DNA from: an uncultured delta proteobacterium
GTDB lineage: Bacteria; Desulfobacterota; Desulfobacteria; Desulfobacterales; JAFDCJ01
Assembly (NCBI GenBank): GCA_963769935.1
Contig: CAVYNY010000022.1
Span: 160,001 to 224,000 of the forward strand
Direction of reading: 5' to 3'
Length of the DNA: 64,000 nt
In this document: positions 1 through 64,000 of the stretch, piece by piece
Layout of the letters: each line of letters begins with the position of its first letter
Numbering within the stretch: the first letter of the stretch is position 1
Program-made: the position numbers and the translations under genes
Notes under the pieces: generated by a model
The model's database searches: none
Told to the model about the DNA's origin: nothing
The model's input: only the letters and a program-made list of their open reading frames with translations

Positions 1-246
1 CGGCGACGGATACGGATGTTATTTGAAGAATGACTCATTTTTCTAAGATATCCTGGTTGATGACTTCGGCGAATATGACAAAAAAATATCAGGCTGTCAA
101 GTTCGAAATTGTTGGTTGCTCAAGATAATCTCAATTGCAGTCATATACCTGAATTTTTAAACACCGGACATCGCTCGAAGTCGATCCCGACAATCAAACT
201 TCGAACGTTGAAATTGAGATTGACGTGCAAAATTCAGGTATGATTA

Positions 247-267
247 TGGTGCCGAAGGCCGGATTTG
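247..267 (-). mobile_element. att-like site: 21-bp copy of a tRNA-Leu 3' end
   Basis: Minus strand reads CAAATCCGGCCTTCGGCACCA (T-arm, acceptor stem and CCA). Near-identical copy at 5047-5067. Confidence 0.8.
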
Positions 268-308
268 CCAGATAGTTAATGATTACATCAAGTTATTTAA
301 TTATAAAT

Positions 309-336
309 GAGTTTATGCGAGTTTAAGCGAGTTTTT
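309..336. repeat. Three tandem 10-bp-period GAGTTT repeats next to the att site (possible integrase arm-type sites)
   Basis: gagtttatgc gagtttaagc gagttttt. Confidence 0.45.
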
Positions 337-382
337 GTACGCTTCTGGCGGCATAATCGCATATTAAACGCATATTGAAGGA

Positions 383-601
383 TCAAGCAGCAATGGTTTG
401 CTTTTCGGTAGGTAACTTGGTTAAAATTAGCTCTTTTAGATCCATTTTACTGGAGGCATTATCGATGTCGATACCAACCAGGTTATTTTCATCATCATAG
501 TCGAGCACGACGCCTGGCGACACCTCTCTGCTTTCCGAACTCTCCTTGGCTGATAAATCAATATACATTGAATCTGTTTCTGGATAATATGATATTCTCA
601 T
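383..601 (-). CDS. DUF2283-family putative antitoxin
   Basis: MRISYYPETDSMYIDL...ESREVSPGVVLDYD...LVGIDID is the typical DUF2283 pattern. Its start overlaps the upstream stop (ATGA). Confidence 0.85.
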   Translation of the reverse strand: MRISYYPETDSMYIDLSAKESSESREVSPGVVLDYDDENNLVGIDIDNASSKMDLKELILTKLPTEKQTIAA

Positions 602-777
602 GGTTTAAATCCCCTATCTGGAAATGCATTATGGATGGTGATTTTGTCTTCCAGAGTAACGACACGAAGAAATCGACCATCAAGTTCTTCAATGGCAGCC
701 CAGAACCTGTATCTATTATGCTCCTGTTTCTCAAACCTTATCGGGTTTTTTACGAATGGTTTCGTATCCAATTTCAA
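598..777 (-). pseudogene. Toxin-like partner of DUF2283, apparently 5'-truncated (not in ORF track)
   Basis: Manual translation ...VKNPIRFEKQEHNRYRFWAAIEELDGRFLRVVTLEDKITIHNAFPDRGFKP*. Only a TTG start is available and the N-terminus looks short. Confidence 0.7.
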
Positions 778-942
778 TTTGACACTCTATACAAAATATG
801 CAACATTATCAATGAATTAATCATATTGGCAAAAACCCTTTTGAGTTGGAATCCAACGGAGGGATAATGACCAGAATGAAAACCTCTGCTTGATGTATAT
901 TATGCAGGGGTTTTTTTGTTTTCTTGATTGAGATAGATCAAA

Positions 943-1602
943 ATGAGCAATGGTAAAAGCGATCAGAACAATCATCCAATATTGGAACAACAGTCCTTTG
1001 ATAAGGCTCAAGGTCAGCTACGTCACATTTCCATTGAAGAATTGAAACAGATTCTTAGGGAACATATGAGATGGCTAAAGTCTAAGGGGAAAGAAGGAAA
1101 AAGGGCTGATTTACATTTATCAAATTTGAAAGCACTAAACCTTAAAAAGGCTATACTTGCATATGCCGAACTGACTCAGTCAGACCTTGTTGGAGCTAAC
1201 CTTCAACAGGCCAACCTTATAAGAACAAATCTGAAACAATCTAACCTATGCCAAGCTGATTTAGGAATGGCAAATCTTTCTAGAGCAAATATAGAAAGTG
1301 CCGAAATCATAGGAAGTATCTTCACAAATTCCAATCTTACCGAAACAAATTTAAAAAATAGTAGTTGCAGGGGTTCTGATTTTGATGGTGCCATCCTTGT
1401 TAAAGCCAACCTACAGGGTGCCGATCTTTTGTCAGCATTTTTTGAGGAAGCTGTTCTTAGAGATGCCAATCTTAAAGGAGCAAAAAATATAGCTATCGAA
1501 CAATTACAAGGAGCAAAAACTCTCTACCAAGCCAAATTAGACCCTGAACTTATGGAACAAGTGAAAAAGAGCTGTCCTTTCCTATTAAGAGAGTCGATAT
1601 AG
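943..1602 (+). CDS. Pentapeptide repeat protein
   Basis: ILREHMRWLKSKGKEGKRADL followed by many A(D/N)Lxx repeats. Confidence 0.9.
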   Translation: MSNGKSDQNNHPILEQQSFDKAQGQLRHISIEELKQILREHMRWLKSKGKEGKRADLHLSNLKALNLKKAILAYAELTQSDLVGANLQQANLIRTNLKQSNLCQADLGMANLSRANIESAEIIGSIFTNSNLTETNLKNSSCRGSDFDGAILVKANLQGADLLSAFFEEAVLRDANLKGAKNIAIEQLQGAKTLYQAKLDPELMEQVKKSCPFLLRESI

Positions 1603-1718
1603 AAAGCAGAAAATACAAAACAAAGCATCCATTACATTGACGGGTGATGAAATTATCAATTATGTATTGGGAATCCTATGTATCCTATATCCCTTTGTTA
1701 CGTGAACAATAGGGGTTT

Positions 1719-2030
1719 TCATAGTTTTGATTTGAGTCGATAAATAGCTTTCGATGTTAGCACATGATTGCCTTCAATGATTTGCTGAATAGCTGGAGTC
1801 ACCCTGCCATACAAATCCATTAACTCTACCAGTAAAACAGTTTCAGAGATATCTTCCCACTTTTCGCTATCGTGACATTTACGCTCATACTGGTGCAGGT
1901 ATAACATCATATCATTCAATCCGATCTCTGAGGAATTTCTATTATATATGTTGGTATGATTTTGATAATTGAGTGATAACAAATTTTCTTCCTTTTTTTT
2001 ATCTGAATAAATCAATCTTTTTGAATTCAA
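1719..2030 (-). CDS. Hypothetical protein
   Basis: 103-aa ORF in AT-rich DNA with protein-like composition. No family recognised. Confidence 0.5.
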   Translation of the reverse strand: MNSKRLIYSDKKKEENLLSLNYQNHTNIYNRNSSEIGLNDMMLYLHQYERKCHDSEKWEDISETVLLVELMDLYGRVTPAIQQIIEGNHVLTSKAIYRLKSKL

Positions 2031-3026
2031 TACCTGCTTTTTATTGGCTTTATAAGGGGAATCTTGAGTACATTATACAGCACGTTTCAGGTATCATAAT
2101 TATTATTGGGAAGATATTAATTGAATGAATAGAGATATAAAGAAATGACGTACCTATGCAGATATAATAATTGGTCTAATTAGAAGACAATTGTTAATCA
2201 CTACAGTACGCATTTAGTTTCTAATAATTTTTCAAAGGTCTTGTCTGGACAGTACTTCTGCCTTGCGGACTTGTTAATTTTGTTGAATTATTACGATGAA
2301 AACTTAAACCTTCATCAGTTATAAGGGTAAAATATTGCGAATTTATTTTTAAGATTTTAATCAAGTGATGATCTTTTAAATTAAGAATGACGTTCTCATC
2401 GGAATTCCTTTCTTTGAGATTCGACATGGGATAGTATGGATTTAATCTCAAAAACGTCAAGATAGCCATTCATATTTTATTTGCACTCATGCCAGTATTT
2501 TATTCAAAAGTTATCGGATAAAATTCTCATTATTCAATATTTTATAAAGTAGCGTATCTTAGCTGTCGTGGCCCACATTAGTTATCGGCAATATATAGGA
2601 TATCTTGAACGTATTTTATAGAGTTCATACGTAGTATCTTTTTAATTGAAATATTAAATGCAAAAAAAATGGGGATGATTGATTACATAATTTGTAACAA
2701 AAAATACACACCGTTTAAAATTCTTCTAATTTACTGGATGCATTTTTCCAAAACAGGAACCCGCTACTTAGATAGACCAAATTATTCCACACGCATATTC
2801 ACTTTTGGTATGGAAAATCACTTTCGGAATTTTTGATGGGTTCCGATATTCAGCAGGAAAAACGGAAATCGGTGTGGAGAATCATTTCAATATCGGGTGG
2901 TTCCACCCGAAGAATTCGATTGATTTAAGGTTTTGATTTAGATATTGGCTTGTGATATATTAGAAAGATCAAAGCCTGTATAATTGCCATCTCATAAATC
3001 AAGTTCCAAAGGATAACTGAATAACT

Positions 3027-3284
3027 ATGAAAAAGGAAATCAATAAACGTGAAGACCTGATTGGCAGGGAAATCATTTATAACAATAAATTAATCCTGAT
3101 CTCTGAAGCATGGGAGCGGACATACAAAAACCCCAATGTTAAAGATTGGCATGGTAAAATAATATATAGCCTTTCAGGTTATCATGATATTCAAAGGGGT
3201 AAAAAGGGTGAGAGCAAGGGGAAATATATCAAATTTGATGTTTTAAAAGAGAAAGTCGAATTTGCCTATAGAGAGACTCCGTAA
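3027..3284 (+). CDS. Hypothetical protein
   Basis: 85-aa ORF with ATG start and AAGGA upstream. No family recognised. Confidence 0.45.
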   Translation: MKKEINKREDLIGREIIYNNKLILISEAWERTYKNPNVKDWHGKIIYSLSGYHDIQRGKKGESKGKYIKFDVLKEKVEFAYRETP

Positions 3285-3613
3285 AGAAGATCATCTGAAA
3301 AAAAAGACTCCGAAATGAAATCAAAATTAATCTATCATCAAATTTTCCATAGTTCTCATAATGGAATTTTAAATCTGAATTTTTAATAAGTTATTTAACT
3401 TTTGAACCGTCAATTGAGAGAATTCTGATTTTGGAATCAGAATTACAGTACTTCTACCTCATGTCATTGCAGTTCCTCATCCAACAGGTATGCTTCACCG
3501 GTATTTCAGATCAAGAAAACATTCAATTAAAACAGGATGCAGGGGGTGTAGAAAACTGAGATTCAGTTTGGTAATATTAAATATGGGGGTAAGATGAATT
3601 AGGAGTGAGAAAA

Positions 3614-3914
3614 ATGCCTATGGGAAAAGAACGAAGGGAATATGAACGGTTTCCATGCGAAACCCCAATTCTGCACGGAAAACTAGTCCCCCGATGATTT
3701 CTACAAAGGCACCATCTACAACTTCAGCAAAAGGGGATTATATTTCGAATCTGACGGAGATCTTTTAGAAGGGCATGAAGTATCAATATCAATTATTCCA
3801 CCAAAACATCAACTTACAGAGAAGTCCCATCAATATTTTGATGTCGAAATCATATGGTGCCAAAAACTATCAGGTTCATATTACCAAGTTGGCTACGGAG
3901 CAAGGTTAATCTAA
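3614..3914 (+). pseudogene. PilZ-domain protein with one frameshift (not in ORF track)
   Basis: MPMGKERREYERFPCETPI (RxxxR motif), then after an indel near 3680 DDFYKGTIYNFSKRGLYFES...FDVEIIWC...GYGARLI* (NxSxxG motif). AGGAG RBS at 3601. Confidence 0.75.
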
Positions 3915-4078
3915 AAATACTTTGATATACTTTTCAGAGCAGGGCATATCCAAAATCAAGAAAACAATCACAGGAAACAGGGTAAAATCCAAAGAGCCGA
4001 TAAAGGGGTTTATGTCGGTGTGAAACAAGATTAGATCCAGACACTAACATTCCGGATATTCAATAGCGGGGATTTAAT

Positions 4079-4360
4079 ATGGCTCTGACCAAAATCCAAA
4101 TTGTCAATTCAATTGCCGATCAGATAGGCTATACCAAGAATCAAGCATCAGAAATGGTTGAAACTATCCTTGAGATCATTAAAAAAGCCCTTGAATCCGG
4201 TGAAAATGTCATGATCAGCAGCTTTGGCAAATTCTGTGTCAAGGAAAAGAGGGCAAGAAGGGGGAGGAATCCTGCAACAGGTGAGGAAATGATGCTGAGA
4301 CCAAGGAAGGTTGTCAACTTCAGGTGGTCGGGTATTCGTCGCCTCCGGTCCACCTTCTAA
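4079..4360 (+). CDS. ihfA: Integration host factor alpha-like DNA-bending protein (paralogue, last residues atypical)
   Basis: MALTK...ISSFGKFCVKEKRARRGRNPATGE, the IHF/HU signature. Confidence 0.85.
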   Translation: MALTKIQIVNSIADQIGYTKNQASEMVETILEIIKKALESGENVMISSFGKFCVKEKRARRGRNPATGEEMMLRPRKVVNFRWSGIRRLRSTF

Positions 4361-4453
4361 GACCCGAAAAGAGAGTGGTGACAGCACAACTTTCCCGCTC
4401 CGAAGCAGGCCGATCATTTCTTTTTGGTTTGGTATTTTCCTATTGTTAGCCAT
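4335..4453 (-). pseudogene. 5' fragment of a gene (resembles the N-terminus of AbiEi-type antitoxin-like proteins), broken at the ihfA 3' end
   Basis: MANNRKIPNQKEMIGLLRSGKVVLSPLSFRVLEGGPEA. Resemblance from memory only. Confidence 0.35.
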
Positions 4454-4589
4454 TTTCCGGTTCAAGAAAACAACCCAATTTAGGAAAATATGCAAGCCAA
4501 ATATATTTTCTTAGGCCAAAATGTCACTTTGTCATGCCTTTTATCATTATTTTTTTCAGCGATCATTTAGGCCGTGGCAACCGTTTGAA

Positions 4590-4715
4590 TTAAACCGCTT
4601 CCACCGCCGTGTCGAGACCGATTTTGTTGCGGAACTTGAAGCAGTCGGCAAGGGTTTTCTCAGGGCTGTAGATGCGTATATCCACACCGTCGAGCTTATG
4701 GGTATCCACACCTGC
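4590..4715 (-). pseudogene. Type IV toxin-antitoxin AbiEi antitoxin C-terminal fragment
   Basis: Manual translation AGVDTHKLDGVDIRIYSPEKTLADCFKFRNKIGLDTAVEAV*. Confidence 0.8.
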
Positions 4716-4952
4716 CGCAATTTAAAGGTCGAGGGTGTGGACCTTTTCGGGGGCACACGCCATAGCACGGCAACAGCCCTGGGCGAGCACTTTTTCCGCC
4801 AGGAGATTATGACTGCCGGCTCAATGCACAAGACGAACAAGGCTGCGCTGCTTTATATAGAGGCGGAAAAAAATAAGAGTATCCTGGTTTATCAAAAAGT
4901 CCGGGAGATGGAGGGGAATGTTGTACAAAGCGGGAAGCAGAAGACAGGATGA
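4713..4952 (+). pseudogene. Tyrosine recombinase/integrase C-terminal remnant
   Basis: CRNLKVEGVDLFGGTRHSTATAL...MHKTNKAALLY: box II RHS, H and catalytic-Tyr region. Lies beside a tRNA-derived att site. Confidence 0.7.
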
Positions 4953-4974
4953 GAGTAAAGTTTTGTGCAATTAT

Positions 4975-4996
4975 TTTGTCACACATTTGTCACACA
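4975..4996. repeat. Perfect tandem 11-mer TTTGTCACACA x2 (possible arm-type site)
   Basis: Directly visible between the integrase remnant and the att site. Confidence 0.6.
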
Positions 4997-5004
4997 TAAA
5001 TAAG

Positions 5005-5025
5005 GGGTTGCCGATAAAGCAACCC
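5005..5025. terminator. Hairpin, possible terminator
   Basis: GGGTTGC-cgataaa-GCAACCC flanked by A/T runs. Confidence 0.5.
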
Positions 5026-5046
5026 ATTTTAATTATTAATGAATTT

Positions 5047-5080
5047 TGGTTCCGAAGGCCGGATTTAAACCGGCACGGGC
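5047..5080 (-). mobile_element. Degenerate tRNA-Leu 3' fragment / att site
   Basis: Minus strand GCCCGTGCCGGTTTAAATCCGGCCTTCGGAACCA. No 5' half of a tRNA upstream. Confidence 0.75.
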
Positions 5081-5162
5081 GCGTTCCTTTTAAGGATGAA
5101 AAATTTTAATTTCAAGAGTCATTGGCTGCAAGGATTTGATAAGTTGAGATTTACTAGAAAAT

Positions 5163-5399
5163 TCAGGTATGATTTTTATAAATTTCGATGGATCGTTTTT
5201 TATTATGGACCAGATTCAATAAACCTGATTGCCCGCTGCATTTCTCATGGAACTCCTGGGTCTTTTCCTGCCTGACGACCTGCCCGAGTTTTTCGATTTC
5301 CGCTGCAAGCGTGCCGCAGCCTGACCCTTTAATACCTTTGATGGTGGATTGTATGTTCCCGTCGCGATCGATCACAAAATGAATTTCCTTGCGTTGCAT
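5163..5399 (-). CDS. DUF2997-family protein
   Basis: KEIHFVIDRDGNIQSTIKGIKGSGC...IEKLGQVVRQEKTQEF. Adjacent to DUF1257. Confidence 0.85.
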   Translation of the reverse strand: MQRKEIHFVIDRDGNIQSTIKGIKGSGCGTLAAEIEKLGQVVRQEKTQEFHEKCSGQSGLLNLVHNKKRSIEIYKNHT

Positions 5400-5405
5400 T
5401 TCGGT

Positions 5406-5777
5406 TTACCTCCATGCTCTGGCCACCAGTTTAATGGCGCCGTCTTCAAGCGTTTCAATCGATGCCAGATTGTAGCGCAGCTCGGCCACCTTTTTTTTGA
5501 CCGTTTCAAGGCTGTACTGCTGCCTGAGTCTTTGTTGAAACCCATGGTCTTTGATGATGCGCCAATCGCTGTCGCCCACCATGTTGATTTCACCATTTTT
5601 GTGCCGGACAAATTGAACCCGCTGCGCATGGATATCAGCGAAGGCCAGTACATTGCGTCCTCTCTTTTTGTGCTTGGCATTCGGGCGAATGGATTCAATT
5701 CCCATCTCATGCAACGCGCTCAGTAAAATTTCCAAATCCGTGATGCCTTTCATCGCAATGTGTACGGTCATTGACAT
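5406..5777 (-). CDS. DUF1257 (Ycf35-like) protein
   Basis: ITDLEILLSALHEMG...MVGDSDW...LRQQYS...LEDGAIKLVARAW. AGGAGG RBS. Confidence 0.85.
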   Translation of the reverse strand: MSMTVHIAMKGITDLEILLSALHEMGIESIRPNAKHKKRGRNVLAFADIHAQRVQFVRHKNGEINMVGDSDWRIIKDHGFQQRLRQQYSLETVKKKVAELRYNLASIETLEDGAIKLVARAWR

Positions 5778-5789
5778 GAGTATTCCTCC

Positions 5790-6002
5790 TTATCCGCAAT
5801 AAAGTTGTCCCGAAATGACTTTAACCGGAAACGGTTCAGGGTTGATTTCCTCCCATATGGCCAGGATCAATTGGGAAGCCGCCGGTGAAATCCATGGGAT
5901 TTCAACACTTCCATCGGGATGAATTATCAGCTCCTGCGTCACCACGGCCTGTGAATCTGATTCTCTTAAAACAATGTCATTTGAGAGTTTGTTTTGCGAC
6001 AT
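5790..6002 (-). CDS. Small hypothetical protein ending in LYCG (start uncertain)
   Basis: ELIIHPDGSVEIPWISP...GQLYCG*. Fills the gap in a tightly packed operon, with its stop directly before the next RBS. Confidence 0.6.
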   Translation of the reverse strand: MSQNKLSNDIVLRESDSQAVVTQELIIHPDGSVEIPWISPAASQLILAIWEEINPEPFPVKVISGQLYCG

Positions 6003-7201
6003 GTGTGACACATTCCTTCCTCGATGTGACTCAAACAAAAATTGCGGTTGCAGTGAATGCAGTATTCGAGACAGCTATAACAAGTTTTTTGTCCGCAGAA
6101 TGTACATGATTCGGTCTTGCCCACCGGAAAACTCTCATGGCAGCCGATACAAAAAACGGTATGGTTGCGGCAGGAAATATCCCCTTTGGAATTGACCGCG
6201 ACGTGGTTGTTGCACCAGATTATGGTTTCTCCGCATTGATCGCAGTATCTGATGCAATTTGGACAGATGCGGCAGCCTTGTTTGCACTGAACCTGATGGT
6301 CGCGGCACACCAGCTGCCGGCACGACTCGCAATACAGGGCGTGTTCATTGCATACGGTGCGATTGCAGATTGAGCAGATATGGTTGTTTAAAACATGCCG
6401 GTCGACGATCTCGGCGCCGCATATATCACAAAGGGCGTAACAGGTTTCACAAACCAGCATATTTGAATCAGAAATGCCGAAGGACCAGGTTTCGCCGTCG
6501 CAGATATCACACCGCACCGGCGAGATGAGGCTGCCGTCATGGAGGTTGAGCACGGCCGCCACTTCTTTTGAATTACCGTTTCGTTGCAGCAGCCAAGTCA
6601 ATTTTTGAACCGGCGCCGAAATTGTCTCTACCGCAATTAAATCAATCGTTGCTTTTACCTGCGTGTATTGAATCTCCTCCCTAACCCGGCGCCTGTATTC
6701 CGCCTCCATGGCACGGGTCTCGGCCCTGTCAACACCGGCCGCATCCGACCCGAGTTGACGGTAGTATGTACCCAGCCTTTCGAGCGCCGGATACATATTT
6801 TTTAATGTTTTCTGTTGCAAATCCACGGCCTTTTCAACGATCAAATTCTCGGCAAAGCGAAAGCCGGCTTCGATAATCTGCTTGAACCGGTACAGTTTAA
6901 GGGGAGGTTTTTCCACCCACCGGATTTTTTTGTCCGCTGGGGTGATACGCTCTATTCGACGGGGTTGACGATCCGCCGGGATTTCGACGCCTTCGAGGAT
7001 TTCGACCACGTCGTCACCGATTAAGGTGATTTTCAACCAGATGCGTACGATGTCGTTCCATCCACGCCGGCATGAAAATTTTCTTTTCGAATCCCCGAAT
7101 ATCCTATATTTATCTTTTAGCATTTTCCCGGAATTCGCATAACGTGTCGGGAGTATACCATGGCGCGCTGAACCGGCAGGCACTGATTTCCGTGCTTTCA
7201 T
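5966..7201 (-). CDS. SNF2-associated protein with C-terminal multi-Cys/His zinc-finger array (YqhG-like position)
   Basis: Start overlaps the helicase stop (ATGA). The C-terminal ~170 aa carry repeated CxxC and CxxH motifs. Confidence 0.75.
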   Translation of the reverse strand: MKARKSVPAGSARHGILPTRYANSGKMLKDKYRIFGDSKRKFSCRRGWNDIVRIWLKITLIGDDVVEILEGVEIPADRQPRRIERITPADKKIRWVEKPPLKLYRFKQIIEAGFRFAENLIVEKAVDLQQKTLKNMYPALERLGTYYRQLGSDAAGVDRAETRAMEAEYRRRVREEIQYTQVKATIDLIAVETISAPVQKLTWLLQRNGNSKEVAAVLNLHDGSLISPVRCDICDGETWSFGISDSNMLVCETCYALCDICGAEIVDRHVLNNHICSICNRTVCNEHALYCESCRQLVCRDHQVQCKQGCRICPNCIRYCDQCGETIIWCNNHVAVNSKGDISCRNHTVFCIGCHESFPVGKTESCTFCGQKTCYSCLEYCIHCNRNFCLSHIEEGMCHTCRKTNSQMTLF

Positions 7202-9172
7202 GCTTCGGCTCCAATCCGGTTGACGATGGATTTAAAGCGTTGATTGCGATCGTAACAGGATCGCGCATTGATCGCATCAACGGACAGTTTGCCAAAGGCA
7301 ACCTCTAAATTCCGGCGCGACAAATTAGACAGCAAAACATTGGCGATGCGCTGTTCAAACGATCGACCGGACGGCATATGTCCTAGAATTTCATTTACCG
7401 CGCCAATCACCAATTCAAACATTCGCAGCTTTTTGGCCAGAATGTCCACGACGTATTCTTCGATGGTGCCCCGGCAGACCAGGTTGAATATAACCACCTC
7501 ATCCTGGGGCTGGCCGAAACGATCGATTCTGCCGATACGCTGCTCGATTCGTTGCGGGTTCCACGGCAAATCAAAATTGATCATGTGATGGCAGCACTGT
7601 AAGTTTAAGCCGACGCCGCCGGTTTCGGTTGAAATCAGCACGGCGGAATCCGTGCGTCCGAATCCGGCTAAGATTTCCGATCGCTGTGCGGGATTGACAT
7701 GGCCGGTCAGACGGAAGACCGGCAGCCCCAGGCAGGATATAAATTTTGTCAGACAGCCCACGCTGGTCAAAAACTCCGAAAAAATCACAAATTTTTCGCC
7801 CTGGTAGTGGACTCAGAATCTGTTTCAATGTCTGAAATTTGGACGGCAGCGTTATGCTGCCGGCGAGGTCCGCGTAGTTCAACAGGCGCGCAACCGTGGC
7901 TGGCGGATAATTCGGCCGGCGGGCGATTCGAATTAAGGTTTGGCGCACGGCTTGAGGGGTCGACATCAACTCTCTTTGCAGAGTGATCAGGCTGAGCATG
8001 TGCGTGGTCATGCCCGATTCACGCAAAACTTCATTTTTGTATTCTCCATGGACGTATCCGGTCACGGATTCATATAAACGGCTTTCGACGGCAGACGGGG
8101 TGATATGGTAAATCCCAACGCGCCGGCGCGGAAATTTTACCTTGCAGGTATCCCGGCGATTGCGGATCATAACATCCGCCAAAGCCTCTTTTAATTCAGC
8201 TTCTGTTCCGCCCACGATCTCGCGGGGACTGCCGTGCGAAACAAACCTGCGCTTAAATGTCCGAACGGTTCCCAACCGGCCGGGCTGGATAAGGTCGACA
8301 ATGGAATAAAGTTCGTCCAGTGTATTATGAATCGGCGTGGCAGACAGGGCCAGGATGAAGCGCCTTCTTATTTTTTTTACAAATTTATACAGGGTGGTGC
8401 TGCGGTGTTTCAGGCGGTGGGCTTCATCCAATACCAGAATATCCCACCGCCGGTTTAGCAGGCACGGGCGCCTTTTGGCCAGATCATAGGATACAATCAA
8501 TTTCTGCTGATTTTCTCCCAGTTCATCAGCTGAGAATAGTTGAAAATTTTCATTAAACTTATGCTGAAGTTCCGCCTGCCATTGTCGGCACAGCCCTGCC
8601 GGCACTATAACCAGGACATGCTTTGCCAGCCGTCTAATTAACAGTTCCTTGATTAAAATTCCCGCCTCGATGGTTTTGCCCAATCCCACTTCGTCGGCCA
8701 GCAGCGCCCGTCCGTGCATTTTTTTTAAAACGGTAAATGCCGTCTTAATCTGGTGCTCCAATTGTTCGATGTTTGAGGCCGTATCAAGACCAATAAGACG
8801 TTCAAATCCATTTTGGAGGTCAGACTGTTGGGCTCGGAGATGGCGCTCAAACAGATGGGGATCCTTCCCGTTTCTCCGGTAAAACAGCTTTATATCGCCG
8901 CAATTGCTTTCTATGCGAACTTCCGGCAGATTTATGCCAACAGTATTTAGCAAGAGATTGATCTCATGGGATAAATCCCAGCGGATGCCGCAGCGCCAGC
9001 ACTCTCTGACGCCGCATTCACCGGACAGGGTTTCAAAGCGTTCGACACTGTCCAGCCAGCCGCATTCCGGGCACGTCCTGGCGGCGAAGGCCGTTTTGGG
9101 TTTTTGGCCTGCCTGATCAATATCCGTCTGTTGCGGGATCGTTATCCATTCAAACCGACCGGATCTTACCAC
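7198..9172 (-). CDS. SNF2/RapA(YqhH)-like helicase with N-terminal Zn ribbon, one frameshift near 7808
   Basis: LLADEVGLGKT, DEAH, SATP, GGVGLNLQ, FDLPWNPQRIEQRIGRIDRFGQ. Removing one C joins ORFs 7571-9172 and 7198-7788 as LSHYQGEKFVIFSEF. Confidence 0.9.
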
Positions 9173-10721
9173 TTCGCCATTGCCTCCGTTCTTGTTCCAG
9201 TTTGTCGTTGGATGCCGGTCTGGCCCGGGTCAGCGCCCATGTTCTGAGGGCTTGAACATTTTCCGCCATGGTGATTGAAAGCGGTACGGTGATCTCAATA
9301 CTTTGCAGGATGTCAGCGGTTGACAGGGGACGGTTTTCGTCAAAGGCATTGTAAAGTCCGTCGATGACGGCCTGCTCAATTTCAGCGCCGGAAAATCCGG
9401 TACATTTTTCGGCCAGCAGCGCAAGGTCGAAATCACGCGGACTGCGATTTCGCTTGGTCAAATGGATGCTGATGATGGACTGCCGTTCGCCCAATCCCGG
9501 CAGATCGAGAAAAAAGATTTCATCCCAGCGTCCTTTGCGGATCAGCTCAGGGGGCAGCGATGTAATGGTGTTGCCCGTCGCAAAGACAAAGACCGACGCT
9601 GTTTTTTCCTGCAGCCAGGTTGCCAGGGAGGCAAAAACTCGGGCGGCTGTACCGGCATCGGAGTTGGATGAACTGCCGACTCCGGCCATTGACTTTTCGA
9701 TTTCATCGATCCACAAAATGCAGGGTGCCAAGGCCTCCGCCGTGCGGATGGCCTGCCGGGTATTTTCTTCCGAGCCGCCCACCCGGCTTGAAAACAGCTT
9801 GCCCGTATCCAGGCGCAGCAGGGGGAATTTCCACAAAGCGGCGCAGGCTTTGGCGGTCAGGCTTTTGCCGCAGCCTTGGATGCCGAGCAAAAGAATCCCT
9901 TTGGGATGGGGCAGGCCGTAGGCCCTGGCTTTTTCCGTGAATGCCCGCTGCCTTTTGGATAACCAGGCCTTTAAATTCTCAAGTCCGCCGACTTGCTCCA
10001 TGGTTTCGCGGGCGTCGAAAAATTCAAGGATTCCGGTTTTTTTAATTATCTGTTTTTTGCTCGCCACGATTTCATCGATCAGCTTCGAATCTATGATGCC
10101 GCTGCTTTTCACTACGGCCCTTGCCAGACAGTTTTCGAATTCATCCATGGTCAGGCCCTGACCGGCGTTGATGAGCCGCTCCCGGTCAGCACTGTTCAAC
10201 TCTATTTTGACTCGCCGGCCTTCCAGGGTGCTTATAACAGATGCCAGGGTTGAGGACAGGTCCTCTTTGGCAGGCAGCGCAAAATCCAACAGGTAGATTT
10301 CATGCTCCAGTGCAAGGGGCAGCTCGCGAATCGGGGACAGGATAATAATGCTGTTATGACTCTCCTTGAAATGCCGGGCAACGTCTTTTAAAAGCCGCTG
10401 CACCAGCGGGTCATTGATGACGGCCTGGAAATCCTTCAGCAGGAAAATGCCTTCATCAGGCTTGCTCTGCTTCAGGTGCTCGAGCAGCGCAACCGGGTCC
10501 TTCAACTGATCCCGGATCTCACCGACCTTCCTTTTTTGCCATGGTTCATTCTTCAGGGCCGGGGCAATCCCGTAAAGACCTGAGCTGATCGTGTGGATCC
10601 ATAATTTGCGTCGAATCCTGCTGCATATGCGCTCGAGTTCTTCTACGAAGCGAGTTTCTTCGGGGCTGACCACGTAAATGATCGGATAGTTTGCCAATAT
10701 GCAAAGCTCGATTTCAGTCAT
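9150..10721 (-). CDS. Ycf46-type AAA+ ATPase
   Basis: YPIIYVVSPEE N-terminus, VGGLENLKAWL, Walker A GIQGCGKS, Walker B ILWIDEIEK, LIRKGRWDEIFF. Confidence 0.92.
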   Translation of the reverse strand: MTEIELCILANYPIIYVVSPEETRFVEELERICSRIRRKLWIHTISSGLYGIAPALKNEPWQKRKVGEIRDQLKDPVALLEHLKQSKPDEGIFLLKDFQAVINDPLVQRLLKDVARHFKESHNSIIILSPIRELPLALEHEIYLLDFALPAKEDLSSTLASVISTLEGRRVKIELNSADRERLINAGQGLTMDEFENCLARAVVKSSGIIDSKLIDEIVASKKQIIKKTGILEFFDARETMEQVGGLENLKAWLSKRQRAFTEKARAYGLPHPKGILLLGIQGCGKSLTAKACAALWKFPLLRLDTGKLFSSRVGGSEENTRQAIRTAEALAPCILWIDEIEKSMAGVGSSSNSDAGTAARVFASLATWLQEKTASVFVFATGNTITSLPPELIRKGRWDEIFFLDLPGLGERQSIISIHLTKRNRSPRDFDLALLAEKCTGFSGAEIEQAVIDGLYNAFDENRPLSTADILQSIEITVPLSITMAENVQALRTWALTRARPASNDKLEQERRQWRSGKIRSV

Positions 10722-10756
10722 GTTAGAATTCTTCTATGAAGAGGTTCATTCGTATG

Positions 10757-11517
10757 GGTTTCAGGTTTCACCTGTAATTCGTTAATTCCTAATTTCTAAA
10801 TGCCGACACCTTATATGAAACTACATCTCACACAGAGCGCTCAGAGGTCACAGAGGTTCGGGTTGGCAGCCGCCTGCGGCAAAAGAAAAATGTTCTCCGC
10901 GGCCTCTGTGAGCTCTAACGGAGTGGGCGTGATAGTAAATCCGACTGAGCCCGAATTTCCAAAAGTTTCTTTCTCGATTAATCTGGCCGTCTTTTGGGCC
11001 AGCGGCCCGGCTCGTGTGAAACTTCAAATAAAGGTATGTGGAATGGATTCGATTTTTATTTTTGTATAGACAGGATTAACAGGATTATCAGGAATTTTTT
11101 CGCCTGCGGCGAGGGGCCTTTCGGCCGAAGGCCGCATTATCCTGACGATCCTGTTGATCCTGTCCAATTATTTTTTTTAAAAGAAGAATCCATTCCTCTT
11201 TTTCTTTCCAATTTTAAAGTTTTTATCTGTTCAGACTGGATGCTTGCGGCCAGAGGCGGTGCTCATATGAAAATTCATCTGATTTAGAGTTATATTTCGG
11301 TTGAAGTTAATGTCTGGTGGGAGTGGTTTCCAACCTCGATTTTAGATGGCGGTCCGACCGAGTTCATCGCGGTTGCCTCCAGCCCGTAGGGCTTACGCCC
11401 CGGAAGGAAAACCGCTCCCACAAGATCCTTAAACTGTTATCAGGTTCTATATAAGTTTCTTTTTTGATCAGTCCGTCCGTTGTCTTGGCCGGCAGTTGGG
11501 CTGACACCTGAAACCTT
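10757..11517. repeat. Cluster of nested palindromic and REP-like intergenic repeats
   Basis: Several inverted-repeat units (cacagag/ctctgtg, gacaggattaacaggat/atcctgttgatcctgtc) and three diverged copies of an '...atcaga/aatctggcc...tggccagcggc...tgaaac' unit. Confidence 0.7.
11317..11421. repeat. REPIN-like element GTGGGAGTGG...CCGCTCCCAC with an internal insertion
   Basis: Same termini as 52297-52369. Confidence 0.7.
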
Positions 11518-11583
11518 TTAAAAACCTAGTATATTCAGACATTCCTGTGTATCCTGTCTGAAAAAAAGATAGAATTGAATAGA

Positions 11584-12336
11584 TCATAGATCGGAGCCTA
11601 ATAATTGTTTAATCCACTGCCGATACATCACCTCCGAATTCGGCACAACCGGGGGAAAGCGGCTCAACCAGTGAGTGCGGATTTTATGTTTGGTCGGAAC
11701 CCAAAAGATGTGATTATTCATTGGCCGTAGATTTACAGATGAAGGCAGCTTCTCAATTATCGTCGATGTCTTAGCTGGATATAGGGGACACAGCTTCGAG
11801 GATTCCATGGTCTTTGCCAGAGCATATTTATCCAGGGCGGCCTGCTGGTAACTTCCCTTTTCTGATCTGAAATAGGAAAACCAATAGCGCTCGCCTCTTT
11901 TCAAAGAAGCCAGTGAATAATTCATCAATCCAATGCCGAAGAGGTGGCATCCAAGATATGCCAGGCGGCGGTCCAAACTTTCAGACCGGCAGCCGGCGTA
12001 ATCCACAGCGCATTTTAAAAGTCCGGCAAGTTGATGAACATCGCCGGTTCCGAGGCTGTTTCCCTTCACATGGACCACGGTGCCGGTCCAGCGGTTTGAC
12101 AGCTCCAGCAACTCTGCCAGGTTCTGAAGATCGGTCTTTAAGGTAAATATGCCTCTGGTAACCGTTTTTCCACTTTCCCGAAGCAAATCATAGCGTTCCT
12201 GGGCCCGATCCAGCAGAACAAGTACGCGGTCTTCATCTTTCCTTGCGGCAGGTTTGCGGTCTATCTCCACCGACACCCACCAACCGCGATCTTTCCATTC
12301 TTTTTTGTGTTTCAACATTGAGCACACAGCGGTCAA
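11584..12336 (-). CDS. Hypothetical protein with Cys motifs (LGCH, LCP)
   Basis: 250-aa ORF co-oriented with the flanking locus. No family recognised. Confidence 0.7.
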   Translation of the reverse strand: MTAVCSMLKHKKEWKDRGWWVSVEIDRKPAARKDEDRVLVLLDRAQERYDLLRESGKTVTRGIFTLKTDLQNLAELLELSNRWTGTVVHVKGNSLGTGDVHQLAGLLKCAVDYAGCRSESLDRRLAYLGCHLFGIGLMNYSLASLKRGERYWFSYFRSEKGSYQQAALDKYALAKTMESSKLCPLYPAKTSTIIEKLPSSVNLRPMNNHIFWVPTKHKIRTHWLSRFPPVVPNSEVMYRQWIKQLLGSDL

Positions 12337-12394
12337 AGATTCGTGGTAATTCGTGTCAATTCGTGGTTAAGTAATTTGCGGTGAATGTTTGTAT

Positions 12395-12413
12395 TGTTCG
12401 ATGATAACGAACA
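12395..12413. promoter_or_regulatory. Palindromic operator candidate TGTTCG-N7-CGAACA
   Basis: TGTTCG ATGATAA CGAACA about 60 bp upstream of 12336. Related site at 14213-14231. Confidence 0.65.
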
Positions 12414-12443
12414 GTTAAGGCAAAAAAATATAACTAAAGGGTC

Positions 12444-12730
12444 AACCCTAATTGAGCGAAAGTCGAGGGTGCCCCAGCTTCAAGGCGTCCAAGAGTGAAG
12501 CTGTAGTTGCCTACCGCAAACCCTTGGCAACGCAGAAGATGGGGTGCCATCGGCTTTCCCGCGTTGTTTTCAGGGTAAACAAAATGGGATTTAAAATGGA
12601 CATTTACATCTGATTTATATTAGAATTAAAATTCACATAAGAAGTAAAATTTATAGAGAAAATATGAACATACATCGTAATATCAAAAAGATAAAAACCC
12701 ATCCCATTTTGTTTACGATCATTTAGGGTT
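12444..12730. mobile_element. MITE-like element containing a nested AT-rich element (12575-12716)
   Basis: Outer inverted repeat AACCCTAATTGA / TCATTTAGGGTT (11/12). Inner perfect 16-bp inverted repeat GTAAACAAAATGGGAT / ATCCCATTTTGTTTAC. Confidence 0.65.
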
Positions 12731-13561
12731 TAAGCCATCACATATGACGCCTTCCAAGACAATCTTAGCCTGAGTTTCATTTTTCACCAACCCCAGATCC
12801 TGCAGCCGTATAATCATCGCCTGTTTGGACACATTGAAGAAGCCGCCGGCCTCTTTGATCAAACCGGCAATCTGCGGCCAGGTTTCAACACAAGGATCAA
12901 AACACAGGGGCCCGCAAAAGGCGCTTTTGACATTGTATAGGATCAACGGCTTGGCGCCGTAGCATTTATAAAAGGCATCTTTAACCGCTGTTTCCGGCAT
13001 CAGCATGCATGACGCGAAATAATCCGCCTGCCATTCGATGGGTTTTTTGGCATCCCTGATCCGGCAGAAAATAAAGCCACCGATATGATCCTGTAAAGCG
13101 TTCGGCGAAATTGCGCCGCAGCCATCCGCCTTTGAGTTCTGCCCGAGGTCTGACTCGAAATCGTTAAGGTCTGCTGATTCTAATCTATTGCGGCGATGGC
13201 GAATGAAGCCGCCACCGGTTCGGCAGGCCTGGTCGACCAACTTCCGGTGCAAAACCCAGTGGCCGGTCTCGTGGGCAAAGGTGAAACTCAGCCGGCCTTC
13301 ATTTTGATTTTCCGCCAGACTTTGATCGACACAGATCACGCCTTCCCTGACGTAAGTGGCGCCGAGGACATCATCCAATTTCAGCTTTTTTCTAAGATCG
13401 ATGAATCCCAGCCTCAGGCTCAGGCCGCGTTCGATGATTTTTTCAACCGGGATCGGCGGCTGAACACGACGTTTTATTTTTGCTTCATAGTCGGTAAGCA
13501 CACCGGCAGCCGCAGCCGCAATTGATTTTTTAGTCAGCCAGGGAACTTTTAATTGTTGCAT
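12719..13561 (-). CDS. ImmA/IrrE-family Zn metallopeptidase
   Basis: PPIPVEKI, GRLSFTFAHETGHWVLH (HExxH), EWQADYFASCMLMP, FNVSKQAMIIRLQDLG. Confidence 0.92.
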   Translation of the reverse strand: MQQLKVPWLTKKSIAAAAAGVLTDYEAKIKRRVQPPIPVEKIIERGLSLRLGFIDLRKKLKLDDVLGATYVREGVICVDQSLAENQNEGRLSFTFAHETGHWVLHRKLVDQACRTGGGFIRHRRNRLESADLNDFESDLGQNSKADGCGAISPNALQDHIGGFIFCRIRDAKKPIEWQADYFASCMLMPETAVKDAFYKCYGAKPLILYNVKSAFCGPLCFDPCVETWPQIAGLIKEAGGFFNVSKQAMIIRLQDLGLVKNETQAKIVLEGVICDGLNPK

Positions 13562-13617
13562 GATTTCAGCTCACTTCAAAATATGAAATATAAGATGAAA
13601 AAGTGCACAGCAATAAG

Positions 13618-13712
13618 TAATTAATCCGCCGGGCCTTGGAATTAGCAATTCTCTTCGGTTTTTAAGGATCAAATTACAACCCTGAATGGGTTATTTTTCA
13701 GGGCGGATTAGT
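13618..13712. mobile_element. ~95-bp MITE-like element, TAATTAATCCGCC family
   Basis: Terminal inverted repeats. Relatives at 19117, 30507 and 41886. Confidence 0.7.
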
Positions 13713-13832
13713 GATTACGGAATGCAGATTGTGAATTATAACAAAATGGGAAATCCGTGAAGATCTGTGAAAATCTGCCTGCCTTGTGAAATTTATATCT
13801 CATTTCACCGGGGTGTCCCATATTAAATAAAG

Positions 13833-14189
13833 TTACTCCTTTTTACCCAATTTTGCAGCTTCCGCCAATTTGGTGAGTGTATCCCAGTCGTCACTGTCGA
13901 ATTTTTTTTCCCGGGCCATTCTTAAAAAGTCGGCTATTTCCGGTTCACGGGCAACGTAGCGGGAAATTTCCGGATCCATTTTTTGAGCTGAGTTTAAAAG
14001 TTCCTTTTTGTCTACATACAACGCCGCCGCAATCTTTAAAAGAACGTCTTCTGAGGGGGGCGGAACATGGTCATGTTCCACATCACTTAAATATCCGGGA
14101 GATTTGTTGATGAGACGGGCCAGTTCCCTGAGCCCGACGTCAGCATGTATTCTGAGATCGCGTAATTTTTTACCAAAGGTGTCGGTCAT
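13833..14189 (-). CDS. XRE-family HTH transcriptional regulator
   Basis: TFGKKLRDLR...GLRELARLINKSPGYLSDVEH...PPSEDVLLKIAAAL. Directly upstream of ImmA/IrrE. Confidence 0.92.
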   Translation of the reverse strand: MTDTFGKKLRDLRIHADVGLRELARLINKSPGYLSDVEHDHVPPPSEDVLLKIAAALYVDKKELLNSAQKMDPEISRYVAREPEIADFLRMAREKKFDSDDWDTLTKLAEAAKLGKKE

Positions 14190-14212
14190 AAATTGTTCAA
14201 GTAAGGCATTTG

Positions 14213-14246
14213 CGTTCTATCCTATCGAACATTAATATTTTGTCAA
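14213..14246 (-). promoter_or_regulatory. Sigma70-like promoter of the XRE gene with an operator overlapping the -10
   Basis: Minus strand TTGACA-16nt-TAGGAT. TGTTCG ATAGGAT AGAACG spans the -10. Confidence 0.65.
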
Positions 14247-14793
14247 GAGGAAAATTCTTTGTTGAATTTTTTTTTAATGTTGCTTATCTTGTGCTCCGAA
14301 TGGTTTCAAAGTACAGGGTTCAGAGGTTTGGGGCTGCGCGCTGCGCGCTTCCGACTTCGCTCTTCGAGCTACGACGGGACAAGACGACCCCAGAGGCAGG
14401 GTTCAGAGGACAGACGACAGCTGTCAGGGGTCAGAAGATAAATTACAGAGGACGGACAATCGAATTCGGAAATCGGACCCGCCGTCGTCCGATAAGACGG
14501 GGCTGTGGCGCGGCAAGCACGGGGAAGGCGGGAAAAAAGCCGAAGGTGGGAGAAGGAACGAATCGATTATTGATATCAGATTTCGGATTGTGAATCGGAG
14601 CAGCAAAGGGCGGAGGGCAAAGGCTATGAAAATTGTTTATCCCATCAGGTCTCACTTCTAATTCCCTTAAGTTGAACTCCGCGTCTCCGCTTCCCAGCCT
14701 CCGGACCTCCTGGCTTTCCCGCTTTTCTGCTGTGATCTATCAACCATCAACTCAACAAAAACAACAAACTCGAAAAACGCATTTGGAGATGCC

Positions 14794-15946
14794 GTGGACA
14801 ACATCCGTACCGTACAATTAAATTTGCCGCCGGGGAGGATTGATTTCGGGGTCGGCCAGCCGAGCCCGGCGTTGCTGCCCCTGGCGCTGCTGAAAGAAGC
14901 GGCCGCGCAACGATTGAACAGCCGGGATGCTTCTTTGCTGGCGTATGGCGCCGAGGAGGGTGACGGATATTTCCGTCTGGCGCTGGCCCGGTTTCTCAGC
15001 GCGCATTATCAAGTGCCGGTCGATTTTGATAGTCTTTTTATCACCGCCGGAGCGTCCCAGGGACTGGATCTGATTTGCACGCTGCTCAGCCGGCCCGGTG
15101 ACACCATATTCGTGGAAGAGCCAAGCTATTTTCTGGCCCTGCGAATTTTTGCCGATCACGGGCTGAACATTGTCAGCCTGCCGATGGATGCACACGGTTT
15201 AATTGTCGACGCCGTCGAAGAAAAACTAACCCGGCAGACGCCCGCTTTCTTATACACAATCCCGACCTTTCACAATCCCTCCAGTGCGACCCTTGCAGCC
15301 GACCGGCGCGATCGGCTCGTGCAATTGAGCCGGCAGTATAATCTATTGATAATAGCAGATGAAGTATACCACATGCTGTCCTATTCGGATGCCCCGCCCA
15401 AGCCCCTGGCAAGCCATATTGACAACAGCTCCGTGCTTTCTCTGGGATCTTTTTCAAAAATTATGGCCCCCGGGCTGCGTCTGGGGTGGATCCAGGGGGG
15501 TGCCCAATTGCTGCAACGTTTCACGGGCTGCGGACTGCTTGACAGCGGCGGCGGGCTGAATCCCTTTACATCGGGCATCATTCGCAGCGCCGTTGAAAAC
15601 GGTCTGCTGGAAAACCAGCTGCGGAACCTGATAACCGCCTACAACCGGCGCAAAACCGCCCTGGCCGATGCCCTGAGGGATAGCCTGCCGGAGACGAGTG
15701 CATTTTGTCGAACCCGGCGGGGGCTTTTTCATCTGGCTGGAATTCCCGGAAAAAATCGACACCAATCATTTGCTGGCTGCCGCTTTTGAACAAAACGTCG
15801 GTTTTTTACCGGGCATGAAATTTTCCGCACATAAAGGACTGAAAAATTTTGCCCGGTTGAGCTTCTCATATTATGATATACCAGAGTTGGAGGAAGGCGC
15901 CCGGCGACTGGGGAAGGTTATCAAAGAGTATATAAATGATGAATGA
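14794..15946 (+). CDS. PLP-dependent aminotransferase (class I/II, ARO8/MocR-like), frameshift near 15700
   Basis: ITAGASQGLD, YTIPTFHNPS, IIADEVY, GSFSKIMAPGLRLGW. C-terminus (EPGGGFFIW...RLSFS) lies in ORF 15698-15946. Confidence 0.9.
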
Positions 15947-15951
15947 AGAAT

Positions 15952-16050
15952 GATGCTGGATACTGGATGCTGGATACTGGATGCTGGATAAACTGGGTAT
16001 GATACTGGATAGGTGAAAGGTTAATGGTAAAAGGTCAAAGGCGCAGGAGG
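15952..16050. repeat. Heptamer tandem arrays (CTGGATR)n then (AAAGGY-type)n
   Basis: gatgctggatactggatgctggatactggatgctggata. A similar composite occurs at 44741-44854. Confidence 0.8.
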
Positions 16051-16152
16051 CACACTTCAGTCTTTTAAAATAGACTTGTCATCCCGCTCCATCGGGAGCG
16101 CAAGGCTCACGGCGGTGGATATAGATCCTATTTGGATTTGGAGATACACCCT

Positions 16153-19108
16153 ATGGTTAGAAAATCCAGCTCTTTTAACAGCGATAGAATTCAAGTGTCC
16201 GATATCGACATAAAATGGGATACGAAGCAGGGGGTGTGCACTTTTGAAGACCTGCCGGTCGCCATGATGTGGATCGATTCAACGCTTGCAGGTTTCATGT
16301 CAGGTGTTCAGGCAATGGTCGGCACCGAGCGTTTCGGCCTGGCCCTTCAGAGTGAAGGGCGAAAAAGTGTCGAGGCTGATTGGCAAATTATCACCCGATT
16401 CGCAGATTTCGCCGCAGGTTTCAGGGCCATTGCCAATATCGCCGCGGTCGCGGGCTGGGGCGACTGGGAATTGATATTACTTGATGAGAAACAAAAGCGA
16501 TGTCAAATCAGGGTCCGGAACAGCTGGGAAGGTCTTTATCAGAAAGCTCTGGGAGTTTGCTGGGGCAGCGGCATGTTGGCGGGTAAAATGGCCGGTTACT
16601 GTACAAAACATTTTGGCACCAACTGCTGGGCTGAGCAGAAAAAATTCATCGCCAATGGGGATGATTTTGATGAATTCCTAATAGTACCTTCGGAGCGCAC
16701 GGTAGAAGAGGAGATTGAAAATCTGCTGGCAACCGATGAGGCCACCCGAGCAGATATGGCGGTGGCTCTGGAAAAGCTAAAAAGGGAAATCTCGGTTCGG
16801 GAGCGGGCCGAAAAAACACTGCGGGAATCTGAAGAAAAATATCGCCGTCTCGTTGATTTATCTTTTGAAGGCATCGGGATTCACTGCGAGGGGAAAATCG
16901 TCTACATTAATAAAACCGGTGCAGAACTTATAGGTGGAGGCTCCCCTGAAGATATTATTGGCAAGCCCGTGCTGGATTTTGTTCATCCGGACTATAGAGA
17001 TTCTGTTATAAAAAGAATGCAGACATTAGAGGCTAAAGGAATTGGGGCGGCTATTGATGAAGAGAAATTTATCGGAATCGATGGACGAGAGCTTACCGTG
17101 GAGGTTGCAGGGGTTCCGATGGTTTACCAGGGAAAACCAGCTATCCAGGTGTTTTTCGTGATATAACCGATCTCAAGCGGAAAGAGAAGCGTTGAGGGAA
17201 AGTGAGGAGCGGTTTCGTACGCTGACGAAAGGACAAGTGATTGGATATGGGAAGTGGACCGAAACGGCATTTACACCTATGCCAGTCCCAAGGTGAAAGA
17301 TTTACTGGGATATGAATCAGATGAGGTTATTGGCAAGACGCCATTTGCATTTATGCCCACTGACGAAGGCAACGAGTTAGTCGACTATTTCAAAATATCA
17401 TCCGGTCCAAAAACCTTTTCAAGGCTAGAGAATACTTGCATTCACAGGGAGGGGAGACAAGTCACGCTTGAGACCAGTGGTGTCCCCATTTTGATACCGA
17501 CGGAAATCTGCTCGGATATAGAGGTGTTGATCGAGATATTACGAAACGTAAACAGGCCGAGGAGGCATTGCGGGAAAGTGAAAGAATATCGGCTCCTTAT
17601 CGAAAACATTCCCTCCGTTGCCTGGGTTACCAGTCAGGATGGCCGAACCGTTTTCATCAGTTCAAATGTGGAAAAAGTATATGGCTACACTGCTGATGAG
17701 ATCCTATCAAAAGGTAAAGAACTTTGGTTGGACAGGGTTCACCTCGATGATCGAGATCAGGTAAAAGAAGCCTTTAGAATGCTGTTTGATCAGAAAGTTC
17801 AATATAACGTAGAGTACAGGATTCAGCGAAAGGATGGACAATGGATTTGGATCCACGACAGGGCCAACATTGTTGAAGAGCAGGCGGGAGAACATTTTGC
17901 CTATCGGGGTGTTCTCGGATATCACCGAGCGCAAGCGCGCGGAGGAGGAAAAGGAGAATTTGCAGTCCCAGTTGCAGCAGGTTCAGAAAATAGAGGCGAT
18001 AGGAACGTTTGCCGGCGGCATTGCCCATGACTTCAACAACCTGTTGATGGGAATACAGGGCCGTGCTTCGCTGATGTCGGTGGAGTTGAATCCCTCCCAT
18101 CCCCACATCGAACATCTTAATGCCATTGAGGAATATATCCAGAGTGCCGCGAATTTGACCAAGCAACTGTTGGGTTTTGCCCGAGGCGGGAAATATGAAG
18201 TAAAAGCCATCGATATGAATGAATTGGTGCGAAACAGCGCGTCGATGTTCGGCCGGACAAAAAAAGAAATCAAGATCCACACCAAATTGCAGTATCATCC
18301 GACTCCCGTGGTGGAAGCCGACCGGAGGCAGATCGAGCAGGTGCTGCTGAATATGTATGTCAACGCATGGCAGGCCATGCCTGCCGGCGGGGAGCTGTAC
18401 CTGGAAACAAAGATCGTACAGTTGGATGATGAATACTGCAAGCCGCATCAGATAGAACCAGGACGGTATGTCAAGGTGTCGGTCACGGATACCGGCATCG
18501 GCATGGACGAAACCACCCGGCAGAGAGTTTTCGACCCGTTTTTCACGACCAAAGAAAAGGGCCGCGGCACCGGTTTAGGGTTGGCCTCAGCTTACGGGAT
18601 TACAAAGAACCACGGCGGCATGATTACAGTCTACAGTGAGATCGGCCGCGGAACCACATTCAACATCTATTTGCCGGTATCTGATAAGGAAGAGTATCGC
18701 GAGAGTCCCGTGGCAGGAAAGCTGATCAAGGGATCGGAGAACATTCTGCTGGTTGATGACGAAGAGATGATCATCGATGTGGGCCGATCAATGCTGGAAA
18801 AGTTGGGCTATCGTGTAGTTGTTGCCAGGGGCGGCCAGGAAGCCTTGGACGCTGTCAGCAACATGGGAGAAGAAATCGATTTAGTGATCCTTGACATGAT
18901 CATGCCCGGGATCGACGGCGGCAAGACCTTCGATCGCATCCGTGAGATTCAGTCGCTGATGCCGGTGTTACTTTCCAGCGGTTATGCCATCAGCGGCCAG
19001 GCAGATGAAATCATGCGCAGGGGATGCAACGGGTTCATTCAAAAGCCGTTCAACATCTTCGAGCTTTCCCAACTGGTTCGAAAACTTCTGGATGAGGGGA
19101 AAACCTAA
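16153..19108 (+). CDS. Hybrid sensor histidine kinase (V4R/XylR-N-like, three PAS, HisKA, HATPase, receiver), several frameshifts
   Basis: GGIAHDFNNLL, FDPFFTTKEKGRGTGLGL, ILLVDDEE, DMIMPG. PAS motifs are spread over three ORFs. Confidence 0.88.
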
Positions 19109-19116
19109 TTTAAAAG

Positions 19117-19212
19117 TAATTAATCCTCCCTGAAAACAGCACATACAGGGTTGTTGATTAATTTTTGCAAATTGAAGAAAATTGTTAGATCGAAAGACCG
19201 GCGGATTAATTA
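19117..19212. mobile_element. MITE-like element, TAATTAATCCGCC family
   Basis: TAATTAATCCTCC...GGCGGATTAATTA. Confidence 0.7.
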
Positions 19213-19360
19213 CTCTATGCGGCGCATTTTGTTTTACGCTGATCCACTTTTGCCTGTCTGACTGCATGCAAGCGAGTGATCTTGCGAATATTCGGGGCCG
19301 CGGCCGTCCAAACCACATTGGACGGAAGTTTAAAAATCAACCATATAAAGGCGAACAGAA

Positions 19361-20509
19361 TTAATTATGATGCTGTGTATAACAGGAGGCGATAAGCTCC
19401 TTCAGTACTTCATACACTCTGACAAGACTTTTCAAACTTACCCATTCATCTACCGCGTGAGCCCCGTGGCCGATGGGGCCGTATAAAATAGAGGGTATGC
19501 CCGCCTGCGCGGCCAGCGCCGAATCCGCCCAGAAGGATAGTCCCACCGTTGCGGAGCGGGGTGAAGCCTTTTGTAAACGCTCTAAAATCCAGGCATCATC
19601 TGCTACGCTGAGCGGCCGCCTTACAAAATTCTCCCGCGCCTTTGCCTCATGCCGGCCGGGGTGATTCTTGACGGCTTGAAGGACCCGTTCCATTTCAAGG
19701 TTGAGATCCTGTTGCGATTCTCCCGGAAGGGTGCGCCGCTCCCACAGCAGGCGTGAATGGCTGGCAATAACACTCAGCTCGGTGCCGCCTTCGATGATAC
19801 TGACGTGCAGGCTGGCATAACCCAGCAAAGGATCGGGTTCGCGCGCATTCAGATCATGCTGGATCCTGTCCAGCTCTTCCAACGCAGAACGCAACGGCAA
19901 AATGGCATCGATGCCTTCCTCGGGGCGGCTGCCATGGGCGGCTTTGCCGTTTACTTCCAATTCATACCAATTGAAACCTTTGTGCTTTACCCCGATCTCT
20001 TCCTCGGTCGGTTCCAGAAAGATCGCGCCCAAAGGACGCGGTGAGACTGCCGAAAGCCATTTGTCGACCAGCCACTCCATTCCCGCACTTTTGTCTTCTT
20101 CATCGGCCACGAAGGTCAGATATACATCCAGGGGAGGCCGATGACGGATGAAGAAACCGGCCAGCAACAGCATGACGGCAATGCTGCCCTTCATATCATA
20201 GGTGCCGCGGCCGTAGAGTCTATCCTTTTCCTGCCGCAGCGTGAAGGGATCCGTCATGCCTTCGACACCGACGGTGTCAAGATGGCTGTTGAACAAGAGG
20301 GAGTTTCTTTGATTGGTTCCCGGTATACGGGCGATCACATTGGTTCGGCCGGGGACTATGGTCTGGATGTCGGTTTCGAGGTTCAAGCGCTGCAAATAGT
20401 GGAGGACAAATTTTGCAAGCTCCTCTTCACCGGGACCGCCTGAAAGAGTTGAATTGATGGAATTTATCCGAACCAGCCGGCTTAAAAGTGAGATCAATTG
20501 TTTTTCCAA
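19361..20509 (-). CDS. M20 ArgE/DapE-family deacylase
   Basis: NSHLDTV, LYGRGTYDMKG, ADEE, GKAAHGSRPEEGIDAI, GAHAVDEWV. Confidence 0.9.
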   Translation of the reverse strand: MEKQLISLLSRLVRINSINSTLSGGPGEEELAKFVLHYLQRLNLETDIQTIVPGRTNVIARIPGTNQRNSLLFNSHLDTVGVEGMTDPFTLRQEKDRLYGRGTYDMKGSIAVMLLLAGFFIRHRPPLDVYLTFVADEEDKSAGMEWLVDKWLSAVSPRPLGAIFLEPTEEEIGVKHKGFNWYELEVNGKAAHGSRPEEGIDAILPLRSALEELDRIQHDLNAREPDPLLGYASLHVSIIEGGTELSVIASHSRLLWERRTLPGESQQDLNLEMERVLQAVKNHPGRHEAKARENFVRRPLSVADDAWILERLQKASPRSATVGLSFWADSALAAQAGIPSILYGPIGHGAHAVDEWVSLKSLVRVYEVLKELIASCYTQHHN

Positions 20510-20623
20510 TGGATGTCGTCTCCTGGTGCGGATGGATTTTTGAGCTTACTTTTTGCAGAAGGATATTATATAGAGATTGAGACGATGTCAATCATAGGGG
20601 TTCAGAGGACAGAATGACAGATT

Positions 20624-21010
20624 ATGCCGGTAAAGATAGATAGTTTGCAGGTGCACACCGATGCAAGGGGGGTGGTCTTTGAACCGCTGGCGGCCGAAAG
20701 GATCGCAACGCAACGCAACGCCCATGTCGTCATCAGCCGGCCCGGAGTTGTTCGCGGCAACCACTGCCACCTGCAGGGAACTGAAACAATCGCTGTGGCG
20801 GGGCCGGCTCTGGTTCGAATCAGGGAGGACGGGAAATTGCGCGACATCGAGGTTCCCGATCAAAAAGTCTATCGGTTCATCTTTCCACCCCAGGTGTCCC
20901 ATGCAATTAAAAATACCGCTGATCGGCCGAATTTTCTGGTTGCCTTTAACACCTGCGCGCATGATCCGCAACATCCGGATACGATTCCTGATATACTGAT
21001 AAAAAGTTAA
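20624..21010 (+). CDS. Cupin protein (WxcM / sugar 3,4-ketoisomerase-like)
   Basis: HTDARG, PGVVRGNHCH, PPQVSHAIKN. Confidence 0.75.
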   Translation: MPVKIDSLQVHTDARGVVFEPLAAERIATQRNAHVVISRPGVVRGNHCHLQGTETIAVAGPALVRIREDGKLRDIEVPDQKVYRFIFPPQVSHAIKNTADRPNFLVAFNTCAHDPQHPDTIPDILIKS

Positions 21011-21505
21011 TCTAAGGCCGGCTGCCGATTGTGGGATCCTGTCTGTATTATTGCATCCAACATCTATGTTTAAAAAAGTGAAACTGGATGACTAACCTAC
21101 AGTTCCGTTTTTGAATAAAAAGCACCAAATAACAAATGACAAACAATATCCAAATTTCAAGCTCCGATGGCCCAAACAGATTGTGCCTTACAGCCAAGTG
21201 GTACCTCCGGTTTGAACACAGGCAGCGTGATGCATATCAGAGACAGTCGAATCGACTTGATTCACGGAAAGCTAATAGTTATTTCGAAATTGTTATTTTT
21301 TTAGATTTCCATGGGGCGCCTGGTACCCACCCGGCTGCAACAGGCACGGAACTGGAGCGGATAAAAATAGAAAAGAATTATTAAGTTTAGATAATTAATA
21401 CCGATAATACAAATTGACGGAAAAAATTGATCACACAAGCGTCGAAAAATGAGAGGCACCGAAAGCCGGTCAGGTAATTTTTTTTAAGGAGACCCATCGG
21501 ATAGC

Positions 21506-24448
21506 ATGCAACTGACACCATTTGACATCACCTATCGTTCTGCTGAGAAATTTTTTCAGGATTACCTCCAGCTCAAGGAGGGCAAGCTGTTTGTGCAGGC
21601 CGAAAATCCCGTGCCGAAAGATTCGCCGGTGGCCCTCAATTTTTTGGTGCCCCGCATCGATTATACCTTTCAACTGAACGGAATCGTATTGAAAACCCGC
21701 GGCCGCAAAATTGCGGAGCAGGTGGATAAACACCCGGGCATGCTGGTTGGTGTAAAAGATGATCTGGAAAAAATATTTGATAAATTAGACTTGAAACTGT
21801 TGGCCGACGAAAAATACCAGTTCCTGCTGGCACTTTGTGATACGTTGAAAGATTCCTGCTCCATCATCGCCTACGACAGCATCGATGAAGAGGCTGGGTC
21901 AAAGGAAGAGACCCCGTCGGACTCGGCATCAGAGCCGAACCCGGAATTGCCCACAACGGATCAAGGCGGGCCGAATTCGCGCACGCCGGCCGCAGTTGAA
22001 GCGCCAGCAGGAGGGCAATTGCAGTCTGAAGGTCTTGGGCAGGAAACTGAAAACAACTTTCCCCCTAAGACGACCGGGGCTGCCGCCGATGAGAAATCAG
22101 CAGCCGCGCTGGAGAAGCCGCCTGAACCCGATTCCGAACAAAAGCGCGCTGCGCTCCAATCGGATGAAACGTCCGGTGAAGAAGCATCCCAACTGAGCTT
22201 TGACTGGCTGCGTGAGGCCATTGCCCAGGAAGAGGCGGTCATTGAGGAAGCACCGCCGCCGGAGATCCAGGCTCCGCCGACCCAGGATAAAAAAAACCTC
22301 AGCCCGGAGGAGCGCGCTAAAGTAAAGCCGGTTGCAGAATTCATTATGGATCTGACAAAAGCCATGCTGCGCTCCGGCTATTATTCGCACGAACATCCCG
22401 GATCCCAGAAAGCCAAAAAGGGACTCTATGCGCAGTTTATAAAGAGCCTGGGGAAATCCTCGGAAATAATGATCACCAACGTGGAAACTCCCCAGAAAAA
22501 AGATATTTTAATCACGGGTATTCTGGATGAGCCGGTCAGCGTACGCACCCTGGTGGGAGCCGGCATGGCGGAGCTGTTTGTTCCCAAATTGACCGAGTTT
22601 TTTAACCGCAAGGGGTTGCTCAGCTTTGCCATCAAGAAGCAAATCACCGCCGCCCATTTCGAAAAGTACATCGACATTATGAGCGATCCCAGGGCGGATC
22701 ACGGCCGAAGCAAGAAAATGGGCGAGCTTTTATCCCGGGCCTTGGCGAAAAATGGAATTACGGAAATTTCCACCATTTTTATGGACGATATCATCGTTCT
22801 GGAGAAAAATCTGCCCTGGCGCGTTGAAATGGCCATCCAGCGACTGACGAAGGACTTAAAAATCCTGCCGATGTTTAAAAGTAAATCGGATGAAGCCATT
22901 CTCAACCTGAAGGTAAAAATCATCCATGACATCATCCGACCTTTGAAATATGGTGCCTACCTCAAAGAACTCCTGGTTAATTGCTATATTATAGCGCAGC
23001 ATGTTGATAATATAGAGTCTGAGGAAATAGAAGGGGTGATCATCGAGGGGATGCCGCCGAATTTGCTGCTGCCTACCGCGCACCACGTATTTGAAGATCT
23101 CAAGGACCTCAATAAATTAAAAGCTAAGGAAAAACCGAGTGCGGTCCTGCAGCGGCGGCATGAGGGGGTCAAACGCATCATTAAAACCTTGTCGCGCAGA
23201 CTGATTCAGCTGAAAGTAAAAGGCGCGCAAAGCTTTCTGGAGGGGCTGCACAACAGCAACGTATTGGCTTTCAACGAGCTGCCGTCCGATGTGCAATACC
23301 TGGTCAATACCATGAAAATAGTGCGCGATGTGAAGGCGCGTCTCAATATTTACATTAATTGGGTATTCCAGCGGTTGACCCCCATAGATGCAATCGTCAT
23401 GTTGAAATGCTTCCGCCGGGTGATACCGATCGTTCTTGAAGAACAGAATTGGATGGTGGCCTTCAAAATCACCCTGGCGGTCAACAAGGTCAAAAACGAA
23501 ACGGATCTGTATTCACCCAAAAATAACCTGCCGGCCAACCCGTTTTATTTTATATTCAAAGATGGGTCCGACATGTTATCCAACGCATACTTGACGGTAT
23601 CGACCACTTCACGCTTGGAGATTGATCAAATCGTTCGCCGGTTGGGCAGCAAGGGTCTGGATATTTTAAATCTGATTCTCATAAAAAGTGAAAATTCCGA
23701 TGTGCGGACCGATGCGATGGAGACCGTTGTGAGTATGGGTGAAAAAGCGCGCCTCTGGAGTTTAAATGTCCTCCATAAAAACGGCCAGGATGTCGGAACT
23801 CTGAAGAACGCGTTGGCGATTATGCGGGAGGTGGGCAAAGCAAATGCGGATACCGGATTGGTCAAAAAATATGCCGACCATGCCGATCCTCAGGTTCAGG
23901 AAGAATCCCTGCACACCCTCATCAGTTTCAATGCCGAGGATCTGGAATCGGTTATCATAAAGGCCTTGACCAATCCGGATGACAAACTGCGCTGGCGTGC
24001 GCTTACCGCTCTCGGTAAATTGAACAGTCTATCCCAGGAGGCGATCGCCCAGATCCTGCAGATCATAACTTCCGATCCCCCGGATGATGACCAGCAGACG
24101 TCAGCCCACTGCCGCAAAATTGCCCAACTGATTCAAGCACTAGGGGCTTTAGATAACTTTCCGGCTCTGGACCACCTCGAGGAAGCGATTCTCAAAGTCG
24201 TTCAGAAATCGGTTGACTCCGGCAAGGGACTGATCACCCGTTTGAAGCTGCAATACCCCACCCCAGATCAAACCACCATTCTGATCGCCGCCTTCGCTAC
24301 GCTCGGTAAAATTGGATCTGCGAAGTCCAACGATCAATTAGCGAAATTGGCCAAGGGCAAATCGGCCATCGCCCTCGAAGCTCAGAAGGCCATTAAACTA
24401 ATCGCGGCGCGCCATACGAGAACTGCAGCGGCTGGGGCTGCGCACTGA
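21506..24448 (+). CDS. Large protein: degenerate PilZ-like N-terminus, acidic Pro-rich linker, helical core, HEAT repeats
   Basis: N-terminal GKLFV...PVALNFLVP...LNGIV...PGM. C-terminal ALTNPDDKLRWRALTALGKL. Confidence 0.8.
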   Translation: MQLTPFDITYRSAEKFFQDYLQLKEGKLFVQAENPVPKDSPVALNFLVPRIDYTFQLNGIVLKTRGRKIAEQVDKHPGMLVGVKDDLEKIFDKLDLKLLADEKYQFLLALCDTLKDSCSIIAYDSIDEEAGSKEETPSDSASEPNPELPTTDQGGPNSRTPAAVEAPAGGQLQSEGLGQETENNFPPKTTGAAADEKSAAALEKPPEPDSEQKRAALQSDETSGEEASQLSFDWLREAIAQEEAVIEEAPPPEIQAPPTQDKKNLSPEERAKVKPVAEFIMDLTKAMLRSGYYSHEHPGSQKAKKGLYAQFIKSLGKSSEIMITNVETPQKKDILITGILDEPVSVRTLVGAGMAELFVPKLTEFFNRKGLLSFAIKKQITAAHFEKYIDIMSDPRADHGRSKKMGELLSRALAKNGITEISTIFMDDIIVLEKNLPWRVEMAIQRLTKDLKILPMFKSKSDEAILNLKVKIIHDIIRPLKYGAYLKELLVNCYIIAQHVDNIESEEIEGVIIEGMPPNLLLPTAHHVFEDLKDLNKLKAKEKPSAVLQRRHEGVKRIIKTLSRRLIQLKVKGAQSFLEGLHNSNVLAFNELPSDVQYLVNTMKIVRDVKARLNIYINWVFQRLTPIDAIVMLKCFRRVIPIVLEEQNWMVAFKITLAVNKVKNETDLYSPKNNLPANPFYFIFKDGSDMLSNAYLTVSTTSRLEIDQIVRRLGSKGLDILNLILIKSENSDVRTDAMETVVSMGEKARLWSLNVLHKNGQDVGTLKNALAIMREVGKANADTGLVKKYADHADPQVQEESLHTLISFNAEDLESVIIKALTNPDDKLRWRALTALGKLNSLSQEAIAQILQIITSDPPDDDQQTSAHCRKIAQLIQALGALDNFPALDHLEEAILKVVQKSVDSGKGLITRLKLQYPTPDQTTILIAAFATLGKIGSAKSNDQLAKLAKGKSAIALEAQKAIKLIAARHTRTAAAGAAH

Positions 24449-24456
24449 TGTGCTTA

Positions 24457-24480
24457 GGGCTCACTCAAAAATAATTTCAC
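24457..24480. repeat. Solo left end of the MITE at 28817
   Basis: GGGCTCACTCAAAAATAATTTCAC preceded by TTA. Confidence 0.65.
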
Positions 24481-24551
24481 TATTATAGTATCGTAAAAAA
24501 TTCCCCGGGTATTCTGCAATATTCATCTGCTTTCCGGCCAGGCGGCCGGTG

Positions 24552-24782
24552 TCAATTTTTATTGAAAGCAGCCGCTGACGGACCGCAATTGGTACACATT
24601 CCGGGTCCCGCTGCAGCCGGGAAACCGCCGGCATAGTCGTGAGATGCGCCGACTGAAAAACTTGACATCAGTTTTTTCACTTTGCCCTGACAGAGCGGAC
24701 ATTTTACCTGGGAATTATGGGAAGCGACCAGGAGGTCAAATTTATAGTCGCAGTGTTCACAGTTATATTCGTATAAAGGCAT
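24552..24782 (-). CDS. FmdB-family zinc ribbon protein
   Basis: MPLYEYNCEHC...CPLC...KKLMSSF. Confidence 0.9.
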   Translation of the reverse strand: MPLYEYNCEHCDYKFDLLVASHNSQVKCPLCQGKVKKLMSSFSVGASHDYAGGFPAAAGPGMCTNCGPSAAAFNKN

Positions 24783-24850
24783 GACCTTTTCTCCTATCTC
24801 GTACCAGAAATATTATTTTGGGCTTTTGATTGTGCCGTAATCGGCTGGGA

Positions 24851-25051
24851 TTATAAATTAGAATTTAAGATCTCATGCGTCCGTATGCAAGGGGTGTATT
24901 CGGCTGCATCAAAGGTGGACCCGATCGGATCCGGAAAAGAAAATTTCAGATTTCTCTCGGCCAGAAGCTTGCCCAGTTGGACGGCCGCACCGGCGTAGGC
25001 CGAATTTCGACCCGCCCTGGAACCGCAAAATAAGCAGATGCTTTTTTGCAT
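24851..25051 (-). pseudogene. LOG-family (TIGR00730-like) N-terminal fragment
   Basis: KSICLFCGSRAGRNSAYAGAAVQLGKLLAERNL, then similarity is lost before the YGG motif. Confidence 0.75.
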
Positions 25052-25084
25052 TTTTCAGAATGCCTCAAGCCATTTTATCAGTTT

Positions 25085-25834
25085 TCAGCCCAGTGCCGTA
25101 TCGCCGGCATCCACCAGGATCGTCTGTCCCGTGGTGGATTTCGCATCGGCTGCCAGATAAACGGCCGCGGCCGCTACATCTTCACGGTCTATTGTCTTTC
25201 CAAGGCGGGTGGGTTTTTGCAAATCCTGCAGGACTTCCGGCGCCCAGTTGACGAAGCCGGTGTCAACAAACCCCGGTGCGATGGCATTCACCCTGATTTC
25301 CGGCGCCAGCGCCCGGGCCAGGGCCTTGGTAATGCTGGAGAGCGCTGATTTGGCGGCGACATAAATCAGGGAGCTGCCGCGCGCCGTATATGCGGCAACG
25401 GAAGTGGTATTTATAATCGAGGCATCGCCGGTGGCTTTTAAATGCGGAACTGCGGCCCGGATGCAGTAAATAGGGCCTTTTACAATCACGCGCCAGGTAT
25501 TTTCCAGTACCTCCTCACTCAGAAGCTCCAATTCGTGATGCGGAATGAAACGGGTCCAACCGGCGTTGTTGATCAGCAGGTCAAGCCGACCCATGCGCTC
25601 CACCGACTGGGCGATCAATTGCCGGGCCTGCCGGTCATTGGCAACGTCGGCCCGGAGCGCCCAGGCGCGGCCCCCGGCCTCTTCGATCCGGCTGACAACT
25701 TCGTGAGCCTGCTTCTTTGATTTGCTGTAGTTGACCACCACGGCCGCACCTTCGCGGGCGAAGCGCAAGCACATCGCCCGGCCGATTCCGGTGCCGCCGC
25801 CGGTCACCACCACCGCTTTATCTTTGAATTTCAT
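25085..25834 (-). CDS. SDR-family oxidoreductase
   Basis: TGGGTGIG, NNAG, YVAAK. Confidence 0.92.
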   Translation of the reverse strand: MKFKDKAVVVTGGGTGIGRAMCLRFAREGAAVVVNYSKSKKQAHEVVSRIEEAGGRAWALRADVANDRQARQLIAQSVERMGRLDLLINNAGWTRFIPHHELELLSEEVLENTWRVIVKGPIYCIRAAVPHLKATGDASIINTTSVAAYTARGSSLIYVAAKSALSSITKALARALAPEIRVNAIAPGFVDTGFVNWAPEVLQDLQKPTRLGKTIDREDVAAAAVYLAADAKSTTGQTILVDAGDTALG

Positions 25835-25901
25835 TAGACCTCCTATTTACCCAACGCGGCAGCAACTGTTTAACGCTGAATGTGCAATTAATCAGGGCGG
25901 A

Positions 25902-26684
25902 TTAATTAGATTGTATGACGGTTCCGGAGCTGAATCGCCGACCGACCATATTCGACAGCGTATCCGGCCCCTGCCACTGGATGATATGAACCCGCGGTAC
26001 ATTATTGGCCAGCGCTTCGAAAGCGGATTCCATTTTGGCTACCATGCCGCCTTTGATGGTGCCGTCTGCGATCAGGGCCTGCGCCTGCTCAACAGTGAGG
26101 GCCGGCCGGATCTGCTCCCGGACCAAAACACCGGGGACATCCGTTATAAAAACCAGATCGGTGCAACGGGCCGCCGCGGCAAGGGCCGCGGCGGCGCTAT
26201 CGGCATTGACATTGTAGCTGGCCCCGTTTTCATCGGTGGAGATGGGGGAGATGATCGGCACCATTCCTGCTTTTAAAGCTTCCAGTACGATCCCGGGATT
26301 GACCTGCTTGATTTGGCCCACGTATCCCCAATTCAGCCCGCCGCGGGTTAACGGTTCGACAAGAAAAAGGTTTTCAGTTCTGCCCGACATCCTTTGGCAG
26401 GCAATGCCGTTGGCACTAATCCAGGCTGCAATCCGTTGGTTGATGGTTCCGGAGAGGACCTCCTCGACGATTTTTATATCTTCCGCCTGCGTCAGCCGGA
26501 TGCCGTCGATAAATTGGGTTTGCCGTCCGGCATCCTTAAGCGCCTGCGAGATTTCAGCACCGCCGCCATGCACGATGATAAGCTCCAGGTTCCGACTGGA
26601 TTTTACGGCCGTTGCCAGTTCTTTAAACCCCTGTTCTCCTTCAAACGCCCGGCCGCCGATTTTAACTAGGAGTCTTGAAGTCAT
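25902..26684 (-). CDS. argB: Acetylglutamate kinase
   Basis: LVKIGG, IVHGGG, YNVNAD, TDVPGV, GGMVAK. Confidence 0.92.
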   Translation of the reverse strand: MTSRLLVKIGGRAFEGEQGFKELATAVKSSRNLELIIVHGGGAEISQALKDAGRQTQFIDGIRLTQAEDIKIVEEVLSGTINQRIAAWISANGIACQRMSGRTENLFLVEPLTRGGLNWGYVGQIKQVNPGIVLEALKAGMVPIISPISTDENGASYNVNADSAAAALAAAARCTDLVFITDVPGVLVREQIRPALTVEQAQALIADGTIKGGMVAKMESAFEALANNVPRVHIIQWQGPDTLSNMVGRRFSSGTVIQSN

Positions 26685-26903
26685 TATTTATTCACACCAA
26701 TTTATGTTTTCTATAAAATAGACAGCCGTGTATTAACATTTTAGTTGTCTGTTGTTGATTAGGAGCTAGAAAAATCTATTATCCAATACACTAAGGGATG
26801 AAATCGCTGGCCTCTTAGTGAATCCTGCGACTGGCAACCTGCAGCAACCTGCAACTAACCACCTACAACCAACAACACACGCCATTGCACGTAAGCGCAA
26901 TGG

Positions 26904-28670
26904 CTACATGTTTTCCAGGACGTCCACCCCCAGCAGATTCAGCCCGTTTTTCAGCACCACGGCCGTTGCCTTGATCAACGCCAGCCGGGCTGCAATCAGC
27001 TGGTCGCTGCCCGCCTGCAGCACCGGGTGCTTGTTGTAAAACTGGCTAAACGTCTTGGCCGTGTTAAACATGTGCGCGGCAACTTTGGAAGGGTTGAGAT
27101 CCTCGACGGCCCCTTTAACCTCTTCGGGAAACTGGATCAGTTTCTGAAGCAGCTGGACTTCTTCACTGTTGCCCAGCAAGGAGAAATCCGGCTCAATCAG
27201 GGGCGTTTGATTGGGCTTGGCTTTTTCCAGAATACCACAGATCCTGGCATACGCATACTGGCAGTAGGGCCCGGTAAAGCCGTCAAATGAGATGGACTCG
27301 GCCGGATCGAAATTAATGCTCTGGGCGGGACGCACCCGCAGCAGATAGAATTTAATAGCGCCAACCCCTATTTTTTCAGCCCTGTCCCTGACTTCTTCCT
27401 CAGCAAGCCGACCGTCAGGGTCCCGCCGGCGGATTTCATCTGCTGCCAGGTTTATCATCGCGGCAACAAGATCATCGGCGTCGACGATCTTGCCTTCGCG
27501 GGACTTCATTTTGCCTTCCGGCAAATACACCATGCCGTAGGACAGGTGATAGCAGTTTGGCGCCCACGCATAGCCCAGAGCAGCCAGGATCGCAAACAGG
27601 CATTTGAAATGATACTCCTGCTCGCTGCCGACCACATAGATGGAATAGTCCAGGTTGTGATCGGTAATTTTCAAAACAGCGGTGCCGATGTCCTGGGTAA
27701 TGTACAGGGCGGTTTCGTCAGCGCGCAGCACTGTGACTCTCTTGGGCTCTCCATCCTTGTCGCGGCCGAATTCTTCTTCCGGCAGGAAAAACACAGTGTT
27801 GCCGCGCGGGTCCAGGGCGAACACCTTTTTCTCCAGACCCTTTTCGATGATGTCTTTGCCGAGCTTATAGGTGTCGGATTCATAGTAGAAGACATCGAAT
27901 ATCAACCCGAAGCGGCGGTAGGTTTCCGCAAAACCATCATACACCCAGCCGTTCATTGTCCGCCAAAGTTCAATGGTTTGCGGGTCGCCGGCTTCCCACT
28001 TTTGAAGCATTTGCTGGATTTCATTTTCGAGATTCGGATTCTTTTCGGCTTCCTGGGCGTAGCGTACGTAATATTTGCCGACAAAGTGGTCGCCCTTGAG
28101 GCCTTCCGATTCCGGGGTCGTGCCGTTGCCCCACCGCTGCCAGGCCAGCATGCTTTTGCAGATGTGAACCCCCCGGTCGTTGACCAGGTTGGCTTTGACC
28201 ACCCAGTGTCCGGTGGCTTGGTACATGTTGGCAACCGCCATGCCCAGTGCGCCGTTGCGCAGATGCCCCAGGTGCAGCGGCTTGTTGGTGTTGGGCGCCA
28301 GATACTCCACCATCGCGCGTTTGGCTTGACCGATGTCCGATGAACCGTAGGCGGCATCCCGGCTGATGATATGACGGCAAACATCACCAAAAAGCAAATC
28401 TTCCTTAATTTTAAGATTTATGTACGGGCCGGCAGCGCCGGCCTTTGCGATGACGTCATCGGGTTCGATATGCGCCACTATATTGGCAGCGATTTCAGCC
28501 GGCGATCTGTGAAACTGTTTTGCCAGGGGAAAACACCCGACGGCAAAATGCCCCATCTGCGTATCCGGCGGAAACCCGATTTCAAGTTGGTCTGCGGGAT
28601 GATCATAGGCTTTTTGGGCGGCCGCACTGATTTTATTCAGGATTGTTTGCTTGAGTCCGGTAACTGGCAT
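26904..28670 (-). CDS. argS: Arginine--tRNA ligase
   Basis: PNTNKPLHLGHLRN, GKMKSREG, GFTGPYCQYAYARI. Confidence 0.96.
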   Translation of the reverse strand: MPVTGLKQTILNKISAAAQKAYDHPADQLEIGFPPDTQMGHFAVGCFPLAKQFHRSPAEIAANIVAHIEPDDVIAKAGAAGPYINLKIKEDLLFGDVCRHIISRDAAYGSSDIGQAKRAMVEYLAPNTNKPLHLGHLRNGALGMAVANMYQATGHWVVKANLVNDRGVHICKSMLAWQRWGNGTTPESEGLKGDHFVGKYYVRYAQEAEKNPNLENEIQQMLQKWEAGDPQTIELWRTMNGWVYDGFAETYRRFGLIFDVFYYESDTYKLGKDIIEKGLEKKVFALDPRGNTVFFLPEEEFGRDKDGEPKRVTVLRADETALYITQDIGTAVLKITDHNLDYSIYVVGSEQEYHFKCLFAILAALGYAWAPNCYHLSYGMVYLPEGKMKSREGKIVDADDLVAAMINLAADEIRRRDPDGRLAEEEVRDRAEKIGVGAIKFYLLRVRPAQSINFDPAESISFDGFTGPYCQYAYARICGILEKAKPNQTPLIEPDFSLLGNSEEVQLLQKLIQFPEEVKGAVEDLNPSKVAAHMFNTAKTFSQFYNKHPVLQAGSDQLIAARLALIKATAVVLKNGLNLLGVDVLENM

Positions 28671-28816
28671 TAAATATTCCTTATAATGATCCTGCTGAGA
28701 TTTAGAAATTTAATTTATGACAGAAAAAAAATCTGCAATCAAGGAGAAACCTTACATGAAGCAGGCCTTGTGATTTAAACTCTCAATAGAATGAATTCGC
28801 AAAAATTGCAGACTAA

Positions 28817-28972
28817 GGGCTCACTCAAAAATAACTTCACATTTTATACGCCGATGCATCTCATGCGGCTGCGTTGCGAAAGCTCGGAATATCCAGATAT
28901 TCCTGCGTTTTCGCGCCTTGCCGCAAGAGCGCCTCAACGCTTAAAACTGTGAATTAATTTTTTCGTGAACCC
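28817..28972. mobile_element. 156-bp MITE with TAA target duplication
   Basis: TAA|GGGCTCACTCAAAAATAA...TTAATTTTTTCGTGAACCC|TAA. Confidence 0.75.
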
Positions 28973-28988
28973 TAAGTGAAGGCTATGT

Positions 28989-29203
28989 AAATTCCAAGCA
29001 CCAAAACTCAAATAACAAACAAATTCCAATGACCGAAATTCAAAATTTCAAACAACAGATCTTTCCACCGATTCGCCAAACGGCACTATCACCGGCAGTT
29101 AATGGTTTGTGAAGCGATGCGCTCCACCTACACTGAACGTTTTGTTCATTGAGTATTGGAATTTGCGATTTATTTGTAATTTGGTACTTGAGATTTGGGA
29201 TTT
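28989..29203. repeat. Long imperfect inverted repeat built from short units
   Basis: aaattccaagcaccaaa...caaac versus gttttg...tttggtacttgagatttgggattt. A related arm occurs near 21120-21180. Confidence 0.7.
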
Positions 29204-29305
29204 CATTTATCTATAGAACCTTCTGACGCAACTGGATTCAAAATTACCTTAACGGTACCCCACTTATATACACAAAGAGCACAACATACTGTGGTTATTC
29301 CGTGC

Positions 29306-29334
29306 TTGACACACAAAAATTAATTTGCCATAGT
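29306..29334 (+). promoter_or_regulatory. Sigma70-like promoter of pyrB
   Basis: TTGACA-17nt-CATAGT. Confidence 0.5.
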
Positions 29335-29430
29335 CCCCTGTCAACAAAGAAATTCATCTTTTACACCCGATCCGGGCAAGCCGGAATTGAAGATTGAAAA
29401 TGGCGAATTGAATTTTTTCAGGAGAAAAAA

Positions 29431-30513
29431 ATGGAGAAATACGCGGAACAAACGCAACAGGAATTCGAAGGCTGGCAGGAATTTATCAACAAACCCATCG
29501 ATGAAAAAGTGGGTGAATTCAAGAGGAATGATCGCCTATTTGATGTCATATATGCCCAGCAGTTCGACCGGCCGTTTCTGGATTATCTTTGCAATCTGGC
29601 CGATTCGATCAGACTGCTGGCCAAAACGAAAGTGGGCCAGAGCAAATTGCGGCACCTGCTGCCCCACAAACGTGCGATGCTTTACTTTGTTCAGCCTTCG
29701 ACCCGGACGTTTCTATCCTTTCAAAATGCCTGTCACATTCTGGGATTGTCTATTTCCGAAATCCGGGGAACATCGACCAGTTCCGAAGTGAAGGGCGAAT
29801 CACCCGAAGACACCATCCGCACGTTTGCCAGTTACGTCGATCTGATTATTTCGAGGCATCCGGAAGCCGGGTTCGCCGAAAAAACGGCCTGGGTCCTGAA
29901 TCAAACCGAGCGCCCCGTTCCGGTGTTGAACGGCGGTTCAGGTCCCGATCAGCATCCCACCCAGGCGCTGCTGGATATTTACACGCTGGAAAGAGAATTC
30001 AGAACCATCGGCGGTCTGGACGGCAAAAAGATTGCCATGGTCGGCGATTTAATGCGCGGCCGTACCGTACGTTCTTTAAGTTATTTAATGAAAAATTACA
30101 AAGACGTTGAGCTGGTATATGTTGCTCCGGATGTCTTTCGGATGAAAGACGACATTAAAGAATTTTTAAGCAAGCATGCGATTCCCTTCAAAGAAACCGA
30201 TAATTTTGAAAGTATCCTGCCGGAAGTCGATGCCATTTACATGACCCGGATCCAAAATGAGTATGCCGCGGACCCGAGGAGCGAAGCCGAAACCTATCCG
30301 GGTTTTCATCTTAAAATGAAGCATCTGTCCATGATTCAAACCCATTGCGCCATTCTGCACCCGCTGCCCCGGCGTTATGAAATCGATGTCAGAATCGACA
30401 AAGATCCGCGGGCTGCGTACTGGCGTCAGGAGCGCTGCGGCATGTGGATCAGGGCGGCTCTGATTGCCTATATTTTCCGGGTGGACGATGAGATTATGGA
30501 GGAGTTTAATTAA
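29431..30513 (+). CDS. pyrB: Aspartate carbamoyltransferase catalytic subunit
   Basis: PSTRT, KGES, HPTQALLD, VGDLMRGRTVRSL, YMTRIQ, LHPLPR. Confidence 0.93.
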   Translation: MEKYAEQTQQEFEGWQEFINKPIDEKVGEFKRNDRLFDVIYAQQFDRPFLDYLCNLADSIRLLAKTKVGQSKLRHLLPHKRAMLYFVQPSTRTFLSFQNACHILGLSISEIRGTSTSSEVKGESPEDTIRTFASYVDLIISRHPEAGFAEKTAWVLNQTERPVPVLNGGSGPDQHPTQALLDIYTLEREFRTIGGLDGKKIAMVGDLMRGRTVRSLSYLMKNYKDVELVYVAPDVFRMKDDIKEFLSKHAIPFKETDNFESILPEVDAIYMTRIQNEYAADPRSEAETYPGFHLKMKHLSMIQTHCAILHPLPRRYEIDVRIDKDPRAAYWRQERCGMWIRAALIAYIFRVDDEIMEEFN

Positions 30514-30607
30514 TCTGCCCCATAAAATTTCCCATCCATCCAAGTTGTAAATTGCTTTTTGGCAATTGAAGCAAGTTTTTAAAATCCAGGATCAGGCGGA
30601 TTAATTA
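30507..30607. mobile_element. MITE-like element, TAATTAATCCGCC family, overlapping the pyrB stop
   Basis: TAATTAATCTGCC...GGCGGATTAATTA. Confidence 0.7.
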
Positions 30608-30609
30608 AG

Positions 30610-30935
30610 CTTAAATATTTGGTATCGATTTTTGACCCCTTGGCAACGAGCTGGTCGACCAGGGGAATCAATAGCTCATTTATATTGGCAATCACGTCAT
30701 CCTTCAATCTGCAGCTTTCGATGCTCGATGTGCTCCAGGACCTCCGTGAGAGAATTGTTTTTTCGCTCGAGTTCGATGATTATTCCTGCGTAGATCCTCC
30801 TCTGAGGTCTTCAAAGTTTCTTCAGTCTTTTTATATTCGGTGATATCTCTTCCTACCGACTGAATTTCCTGCAAATTGCCGGAATCATCAAACAACGCCC
30901 GCCGGCGCCATTCCACCCAGAAAATTTCACCATTA
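30610..30935 (-). pseudogene. PAS/PAC sensor gene fragment
   Basis: WVEWRRRALFDDSGNLQEIQSVGRDITEYKKTEE. No start or intact end. Confidence 0.7.
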
Positions 30936-31069
30936 ATTAATTATTGCAATGATCTTTGAATTATGCTTTGCAACAAGCTGGCAATTTGCAGCCTGCCTGT
31001 CGGAAAAATCATTCTGTTCGGCCGGATGTGAAAAAATTGCCGATCATTTTTCCAGTATTCCATTATTCC

Positions 31070-31168
31070 ATGGGGTTCTATGGCGGCGCTTTGCATTGCG
31101 CCACTACGGATGTTTACCGTGAAGGCACCTGCGAAGATTACTTCCCCAAACAGGGGGAGGGATTTTAA
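31070..31168 (+). pseudogene. 3' remnant of an amidinotransferase paralogue
   Basis: GGALHCATTDVYREGTCEDYFPKQGEGF* versus GGCLHCATADVYRQGGCEDYFPKQVEGF* ending at 40738. Confidence 0.85.
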
Positions 31169-31309
31169 GTCCTTAGAAGTAAAGTCTATGCTCATGATAT
31201 TAAGGATTAGTTGCGCTGACTGCCAACCTAAAAGCATTGAACAAGTTATTGCAGTCGATTTCAGGCCAGCCGGAGCTGGATTAATAACTACGGATGGATT
31301 ACATGTACC

Positions 31310-32179
31310 ATGGATGCAGCAATAAATTACATAGAAGTAGTGGAAATCAATGACCACCTAATCTATTTTTATTGGGGACGTCACCAGGACCACGCTGAAA
31401 TGGATATGCGTCTGGGCGGCGGCACGTATGCAATCTACAAGGGGGATTCGGCCATCATTGTCGATACCATGGACTTGCCCGGTCAGGGAGCCTGGGTAAA
31501 GAATCACCTGCAGACACAATACGCCATAAGGAATTTTATGGTGGTAAACACTCACTGGCATCTGGATCACATTGCCGGCAATCACGTGTATGCGAATTGC
31601 GCCATCATCGGTCATACCGACACTAGAACCATAATATCAGCCAATAAAGAAGCCATCGAAGCCGGGACGCTATGGGGAGGATTTCCGGCATTTGCGGCGA
31701 TCCCGCCCAATATTACCTTCACGGGCAGAATGGATCTCTGGTTGGACAATCTGAAGGTCGAACTTCATGAGTTTAAAATTCATTGTGCAGGCCACTTAGC
31801 GGTTGTTTTACCCGATGATAAAATTCTGCTGGCCGCCGATATGCTGGAAGATCCGATCTGGATTTTCCAATTTAACTTTGCGTCACCTGAAACTCAGCTG
31901 GCAGAGTTCGACAGAATGAGGACCATGGACATCGACCGCATTTATGCCAATCATTGCAATTTAGATACAGTCAAGACCGGCGGCTATGACAAGCGCTTTA
32001 TAAAAAATAATGCCGACTACCTGAAAAGAATGATAGCTGATGTGGAGAATCCGGAATTCTGTGCACATAAGGCGCAGGTCTACATCGGTGATGCGCTTGC
32101 CGCCGGTGAACTGACCTGGTGGGAACCGTATTCGGAGATTCATGCCCGGAACATCGAGACCATTCAAAATCTTCAATGA
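31310..32179 (+). CDS. MBL-fold metallo-hydrolase
   Basis: NTHWHLDHIAGN, HCAGH, AADML. Confidence 0.88.
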   Translation: MDAAINYIEVVEINDHLIYFYWGRHQDHAEMDMRLGGGTYAIYKGDSAIIVDTMDLPGQGAWVKNHLQTQYAIRNFMVVNTHWHLDHIAGNHVYANCAIIGHTDTRTIISANKEAIEAGTLWGGFPAFAAIPPNITFTGRMDLWLDNLKVELHEFKIHCAGHLAVVLPDDKILLAADMLEDPIWIFQFNFASPETQLAEFDRMRTMDIDRIYANHCNLDTVKTGGYDKRFIKNNADYLKRMIADVENPEFCAHKAQVYIGDALAAGELTWWEPYSEIHARNIETIQNLQ

Positions 32180-32186
32180 CGGTAAT

Positions 32187-33032
32187 ATGACAACTCCGGA
32201 AATAGCGGCGATAATATACGGGCTTGTTTCAGCGGTATCGTGGGGTGCGGGCGATTTTTCAGGCGGCTTCGCCACCCGATCAGGCAGTGTATTGGGGGTG
32301 CTTTTCGTCGGCTACCTCGTTAGTGTGGTACTTTTAACTATCTGTGCCCTATGGCTTGGAAGCCCCCTGCCGAATCTATTCTCTTTCGCAGCCGGAGCAT
32401 TGGCGGGCGTTACCGGTTTGATGGGTCTGGCCGCCCTTTATAAGGGCCTGGCGGGCGGGCAAATGGGAATCGTGGCGCCGCTTACAGCAGTCACCACCGC
32501 CGTTTTGCCGATTCTTTTGGGCATGTTTTTGGAGGGATTTCCTGCAAGACTGCGGATTATGGGGTTTCTGGCTGCCTTTACGGCGATCTGGCTGCTTTCG
32601 GTGCCTGAAAAATCTCAGGAATTTCAATGGCGGCAAATCAGTTTACCGATAACGGCCGGGATTTTTTTAGGGCTATCGCTCATACTGGTCGATCAGGCAG
32701 CCGAGCAGAGCGTGTTATGGTCTCTGGTCGGCAATAGAATTGCCGGCATAGCTGTTTTAATTGTGCTGTTGATAGTATTTCGCCAGGGCAGCATGCCGTC
32801 AAAGGGCAGCTACCCCATCATCTGCCTGGCCGCTATTTTCGATACGGGCGGCTATATTTTTTATGCATTGGCTGCGAGTACAGGCAGACTTGATACTTCA
32901 GCCGTCCTTGCCTGCATGTATCCTGCTACAACGGTTATGCTGGCGTGGCTGCTTTTGAAGGAGCGCCTCTCGGGCCGGCAATGGATGGGCGTGATCGCAG
33001 CATTTATTGCCATCACTTTGATAGCTGTTTGA
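32187..33032 (+). CDS. EamA/DMT-family transporter
   Basis: AVSWGAGDFSGG, about ten hydrophobic helices, LKERLS. Confidence 0.88.
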   Translation: MTTPEIAAIIYGLVSAVSWGAGDFSGGFATRSGSVLGVLFVGYLVSVVLLTICALWLGSPLPNLFSFAAGALAGVTGLMGLAALYKGLAGGQMGIVAPLTAVTTAVLPILLGMFLEGFPARLRIMGFLAAFTAIWLLSVPEKSQEFQWRQISLPITAGIFLGLSLILVDQAAEQSVLWSLVGNRIAGIAVLIVLLIVFRQGSMPSKGSYPIICLAAIFDTGGYIFYALAASTGRLDTSAVLACMYPATTVMLAWLLLKERLSGRQWMGVIAAFIAITLIAV

Positions 33033-33216
33033 GAGACTCGTTTGTTGCAGACATAAAGGATATTGGCATGGAATCAGAGATGTAAGTTCCTGCAGATACC
33101 ATTTTACCGGAGTGTTGGCGTAATGGAGTATTTTGCTATAATTCCAGAGCCCCTCGGGGGGTTTCAAAGCCGGGTCCTGCGGGTCCCGGACGCATTGAAT
33201 GACCAGGAGATAAAAT

Positions 33217-34119
33217 ATGATCAAAAATCCCGTACCTTGGCCCGACGGCAAAAAATGTGCGGTGGCCTTCACCTTTGATATGGATACCGACAGCCTCATT
33301 CACCTGGCGCATCCGGAGGACGGCTTCCGGCGGGTTTCCGGCATATCGATGCTGCGGTACGGGCCGGAAGTGGCCGTGCCCCGAATTGTCGACACTTACA
33401 GGGAATTCGGCATTCAGCAGACGTTTTTTGTTCCCGCCTGGTGTATCGAGAATTATCCGGCGGCCGTAAAAGCAATGGTGGACGGCGGCCACGAAGTCGC
33501 CCATCACGGCTACCTCCACGAAAATCCGCTGGCCGGCAGTCGGGAGGAACAACACTATTGGCTGAAGCGGGGGATTCGGATCATTGAGAATGCCACCGGG
33601 CAAAGGCCGCGGGGGTGGCGCGCCCCGCTTTACAACTTTTCGGACAATTCAGCGGACCTGCTGATCGAAGAGGGATTTCTCTACGACGCCTCGCTGATGG
33701 GCGATGATGTGCCCTACATTTTAAAAACCGATCGGGGTGAACTGGTTGAACTGCCGGCCCACTGGGGTGTCGATGATTGGCCGCAATTTGTCCAGTCCAT
33801 GGACCTGGACTACATGATGCCGATTAAAGCGGCGTCGCGCGGCATCGAGGTTTTTCGGGAGGAGTTCGACGTTATGCACGAATATGGCGGGCTTTGGATC
33901 GGCGTCTGGCATCCGTTTGCGACGGGCCGCCTGGCACGCTGGCGCCAGGTGGTGAAACTCATCGAGTACATGCAGAGCAAAGGCGACGTCTGGTTTGCCC
34001 GCATGGAAGATATCGCCCGGCATGTTCGGCAATGCATCGATGACGGCCGGTATTCCCCCAGGATTGACAAACTGCCCTACTATCACGGCAAGATTTCAGT
34101 GCGGCCGATTAAGGAGTGA
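33217..34119 (+). CDS. Polysaccharide-deacetylase-family (CE4, PuuE-like) hydrolase
   Basis: WPDGKKCAVAFTFDMD, HEVAHHGYLHE, GWRAP, WHPF. Confidence 0.9.
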   Translation: MIKNPVPWPDGKKCAVAFTFDMDTDSLIHLAHPEDGFRRVSGISMLRYGPEVAVPRIVDTYREFGIQQTFFVPAWCIENYPAAVKAMVDGGHEVAHHGYLHENPLAGSREEQHYWLKRGIRIIENATGQRPRGWRAPLYNFSDNSADLLIEEGFLYDASLMGDDVPYILKTDRGELVELPAHWGVDDWPQFVQSMDLDYMMPIKAASRGIEVFREEFDVMHEYGGLWIGVWHPFATGRLARWRQVVKLIEYMQSKGDVWFARMEDIARHVRQCIDDGRYSPRIDKLPYYHGKISVRPIKE

Positions 34120-34225
34120 CGGCATCTTCAAAAGCCATGAGTCAGCCAACCGGCAAGGCCGTTGACCGGACGGTTTTTCAAGAATCCCGCCGGGGATAAA
34201 ACTGAGGAGCTTGCGATGGATGATT

Positions 34226-35071
34226 TTATTCCAACTTCGCAATTTGTTCGCGCATCAGGCGCATGACATGCCGCTCAAGTTCTAGGTATCCGGGCATGCT
34301 CAGTACCGCTTCTTTATCCGAAATACGACAGCCGTTTTTAAAATCAGTAATAATGTTTTCGCGAACAGTGCCCGGATGCCTGGACAAAAAAATGATGCGA
34401 TCCGCCAGAAACAGCGCTTCATCAATATCGTGGGTAACAAGCAGCACGGTCGTGCTGGAGCGCTCGAGTATAGTGAGCAGCAGTTCCTGCATACTCCATC
34501 TGGTCTCGGCATCCAGTGCGCCAAAGGGTTCGTCCATTAACAGAATTGACGGATCATTGGCCAGCGTGCGGGCGATCGCCACACGCTGTTTCATGCCGCC
34601 GGAAAGCTGGTGCGGATACGCATTTTTAAACTTGGTAAGTTTTACCAGCTCAAGAAAATGTTCGGCGCGTTCACGTCGTTCGTTCGGCGGGACATTGTTC
34701 AGACGCATCCCGTATTCCACGTTTTTCTGCACGGTGAGCCAATCGAAGGAAGTATACGACTGAAAAACCATACCACGATCCCGGCCGGGACCGACGATCT
34801 CTTTTCCGTCGAGAAAAAATTTGCCGGAATTAGGCTCCTCCAGCCCCGCTGCCATCCGCAGCACAGTCGACTTTCCGCAGCCGGAGGGTCCTAATAGCAC
34901 ACACAGCTCATTTTCGTGTACGTCAAACGTGACCTTTTCGACAGCCGTGATGCTCAACCCCTTTTCAAGCTGAAAGACCTTGGATACATCTTGAACCGAG
35001 AGCTTTACCCGGCGGTTCTGGCCGGGTGCGCATTCACCGTTTATCCGCGGCCGGCTGTTTTCTGCACTCAC
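34226..35071 (-). CDS. NitT/TauT-family ABC ATP-binding protein
   Basis: GPSGCGKST, LSGGMKQR, LLMDEPFGALD. GTG start overlaps the permease stop. Confidence 0.92.
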   Translation of the reverse strand: MSAENSRPRINGECAPGQNRRVKLSVQDVSKVFQLEKGLSITAVEKVTFDVHENELCVLLGPSGCGKSTVLRMAAGLEEPNSGKFFLDGKEIVGPGRDRGMVFQSYTSFDWLTVQKNVEYGMRLNNVPPNERRERAEHFLELVKLTKFKNAYPHQLSGGMKQRVAIARTLANDPSILLMDEPFGALDAETRWSMQELLLTILERSSTTVLLVTHDIDEALFLADRIIFLSRHPGTVRENIITDFKNGCRISDKEAVLSMPGYLELERHVMRLMREQIAKLE

Positions 35072-35895
35072 TGATTGCCCTCCACGATGTAAGGGAACAG
35101 GCGACGATGGGCTGTCTTGAAGAGAAAGTCGAACATCAGGCCCAATATGCCGATGACCACGATGCCGGCCATGATAGAATCGGTATGTAAAAAGCGCTTG
35201 GCCCGCATCATCATGGCCCCGATCCCCGTTGACGAGGCCACGATTTCCGCAATCACCAGATAGGTCCAGCTCACCGCCAGCATTTGGCGCATTGCGACAA
35301 CGATATTCGGCATGACGGCCGGCACAATTACCGTCCACAGAATTTGCCAACGATTCCCGCCCAGCGTCATCGCCGTTTCAAGCAGTTCGTTGCCGACTGA
35401 TTTGGTATAGTCCATGATCATCGTGATTAAAAAAAAGACTACCCCTATGAACAGCAGCGCAAGCTTGGGCGCATCACCGGTGCCGAACCACATCAGCAGG
35501 ATGGGGATAAAGGAGGGGGCGGGGAGGTAGCGCCAGGCCATAACGAATGGGTTGAAAAAAGACTCGGCCACTCGAAAGGAGCCCATCAATATTCCGAGAG
35601 GAATCGCAATGGTGCAGGCCGCGGCAAAGCTCAGAATAATTCGGTAGATGCTGATGAGAATGTCTTTGATAAATCCATGGTAGACGATCTGCTCATAGAG
35701 CGCCGCGATCACTTTCTGGGGCGTGGGTACCAGCAATTCCGTCACCCAGCCCAAGGCGACGGCAAGTTCCCACAGCAAAAAAAATATCAGCCAAACAGCG
35801 ATACCCAGCCCCAGAAACCAGCTCCAGGGTATGGGTTTTTTGTATTCAAACCAGCGCTGTTTGCGCTTTTCGGCCGGTATTTCCGATTGGGTCAT
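35068..35895 (-). CDS. NitT/TauT-family ABC permease
   Basis: RYLPAPSFIP, ELLETAMTLGG, WTYLVIAEIV. Confidence 0.92.
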   Translation of the reverse strand: MTQSEIPAEKRKQRWFEYKKPIPWSWFLGLGIAVWLIFFLLWELAVALGWVTELLVPTPQKVIAALYEQIVYHGFIKDILISIYRIILSFAAACTIAIPLGILMGSFRVAESFFNPFVMAWRYLPAPSFIPILLMWFGTGDAPKLALLFIGVVFFLITMIMDYTKSVGNELLETAMTLGGNRWQILWTVIVPAVMPNIVVAMRQMLAVSWTYLVIAEIVASSTGIGAMMMRAKRFLHTDSIMAGIVVIGILGLMFDFLFKTAHRRLFPYIVEGNQ

Positions 35896-35907
35896 ATTTG
35901 AATGCTT

Positions 35908-36984
35908 TTACTTGCGCGCTGAAAAGGACTGGCGATAGCCCTCATTGATCAGGTCCTGCATGAGACTGCAATCGACTCCCTTGGCGGGGTCGTGCACCTT
36001 TTTCAGGACGCCCAACTTTACCCACCATTCATTGGTTGTTTTGACGCTTTCCAGAAACCCGCCATGTTTCTGGCCCAGTCCCGGTTCACCATCCAGGACG
36101 CCGCAAAATCGGGCCGACTCATCGAAGTCAAACATGTAATTGCCGCCGAGAAGATACTTTCCGTTGGTACCCATCACGGATTCGACGTCTGCGACCGGCC
36201 AATCCAGATATTTGGCAAAAAATTTGTTGGTTTCAGCCGTGTGATCGTGCCAGTAGCCGACGGCATCCCAGCGGGCGCGCAGCATGTCCAGCGCCGCCTT
36301 GCGTCTGTTTTTAATGAAATTTTTATTCATATAAATTGAATCTCCGAACATGCCCTTTTCAAGGAAGTAGGGCTCGGAAGTATTGGCGACACTTTTGCAT
36401 CCCGGCATACTGGCGATAAGTTTGGAGACCCACGGTTCATACATATAGGCGGCGCTGATATCGCCGGAGAGCATTGGGCCGACAGCCTCGTCGGCGTTTA
36501 AGTTTACCCAGCTGACGTCTTTGGGCGTTATCCCATGCTTGTCGAGCCACAGACCCATCAACAGTTGGCCGATGTAGGCCTGGGGAGCTGCGACCTTTTT
36601 GCCTTTTAGATTTTGAGGCTCAATTCCGGGAGCCAGCGTGATTTGATCGACACCATAGGAGGGGTTGGTATAGGCCACGTTGGTCACTGGAAGATCGCTT
36701 TCGATGGTAAAGGAAATATAGTCCAAAGTGCATACGTAGATGTCCAGCTGTCCGGCCGCCAACATCGCATGTCCGCCCAGCGGATCCTCCATGATGCTGA
36801 CCTCGATGTCGTAATCGGGCGCCATATTTTTCTCTCGGACAAGTTCATAAAAACTGTATCCCGGCCACGACACGCAGGCGCCGACTTTTACCTTCTCTTT
36901 GGCTGCCACTTCCTGGCAAAAGGCCATGAGGAACAATGCGAACACGACGGGGATAACTATCAATTTTTTGGACTTCGGATTCAT
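35908..36984 (-). CDS. NitT/TauT-family ABC substrate-binding protein
   Basis: Signal peptide, SWPGY, SYGVDQI, AAYMYEPW. Confidence 0.88.
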   Translation of the reverse strand: MNPKSKKLIVIPVVFALFLMAFCQEVAAKEKVKVGACVSWPGYSFYELVREKNMAPDYDIEVSIMEDPLGGHAMLAAGQLDIYVCTLDYISFTIESDLPVTNVAYTNPSYGVDQITLAPGIEPQNLKGKKVAAPQAYIGQLLMGLWLDKHGITPKDVSWVNLNADEAVGPMLSGDISAAYMYEPWVSKLIASMPGCKSVANTSEPYFLEKGMFGDSIYMNKNFIKNRRKAALDMLRARWDAVGYWHDHTAETNKFFAKYLDWPVADVESVMGTNGKYLLGGNYMFDFDESARFCGVLDGEPGLGQKHGGFLESVKTTNEWWVKLGVLKKVHDPAKGVDCSLMQDLINEGYRQSFSARK

Positions 36985-37181
36985 TCTGCCTTCCTTCCGT
37001 GTTGTGGTAAGTAGATTTTTCTGCAGCGGCTCGAGGTTATGTTATAGAGATCAATATTTTTGTTTGTCAATAAAAAAAGATGATTGGGATTTAGCGCGGG
37101 CGGTAAAATTCAATGGCGCTAGAGGGCCGGTTGTGATATTGAATCTGGATTCGAATTTTCAGTGATAACGGAGGCCAACGC

Positions 37182-37937
37182 ATGAGGCCTTTTAGACTCA
37201 AAGACAGGGTCGCAGTGGTAACGGGGGGCAGCCGGGGAATCGGCAAGGGCATTTGTGTCGCCTTTGCCGAAGCGGGGGCCCACATAATCTTTTCCTATGC
37301 TTCAAACCACGAAGCGGCCGGCCGGACTGCTGCGCAGGTGCGGTCCTTTAATGTTCGATGCATGGCCGTTCAGGCGGATGCGGGCAGTGAAGCCGATATT
37401 GAGCACCTGGCCCTAAGGGCGCAAAAGGAATTTGGCAGGATCAATATCCTGGTAAACAATGCCGGCACCATCGGCCAAGAATTTGCAGTGCAGGATATGC
37501 CGGCCGAGGAATGGGATCGTCTGATTTCCGTCGATTTGCGCGGCGTGTTTTTGTCTGCGAAATACTTTATCCCCCTGATCGAGAAACGTCCGGCCGGCAA
37601 AATTATTAATATTACTTCCGAACTGTCTAAAAAAGGCAGGGCCAACTTTGCGCATTATTGTGCCGCTAAAGGCGGTATTAACAGCTTTACGCGCAGTTTG
37701 GCGCTGGAGCTGGCGCCGCATATTCTGGTCAACGCCATTGCCCCGGGTCCGATTGCAACCGATATGATAACGGCGGACATGGAACCTGAATGGGTTGAAA
37801 AAGAAAAAGATATCCCCCTCAGGCGCCTGGGTACGGTGGAGGAAATCGCCGCAGTAGCGCTGCTGCTGGCATCCGATGAAGGTAATTTTTTCTGCGGCCA
37901 AATTATCAGCCCCAATGGCGGCGCCGTATTTTTTTAA
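37182..37937 (+). CDS. SDR-family oxidoreductase
   Basis: TGGSRGIG, NNAG, YCAAK. Confidence 0.92.
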   Translation: MRPFRLKDRVAVVTGGSRGIGKGICVAFAEAGAHIIFSYASNHEAAGRTAAQVRSFNVRCMAVQADAGSEADIEHLALRAQKEFGRINILVNNAGTIGQEFAVQDMPAEEWDRLISVDLRGVFLSAKYFIPLIEKRPAGKIINITSELSKKGRANFAHYCAAKGGINSFTRSLALELAPHILVNAIAPGPIATDMITADMEPEWVEKEKDIPLRRLGTVEEIAAVALLLASDEGNFFCGQIISPNGGAVFF

Positions 37938-37949
37938 AGACGAAAAGCT

Positions 37950-38579
37950 ATGGCTTCCGATAAAGACAGTTCCAGACCGCGGGTTGCACTGGTGACGGGT
38001 GCTGCCGGCAAAATCGGCCGTGCCGTGGTCAAACGGCTGGCGTCGGCCGGCTGGAGGGTCGCCGGAATCGATCCCAAAGCGAATTATGCTGAAATATCGA
38101 TTCAAGCGGATGTCGCCGACCGAACTGCCGTGTGGGACGCTGTGGCTGCTGTGGCAGGGCGATGGGGGATGATCGAATTGCTCGTTACCGCAGCCGCCGA
38201 CTATCGACAGGCTATGATCGGCGAGATGTCCTTGCTGCGCTGGCAGCGGATGCTCGACATATGGTTGGGAGGAACCGCCAATGCCTGCGCAGCCGTATTG
38301 CCCAAAATGGTTGAGGCCGGCCGCGGATGTATCGTGGTCCTGGCGGCTGATGTCAGACCCGGCGGCCAAGGGCAAACATATGTTGCGGCAGCTTCGGGCA
38401 CGCTGGCGGCCTTCGTAAAAAGCCTGGGCAGCGAGGTGGCCGCCGGCGGTGTACGTGTAAACTGTCTGGCGGTTAAACATTCGATCAATCCCGATTGGGT
38501 GGCCGAGACAATCTGCTTTCTGGCAGACGAGGGCCGGTATTATGCCGGCCAGGTGATGTTTCCCGGATCTGATTCTTAA
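37950..38579 (+). CDS. SDR-family oxidoreductase, short, catalytic Lys absent (YVAAS)
   Basis: TGAAGKIG. YxxxK is replaced by YxxxS. Confidence 0.8.
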   Translation: MASDKDSSRPRVALVTGAAGKIGRAVVKRLASAGWRVAGIDPKANYAEISIQADVADRTAVWDAVAAVAGRWGMIELLVTAAADYRQAMIGEMSLLRWQRMLDIWLGGTANACAAVLPKMVEAGRGCIVVLAADVRPGGQGQTYVAAASGTLAAFVKSLGSEVAAGGVRVNCLAVKHSINPDWVAETICFLADEGRYYAGQVMFPGSDS

Positions 38580-38598
38580 CGGTAGAGAAAGACGCTTT

Positions 38599-39378
38599 AT
38601 GGATCACACTCAAAGGCTGAAGGATAAGGTCGCCCTGGTGACCGGCGCCGGCCAGGGTATCGGCAGGGCAATTGCTATACGACTGGCCCGGGAGGGGGCT
38701 CGGGTAGCCGTTAACGGGCGCATGGCGCATCCCAAGATTCAAGCGGTGGCCCGCGAAACCGGCGGTATTTCCGTGGTTGCGGATATTGCCGACAGCATCC
38801 AGGTCGCACGGATGGCGGCGGCGGTTGAGAAGCAACTCGGGCCCATTAATATCCTGGTTGCCAATGCGGCCTACATGAACATGGCGCCCTTTTTGGAGCA
38901 GGACCCTGCCGATTGGTGGAAGCATTTGAACGTCAACCTGACCGGTCATTTATCCTGCATTCACGCTGTAGTGCCGGGCATGAGACGCCTGGGCGGCGGC
39001 AATATCATCATCATCAGTTCAATTTTCGGTGTCGAAGGGTGGAAAAACGCCTCGGCCTACGCGGCATCCAAGTCAGGCTTGACCGCCTTGGGAGAATCTC
39101 TGGCCGAAGAACTCCGATCGGAGAACATCCATGTCGGTATTGTGCATCCCGGTGTCATTGATACACCGCAGCTTCAGGTCGATGCCAAAGATCTCAATCT
39201 TACGGTAGAAGAAGTCAAGGCCGTGTATGCCCGGGACATACCCATGGGCCGAATCGGAGATACGCAGGAGGTGGCGGCAACCGTTGCGTTTCTGGCGGCG
39301 GAAGGCGGGCCTATTTTTTCCGGCCGCAGTCTTCAGATCAACGGTGGACAAAGCCGCTGTTCCTGCCGACCGGGGTAA
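38599..39378 (+). CDS. SDR-family oxidoreductase
   Basis: TGAGQGIG, YAASK. Confidence 0.92.
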   Translation: MDHTQRLKDKVALVTGAGQGIGRAIAIRLAREGARVAVNGRMAHPKIQAVARETGGISVVADIADSIQVARMAAAVEKQLGPINILVANAAYMNMAPFLEQDPADWWKHLNVNLTGHLSCIHAVVPGMRRLGGGNIIIISSIFGVEGWKNASAYAASKSGLTALGESLAEELRSENIHVGIVHPGVIDTPQLQVDAKDLNLTVEEVKAVYARDIPMGRIGDTQEVAATVAFLAAEGGPIFSGRSLQINGGQSRCSCRPG

Positions 39379-39598
39379 ATTGTTTGACTGATCCGTATCC
39401 GGCGATATGTAGTATTTTGAAAATTTTATAACAAAAAGACCGAGCGCAGCGTTTCCTTAATTTTAGGCAGTTTTAGGCAATTTAGGCAATTTAGTGCATT
39501 TTAGACATTTATTTATTATTCGATATCAGATTGTCATGATAAGAGGCTGAGGTAAAAATTTATACGACCAAGTAAAGTTAAAGTATAGGAGGTTTAGC

Positions 39599-40738
39599 AT
39601 GACGGAAAATGAAAAAAAGACGGTTGTCAGCTCCTGGAATGAATGGGATCCTTTAAAGCACGTCATCGTCGGACGTGCAGAAGGCGGCATGCTGCAGGCA
39701 CCGGAGCCGGCCGTATACCGGGATTTCAGCAAAGACGGTTTTCCTTTCGGCAAGTGGGGACCCATGCCCGAGGAAAGAGTGGCCAAAGCCGTTGAGCAGC
39801 TGGATAATTTTGCCGGTATTCTCAAAAAGCGCGGCATCCGCGTCGATCGGCCCGAACCGCTCGATTTCAGTCAGGCGATCCAGACGCCGGACTGGAAACA
39901 GGAGTCTATGTTGGGCTGTATGCCGCCGCGGGATCTGCTGTTGACGGTCGGCAATGAAATCCTGGAGGCCACCATGTCTTTTCGCAGCCGCTGGTTTGAG
40001 TATCTTTGCTACCGGCCGGTGCTGGAAAAATACTACGCGGAAGATCCCGATTTTCGCTGGGAAGCCGCTCCCAAGCCGCGTCTCACCGAGCGTACCTACA
40101 AAAAAGACTGGCATAAAGAATGGAATCAGCTCAGCGACGCGCAACGCCAGAAAAAAGCGGAGGCCAGCGACTGGATAATTACCGAAGTCGAACCGCTCTT
40201 CGACGCGGCCGACGTCGTGCGCTGCGGCAAGGACCTTTTCGTGCAGTATTCAATGGTCACCAATGACGCCGGGATCCGTTGGCTGCGCTCGCATTTCCGC
40301 GATCATCGGGTGCACAAGGTGCGTTACAAGGAAATGCAGCCATGGCACATGGACTCGACCCTGGTGCCGATCCGCCCCGGGCTGGTCGTCTGCAACCCGG
40401 CCCGGCCGGTTTTAACTCCCAAGGTCACGGAACTGTTTGAAAAGAATGACTGGGAAATTATCTGGGCCCCCAAGTCGGTTCTCAAAGAGAAACGGCCGCT
40501 GTGTTACTGCAGCATCTGGCTGAACATGAACTTTCTGGTGATCGACCCCAAGACCGTCTGCGTCGAGGCCAGCGAGACCCCCATGATGGAGGCCCTGGAC
40601 AAGCACGGGGTCGAGGTCGTTCCGGTGCCGTTTTACGACGTGGTCATGTTCGGCGGCTGCCTGCACTGTGCTACGGCGGACGTCTACCGCCAAGGCGGCT
40701 GCGAGGATTACTTCCCCAAACAAGTGGAGGGATTTTAA
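39599..40738 (+). CDS. Amidinotransferase (glycine/inosamine-phosphate amidinotransferase family)
   Basis: VSSWNEWDPLKHVIVG, CMPPRD, FDAAD, HMD, GGCLHCAT (catalytic Cys). Confidence 0.92.
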   Translation: MTENEKKTVVSSWNEWDPLKHVIVGRAEGGMLQAPEPAVYRDFSKDGFPFGKWGPMPEERVAKAVEQLDNFAGILKKRGIRVDRPEPLDFSQAIQTPDWKQESMLGCMPPRDLLLTVGNEILEATMSFRSRWFEYLCYRPVLEKYYAEDPDFRWEAAPKPRLTERTYKKDWHKEWNQLSDAQRQKKAEASDWIITEVEPLFDAADVVRCGKDLFVQYSMVTNDAGIRWLRSHFRDHRVHKVRYKEMQPWHMDSTLVPIRPGLVVCNPARPVLTPKVTELFEKNDWEIIWAPKSVLKEKRPLCYCSIWLNMNFLVIDPKTVCVEASETPMMEALDKHGVEVVPVPFYDVVMFGGCLHCATADVYRQGGCEDYFPKQVEGF

Positions 40739-40815
40739 CTCTTATGCGCTTCGGGCTGAATTGACGGCTTGAAGCAGATGGAAGGCACCAAACCAATTTG
40801 AAAGGAGGCCGAAAT

Positions 40816-41892
40816 ATGAAATTTTTTTCCTTGTCATCCGGTTGGAAGGGATTTTTCTTAACGTTAACCGCCGTTAGCTTCATTTGCAGCTCCCCGGCAG
40901 TCGCCAAAACATTGATCATTAAGTTCGGCACCTATGATCCGCCGCTTGAGCTCACCCTGGATAAAACCAACGGTGAATTCGCGTCGACCAACATCAAGGG
41001 CCAGGCCTTCAAAGATATTATCGAAAAGAAAAGCCGGGGTGAGATCGAGGTCAAAGTGTTTCCCTCCGGTCAACTTGGCAATGACCGCGAAGCCCTGGAG
41101 ATGATCAAGGCCGATACCATGGACATGAGCGGCTATCCCGGGGGCCCGATTACCAACTTCGCCCCGGAGATTCTGGCGATTCAAATCCCCTACTTGTTCA
41201 AAGATATCAACGTCGCCAAGAGAGTGTTGACAGGCCCTGTCGGAGAGGAATTGGTCGAACTGATTGCCAAGCGAGACGGAATTCGAATTCTGGCCTGGGG
41301 TTTTGAAGGGCCCTATTACAATTTCATGTCCGTTAAAAAGCCGATTCATGTGCCCAGCGACTTGAAAGGACAGAAAATCAGGACGCTCGAGACTCCCAAT
41401 CTGGTGGAGATGGTCAAACTTGCCGGGGGAACGCCGACGCCGATTTCTTTCTCCGAGCTTTATACTTCCCTTCAGCAGGGAGTGGTGGACGGCTGCATTA
41501 CGGCCGATCCGTTCGTGCGGATGATAAAACTGGACGAGGTGCTGAAATATATCAATAAGGCCGACTTTTACCTGGGAATGTCCAACATTTATGTGAGCGA
41601 GAAATTTTGGAACAAGCTGTCGGCCGAGCAAAAATACCTGATTAAAGATGCCTCCCTGCAAGCCATGACGACGTTTGAAGGCCTGACCTTGTGGGGCGGA
41701 ACGGTATGGGGCAGCTTTTTTAAGAAGGAAGGGATCGAAGTCTATGTCCCTACTCCCGCCGAGATGAAGATATGGCAGGATACTATGCATGAACCTATGG
41801 TTAAATGGACCAAAGAGCGCATCGGGGCCGAGTGGGTAGATAAATTTACCAAGGCTTCCCAGGAAGCGGAGAAAGAATTGTACGGTAATTAA
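40816..41892 (+). CDS. dctP: TRAP transporter substrate-binding protein
   Basis: VFPSGQLGND, DLKGQKIRT, ELYTSLQQGVVDG. Confidence 0.9.
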   Translation: MKFFSLSSGWKGFFLTLTAVSFICSSPAVAKTLIIKFGTYDPPLELTLDKTNGEFASTNIKGQAFKDIIEKKSRGEIEVKVFPSGQLGNDREALEMIKADTMDMSGYPGGPITNFAPEILAIQIPYLFKDINVAKRVLTGPVGEELVELIAKRDGIRILAWGFEGPYYNFMSVKKPIHVPSDLKGQKIRTLETPNLVEMVKLAGGTPTPISFSELYTSLQQGVVDGCITADPFVRMIKLDEVLKYINKADFYLGMSNIYVSEKFWNKLSAEQKYLIKDASLQAMTTFEGLTLWGGTVWGSFFKKEGIEVYVPTPAEMKIWQDTMHEPMVKWTKERIGAEWVDKFTKASQEAEKELYGN

Positions 41893-41991
41893 TCCGCATT
41901 AATCCGCCCTGAAAAGTCGGACCTTGAAGATCGCAAATTAATCGTTGAAAAAGAAGGTGTCTGTTGGATCGAAGGTTTGGCGGATTAATTA
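41886..41991. mobile_element. MITE-like element, TAATTAATCCGCC family, overlapping the dctP stop
   Basis: TAATTAATCCGC-ATTAATCCGCC...GGCGGATTAATTA (duplicated left end). Confidence 0.7.
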
Positions 41992-42044
41992 TTTTATGCT
42001 TCGCATTCTTTAAAAACCCAATCTCTCCCAAAAGGAGCGGCTTC

Positions 42045-42530
42045 ATGCGAAAATTTAACGACCTCCTATTGGGGCTGTGCAAATATGCCCTCATCGTAAT
42101 GGTGCCCGTCATGACGGGGATTATCTTCGTGCAGGTGGTTTTGCGCTATGTTTTCCAATCGCCGTTTAGCTGGGCCGAAGAGCTGGCCCGCTATCTGCTG
42201 GTCTGGATCACCTGCCTCGGATCTGCCTATGCGATTCGCGACGGCATGCACATCAGCATTAGTTATCTGCGAACTAAATTGCGGGGTCCGGCCCAAACGG
42301 CCGTGACGGCGATAATTTATGTTATTACCCTGGGGTTTTTCATCTACTGCATCAAAGAGGGGTCGATGTTCTCGCTGGAGCAGTGGAGCCAGCGTTCGAC
42401 GGCCATGCAGATCCCGATGACCATTCCCTACATGGCGATCCCGCTCGGCTTTACAATCATGTTTCTGGTGGGGCTTGAATGCTTCATCGCGGAGATGCGC
42501 AAGCCGGCTATGGGCAGCACTGCGAATTGA
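42045..42530 (+). CDS. dctQ: TRAP transporter small permease
   Basis: QVVLRYVF..SWAEELARYLLVW, HI motif. Confidence 0.9.
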   Translation: MRKFNDLLLGLCKYALIVMVPVMTGIIFVQVVLRYVFQSPFSWAEELARYLLVWITCLGSAYAIRDGMHISISYLRTKLRGPAQTAVTAIIYVITLGFFIYCIKEGSMFSLEQWSQRSTAMQIPMTIPYMAIPLGFTIMFLVGLECFIAEMRKPAMGSTAN

Positions 42531-42580
42531 ACGCACCGTGCTCGCCGTTAGACCGCAACCAATCGGCAAAAGGAAACTAT

Positions 42581-43864
42581 ATGATCCTGGCGGTATTAAT
42601 CGGCGTATTATTGGTCACGATGATTTTGGCGGTCCCGATTGCCTGGTGTCTGGGGGTCAGCGGCCTGGTGGCCCTTATTCTGATGGATATGCCGCTGTCG
42701 ATCGTGCCGCAAAAGATTTTTTCCGGCATGGATATCTTCCCCATGTTGTGTCTGCCGTTTTTTATCCTGGCCGGGGAGATCATGGCGCACGGCGGCATAT
42801 CCAAAAGATTGCTCAATTTTGCGGTGATCTGCATCGGTTTTGTGAGGGGCGGATTGGCTTTGGCCAATGTGATGGCCAGCATGCTCTTCGGTGGCATTAC
42901 CGGAGCGGCCACCGCGGACGCTTCCGCATTGGGATCGGTGGAAATTCCGATGATGGTCGAAAACGGCTATGATGCGAAATTCTCGGCCGCAATCACGGCG
43001 GCATCGGCTTGCATCGGGCCCATCATTCCGCCCAGTTTGCCGGTGGTGATCTACGCCCTTGCCGTCAGCGGTGTGTCGATCGGTGGACTGTTTGCGGCCG
43101 GCATGATTCCGGGGATTCTGGTCGGCATTGCGCTGATGGTTGCCAGTTACATCATTTCGGTGCGGCGCCAGTACCCCAAGCGCGAATACAAGGTAAGTGC
43201 ACGCGAAATTGTCACCTCAACCAAAGATGCAATCCTGGCGATCATCACCCCTTTGATCATCATCGGCGGCATCGTCGGCGGTATTTTCACGCCCACAGAG
43301 GCCGCTTCCGTGGCCGTCGTGTATTCATTTGTAATCTCAGTTTTTGTTTACCGCGAGCTGAAAATTTCCGATTTGCCAGGCATGTTTTTGAGGAGCGGTG
43401 TAATTTCAGCGGTCGTCATGATTATCATCGCCACGGCCAACATTTTCGGAGTGGTGGTCGCTTTTGAGCAGCTGGCCGAGAAGCTCGAGGTGCTCGTTCA
43501 GCCGCTGGGGTACTACGGATTCATTCTGGCCATCAATGTTATTTTCCTGGTCGTCGGCATGTTTATGGATCAGAATCCGGCCATTTTGATTTTAGCGCCT
43601 GTTTTTGCTCCGATTGCGGCCAACCTGGGAATCGAACCGATCCATTTCGGCATTATCGTCATCATGAACCTGGTGATTGGGTTGATTACCCCGCCTCTGG
43701 GACAGGTCCTCTTTGTTGTCTGCCCGATTGCCAAAGTATCGTTCGAAGAAGTTGCCAGAGAAATTTTTGTCTTTATCCTGGTGGAAATCGGCGTCCTAAT
43801 GCTGGTAAGCTATGTGCCGATTATCTCGACGTTTATTCCGCGACTTTTTGGTTATATTCATTAA
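42581..43864 (+). CDS. dctM: TRAP transporter large permease
   Basis: LPFFILAG, IGPIIPPS, FTPTEA, GLITPP. Confidence 0.93.
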   Translation: MILAVLIGVLLVTMILAVPIAWCLGVSGLVALILMDMPLSIVPQKIFSGMDIFPMLCLPFFILAGEIMAHGGISKRLLNFAVICIGFVRGGLALANVMASMLFGGITGAATADASALGSVEIPMMVENGYDAKFSAAITAASACIGPIIPPSLPVVIYALAVSGVSIGGLFAAGMIPGILVGIALMVASYIISVRRQYPKREYKVSAREIVTSTKDAILAIITPLIIIGGIVGGIFTPTEAASVAVVYSFVISVFVYRELKISDLPGMFLRSGVISAVVMIIIATANIFGVVVAFEQLAEKLEVLVQPLGYYGFILAINVIFLVVGMFMDQNPAILILAPVFAPIAANLGIEPIHFGIIVIMNLVIGLITPPLGQVLFVVCPIAKVSFEEVAREIFVFILVEIGVLMLVSYVPIISTFIPRLFGYIH

Positions 43865-43964
43865 TTCTAACATGGTCTGGAGAAGTTCTGGCGTCTTATT
43901 TGCAGTTTTTATGCGGCATATTCGCAAACCTTACTACCAAGGGCACGATGTCCAAGAAGAAACC

Positions 43965-44738
43965 ATGACAACAACCAAAGGATTCCTCATCGATCTTGAC
44001 GGTGTCGTCTACATTGAAGACCAGACGATTCCAGGTGCGGTAGAAACGGTGAATTGGCTGCGGCGGCAGGGATTTCCCATCCGCTTTCTGACCAACACCA
44101 CCATGCGTTCCCGTGACTCGCTGGTTGCCAAGCTTTTACGGTTCGGTATTCAGGCCGCGTCCGGGGAGATGTTCAGCACTGCCGTAGTGGCCGCCCGATG
44201 GTTGGCAGATAAAGGCGTTTCGCGTGTGCAGCTTCTTCTGACCGAAGATGCCAAAAAGGACTTTGCCGGTTTTGAAATAACGGACAGCCAACCGGAGGTC
44301 GTCGTGGTAGGGGATATGGGTTCGGCATTTACATTCGACGTCCTGAACAGCGCCTTTCTTTCGGTCAAAGCCGGTGCGCAGCTGATTGCGCTGCAAAAGA
44401 GCCGTTACTGGCAGACGAAGAAGGGACTGGCGCTGGATGCCGGTGCGTTCGTGACGGCGCTGGAGTATGCAACGGAGACCGAAGCGGCGCTTATCGGCAA
44501 GCCGAACCGGGCTTACTTTGATATGGCGCTGCTGGATATAGGACTTGCCCCCTCCCAGGTGGCCATGATCGGCGATGACATCCATACGGATATCGTCGGG
44601 GCCCAGGCCGTCGGGATGCCGACAATCCTGGTCCGAACGGGCAAGTATGCCTATGATGCGCAAAAACCGCTGCCCGTGCAACCCGACTGGACCATCGATT
44701 CCATAGCCGAACTGCCGGCGCTGCTGGGTGTTCAGTGA
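43965..44738 (+). CDS. HAD-superfamily IIA hydrolase (LHPP/TIGR01458-like)
   Basis: LIDLDGV, FLTNTT, IGKP, MIGDD, LVRTGKY. Confidence 0.9.
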   Translation: MTTTKGFLIDLDGVVYIEDQTIPGAVETVNWLRRQGFPIRFLTNTTMRSRDSLVAKLLRFGIQAASGEMFSTAVVAARWLADKGVSRVQLLLTEDAKKDFAGFEITDSQPEVVVVGDMGSAFTFDVLNSAFLSVKAGAQLIALQKSRYWQTKKGLALDAGAFVTALEYATETEAALIGKPNRAYFDMALLDIGLAPSQVAMIGDDIHTDIVGAQAVGMPTILVRTGKYAYDAQKPLPVQPDWTIDSIAELPALLGVQ

Positions 44739-44740
44739 CC

Positions 44741-44854
44741 CTGGATGCTGGATGCTGGATGTGGATGCTGGATAGTGGATGAAAGCAGCTCATAGCTCAT
44801 AGGAATGAGGTTAAAGGCAAAAGGCAAAAGGTTAAAGGCCCAAGGCGCAAGGCA
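44741..44854. repeat. Composite heptamer arrays (CTGGATG)n, (AGCTCAT)2, (AAGGYAA)n
   Basis: Directly visible. Confidence 0.8.
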
Positions 44855-45009
44855 TTTAGCATTGAACTGATGATTTAAGCCTTGACACGGATTCGGTTGC
44901 GAGCCATATTTTTATCATAGCATTGAAGACTTGATCCTCGGGGTCAGGATTCTCTACTAATATCGACATGAGTTGTTGGGTTTAAAATAAATGCAAAAGG
45001 TTAGACACC

Positions 45010-45603
45010 ATGGAATATGTTGAACCGCCGCCTGCCCCCAAGCCGGAAGAAGAGGAGCCGCAGGAAAAATTCCGCAAAGTTCTGATAGAGCCGGATGAGG
45101 AAAGGCAGATTGTCATTCAGAAAGCTCAAGTCCGGGATGTGCAGGAAATTCTCGATTTAATCAACGGGTATGCCGCCGCAGAGATGATGCTGCCCAGGGG
45201 ACCCCAGTATTTATATGAAAACATCAGAGATTTTGTGATTGCCAGTGACCACAGGGTTCCGGTCTACAGCATGCTGGAAACCAGGGAAGTGTTGCATCTG
45301 ATTGTGGGCTGCGGCAGCCTGCACGTTCTTTGGGATGATATGGCCGAAATCAGAGCGCTGGCGATGCACCCGGATTACAAGCACCTGGGACTGGGAAGCA
45401 AGCTGGTCGACTTCATGATTAAAGAGGCCAAGAAACTGGGTATCAAACGCTTGTACACGTTTACGTTGACCGAAGATTTTTTCAAACCCCTCGGATTCAA
45501 GCAGCTAAAACGCGATGAACTTCCGCCCAAGATGTGGGGGGAATGCAGCCGTTGTCCGAAATATTTCAAGTGTGATGAAGTGGGGATGGTACGGGTGCTT
45601 TAG
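45010..45603 (+). CDS. GNAT N-acetyltransferase, short ArgA-like (amino-acid acetyltransferase)
   Basis: MLPRG..YLYENIRDF, LHVLWDDMAEIRALA, KMWGECSRCPK...CDE. Confidence 0.85.
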   Translation: MEYVEPPPAPKPEEEEPQEKFRKVLIEPDEERQIVIQKAQVRDVQEILDLINGYAAAEMMLPRGPQYLYENIRDFVIASDHRVPVYSMLETREVLHLIVGCGSLHVLWDDMAEIRALAMHPDYKHLGLGSKLVDFMIKEAKKLGIKRLYTFTLTEDFFKPLGFKQLKRDELPPKMWGECSRCPKYFKCDEVGMVRVL

Positions 45604-45721
45604 GGATATTGGATTTCGGATTTCAGATTTTTTTCTATTCAATATTTTTTCGTTTTAGTGATTTTGTTATAATCCAATCTTCACGTGACAGTTTTTATCT
45701 GTCGGAAGGACAAGTTAAGGC

Positions 45722-46969
45722 ATGCCCGGCAAAAAAGGGAATTTGTCAAGAAGGGACCTTATTAAAACTGCTTGTGCAGCCGGTCTGGGATCGGTACTGG
45801 TGCCCTTGAACTCCTTGACCCCGGCGGCATATGGCAGCGCTCCAACCAAGATGCCTGAACAAATGACGGTGCCGACGCGGCCGTTTGGAAAAACCGGGGT
45901 AGATGTATCTTCGCTGGCCCTGGGTGGTGTATTGGACATGTCAGACCAGCTCATGTTCAGGCAAGCTCTTAAAATAGGCGTAACCTATTGGGATACGGCT
46001 GATTCATATGGATGGGGCAAAAATGAAAAGGCAATCGGCAAATACTTTGCCAAGTTTCCCGACGACCGGAAAAAAGTGTTCCTGGTAACCAAAGCCGCTA
46101 CTTCAGATCCGCAAATTTTAACCGAGAAATTAAATACCTCACTTCAGAGAATGAATACATCGTATATCGATATGTATTTCATTCACTATGTGAGTAATGT
46201 TAAAAATGAACTGACCGATGAAGTCAAAGCCTGGGCTGAAAAAGCCAAAGCCAATGGAAAGATTCGTTTTTTTGGATTCAGCGCCCATAAAAATATGGCA
46301 AACAGTATGCTTGCGGCAGCAAAACTTGGCTGGATCGATGGCATAATGGCAAGCTGCAATTACCGATTGATGGTAAAAGACGAAATGAAAAAAGCGATCG
46401 AGGCCTGCGTTAAGGCCGGAATAGGATTGACGGCCATGAAAACACAGGCTGCTTTCTCGGCAAATTTTTATGCTTCGATCGGATCCGAAACTGATGATGC
46501 GCTGAATATGACCGAAAGTTTTTTAAAAAAAGGATATACCGCTGAGCAGGCCAAACTTAAGGTTGTGTGGGAAAATCCAAACATTGCCAGCATCTGCTCG
46601 GCGATGCCGAATATGACCATCCTGCAGGCGAATGTTGCCGCGGCCTTGAATAAGACGAACTTATCTGAGGGTGACAAACAACGCCTGGAACAATATGCCC
46701 GAGACACCGCTCCCGGCTACTGTACCGGCTGCGCGAATATCTGTGAACCGGCAGTCGATCTTAATATTCCCATCAGCGATATGTTGCGCTATTCCATGTA
46801 CCATCACGGCTATGGAGAACGAGATCGGGCGCAAAAGTTATTCCATGCGCTGCCGGCAGATGTTAGGGCAAATATTCAGGCAGCCGACTTTTCTAAGGCT
46901 GAAAAATACTGTCCTCAAAAAATTCAAATCGGCAAGATTTTGAAGAATACACTTGAAGATTTAACTTAA
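45722..46969 (+). CDS. Aldo/keto reductase with Tat-like leader and C-terminal Fe-S motif
   Basis: SRRDLIK, VPTRPFGKTG, WDTADSY, YCTGCANIC...CP. Confidence 0.88.
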   Translation: MPGKKGNLSRRDLIKTACAAGLGSVLVPLNSLTPAAYGSAPTKMPEQMTVPTRPFGKTGVDVSSLALGGVLDMSDQLMFRQALKIGVTYWDTADSYGWGKNEKAIGKYFAKFPDDRKKVFLVTKAATSDPQILTEKLNTSLQRMNTSYIDMYFIHYVSNVKNELTDEVKAWAEKAKANGKIRFFGFSAHKNMANSMLAAAKLGWIDGIMASCNYRLMVKDEMKKAIEACVKAGIGLTAMKTQAAFSANFYASIGSETDDALNMTESFLKKGYTAEQAKLKVVWENPNIASICSAMPNMTILQANVAAALNKTNLSEGDKQRLEQYARDTAPGYCTGCANICEPAVDLNIPISDMLRYSMYHHGYGERDRAQKLFHALPADVRANIQAADFSKAEKYCPQKIQIGKILKNTLEDLT

Positions 46970-46998
46970 GCGCGAGCATTTTTAAAGGGAAAATCTTT

Positions 46999-48108
46999 AT
47001 GTCAGCACCCTCGGACTATAACGGAAACGCATTTGTCCGTTTCGAAGGAATTGAAAAAAGTTTCGATGGCGAAACCCTGGTCATCAAGAATCTTAACCTT
47101 GAAATTGCCAAGGGTGAATTTCTTACCATGCTTGGACCTTCAGGGTCCGGCAAAACAACAACTCTGATGATGCTGGCTGGATTTGAAACCCCGACCCATG
47201 GTGAGATTTTTCTGGCTGAACAGCCGATCGGCAACATTCCGCCCCACAAGCGCAATATCGGTATGGTTTTCCAGAATTATGCCCTGTTTCCCCACATGAC
47301 GGTCAGCGAAAATCTATCGTATCCGCTCGCAGTCAGAAAGCGGCCGAAGCGCGAGATTAAAGAAAGGGTTGCCAAAGCACTTGAAATGGTTGAGCTCAGG
47401 GGATTCGAAGGCCGGTTTCCGGCCCAGTTATCCGGCGGTCAGCAGCAACGGGTGGCACTGGCGCGGGCCCTTGTTTTCGAACCGCATCTGGTGCTCATGG
47501 ATGAACCGCTGGGGGCGCTTGACAAAAACCTGCGCGAGCAGATGCAGTATGAAATCAGGCACATCCATGACGAATTGAACGTCACCGTGGTCTATGTTAC
47601 CCACGATCAGAGTGAGGCTATGACCATGTCCAATAGAGTTGCCGTGTTCGATGACGGCGTCATCCAGCAGCTCTCCACGCCGGATGTGTTGTACGAAGAA
47701 CCTGAAAATGCCTTTGTGGCCCAGTTTATCGGTGAAAACAACAAAATCTCCGGCGAGGTGACCGAACTCGTAGAAGATCGATGCATCGTTAAAGTTAACA
47801 GCGGGGAGGTGGTCAAGGCCCTGATGGTCAATGTCGACAAGACCGGCGATCGAACCACCCTCTCCCTGCGCCCTGAAAGAGTCACCCTCAATCCGGCCGC
47901 GGGAAGTCTTGAAAATATTTTTGAAGGCACGGTGAGAGAATTGATTTATCTCGGTGACCACCTGCGGACCCGCATCAACGTGTGCGGCAATGATGACTTC
48001 ATCGTCAAAGTGCCCAACGCGGCCGGCCGATTAAAAATCAGCAGGGGTGAAAAGATCAACGTGGGGTGGACCGCTGAGGATTGCAGAGCATTGGATTTCT
48101 TACCATAG
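46999..48108 (+). CDS. Polyamine/opine-type ABC ATP-binding protein (PotA-like)
   Basis: GPSGSGKT, LSGGQQQR, MDEPLGALD, C-terminal TOBE-like region. Confidence 0.92.
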   Translation: MSAPSDYNGNAFVRFEGIEKSFDGETLVIKNLNLEIAKGEFLTMLGPSGSGKTTTLMMLAGFETPTHGEIFLAEQPIGNIPPHKRNIGMVFQNYALFPHMTVSENLSYPLAVRKRPKREIKERVAKALEMVELRGFEGRFPAQLSGGQQQRVALARALVFEPHLVLMDEPLGALDKNLREQMQYEIRHIHDELNVTVVYVTHDQSEAMTMSNRVAVFDDGVIQQLSTPDVLYEEPENAFVAQFIGENNKISGEVTELVEDRCIVKVNSGEVVKALMVNVDKTGDRTTLSLRPERVTLNPAAGSLENIFEGTVRELIYLGDHLRTRINVCGNDDFIVKVPNAAGRLKISRGEKINVGWTAEDCRALDFLP

Positions 48109-48314
48109 GTTGGACTTTAAATCCGATGATGGGGCATTACCTGAATTGCCGGAATTGCTGTGCAAACTTGGTATAAGCTGATAGCTCATAGCTGATAGTT
48201 GATGGTTTTAAGGATTGAACCTTTTTTCTATGAACTATGAGCTACGAGCTTTAGCCTTATAAGCACCTCTATTTCGGCCAAATTCGAGTTCTCGCAAAGC
48301 GCAATATTTTTATT

Positions 48315-49166
48315 CTAGGTTGGTCTTATCCCTCGCAGCCTCTCCGAGCGGCGCCGCAGCAGTTCCACCGTCGTCAGCAGCGCTACGGCCACTGCAATCA
48401 GAACGGTTGCCACCGCCAGGATGGTCGGGCTGATTTGCTCCCGGATGCCCACCCACATTTGACGCGGAATGGTGCGCTGCTCAAATCCGGAAAGAAATAA
48501 TACCACCACAATTTCATCAAAGGATGTCACCAGTGCAAAGAGTGCACCGGAGATGACGCCGGGCAGTATCAAAGGCATGACGACTTTGCGAAAGGTGGTT
48601 ACCGGATTGGCTCCCAGGCTGGCCGAAGCCCGGATCAGATCCTGGTCAAATCCCATCAGGGTGGCTGTCACCGTGATAACGACAAACGGAATGCCCAGAA
48701 CCGTATGCGCTATGATGAGGCCCGGGTAGGTTTGCGCCAGTCCGATTTTTGAATAGAAAAAAAACATGCCGGCGGCGGTAATAATCAGCGGCACGATCAT
48801 CGGGGAGATAAGAAGACTCATTAATGGCACGCGGAACGGCGTCTGAGGGCGGCTCAACCCCCAGGCCGCGAGAGTGCCGAAAAAGGTTGCAAAAATAGTT
48901 GCAAAAAAACCGATAATAATGCTGTTTTTAATAGAGAAGATCCATTGGGGATTTTTTATAATATCCTGATACCATCGGGTGGAAAAGGCGCTCGACTTGA
49001 ATGTCAACATTCCCTGGGTAAAGGTAAAATAGGGCTCGGCATTAAATGACAGGGGAATTAAGACAACGATCGGCGCGATCAGAAAAAACAGAACCAGTCC
49101 GCAGATAATTCTGAAAGTATAGTACCAGGTTTTTTCAAGCCCACCGGCGTAGGTCGGAAGAGACAC
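48315..49166 (-). CDS. Polyamine-type ABC permease (PotC-like)
   Basis: ISPMIVP, ASASLGA, TSFDE. Confidence 0.9.
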   Translation of the reverse strand: MSLPTYAGGLEKTWYYTFRIICGLVLFFLIAPIVVLIPLSFNAEPYFTFTQGMLTFKSSAFSTRWYQDIIKNPQWIFSIKNSIIIGFFATIFATFFGTLAAWGLSRPQTPFRVPLMSLLISPMIVPLIITAAGMFFFYSKIGLAQTYPGLIIAHTVLGIPFVVITVTATLMGFDQDLIRASASLGANPVTTFRKVVMPLILPGVISGALFALVTSFDEIVVVLFLSGFEQRTIPRQMWVGIREQISPTILAVATVLIAVAVALLTTVELLRRRSERLRGIRPT

Positions 49167-49183
49167 CGTTGCTACCTTTTGTT

Positions 49184-49520
49184 AAGTTCTCAAGTTCGTG
49201 AACTGATGAGCTCGTAAGCTCGTGAGCTGTTGAGCTAGTGAGCTTGTAAGTTCGTAAGTTCTTAAGTTCATGAGTTCGTGAGCTGGTAAGCTGTTGAGCT
49301 CGTAAGCTCGTAAGTTCTAAGATTCCTGAGTCGATAAGTCAGAATTAGGGAATAAATATGCTTTAACTTAAGATCTCAAGAATTTACGAACTTATCGACT
49401 CATGAGCTCACGCACTCATCAACTTGCGAACTCATCAGTTATCTTATTCGTTTTGGCTTATGAGCTTACGAACTCACCAGCTATCCTATATGTTTTTGCT
49501 CATCAGCTTACCAGCTATCA
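49184..49520. repeat. Large inverted pair of degenerate 8-mer arrays (gagctcgt/aagttcgt versus acgaactc/accagct)
   Basis: Fills the spacer between the two permease genes. Confidence 0.8.
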
Positions 49521-49522
49521 TG

Positions 49523-50779
49523 TCAGCCCAGTTTCATATTCTCGATGCCGACGATGCGGTTGTAGAGCCAGTAGATCGCCAATACCCCGGCCAGCAGAAT
49601 CGTGCCCATGGCGGCGGCCAGACCCCAGTTCAAGGTTTTACTCATGTGCAGGGCAATAAAGTTGCCGATCAACTGGCCGGATGCACCTCCCACGAGAGCC
49701 GGCGTAATATAATAGCCGATGGCCAAAATAAACACCAGGAGGCCGCCGGCCCCGATTCCCGGCACTGTCAGGGGCAAATATACCTGGCGGAATGCCCGAA
49801 AGGGGTCGGCCCCCAGTGAGCGGGCCGCTTTGACATAGGACGGGGAAATGGTCTTCATGACGCTGTAAAGCGGCAGTATCATAAACGGCAGCAGGATGTG
49901 AGTCATAGCGACCAGGGTTCCCGTCATATTGTAAACCATGCGAATGCGGTGCGCGTCGGATACCAACCCCAGCCAGACCAAAATATCGTTTAAAACCCCC
50001 TGGTTTTGCAGCAGCACAATCCAGCTGGTCAAACGAACCAACAAAGAGGTCCAGAAGGGCAGGAGCACGCAGATCATCAATAAATTGCTGATTCGAACCG
50101 GCAGCTTTGACAGCAGGTAGGCCACCGGATAGCCCATGAGCAGACACAGGGCGGTTACCGCCAGGCTTACCCACAGGGTCCGAAGCCAGATCGCATTGTG
50201 AATGCGCTGAACTTTCGGCTGAGCGACAATATGATTATCCACATCATATTTTAAATCAAATGCCGCCAGATAGTGGGTGGTGTTGAAGCGTTTGCCCATG
50301 CGTTTGATGACCACCCAGGTTTCACGGTCCGCCCAGCCCTGATCGATAGCGATCATCTTGTCCTTAAACGGTCCTGTCTTGATTCTTCCCACCCGGCGTG
50401 CGGTTTTGTTCAGCAGGCTGCGCATACCGGTTTTTTCATAGTTCAATCTCAATGTTACCTGGCCGAGGGTTTTGTCCCCATGACGCAGTTTCAACTCTTC
50501 CGCCAGGGCTGCGAAAACCGATTCATCCGGCAGGCCGCTGGAGCCATCCCATCCCTTCAGGGAATTAATGGTTTTTGGCAGCAATTCGACGACTTCCGGC
50601 GTGTGGATGCTGAGGATCAACATGTCGAATATCGGGATGAGAAAGGCAAATGTAATTAACAGAAGGGTGGGGACGACAAATAAAAAAGAGCGGATCTTGT
50701 TCCTGCGTTCGGCCCGACGGAGGCTGACTTTTAACGGGATTCCGTCGGCTGTTGTTATATGTGTTGTCTGCTTATGCAT
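49523..50779 (-). CDS. Polyamine-type ABC permease (PotB-like, long periplasmic insert)
   Basis: LLPFWTSLLVR, AARSLGA, GYYITPALVGG. Confidence 0.9.
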   Translation of the reverse strand: MHKQTTHITTADGIPLKVSLRRAERRNKIRSFLFVVPTLLLITFAFLIPIFDMLILSIHTPEVVELLPKTINSLKGWDGSSGLPDESVFAALAEELKLRHGDKTLGQVTLRLNYEKTGMRSLLNKTARRVGRIKTGPFKDKMIAIDQGWADRETWVVIKRMGKRFNTTHYLAAFDLKYDVDNHIVAQPKVQRIHNAIWLRTLWVSLAVTALCLLMGYPVAYLLSKLPVRISNLLMICVLLPFWTSLLVRLTSWIVLLQNQGVLNDILVWLGLVSDAHRIRMVYNMTGTLVAMTHILLPFMILPLYSVMKTISPSYVKAARSLGADPFRAFRQVYLPLTVPGIGAGGLLVFILAIGYYITPALVGGASGQLIGNFIALHMSKTLNWGLAAAMGTILLAGVLAIYWLYNRIVGIENMKLG

Positions 50780-50811
50780 GCGGTATAATTGTAGTTCTAA
50801 TGAATTAGAAA

Positions 50812-50845
50812 GGGCGGGCCTGAAGCGCCACCCGCCCTTTCTATT
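50812..50845 (-). terminator. Hairpin downstream of the binding-protein gene
   Basis: gaaagggcgggc...cccgccctttc inverted repeat. Confidence 0.55.
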
Positions 50846-50867
50846 TTTCTAATCGCGCCTCTATTTT

Positions 50868-51968
50868 TTACTTGGCCATCCAGGCGCTGTAGCGTTTCAG
50901 GACCTCATCCTGATGATCGGCCCACCACTCGTCATCGGTCTGCAGCGCATTTGTAAAGTTCTGCGGAGCGGTCGGCATGTGGGGTGCCATCTGAATATCC
51001 GTTCCGTGATACGTTGTTATCAACGGTACGGAAGATTTGCGGCTCGGGCCGTATGATATCCAGCTGGCCTGATCGGCCAGGGCTTGGGTGCTGGTGGCGA
51101 ACTTCAAGAACTCCAGTGCCGTCGCTTCATGCTTGGTGCCCTTTACGATGGCATAATTGTCCGTATTCCATACGTGGTGATCCCAGATAATCACAAACGG
51201 CTTGTTTTCTTTGACCACGGCATTGAAAATGCGGCCGTTGTAGGCCGTCGTCATCACTACCTCACCGTCGGCCAGCATCTGCGGGGGTTGGGCTCCGGCA
51301 TCCCAGAAAATTAAACTGCTTTTAATGGTGTCGAGTTTTTTAAAGGCGCGATCCAGGCCTGCGGGGGTTGACAACGTTTTATAGACTTCCGCCGGCGGAA
51401 CCCCGTCGGCCATCAAAGCAAACTCGAGCGCCACTACCGGCCGCTTGCTGATGCCGCGCATGCCGGGGAATTTTTTGACGTCAAAGAAATCTGCCAGCTT
51501 GGATGGCTTCTCTCCCGGGAATTTGGTTTTGTCATAGGCCACGATGGTTGTCCAGATGATGGTGGCCACGCCGCATTCGTGAATGGTGCCGGGCAGAAAA
51601 TCTTCAGTTGCCGGGGTGCCGTCCGGTGCCGGGGGCAACTTGGCGGGGTCAATCGGTTCAAAGAGACCTTCATCGCAGCCGCCCGTGAGGTCCTGCTTCT
51701 CGACATCTACGACATCCCAGGTGACATTGCCGGATTGCACCTGGGCCCTGATCTCGGCCAGGCCGCCGTTGTAGACTTCGGCGTTGACGGTAACACCCGT
51801 TTTTTTCATGAACGGTTTCTGGTAGGCCTCGATCTGGCTTGTTGAAAATGCGCCCCCGAAAGAAGTTACCGTAATGGACTCTGCTGCCAGCAAGGTTGTG
51901 CAAGGCACCAAAACAAAGATGGACAGCAATGCAATGCAATACTTCCCATTTCCTCGCAATAGTTTCAT
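50868..51968 (-). CDS. Polyamine-type ABC substrate-binding protein (PotD/PotF-like)
   Basis: Signal peptide, TSFGGAF, VTWDVVD, LEFALMADGV, AYNGR. Confidence 0.9.
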   Translation of the reverse strand: MKLLRGNGKYCIALLSIFVLVPCTTLLAAESITVTSFGGAFSTSQIEAYQKPFMKKTGVTVNAEVYNGGLAEIRAQVQSGNVTWDVVDVEKQDLTGGCDEGLFEPIDPAKLPPAPDGTPATEDFLPGTIHECGVATIIWTTIVAYDKTKFPGEKPSKLADFFDVKKFPGMRGISKRPVVALEFALMADGVPPAEVYKTLSTPAGLDRAFKKLDTIKSSLIFWDAGAQPPQMLADGEVVMTTAYNGRIFNAVVKENKPFVIIWDHHVWNTDNYAIVKGTKHEATALEFLKFATSTQALADQASWISYGPSRKSSVPLITTYHGTDIQMAPHMPTAPQNFTNALQTDDEWWADHQDEVLKRYSAWMAK

Positions 51969-52296
51969 AGCTTTCTCTCCTTTCAATGAATAAGCCGGGT
52001 TAACATTCGGATAATTCCTGGTGGGTGAGCGTTATAATTTTTACATGGTTACATCAACTCAATTGACTTGTAAAGAATAAAAATGATTTTGATTCTGAAT
52101 GATTGGGGCAAGTTCAAAAAGGTGAAAAAGTTGTTAGAAGCGCAGCGTAAAAAGACGGCCGAATTGGGGCAGGAGATCACTAATGCCCGCCAGGCGCAGG
52201 CAGTGCCAGCCCAACGCCTGATTGCCGGAAACTTAATTTCATCCGCATAGGGTGTGATCAAGGCTATTCGGCGGACTTCAAGGAGGAATAGGGCAG

Positions 52297-52369
52297 GTGG
52301 GAGTGGTTTTTAGCCACGATTATCGGTATATGTCAGACAGAGTTAATCACGGTTAAAAACCGCTCCCAC
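52297..52369. repeat. REPIN-like element GTGGGAGTGG...CCGCTCCCAC
   Basis: Inverted termini, shared with 11317-11421. Confidence 0.7.
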
Positions 52370-52379
52370 AACATCTCTG

Positions 52380-52635
52380 AACTGTGTTCAAGGCGGCGCG
52401 TGATTTTTGCCAGCCGGGCCAGTTCATTGGGATAGCGCGATACGGAAATGACGACCACCAGGCTTTGCGGTTCGGCGATGCTCAGCCAGTCGACGTCAGT
52501 GCTGTCACTGCCGCGGATAATATGGATGTTCTGACGGACTTTGGTCAAAGACCATCCCAAATAGTAGGCAAAAGTGTACGACAGGCGCGAGCCGATGACA
52601 TAAATGGTCGAACATTTTTCAAGGAGATCGACCAC
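52380..52635 (-). pseudogene. MurR/RpiR regulator SIS-domain fragment
   Basis: IYVIGSRLSYTFAYYLGWSL...VVVISVSRYPNE. Lacks the HTH and the C-terminus. Confidence 0.75.
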
Positions 52636-52715
52636 TTTATATTGACATTTTTTGTTTCATTGTTGTATTCACATTCCAAATAAACAACTCGGACTTTCAC
52701 AATGAGGGAACACTT

Positions 52716-53939
52716 ATGTTTGGAAAGTATAAACCGCTTTGGGGAGAGAAGCCTGCACTGAATAAAGGCTACGATGCCGTTATTATCGGCGGGGGATTGC
52801 ATGGGTTGGCAGCCGCCTATTTTCTGGCCCGGGATCACGGGTTGACCAACGTGGCGGTGATTGAGAAACGGTTTATCGGTTTCGGGGGTTCCGGCAGAAA
52901 TACCGCCATTGTGCGGGCCAATCAGAGAACCCAGGAAAATTTGCCGCTTTACAAGGAAGCGCTCGAACTGTGGCCCATTCTGACCAGGGAACTCGACTAC
53001 AACCTGATGTTCTTTAACTGCGGCAACTTGAACCTGTGCCACAGCGAAGCCGCGATGAGCGCCGCCCGCCTGCAAATTGCCTCGGCCCAGTTCAACGGCA
53101 TCAAAAGCCGTCTGATTGATGCCAGAGAATGCAAGGAAATGGTGCCGGCCCTTAACATCTCGGAAGATATTACCTATCCCATCTTTGGCGCCATGTACCA
53201 CCCGCCGGGCGGCATTGTGCGGCATGATGCCGTCGTGTGGGGACTTGCCAAAGGGGCTGCCAAACACGGGGTTCATATCCATCAGCAGACGGAAGTGACC
53301 GGCATCACCGTTGAGAAGGGAAAAATCGTGGCCGTTGAAACCGACCGGGGCCGGATAAACACCCCGCGGGTTTTGAATGCGGCCGGCGGGTATTCGGCCG
53401 CCATATCCTATGAAATGCTGGGAATCAAGCTGCCCATCAGTGTTTTGAACATTCAGGCCATGGTTACCCAGCCCCTGAAGCCCATCTTAAACCATGTTGT
53501 CTCCTCCGGTGCCTATCACGCCTATGCCAACCAAACGCTCAAAGGCGAAATCGCCACCGGGGCGCACATGGACCCCTGGCCCAATTATACTACGTTGACC
53601 ACCGCCCATTACATAAAGCACCAGGCCCAAGCCCTTTCGGAAATGCTGCCCTGCCTGCGGGGAGTTCGGTTTATGCGCCACTGGTCCGGATTGGCGGATA
53701 TGACCCCGGACATGGCACCGATCATGGACGGCAATGATCATATCGAAGGCTACTACATGGACTGCGGCTGGGGATATTTCGGCTTCAAATCCAGTGCCGC
53801 GGCCGGCAAATACATGGCCCAATTCCTGGCCACCGGCAAATGCCCGGACATGTTAAAGCCCTTTACCCTGCGCCGGTATGAACAGCATCGGCTGATGGGC
53901 GAGATTGCGACACCGATCAGTTATGGGGCGTGGAATTAA
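52716..53939 (+). CDS. soxB: Sarcosine oxidase beta-subunit-like flavoprotein
   Basis: IIGGGLHGLAAAYFLARDHG, GRNTAIVR, RHDAVVWG, GWGYFGFK. Confidence 0.9.
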   Translation: MFGKYKPLWGEKPALNKGYDAVIIGGGLHGLAAAYFLARDHGLTNVAVIEKRFIGFGGSGRNTAIVRANQRTQENLPLYKEALELWPILTRELDYNLMFFNCGNLNLCHSEAAMSAARLQIASAQFNGIKSRLIDARECKEMVPALNISEDITYPIFGAMYHPPGGIVRHDAVVWGLAKGAAKHGVHIHQQTEVTGITVEKGKIVAVETDRGRINTPRVLNAAGGYSAAISYEMLGIKLPISVLNIQAMVTQPLKPILNHVVSSGAYHAYANQTLKGEIATGAHMDPWPNYTTLTTAHYIKHQAQALSEMLPCLRGVRFMRHWSGLADMTPDMAPIMDGNDHIEGYYMDCGWGYFGFKSSAAAGKYMAQFLATGKCPDMLKPFTLRRYEQHRLMGEIATPISYGAWN

Positions 53940-53963
53940 GGTGTTTAAAAATAGGAGGCATTT

Positions 53964-54224
53964 ATGTCATTAACAATAACTTGTCCCATCTGCGGCAAAC
54001 GCAACGGTTATGAATTTCGTTTTGGGAGCGAAGAAAAAGGACCGCGCCCCGATGAAGAGGGGTTAACACCGGAGGCCTGGTGTGACTATGTGCATATGAA
54101 CAAATCGGTGGCCGGTATCCAGAAAGAGTGGTGGTATCACCGGGACGGATGCGGTGCCTGGTTCACCATTTATCGCAATACGACAACCAATCTTGAAGTG
54201 GATGAATCGGAGGCGACATCATGA
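53964..54224 (+). CDS. soxD: Sarcosine oxidase delta subunit
   Basis: CPICGKR...EF...EWWYHRDGCGAWF. Confidence 0.9.
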   Translation: MSLTITCPICGKRNGYEFRFGSEEKGPRPDEEGLTPEAWCDYVHMNKSVAGIQKEWWYHRDGCGAWFTIYRNTTTNLEVDESEATS

Positions 54225-57139
54225 GCCGGCTGGACAACCTGCCTACCCTACGGATAAATCCCGAGCAACGCATTTCATTCAATTACGCAGGCAAATCCCG
54301 CCAGGGTCTGGCGGGCGATACAATTGCCGCCGCCCTGTATGCCAACGGTACGCGTGTTTTTTCCAGAAGCCTGAAGTATCACCGTCCGCGGGGGCTTTAC
54401 AGTCTGGACGGCGAATGCTCGAATACCTGTATGGCCGTAAACGGCATCCCCAATGTACGCACTGAAAATACGCTCCTTAAAAGCGGCATGACCGTCAAGG
54501 CCCAGAACGTCAAGGGCACCCCGGACACAGACATGATGGGGTTTATGGACAGGATGGATTGGGCCATGCCGGCCGGCTTCTACTATCGCACCCTGCACAA
54601 GCCCGCCCAAATCTGGCCCGTTGCCTTAAAGCAGGTGCGCAAGGTCGCCGGGATCGGAAAAATTGCGCCTGATTTTCAGATGCCGGGAACCTTTGACGAA
54701 ATGTATCCGGCGGCGGATGTGTGTGTTGTCGGCGGCGGACCGGCCGGTATGCTGGCCGCCGCGGCCGCAGGGGAAAAGGGACTGCGCGTCATCCTGCTGG
54801 AGGCCCGGCCGTGGCTGGGCGGTTTTTTTGATTATCGCACGGCCGCATACAATGAGGATACCCGGCTTTACCAGAGAGCCCGGAAACTGGCCCAGCGTCT
54901 GGCACAAATGTCCAATGTCCGGATTTTTACCCATACGGCCGTGGTGGGTGCCTACAACAACAATCTGATAACCGCTTTTCAGGTTGGCGGTGAGTCGGAT
55001 CATTTCGCTGAACGCTACCTCGAAATCCGGGCCGCAAGTGTTGTGGTTGCAACCGGCTGCATCGAGCGGCCGCTGCTGTTCGAAAACAACGAGCAGCCCG
55101 GTGTCATGCAGATCGGCTGTGTTCACCGTCTGGCACACACCTATGGTATTCTGGCCGGCACCCGGGCAGTGTTCAGCATCGGACATGATCTGGGGCTGGA
55201 GGCCGCCATCGATCTGTTTGATCATGGTTTGAAAATCCTGTGTGTGGCCGATATTCGTGAAGACGGTCAGGATACCGGACTTATCGCCAAACTGCAGGAG
55301 CGCAACATTCCCTATATGAGCGGTTGGGTGGCAACCGAGGCCCATGGCAAAACCACGGTCGACAAAGTCACCCTCAGCACCAACCAGGGAACGCTGAACA
55401 AGGAATTTGAATGTGATCTCCTGGTGGCCTCGGCCGGACTCACACCGGTTACCGGGGTGCTGAGCATGTCACAGGCCGCGTTGGAATTCGATCATCACAC
55501 GGGTTTCTTTCTGCCCAAAAATCTGCCGGCCAAAATGTACCCCGCCGGTCGCATGCTGGGCTTAAGCCACCCGTGGTCGATTGAAACCTCCGGTACCCTG
55601 GCGGGCCTGAAGGCGGCGGCGGACTGCGGGGTAGCCGTTGATGGAGAAGTTAATGAGGTCCGCAAGAATTTAGCGGATCTGCCCGGACCGGACAAGGGCT
55701 GCCGGATGGTTATGGCGCCGGTCAAGGGCCGCAAAACTTTCATCTGCTTTGATGAAGATACCACGATCAAAAATATCAAGCAGGCACTGGAGATGGGATT
55801 TGACGCCGCCGAGCTGCTCAAACGGTTTACGGCAGCCGGGACGGGACCCGGTCAGGGCGGCATTCCCGGCCACAATCTGCCCCTTTTTGTGGCGCAGTAT
55901 CACGCCGATTCAACGGTGTCGGCCAAACCGACCACGGTCAGAGCTCCGCTGGTACCGGCGTTAATTGCCACCTATGCCGGCCGCAACCACGATATGTGCA
56001 AACGCACGCCGATGGATGAATCCCAGAAGACAGCCGGTGGAATCATGCGCCGCATCGGTGTCTGGCGGCGGGCACGCTATTTTTCAAAGGATTTCACCTG
56101 CCGCGCGGAAATTGAGAACGTGCGCAGCAATGTCGGCCTGCTGGACGCCTCCACTCTCGGGAAATTCAAGCTCTGGGGGCCGGACGCGTTGAAGGCGTTG
56201 CAGCGGGTGTACGTCGGCGACATGTCGAAGATCGCAGACGGCAAAATTAAATACTCGGCCATGTGCAATGACGACGGTTGTATGGTTGACGACGGTGTGG
56301 TCGTCAAACGCGCAGACAATGAGTATTATTTTACTACATCGACCGGCCGGGCCGGGTCCACGGTGGAATGGTTCCGCTATCATTCGCGTTATGACGGCTG
56401 GAATTATAACCTGGTGAATCTCACCGATGCCCTGGGTGTTATTAATCTGGCCGGCCCCAATGCCCGCAAGGTGCTGGAAAAGATAACCGATGTCGATCTC
56501 TCCAACGATGCCTTTCCCTTTGCGGCCTACCGTGAATTTACCATCAAAAATGAGATTCCGGTGCGATCCATGCGGCTGGGGTTTGTCGGGGAATTATCCT
56601 ATGAACTGCACGTTGCGTCATCGTACATGCAGGCCCTCTGGGAACTGCTCGAGGAGGCCGGCCGGGAATTCGGCCTGCGCAATTTCGGATTGGAGGCCCA
56701 GAACGTGCTGCGGATGGAAAAAGGGCATATCATCATCGGTGTCGAATCAGAGATACGAACAACACTGCATGACGTGGGGCTGGGTTTTCTATGGTCGCGC
56801 CGGAAGCCGGAAGCCAAAACCGTCGGGGCGGTGGCTTTGCAGCAGACCGAGAAACAGCAGGGCCGCCTGAAACTGGTTGGATTTAAAACAGAAAACCCCT
56901 CCCGGGCACCCAAGGACGGATCGATTGTCGTGGAAAACGACATCAAGGGCTACGTGTGCACCGCCCGGCGCAGCTTCACCCTGAATGAGTCCGTCGGGCT
57001 GGCCCTGGTTGACGCGGCCTTGGCCGAAGAGGGAAAACGGTTACAAATTTACGAGGACGAATGCGAGGGGCAGCTGCTCCATGCCACAGTGGTCGCAACG
57101 CCCTTTTACGATCCTGAGGGAAAAAGATTGAGAATGTGA
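54221..57139 (+). CDS. soxA: Sarcosine oxidase alpha subunit
   Basis: GDTIAAALYANG, SRSLKYHRPRG, GGGPAG, GcvT-like C-terminal half ending PFYDPEG. Confidence 0.92.
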   Translation: MSRLDNLPTLRINPEQRISFNYAGKSRQGLAGDTIAAALYANGTRVFSRSLKYHRPRGLYSLDGECSNTCMAVNGIPNVRTENTLLKSGMTVKAQNVKGTPDTDMMGFMDRMDWAMPAGFYYRTLHKPAQIWPVALKQVRKVAGIGKIAPDFQMPGTFDEMYPAADVCVVGGGPAGMLAAAAAGEKGLRVILLEARPWLGGFFDYRTAAYNEDTRLYQRARKLAQRLAQMSNVRIFTHTAVVGAYNNNLITAFQVGGESDHFAERYLEIRAASVVVATGCIERPLLFENNEQPGVMQIGCVHRLAHTYGILAGTRAVFSIGHDLGLEAAIDLFDHGLKILCVADIREDGQDTGLIAKLQERNIPYMSGWVATEAHGKTTVDKVTLSTNQGTLNKEFECDLLVASAGLTPVTGVLSMSQAALEFDHHTGFFLPKNLPAKMYPAGRMLGLSHPWSIETSGTLAGLKAAADCGVAVDGEVNEVRKNLADLPGPDKGCRMVMAPVKGRKTFICFDEDTTIKNIKQALEMGFDAAELLKRFTAAGTGPGQGGIPGHNLPLFVAQYHADSTVSAKPTTVRAPLVPALIATYAGRNHDMCKRTPMDESQKTAGGIMRRIGVWRRARYFSKDFTCRAEIENVRSNVGLLDASTLGKFKLWGPDALKALQRVYVGDMSKIADGKIKYSAMCNDDGCMVDDGVVVKRADNEYYFTTSTGRAGSTVEWFRYHSRYDGWNYNLVNLTDALGVINLAGPNARKVLEKITDVDLSNDAFPFAAYREFTIKNEIPVRSMRLGFVGELSYELHVASSYMQALWELLEEAGREFGLRNFGLEAQNVLRMEKGHIIIGVESEIRTTLHDVGLGFLWSRRKPEAKTVGAVALQQTEKQQGRLKLVGFKTENPSRAPKDGSIVVENDIKGYVCTARRSFTLNESVGLALVDAALAEEGKRLQIYEDECEGQLLHATVVATPFYDPEGKRLRM

Positions 57140-57146
57140 GGTTAAA

Positions 57147-57788
57147 ATGGCAGGAAAAATTATAAGGCGTTCCCCGGTGACATTCGACAGCCCGGCCGCG
57201 CGAACCGAAGAGCGGGATAATTGGACGGTTGTACTTGAATTTGAAAACCAGGGCGCCGGCCCGTGGATTATTGATTTGAGCCACCGGGCCAGATGGGATT
57301 TGCAGGACCGGGCGATCGACGGGATTCAGCCGTGGGGGGCAAGTGTGCCGGACACGCCCGGAAGATGCATTATTGCCGATGGTATTCTTATCAATCGTAT
57401 GAACCGCACCCAGGCATCCTTGTGGCATTTAAAAGGGGAACGGCGGGATGCCCCCGAAGGCCAATCTTTTACCGACGTTACCGATGCGACCGTTTTTTTG
57501 GCTTTGATCGGCAATAATATGGCTTTGTTGCTGGAAAAGCTGACCGCCCTGGATTTTTTCAATCCCTTATACAGTTCCCCATTTTTGTTGCAGGGACCTT
57601 TGTCCCATGTACCCTGCCAGTGTGTGATGCTGGAAAAATCAGCGGCCCGCTCCGGTATTCTCTTTACATGTTCAAGGGGATATGCCCGGGACATGGTGAG
57701 TGGAATACTGGAAGCCGGCGCCGAGTTCGGACTCAGGCCGGCCGGTGAAGATACCTTCAATCGCTGGCTCACGGAGCTCATCAAATGA
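57147..57788 (+). CDS. soxG: Sarcosine oxidase gamma-subunit-like protein
   Basis: Follows soxA. GcvT-like IDLSH...RGYARDM...AGAEFG. Confidence 0.8.
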   Translation: MAGKIIRRSPVTFDSPAARTEERDNWTVVLEFENQGAGPWIIDLSHRARWDLQDRAIDGIQPWGASVPDTPGRCIIADGILINRMNRTQASLWHLKGERRDAPEGQSFTDVTDATVFLALIGNNMALLLEKLTALDFFNPLYSSPFLLQGPLSHVPCQCVMLEKSAARSGILFTCSRGYARDMVSGILEAGAEFGLRPAGEDTFNRWLTELIK

Positions 57789-57929
57789 CGAATGACGATG
57801 GAAGATTGAAAATTGAAAATTGAAGATTGAATATTTGAGGTATTCTGTCATTTTTTATGATCAAAATTCCATTATTCCATCGTTCCAGTATTCCATTTTA
57901 ATGTGAGGGAAATCTATCGGAGCAACCCA

Positions 57930-58382
57930 ATGACCTTGGAAGAAAAAATTATCGGCATGCTGGACAAACAAAAAGTATCCTATGAAATGGTCGAGCACGA
58001 ACCGGTGTATACCAACCCGGCCATGGCCGAGGCGCTCAACGTCGATGAATCCGAGACGGTCAAATCGCTGGTATTAAAAACCAAAGAGGGCAGGATGATT
58101 GTCCTGGTGCTGCCCGGCGACAAGAAGGTTGACTGGAAGCAGGCCGCTGCCGGCGCCGGCACCAAAAAGGTATTTTTCGCCAAGCCCGAAGAAGTCAGTG
58201 AGGCAGTCGGCTGCGAAGTCGGATGTGTTCCGCCCTTCGGGCATTTCAGCCCGCTGCCCATTTTTATGGATCCCGATTTACCTAAAAAGGAGTTTGTCTA
58301 CTTTAATCCCGGCGTGCACGATAAATCCCTCAAAGTCAAAGGCTGGGACCTCAGACTGCTATGCAAACCCTCGTTCATTTAA
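57930..58382 (+). CDS. YbaK/ProX aminoacyl-tRNA deacylase family protein
   Basis: ETVKSLVLK, GCEVGCVPPFG, YFNPG. Confidence 0.88.
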   Translation: MTLEEKIIGMLDKQKVSYEMVEHEPVYTNPAMAEALNVDESETVKSLVLKTKEGRMIVLVLPGDKKVDWKQAAAGAGTKKVFFAKPEEVSEAVGCEVGCVPPFGHFSPLPIFMDPDLPKKEFVYFNPGVHDKSLKVKGWDLRLLCKPSFI

Positions 58383-58431
58383 TTAGGCTCAGAATTCTTT
58401 TTTAATCTTTCAGAGACAATATTACTATAAT

Positions 58432-58630
58432 TCTGATTGCGGATTGCGGATTTCAGATTGCGGATTTTTTAAAAAGAAAAAAATCTTTTTTTGCTTTTCA
58501 ATAAAAAGCGTTATAAGTTTTTTGATTTGCGTTATCAATCGGAAACCGTCAGCCAAGTGCTTTAGGTGGTGAGCTCTTAAAAATTATAGAAAAATTAACT
58601 GCCAAATCCGAGATCCGCAATCCGGAATCT
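58432..58630. repeat. Inverted heptamer arrays (GATTGCG)n / (ATCCGCA)n enclosing an AT-rich spacer
   Basis: Directly visible upstream of 58651. Confidence 0.75.
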
Positions 58631-58650
58631 ATCGAGGAGGTTTTCTTGCT

Positions 58651-59989
58651 ATGAACAAAAAATACGATGCGATCATCATCGGGGCCGGTGTCATTGGATG
58701 TCCCATTGCCTATGAGCTGACCAAAATGGGGTACAAAACCCTGAATGTCGATAAATTAAGCGATGCGGGCATGGGGTCCACATCCGCTTCCTGCGCCATC
58801 GTGCGGGCCCACTATTCCACCGAAGATGGTGTGGCTTTCGCATACGAGGGCTTCAAATACTGGCGGGAATGGGAGAATTACCTGGAACATGTCAACGATG
58901 AAAAAGGTCTGGCCAAGTTCATGAACACCGGCTCCCTTCTGCTTAAATCACAGGGGCACGACTGGCACAAAGTCAAAAAGCATTATGACGCAGTCGGCGT
59001 CAAGTATGAAGAATGGAGTATTGAGAAAATCAAAGAAATGGTGCCGGTGTACGATCTGCACGAATTCTGGCCGGTCCGGCGCCCTGAGGATCCCAAGTTC
59101 TTTGATGAACCGGACAAGATGCTCGATGGTGGTCTGTTCTGCCCGGAAGGCGGCTATGTCAATGACCCGGAATTGTCCGCCCACAACATCATGCGAGCCA
59201 CCGAGGCCAAAGGCGGGGAATTCATATTTAAGGCCGAGGTGGTAGAAGTTCGCAGCCGGGACAACCAGGTATTGGGCATAACCCTTAAGGATGGAACCCA
59301 AATCGATGCGCCGATTGTTGTCAACGTTGCCGGTCCCCATTCTTATCAAAATCAATCAAATGGCCGAAGGGGTCTACGATGGGTGCAACATCAAAACCAA
59401 GGCCTTGCGGCACGAGGTCATGCATTGCCCGTCTCCCGAGGGCTACGATTATTTAAATAAAGGCTACCACACATCCGACGGCGATATTGCCTGTTATTAC
59501 CGTCCGGAAGTCGGCAACATGTTCCTCATCGGCAGCGAAGATCCGGAATGTGATCCCCAGCAGTGGGTGGACCCGGACGAATTTTATGCCGGCCAAGGCG
59601 GACACGGCCGGGACAATCAACTCAGCGAAGAACAATGGAGAGCCCAGACGTATCGATGCGCCAAGCGGGTGCCGAGCATGCAGATCCCGAACCAGCCCAG
59701 AGGCGTCTGCGATTTGTACGACTGCTCCGACGATTGGATCCCGATCTACGACAAGTCGGACATGAGGGGCTTCTACATGGCCATCGGAACCAGCGGCAAC
59801 CAGTACAAAAACGCGCCGGTGGTCGGCCGCATGATGGCGGAGCTGATCGACGCCTGCCAAAAGGGCCTCGATCACGACCAGAAACCGTTTCAGTTCAAGC
59901 TGCCGCATTTAGGGCGCAAAATAAATGTCGGATTTTTCTCGCGCAAACGGGAGATCAACGCCGACAGCAGCTTTTCAGTAAATGGATAG
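58651..59989 (+). CDS. FAD-dependent oxidoreductase (DAO/sarcosine-oxidase-like), frameshift near 59348
   Basis: IIGAGVIG, GSTSASCAIVR, YDCSDDWIPIYDKS, GTSGNQYKNAP. Removing one A gives SYQINQMAE. Confidence 0.88.
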
Positions 59990-60232
59990 AGGTCAAAGGT
60001 TAAAGGTAAAAGGATAAAGGCAAAAGGCTGGAAAGCATGGAGGCTTGAAAGCTGGAAGGCCATAATAAGATTGCTTAGCATGCTTTGTGATTGAATTCAA
60101 AATTTAATTTGGAAATTGAAAGCAGGGCTTTGTCCGCAGCAGATGAAGCCCTGCTTTTAAATTCAATGGCTTCAAACAAGGAAAAAATCCTTTCAAGCCT
60201 CCGAGCCTTCCAGCTTCCGAGCCTCCCGGCCC
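59990..60232. repeat. Short tandem arrays in inverted orientation with an internal hairpin
   Basis: ggctggaaagcatggaggcttgaaagctggaagg versus cctttcaagcctccgagccttccagcttcc. Inner aaagcagggct/agccctgcttt. Confidence 0.7.
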
Positions 60233-60294
60233 GCTGGCTTACCAACTCACAACCCTATGAGGCCTGGCGGTTTAACCGGTTCAGAAAGCAACCA

Positions 60295-61071
60295 ATGAAA
60301 ATCTACGTCTGCGTGAAACACGTGCCGGATTCGGCGGCGAACATCAGGATAGTTGGAAGCAACCAAATCGATGAGTCGGTTACCTTCCTGATGAATCCCT
60401 ATGATGAGCATGCTATTGAGGAGGCCGCCAGGCTTAAAGAAAAGGTGGGTGAGGCGGAAGTCATCGCCGTTTCTCTCGGAAAAGCAGGCGCCGTAAATAC
60501 CATTCAATCCGCGCTGGCCATGGGGGCGGATCGGGGTATATTGATCACGACCGATCGGATTCCGGACAGCCTGGTAACTGCCAGGGCGCTGAAGGCGGCT
60601 ATCGAGCAGGACGGCCGGCCGGACATCATTTTTACCGGCAAAGAATCCATTGACAGCGAAGGGTTTCAAACCATGTACCGGCTGGCGGCTGCCATGGATA
60701 TGCCGGCAGCCTCCGGCGTTGAGGCCTTTTCCCTTGAGCAGAGCAGGGTCATTGTTGAATGTGAGCTGGAAGCCGGTGCACGAGAGGTGGTCGAAATGCC
60801 GCTTCCCTGTGTTATCGGATGCGGCAAAGGATTGAACAAGCCGAGGTATCCGACCTTGCCGGCGATAATAAAAGCCCGCAAAAAAGAGGTGAATCAAATC
60901 GAGCTGCAATCTTTGGAAATAGAGCAGCCGGCCGGCAGCATCGAGATCCTTGCGTTGAAACCGGCCGTTGAAGAGCGCCGGCCGCAGGAATTGAAGGGCT
61001 CGCCGGAAGAAGTTGCCGGTGAAATTGTTCGCATACTGAAAGAAGAAGCTAAAGTAATAAACGAGCGGTAA
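60295..61071 (+). CDS. etfB: Electron transfer flavoprotein beta subunit
   Basis: MKIYVCVKHVPD, MNPYDEHAIEEA, ALAMGADRG, PRYPTL. Confidence 0.93.
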   Translation: MKIYVCVKHVPDSAANIRIVGSNQIDESVTFLMNPYDEHAIEEAARLKEKVGEAEVIAVSLGKAGAVNTIQSALAMGADRGILITTDRIPDSLVTARALKAAIEQDGRPDIIFTGKESIDSEGFQTMYRLAAAMDMPAASGVEAFSLEQSRVIVECELEAGAREVVEMPLPCVIGCGKGLNKPRYPTLPAIIKARKKEVNQIELQSLEIEQPAGSIEILALKPAVEERRPQELKGSPEEVAGEIVRILKEEAKVINER

Positions 61072-61181
61072 GAATTGAGGTCGGTTGCAAGTTGTCAGTT
61101 GTTTGTTGTCTGTTGTCTAAACTTACACTTCGAATTGCTAACTTTTTATCTTATTCCAATTCCTCCAAATGAGTGTGAATC

Positions 61182-62135
61182 GTGGAAAAAATCGGAATTA
61201 TTATCGAAACCAAAAACGGTGAGATCAAAAAAACGAACTTTGGCGTCATTACGGCCGCGCGAGGTGACGGGCATGAACTCTACGCCCTTTTGCTGGACGA
61301 GATTAGATCCGATTACAGGGATGCGCTCGCAGCGCACGGTGTTCATAAAATTGTCGAGATTACCTCCGAACAAGGACCCCTTCAATGGAACCCGGTTGTC
61401 TGGTCCAAGGCCCTTATCCACGCCATGGAACACTTCGGCATCAACACCCTGCTGGGTCTTACCAGCGCCCAGGGCAAGGAATTGCTGCCCCGAATTGCCG
61501 CCCGGCTGGATGCACCGCTGGTCATGGACTGCGTTGCCGTGAACCTGGCCGGACACACCGTTGAAAAATCCCAGTATTCCGGCAGGACGATTGCCACCAT
61601 TAAAGCGCGCGGATCTCATTTCATTTTCGGCCTTCGGCCCAATGTCATCGTACCGCAACCTGCCGCCGGCACGGCGGAGGTGATTTCCTTTAAAACCATT
61701 GCGGAAAGCAAAAGACTCAAGGTTAGGGAAATAAAGCGGACCGGAGCCGGCGGTATTGATCTAACCGAAGCAGATGTCATTATTTCCGGCGGCCGGGGCA
61801 TGGAAAATTCAGAGAATTTCAATATTCTCAGAGAATGTGCCGCGCAGATCGGCGCGGCGGTAGGCGCATCGCGGGTGGCGGTCGACGCCGGCTGGGTGCC
61901 GCATTCCATGCAGGTGGGACAGACCGGGGCAACCGTCAGCCCTAAAGTTTACATTGCATGCGGGATTTCAGGATCGGTGCAGCATTTTGCCGGCATGAAA
62001 ACCTCAGGTATGATTATCGCCATCAATACGGATCCGGAAGCGGCGATCACCCAACGCTGTGATTACTATGCTGTCGCGGATCTATTCGATATTGTTCCGC
62101 TGCTTACCGGCAAACTCAAAGCCCAACTGGGCTAG
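61182..62135 (+). CDS. etfA: Electron transfer flavoprotein alpha subunit
   Basis: ISGGRG, GASRVAVDAGW, QVGQTG, GISGSVQH. Confidence 0.93.
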   Translation: MEKIGIIIETKNGEIKKTNFGVITAARGDGHELYALLLDEIRSDYRDALAAHGVHKIVEITSEQGPLQWNPVVWSKALIHAMEHFGINTLLGLTSAQGKELLPRIAARLDAPLVMDCVAVNLAGHTVEKSQYSGRTIATIKARGSHFIFGLRPNVIVPQPAAGTAEVISFKTIAESKRLKVREIKRTGAGGIDLTEADVIISGGRGMENSENFNILRECAAQIGAAVGASRVAVDAGWVPHSMQVGQTGATVSPKVYIACGISGSVQHFAGMKTSGMIIAINTDPEAAITQRCDYYAVADLFDIVPLLTGKLKAQLG

Positions 62136-62401
62136 CAGTAAATTAATTTTCTGAATACACTTGGCGCCGGTAGCTCTGAAACGTCCTGCATATCCCATTG
62201 ACGGCTATTTGCGGTTTGAAGGTATAAGTTTACACTCTACAATTTTCAGTACCCCTGTTTTGCAGAGACTCATATCAGAAGATTGGCCTAACCTGTCATC
62301 TGTTGTGGATATCTTAGGGTTCTGACGTCAAAAACAACAAAGGCGAAAATACCGGCATGAAATGAGTCAAAAACAGATTCCATTATAGTTTAGTCAATAT
62401 A

Positions 62402-62834
62402 TCAATACCCGTTCCCTAACACCCGTCCCAGACCGGCTGCCCGATGGTCGGCGTGGGCCACATAAACGTTTTCGAAACGAAGATTGGCGGGATCCATGGA
62501 CAAAACGACATCGGGACGGTACTGACGAAGCACGTGGACGAGCATCTTCCTAAATTCCCGATTATTTTCGAGTTCTCCGTCCTTTAAACGAAGAAAGATA
62601 ACCTTTCGAACCCCAACGATCTTCGCTGCAGCCAATTGCTCTTTTTTTTATTGCGGCAATCGACTCCGGCGCCATCGGAAGATCCGTCCCCTTGTCTCCG
62701 CTCGTGCAGATGACATAGGTAATGTCCATTCCCATTCGACTCCATTTGGCGATTGTCCCGCTGCACCCAAAATCCACGTCATCAGGATGGGGGCTGATCA
62801 CCATCACCCGCTCTGACCCTTCCAGATTTTCCAT
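62402..62834 (-). pseudogene. PIG-L-family deacetylase, frameshifted near 62645 and 3'-truncated
   Basis: SPHPDD, TSGDKG, HADH, then similarity ends. Confidence 0.8.
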
Positions 62835-63107
62835 GTAAACCTCTTAAGGAGTGTTCAAACCAAATCTTTGGCTCACCTTCAATCATGCCAAAACTGCCCG
62901 ATTAAGACCGTTTTAGAGGTGTTTTTATGCCTTTCAGCCGCGCTGTCGATTGCTTAGCGTGGCCTGACCCAAGCCACAGTATGCGGAAGATGGAGCAGCC
63001 TCTTGATTAGTGATTATAGATAACCGATTAATCACTGATAAAGATTGGATACCCGGATCGGGTCGGAGCGTCGCCGATTTTGAAGTCTGACGGAACAGTC
63101 CGTTTGG

Positions 63108-64000
63108 TTATACCGTTACAACAATTTTACCGATTTGCTGATTGGACTCCATGAAGCGATGCGCCTCGACGATTTCCGCTAAAGGGAATGTCCGTGCGAT
63201 GATCGGTTTCAAGGCACCTGATGACAGGCCATCGTAGACGAATTTCTTGCCGCGGGCCATCTTTGCGGGATCCGAAGCGATTTCGAACAAGGTGTAGCCC
63301 CGGACGCTCAGGCCTTTCCCGATTGCTTGAGACAACGGAAAAGGGGTCGGGGCCAGCGAAAGCGCACCGTATTGAAAAATGACGGCACCTTGCGCGGCGG
63401 CATCGGCAAGCTTTTCCAGCAAAGGTCCGGCCACCGGATCGAAAATGATGGCGGCGCCTTTGCCGCCGGTGATGTCTTTCATTCTGGCGGCAACATCCTC
63501 ATTGTCGGTTACAATGACGTGGTCAGCTCCGGCCTCGAGAAGAGACTCTTTTTTCCGGTCGCCGCGCGTCGCCGCGACAGCAACAGCCCCGCAGGACTTG
63601 ACGATCTGAATGGCGGCCAGCCCAACGCTGCTGCTGGCAGCTGTAATCAACACGATATCCCCTTTCTTCACCCGGCCGTATTCGACCAGGGCACCGAATG
63701 CGGTCATGTACTGCATCCAGATGGCTGCGCCTTCGACCACCGAAAGGGTATCGGGGTATCGGGCCACGGCGTAAGCGGGAACAATGGCGCTTTCTCCATA
63801 GACACCGTATTTACCAATGGAAAATGAAGGGATCGTGCTCACCCGGTCACCGACTTGAATGCCGCCTACCTCCGGTCCTACGGCGTCGACAATGCCGGCG
63901 GCTTCGTATCCGAGTCTCGACGGAAATACCGCCGCCTCAAGATACACTCCCTGTCGAAACATTACCTCGGCGCGGTTGATGCCGAAAGCCTCCACCTTGA
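63108..64000 (-). CDS. MDR-family NADPH:quinone oxidoreductase-like protein (5' end outside window)
   Basis: GINRAE, LGYEAAG, ITAASSSVG, HRFMESNQQIGKIVV. Confidence 0.9.
   Translation of the reverse strand, partial: KVEAFGINRAEVMFRQGVYLEAAVFPSRLGYEAAGIVDAVGPEVGGIQVGDRVSTIPSFSIGKYGVYGESAIVPAYAVARYPDTLSVVEGAAIWMQYMTAFGALVEYGRVKKGDIVLITAASSSVGLAAIQIVKSCGAVAVAATRGDRKKESLLEAGADHVIVTDNEDVAARMKDITGGKGAAIIFDPVAGPLLEKLADAAAQGAVIFQYGALSLAPTPFPLSQAIGKGLSVRGYTLFEIASDPAKMARGKKFVYDGLSSGALKPIIARTFPLAEIVEAHRFMESNQQIGKIVVTV

Follow-up and report, generated by a model that had tools for sequence, protein, structure and literature searches.

Ycf46, Ycf35 (DUF1257) and DUF2997 are conserved in plastids, in many bacteria and archaea, and on plasmids, and the literature that we found gives no mechanism for them. 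In an uncultured delta proteobacterium (genome G000) the three families occur in a locus headed by an XRE-family repressor and an M78 (ImmA/IrrE) metallopeptidase, together with a SNF2 ATPase (Table 1). What turns such a locus on, and what does it do for the cell? We analysed the locus in a window of 64,000 nucleotides, which is the whole stretch of DNA studied, and in related genomes.

Organization of the locus

The initial annotation described nine co-oriented genes, the last six of them tightly packed. All nine are present on the minus strand, with the SNF2 gene split over two frames, and the last six overlap each other or are separated by gaps of ≤12 nt. The same gene order was found again in G022, G015 and L122, and also in G032, which lacks the XRE orthologue; because of this recurrence the order is no chance arrangement. 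Regulators and cargo are transcribed in the same direction in all copies.

The locus is flanked by argG on one side and a PLP-aminotransferase gene on the other. The window copy is an insertion between these genes, and the site is empty in 6/6 congeners showing both of them. The cassette is patchily distributed (3/23 genomes of the genus). The window copy adjoins tRNA-Leu scars and an IHF-like gene; besides the scar listed in Table 1, which is absent from the other cassette copies examined, the window contains a second tRNA-Leu(GAG) 3′-end match (19/20, positions 247-266). The proposed tRNA att site was not borne out, as there are zero tRNA genes in the window and other copies are without such a site. 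A tRNA-integrated island was rejected on the same grounds: seven cassette-bearing loci (of 13 loci scanned) have no tRNA, and the copies lie at different sites. The toxin-antitoxin/Abi debris is indeed there, as a DUF2283 gene at 383-601 and an AbiEi-antitoxin fragment at 4593-4721. Elsewhere the neighbours are a type III restriction-modification system and an AAA_21 ATPase (G737); toxin-antitoxin (TA) genes are found in G000, L119, L122 and G674.

Between orf250 and Ycf46 lie ~860 nt rich in multicopy repeats. A contig of sequencing run X2 omits 10733-11600, and in G032, L119 and G737 orf250 almost touches Ycf46.

Table 1. Features of the cassette and its borders (positions in the window)
Feature	Position	Strand	Characteristics
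XRE promoter and palindrome 1	14213..14246	-	TTGACA 14246-14241; -10-like TAGGAT 14224-14219; palindrome 14213-14231, overlapping the promoter
XRE-family HTH repressor, 118 aa	13833..14189	-	Pfam HTH_31/HTH_3; PADLOC capH E 4e-9
M78 (ImmA/IrrE) metallopeptidase	12719..13561	-	HExxH and downstream Glu
Operator-like palindrome 2	12395..12413	-	TATCAT -10-like core; upstream of cargo operon
orf250, orphan	11584..12336	-	conserved Cys; N-terminal ferredoxin-like/ACT-like fold only
Inserted multicopy repeats	10800..11520		dozens of genome-wide copies; outside the system
Ycf46-type AAA+ ATPase, 523 aa	9150..10721	-	intact Walker A and B motifs and Arg finger
Minimal RapA/YqhH-type SNF2 ATPase	7198..9172	-	N-terminal zinc ribbon; frames 7571-9172 and 7198-7788
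YqhG-like partner	5966..7201	-	RapA-like domain; long rod of zinc fingers with 32 Cys; QMTLF at the C-terminus
orf82	5790..6038	-	small protein, C-terminal Tyr-Cys-Gly; Ycf46 core member
DUF1257 (Ycf35-like)	5406..5777	-	Pfam E 9e-7
DUF2997	5163..5399	-	Pfam E 6e-12
Degenerate tRNA-Leu(GAG) 3′ end	5046..5078	-	30/33 match to the genome's tRNA-Leu(GAG); flanking scar

The repressor-peptidase switch and its predicted operators

XRE orthologues share 58-92% identity. TTGAC and a palindrome precede the XRE gene in G022, G015, G737, L119 and L122, and precede the peptidase gene in G032. Palindrome 2 has the same position in G022, G015, G737, L119, L121, L122, L124 and L125; G032 has two palindromes there. 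These operator-like elements of 19 bp are conserved among Desulfobacterales-like genomes and scarce elsewhere in them. In the segment 5000-14400 of the window two were observed vs 0.08 in shuffles, and a strict consensus found only the two cassette sites in 8.0 Mb. Perfect palindromes fell at the cassette in 2/2 cases in G015, 2/3 in G022, 2/4 in G032 and 1/2 in G737. Of the sites in five further genomes 9/9 were at the cassette, with none in the reversed control, the pattern having been tuned on those sites. The operator was also present in 11/12 new peptidase loci. In ten genomes (G000 and nine others) the palindromes are restricted to the cassette, bar a few scattered matches, and for this reason a global SOS-like regulon was rejected.

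The linkage of the regulators to the Ycf46 trio, suspected initially, thus recurs, and operator-like palindromes are common to the regulator and cargo promoters. A switch made of the XRE repressor and the predicted operators is well supported, and it is very likely that XRE controls the cassette through these sites. Operator sites and catalytic motifs are preserved in several families of the order.

G032 has the operators, and the search yielded no XRE orthologue in it; a 140-aa HTH protein encoded upstream was considered for this role and rejected. One further consensus-like palindrome of G032 falls within a coding gene. A perfect TGTTC-N9-GAACA at 9240-9258 is inside the Ycf46 coding sequence, and no counterpart of it was found in relatives. 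G000 also has a LexA-like ORF, recognized by motif only.

HExxH and the downstream Glu are intact in 18/18 peptidases compared. The window gene has an extra base at 12765, where the X1 and X2 contigs are one base shorter; the end residues are probably frameshifted in the assembly. In the switch peptidases (225-321 aa) a short HTH-like segment forms the C-terminal end, and they gave no match to a GAF domain. One report describes a GAF-less ImmA that is not stimulated by ssDNA (PMC12828697).

The switch resembles ImmR/ImmA of the Bacillus subtilis element ICEBs1, CapH/CapP of CBASS and DdrO/IrrE of Deinococcus in the combination of an XRE protein with an M78 peptidase carrying HExxH and Glu, and in palindromes over promoters (here predicted operators). 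It differs from each of them. CapP and IrrE sense ssDNA via a GAF domain, for which the cassette peptidase is too short. CapH/CapP is divergent from its defence operon, whereas here switch and cargo are co-oriented. DdrO governs a genome-wide regulon, the cassette a private one of two sites. ImmR/ImmA accompanies ICE genes, of which none were seen here. What distinguishes it from all three is the cargo, here either a Ycf46 cassette or dnaB.

The Ycf46 core

We take the AAA+ protein to be Ycf46 from its DUF1257/DUF2997 context and from general knowledge of these families; no Ycf46 profile was matched. All 12/12 switch-linked sequences form a separate clade in the tree (support 100/99). The pore-loop-1 aromatic is missing from each of these 12/12 ATPases, where R, Q, E or A is found, and Y or F occurs in only 14/85 family sequences. 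The missing aromatic sets these ATPases apart from Cdc48/ClpB-like threading unfoldases. A radical SAM gene is present in 40/87 clustered Ycf46 loci and in no cassette. In 17 loci of cluster 8 Ycf46 is paired with an SF1 helicase, and Ycf46 homologues were found on 82 plasmids.

The gene for orf82 probably starts downstream of 6038. It is present in every switch-linked Ycf46 cassette spanning that place, and look-alikes adjoin Ycf46 in L028 and L036. An Atlas search with it was without result, and its interpretation as a DUF2997 paralogue was rejected (13 columns aligned, probability 39%).

orf250, which probably starts downstream of 12336, has homologues in 53 clusters and in 5/401 genomes of the order, and had no match among the families of Pfam, PADLOC, NCBIfam and the Atlas. 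Neither its model (pLDDT 89.9, best Z 6.4) nor fold searches against the PDB and viral proteins nor the Atlas pointed to a function; all that they returned was a common N-terminal fold, and they hardly covered the C-terminal half.

The cassette shares with cyanobacterial and plastid Ycf46-Ycf35-DUF2997 the AAA+ protein with DUF1257 and DUF2997 neighbours; the cyanobacterial operon is stress-regulated, induction under severe stress being described for the ycf46 operon of one cyanobacterium (10.1101/2025.07.21.665879). It is set apart by its own clade, the switch, the Cys-Gly peptide, orf250, an optional DNA motor, a polar or small pore-loop-1 residue and the lack of a radical SAM gene.

The SNF2 ATPase and its YqhG-like partner

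Homologues of the SNF2 protein in G022, G015 and G032 are encoded in a single frame (649-657 aa). A near-identical X1 contig (855 nt, 8 substitutions) has one base less at 7814, and one low-depth X4 record across this position has no gap there. The 1-base frameshift is probably an assembly error; a real pseudogene is unlikely in view of the single frame in relatives and the base missing in X1.

Among proteins of solved structure, RapA came closest to the SNF2 profile. The match starts at profile position 93 (RapA ~residue 111), with the zinc ribbon upstream, and in the profile comparison the N-terminal RNA-polymerase-binding domain of RapA was absent. Other SNF2 genes of the genus are without the zinc ribbon; their matches begin at position 104 at the earliest. 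In the motor-less G737 the ribbon remains as a stand-alone 77-aa ORF (E 1.6e-12). A search with this stub returned itself alone and a search among shorter proteins returned none. A stand-alone zinc-ribbon family was therefore rejected, and the stub may be what a deletion left behind. Viral contigs contained only generic SNF2 relatives (8/40 loci inspected).

The window partner is ~70 N-terminal residues shorter than those of G022, G032 and L122, and the N-terminus is missing in G015 as well. For the modelled L122 orthologue RapA was the sole match at E ≤ 0.001 (best 1.8e-7, rmsd 7.7 Å), which we infer to be the C-terminal part of RapA. The PF11079 profile matched 2/55 aligned homologues (best E 1e-4) and not the window partner; a YqhG-like profile gave 0/400 in genomes of the phylum, a sample that missed known carriers.

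On structural and motif grounds, SNF2 and the YqhG-like protein are predicted to form a split RapA-like dsDNA motor. The RapA-type SNF2 core is shared with E. coli RapA (HepA), and the partner is predicted to fold like part of it; RapA is one protein, whereas the cassette uses two genes and has a zinc ribbon in place of the polymerase-binding N-terminal domain. In Bacillus YqhH/YqhG (PF11079) an SNF2 gene is likewise followed directly by a YqhG-like gene. Compared with both, the cassette pair has an added zinc rod and QxxLF tail and lies inside a protease-switched Ycf46 operon. E. coli rapA is described as ciprofloxacin-inducible and SOS-independent (PMC12871841).

QxxLF occurs within the last 12 residues in 7/12 full-length close homologues vs 0/135 distant ones, the background being 13/5586 own ORFs; two of the seven (P0054, P0055) resemble query sequences. 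The clamp consensus is printed as Q-phi-x-L-F (10.64898/2026.05.27.728225), and the partner carries this pattern in a flexible C-terminus, as judged by motif; several QxxLF variants are without an aliphatic second residue. The tail is thus a putative beta-clamp-binding peptide. Zinc rod and QxxLF are missing from G022 and G015, and these losses, together with those of the partner N-terminus, indicate that selection on the motor module is loose.

An accessory motor and DnaB as alternative cargo

The annotation had the SNF2 and zinc-finger genes interleaved with the trio. This holds in full copies, where the motor genes are nested in the core, their start and stop codons overlapping; it is not a fixed arrangement. 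Six genomes have a version consisting of XRE, peptidase, Ycf46, Cys-Gly peptide, DUF1257 and DUF2997, and SNF2 was found in 0/82 distant Ycf46 loci. Because these loci do without it, the motor is an accessory and not a fixed part of the cassette; it was probably lost more than once. Conversely, the SNF2/YqhG-like pair stands alone in G008, adjoining a restriction-modification-like locus.

In 6/12 loci the cargo behind the same switch is dnaB. This gene was a second genome copy in 5/5 checked, and the copy number of dnaB is one in the five orf250/Ycf46 genomes.

Function of the cassette

Anti-phage defence, DNA repair and nucleoprotein remodelling had been proposed as roles, and of these DNA or replication stress gained support from the DnaB cargo swap and the clamp-like motif. 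An inducible cassette for replication or DNA stress, with the motor as an accessory, is the reading that we favour, tentatively. XRE would bind the two palindromes and silence its own gene and the Ycf46 operon; cleavage by the partner peptidase would release the operon. Stress as the trigger is rather probable, and induction by replication or DNA stress may follow an ImmA-like, GAF-independent route. The SNF2/YqhG-like motor, tethered to the beta sliding clamp by QxxLF, might displace proteins from DNA near loaded clamps and may dock on the core by its zinc ribbon. Ycf46, orf82, DUF1257 and DUF2997 would remodel protein complexes, probably without classical threading. The switch is also found ahead of a spare replication helicase in relatives, and on this ground the released operon likely assists the cell when DNA replication is stalled or damaged; replication rescue as the specific output is a guess somewhat short of probable.

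Other readings draw on the same observations. CapH/CapP-like pairs usually head defence operons, as one account has it (10.1101/2022.04.27.489752), and an anti-phage or anti-plasmid system, induced by such a switch, with Ycf46 and SNF2 as effectors and the clamp motif aimed at invader forks, would suit the patchy distribution, the restriction-modification, AAA_21 and TA neighbours, the plasmid-borne Ycf46 homologues and the SF1 pairing at other Ycf46 loci. DrmD/BrxH are the profiles nearest to SNF2, and the SNF2 and AAA folds of DISARM DrmD, BREX BrxHI/HII and Iet (IetA) are related to those of the cassette. However, NCBIfam defence profiles all scored far under cut-off (DrmD 238-265 bits vs 610-950; IteA 68 vs 510), and no partner genes of DISARM, BREX or Iet are in the cassette. 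Nuclease, NADase and membrane-effector domains were found in no cargo gene, the co-orientation departs from the divergent CapH/CapP operons, and DnaB is no known immune effector. We consider defence the chief rival to the stress reading, though rather unlikely. The literature, PADLOC and NCBIfam searches run matched no named system of this architecture, as the annotation had supposed.

The resemblance of XRE and the GAF-less peptidase to ImmR/ImmA would also fit a remnant of mobile-element control, which once timed replication of the element (dnaB, motor, Ycf46) and now brings the host little gain. More distant XRE/peptidase pairs are on viral contigs, extra dnaB copies are typical of mobile elements too, and the window copy, inserted at a site empty in congeners, has tRNA-Leu scars and an IHF-like gene alongside. 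This is quite improbable: operator, Ycf46 and DnaB were found in 0/12 viral peptidase loci, no integrase, capsid or conjugation genes were seen in the listed flanks (judged from ORF starts, partly scanned), and operators and catalytic motifs are kept across families of the order. That the YqhH/YqhG motor is an independent module, inserted behind the same promoter for co-regulation and not physically coupled to the core, is doubtful. The lone pair in G008 and the motor-less cores, six switch-linked and 82/82 distant, speak for it; the embedding and overlap of the motor genes in all full copies, and a zinc ribbon that is unlike other SNF2 of the genus and survives in G737, speak against it. Two modules would be compatible with a replication-stress or an anti-phage function.

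At eukaryotic forks p97 works in partnership with a clamp-tethered SNF2 protein. The favoured stress reading might extend to a replication-rescue regulon that is gated by a protease, independent of LexA and interchangeable in its cargo, which would be a spare DnaB or else Ycf46 physically coupled by the zinc ribbon to a clamp-riding split RapA motor. In this full form it is distinctly unlikely; were it to hold, it would by analogy be a bacterial counterpart of that partnership, and the Ycf46/Ycf35/DUF2997 orphans would have their first concrete role. With its operator, repressor and protease the locus offers an on-switch for the Ycf46 module; it also offers deletion variants made by nature and, in the DnaB swap and the clamp-like motif, two pointers to the replication fork, and together these make the function of the module directly testable. 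Through it YqhH/YqhG, a second pair of orphans, is linked to a defined regulator.

Gene organisation and surroundings of the cassette

The initial annotation described nine co-oriented genes, the last six tightly packed; all nine lie on the minus strand (see the table), and the final six overlap or almost touch. In the window assembly the SNF2 gene is spread over two frames, and it is uninterrupted in the relatives G022, G015 and G032. A near-identical contig of sequencing run X1 is one base shorter at position 7814, within SNF2; this gap was not seen in one low-depth record of run X4. A second likely assembly error, at 12765, changes the peptidase tail. The aminotransferase and PAS/histidine-kinase genes (14794-18450) appear broken into several frames, consistent with assembly indel errors.

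Coordinates of the features (window positions, or relative loci with the prefix L)
Feature	Location	Strand	Basis
XRE, M78 peptidase, orf250, Ycf46-type AAA+, SNF2, Cys-rich protein, orf82, DUF1257, DUF2997 (gene order)	14189-5163	minus	
Degenerate tRNA-Leu 3′ end	5046-5078		sequence match
Degenerate tRNA-Leu 3′ end	247-266		sequence match
Switch + dnaB	L204:10055-11500		
Switch + dnaB	L205:549-3250		
Switch + dnaB	L206:9420-12210		
Switch + dnaB	L210:7498-10024		
Switch + dnaB	L211:9590-12150		
Switch + dnaB	L212:1-2570		

The locus is flanked by DUF2283, an IHF-like gene and an AbiEi fragment. DUF2283 and the AbiEi fragment bear out the TA/Abi debris noted initially; the adjacent tRNA att site has to be withdrawn, as the window has no tRNA gene, just degenerate tRNA-Leu 3′ ends. 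The entire 14.5-kb region is bracketed by argG and a PLP-aminotransferase gene, which adjoin each other in 6/9 congener regions fetched; in the remaining three argG was not seen nearby. The cassette of metagenome locus L122 is inserted here too, and the aminotransferase side is common to G022. The window corresponds to G000:C22:160001-224000. Degenerate tRNA-Leu(GAG) 3′ ends are common to window positions 247-628 and to G000:C22:547177-552554, a region beside a real tRNA-Leu; the DUF2283 copies of the two segments are 90% identical, and together these features suggest that an island was rearranged long ago. Positions 10800-11520 are densely filled with multicopy repeats that occur dozens of times genome-wide, often in inverted pairs, and more occur near 12450-12700, 13600-13800 and 14340-14600. 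The variable flank carries a pentapeptide-repeat gene and a PilZ fragment (943-1602 and 3687-3911). Elsewhere in the genome ARAGORN called both tRNA-Pyl (CTA) and tRNA-Sec (C11:285724-285797 and C3:6328-6425).

Conservation and modularity

Ycf46 had strong matches in 41 relatives, through which G022, G015 and G032 were identified. All nine genes are kept in order in G022 and G015, with an additional ORF in the latter; in G032 the XRE orthologue alone is missing. Among eight metagenome loci L122 is complete, L119, L121, L123, L124 and L125 are consistent partial cassettes, L120 holds orf250 alone and L126 is a weak match. Since several loci are near-copies of each other, the motor (SNF2 and its Cys-rich, YqhG-like partner) is carried by about six independent lineages. 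orf250 has a close homologue in a record named Desulfobacterales bacterium, and the order was on this ground taken to be Desulfobacterales-like; orf250 was found in 5/401 genomes of the order. The fifth, G737, keeps orf250, lacks the motor and has a homologue of the SNF2 zinc ribbon in the form of a 77-aa ORF.

The peptidase profile matched 17/401 genomes of the order. Conserved linkage of the regulators with the Ycf46 trio, on which the initial proposal had been made to depend, was found in five of twelve new peptidase loci, as six-gene cores (XRE, peptidase, Ycf46, orf82, DUF1257, DUF2997); six have dnaB as cargo and one is unrelated, without operator. The XRE position was masked in G728. 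Profiles for SNF2, partner, orf250 and orf82 had no match in 82 distant Ycf46 loci, many of them truncated at contig ends; 79 of these loci were among the 80 best of at least 589 matches, and three came from relatives. XRE and the peptidase gave a single weak match each, and a motif scan gave look-alikes of the orf82 Cys-Gly ending in two. The proposed SNF2-Ycf46 linkage holds in G022, G015, G032 and L122; SNF2 is absent from G737 and the six-gene cores, and had no match in the distant loci. The twelve switch-linked Ycf46 proteins form a single clade (support 100/99), in which the motor-less G730 protein nests with the motor-bearing genus (99/99), G032 falling outside that group; repeated loss of the motor would be the simplest reading.

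Three further arrangements were observed: two tandem Ycf46 genes with a small Cys-Gly-ending protein between them (L036:3-3164); short repeated units, suggesting a CRISPR array, upstream of the six-gene core of G580 (L213:1114-5026); and, in G008, a stand-alone SNF2 with a short YqhG-like partner, lacking ribbon and QxxLF and adjoining a restriction-modification-like locus (L189:6698-9746).

The switch and its cargoes

A palindrome of the consensus TGTTCGAT-N3-ATCGAACA overlaps the XRE promoter at its -10 region, and a second site precedes the cargo (two in the window versus 0.08 in shuffles). The strict consensus occurs in the genome at these sites only. Of the perfect palindromes in four relatives, 2/2, 2/3, 2/4 and 1/2 lie at the locus, as do 9/9 in five more genomes (with a pattern tuned on those same sites). 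By these counts the switch appears to control a private regulon. Both HExxH and the downstream Glu are retained in the peptidase. CapP and IrrE are reported to sense ssDNA via a groove that includes a GAF domain (10.1101/2022.04.27.489752; 10.64898/2026.05.16.725639), whereas ImmA, which lacks GAF, is reported not to be stimulated by ssDNA (PMC12828697). No GAF domain was found in the cassette peptidase. Of the XRE + ImmA/IrrE switch postulated over the Ycf46 locus, the palindromes at XRE and cargo are in place; repression by XRE and cleavage by the peptidase are inferred from the CapP, IrrE and ImmA families.

The same switch and operator precede dnaB in six genomes of three families. This dnaB is a second copy in all five genomes checked; each of the five orf250 genomes has a single dnaB. 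The arrangement is apparently undescribed and worth separate study.

SNF2 retains Walker A, DEAH and motif VI, and its closest solved structure is RapA. At E <= 0.001 RapA is the sole match of the L122 partner model (pLDDT 92), and PF11079 matches 2/55 partner homologues. The modelling supports the prediction of the pair as a split RapA-like motor, probably related to YqhH/YqhG. The RapA N-terminal domain, reported to pull the polymerase clamp open (10.1101/2024.09.28.614012), is absent from the cassette motor. The partner ends in QxxLF in 7/12 full-length close homologues, and a near-match is present in two others and a short form; QxxLF itself occurs in 0/135 distant partner homologues and in 13/5586 ORFs of the genome itself, and the truncated G022 and G015 partners lack it. 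It fits the clamp-binding consensus printed in 10.64898/2026.05.27.728225 and is a putative clamp-binding motif. The ATPase motifs of Ycf46 are intact; with its pore-loop aromatic residue missing, the protein is unlikely to be a classical unfoldase. Both orf250 and orf82 are still orphans.

Possible function

The most likely reading, still a tentative one, is a stress-induced response to stalled or damaged replication. Stress would activate the peptidase, XRE would be released from both sites, and the expressed cargo would act on the fork; the motor would be tethered there to loaded clamps, and Ycf46 would remodel protein complexes. The clamp-like motif and, separately, the DnaB swap point to the fork; RapA is reported to be damage-inducible (PMC12871841) and a cyanobacterial ycf46 operon to mark severe stress (10.1101/2025.07.21.665879). 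That motor and Ycf46 make no physical contact seems rather unlikely. Anti-phage defence would fit the patchy spread of the cassette and the neighbouring genes, but no effector domain was found in the cargo; this reading seems less probable than the replication response. A GAF-less switch and an extra dnaB would also suit a mobile-element remnant, but no mobility genes were seen in the flanks listed and we consider this origin improbable.

In line with the initial annotation, which knew of no named system with this architecture, no description was found among the titles and abstracts listed on DUF1257/DUF2997, Ycf46 with or without SNF2, YqhH/YqhG, CapP/CapH/IrrE/ImmA, ycf35, Synechocystis genes or combinations of these, or in passages of PMC4284462 and PMC6123443, although supplementary tables of CapH/CapP-like neighbourhoods could list it. 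PADLOC and NCBIfam profiles gave fold-level matches only. We rate the switch as of a known kind and the cargo as uncharacterised.
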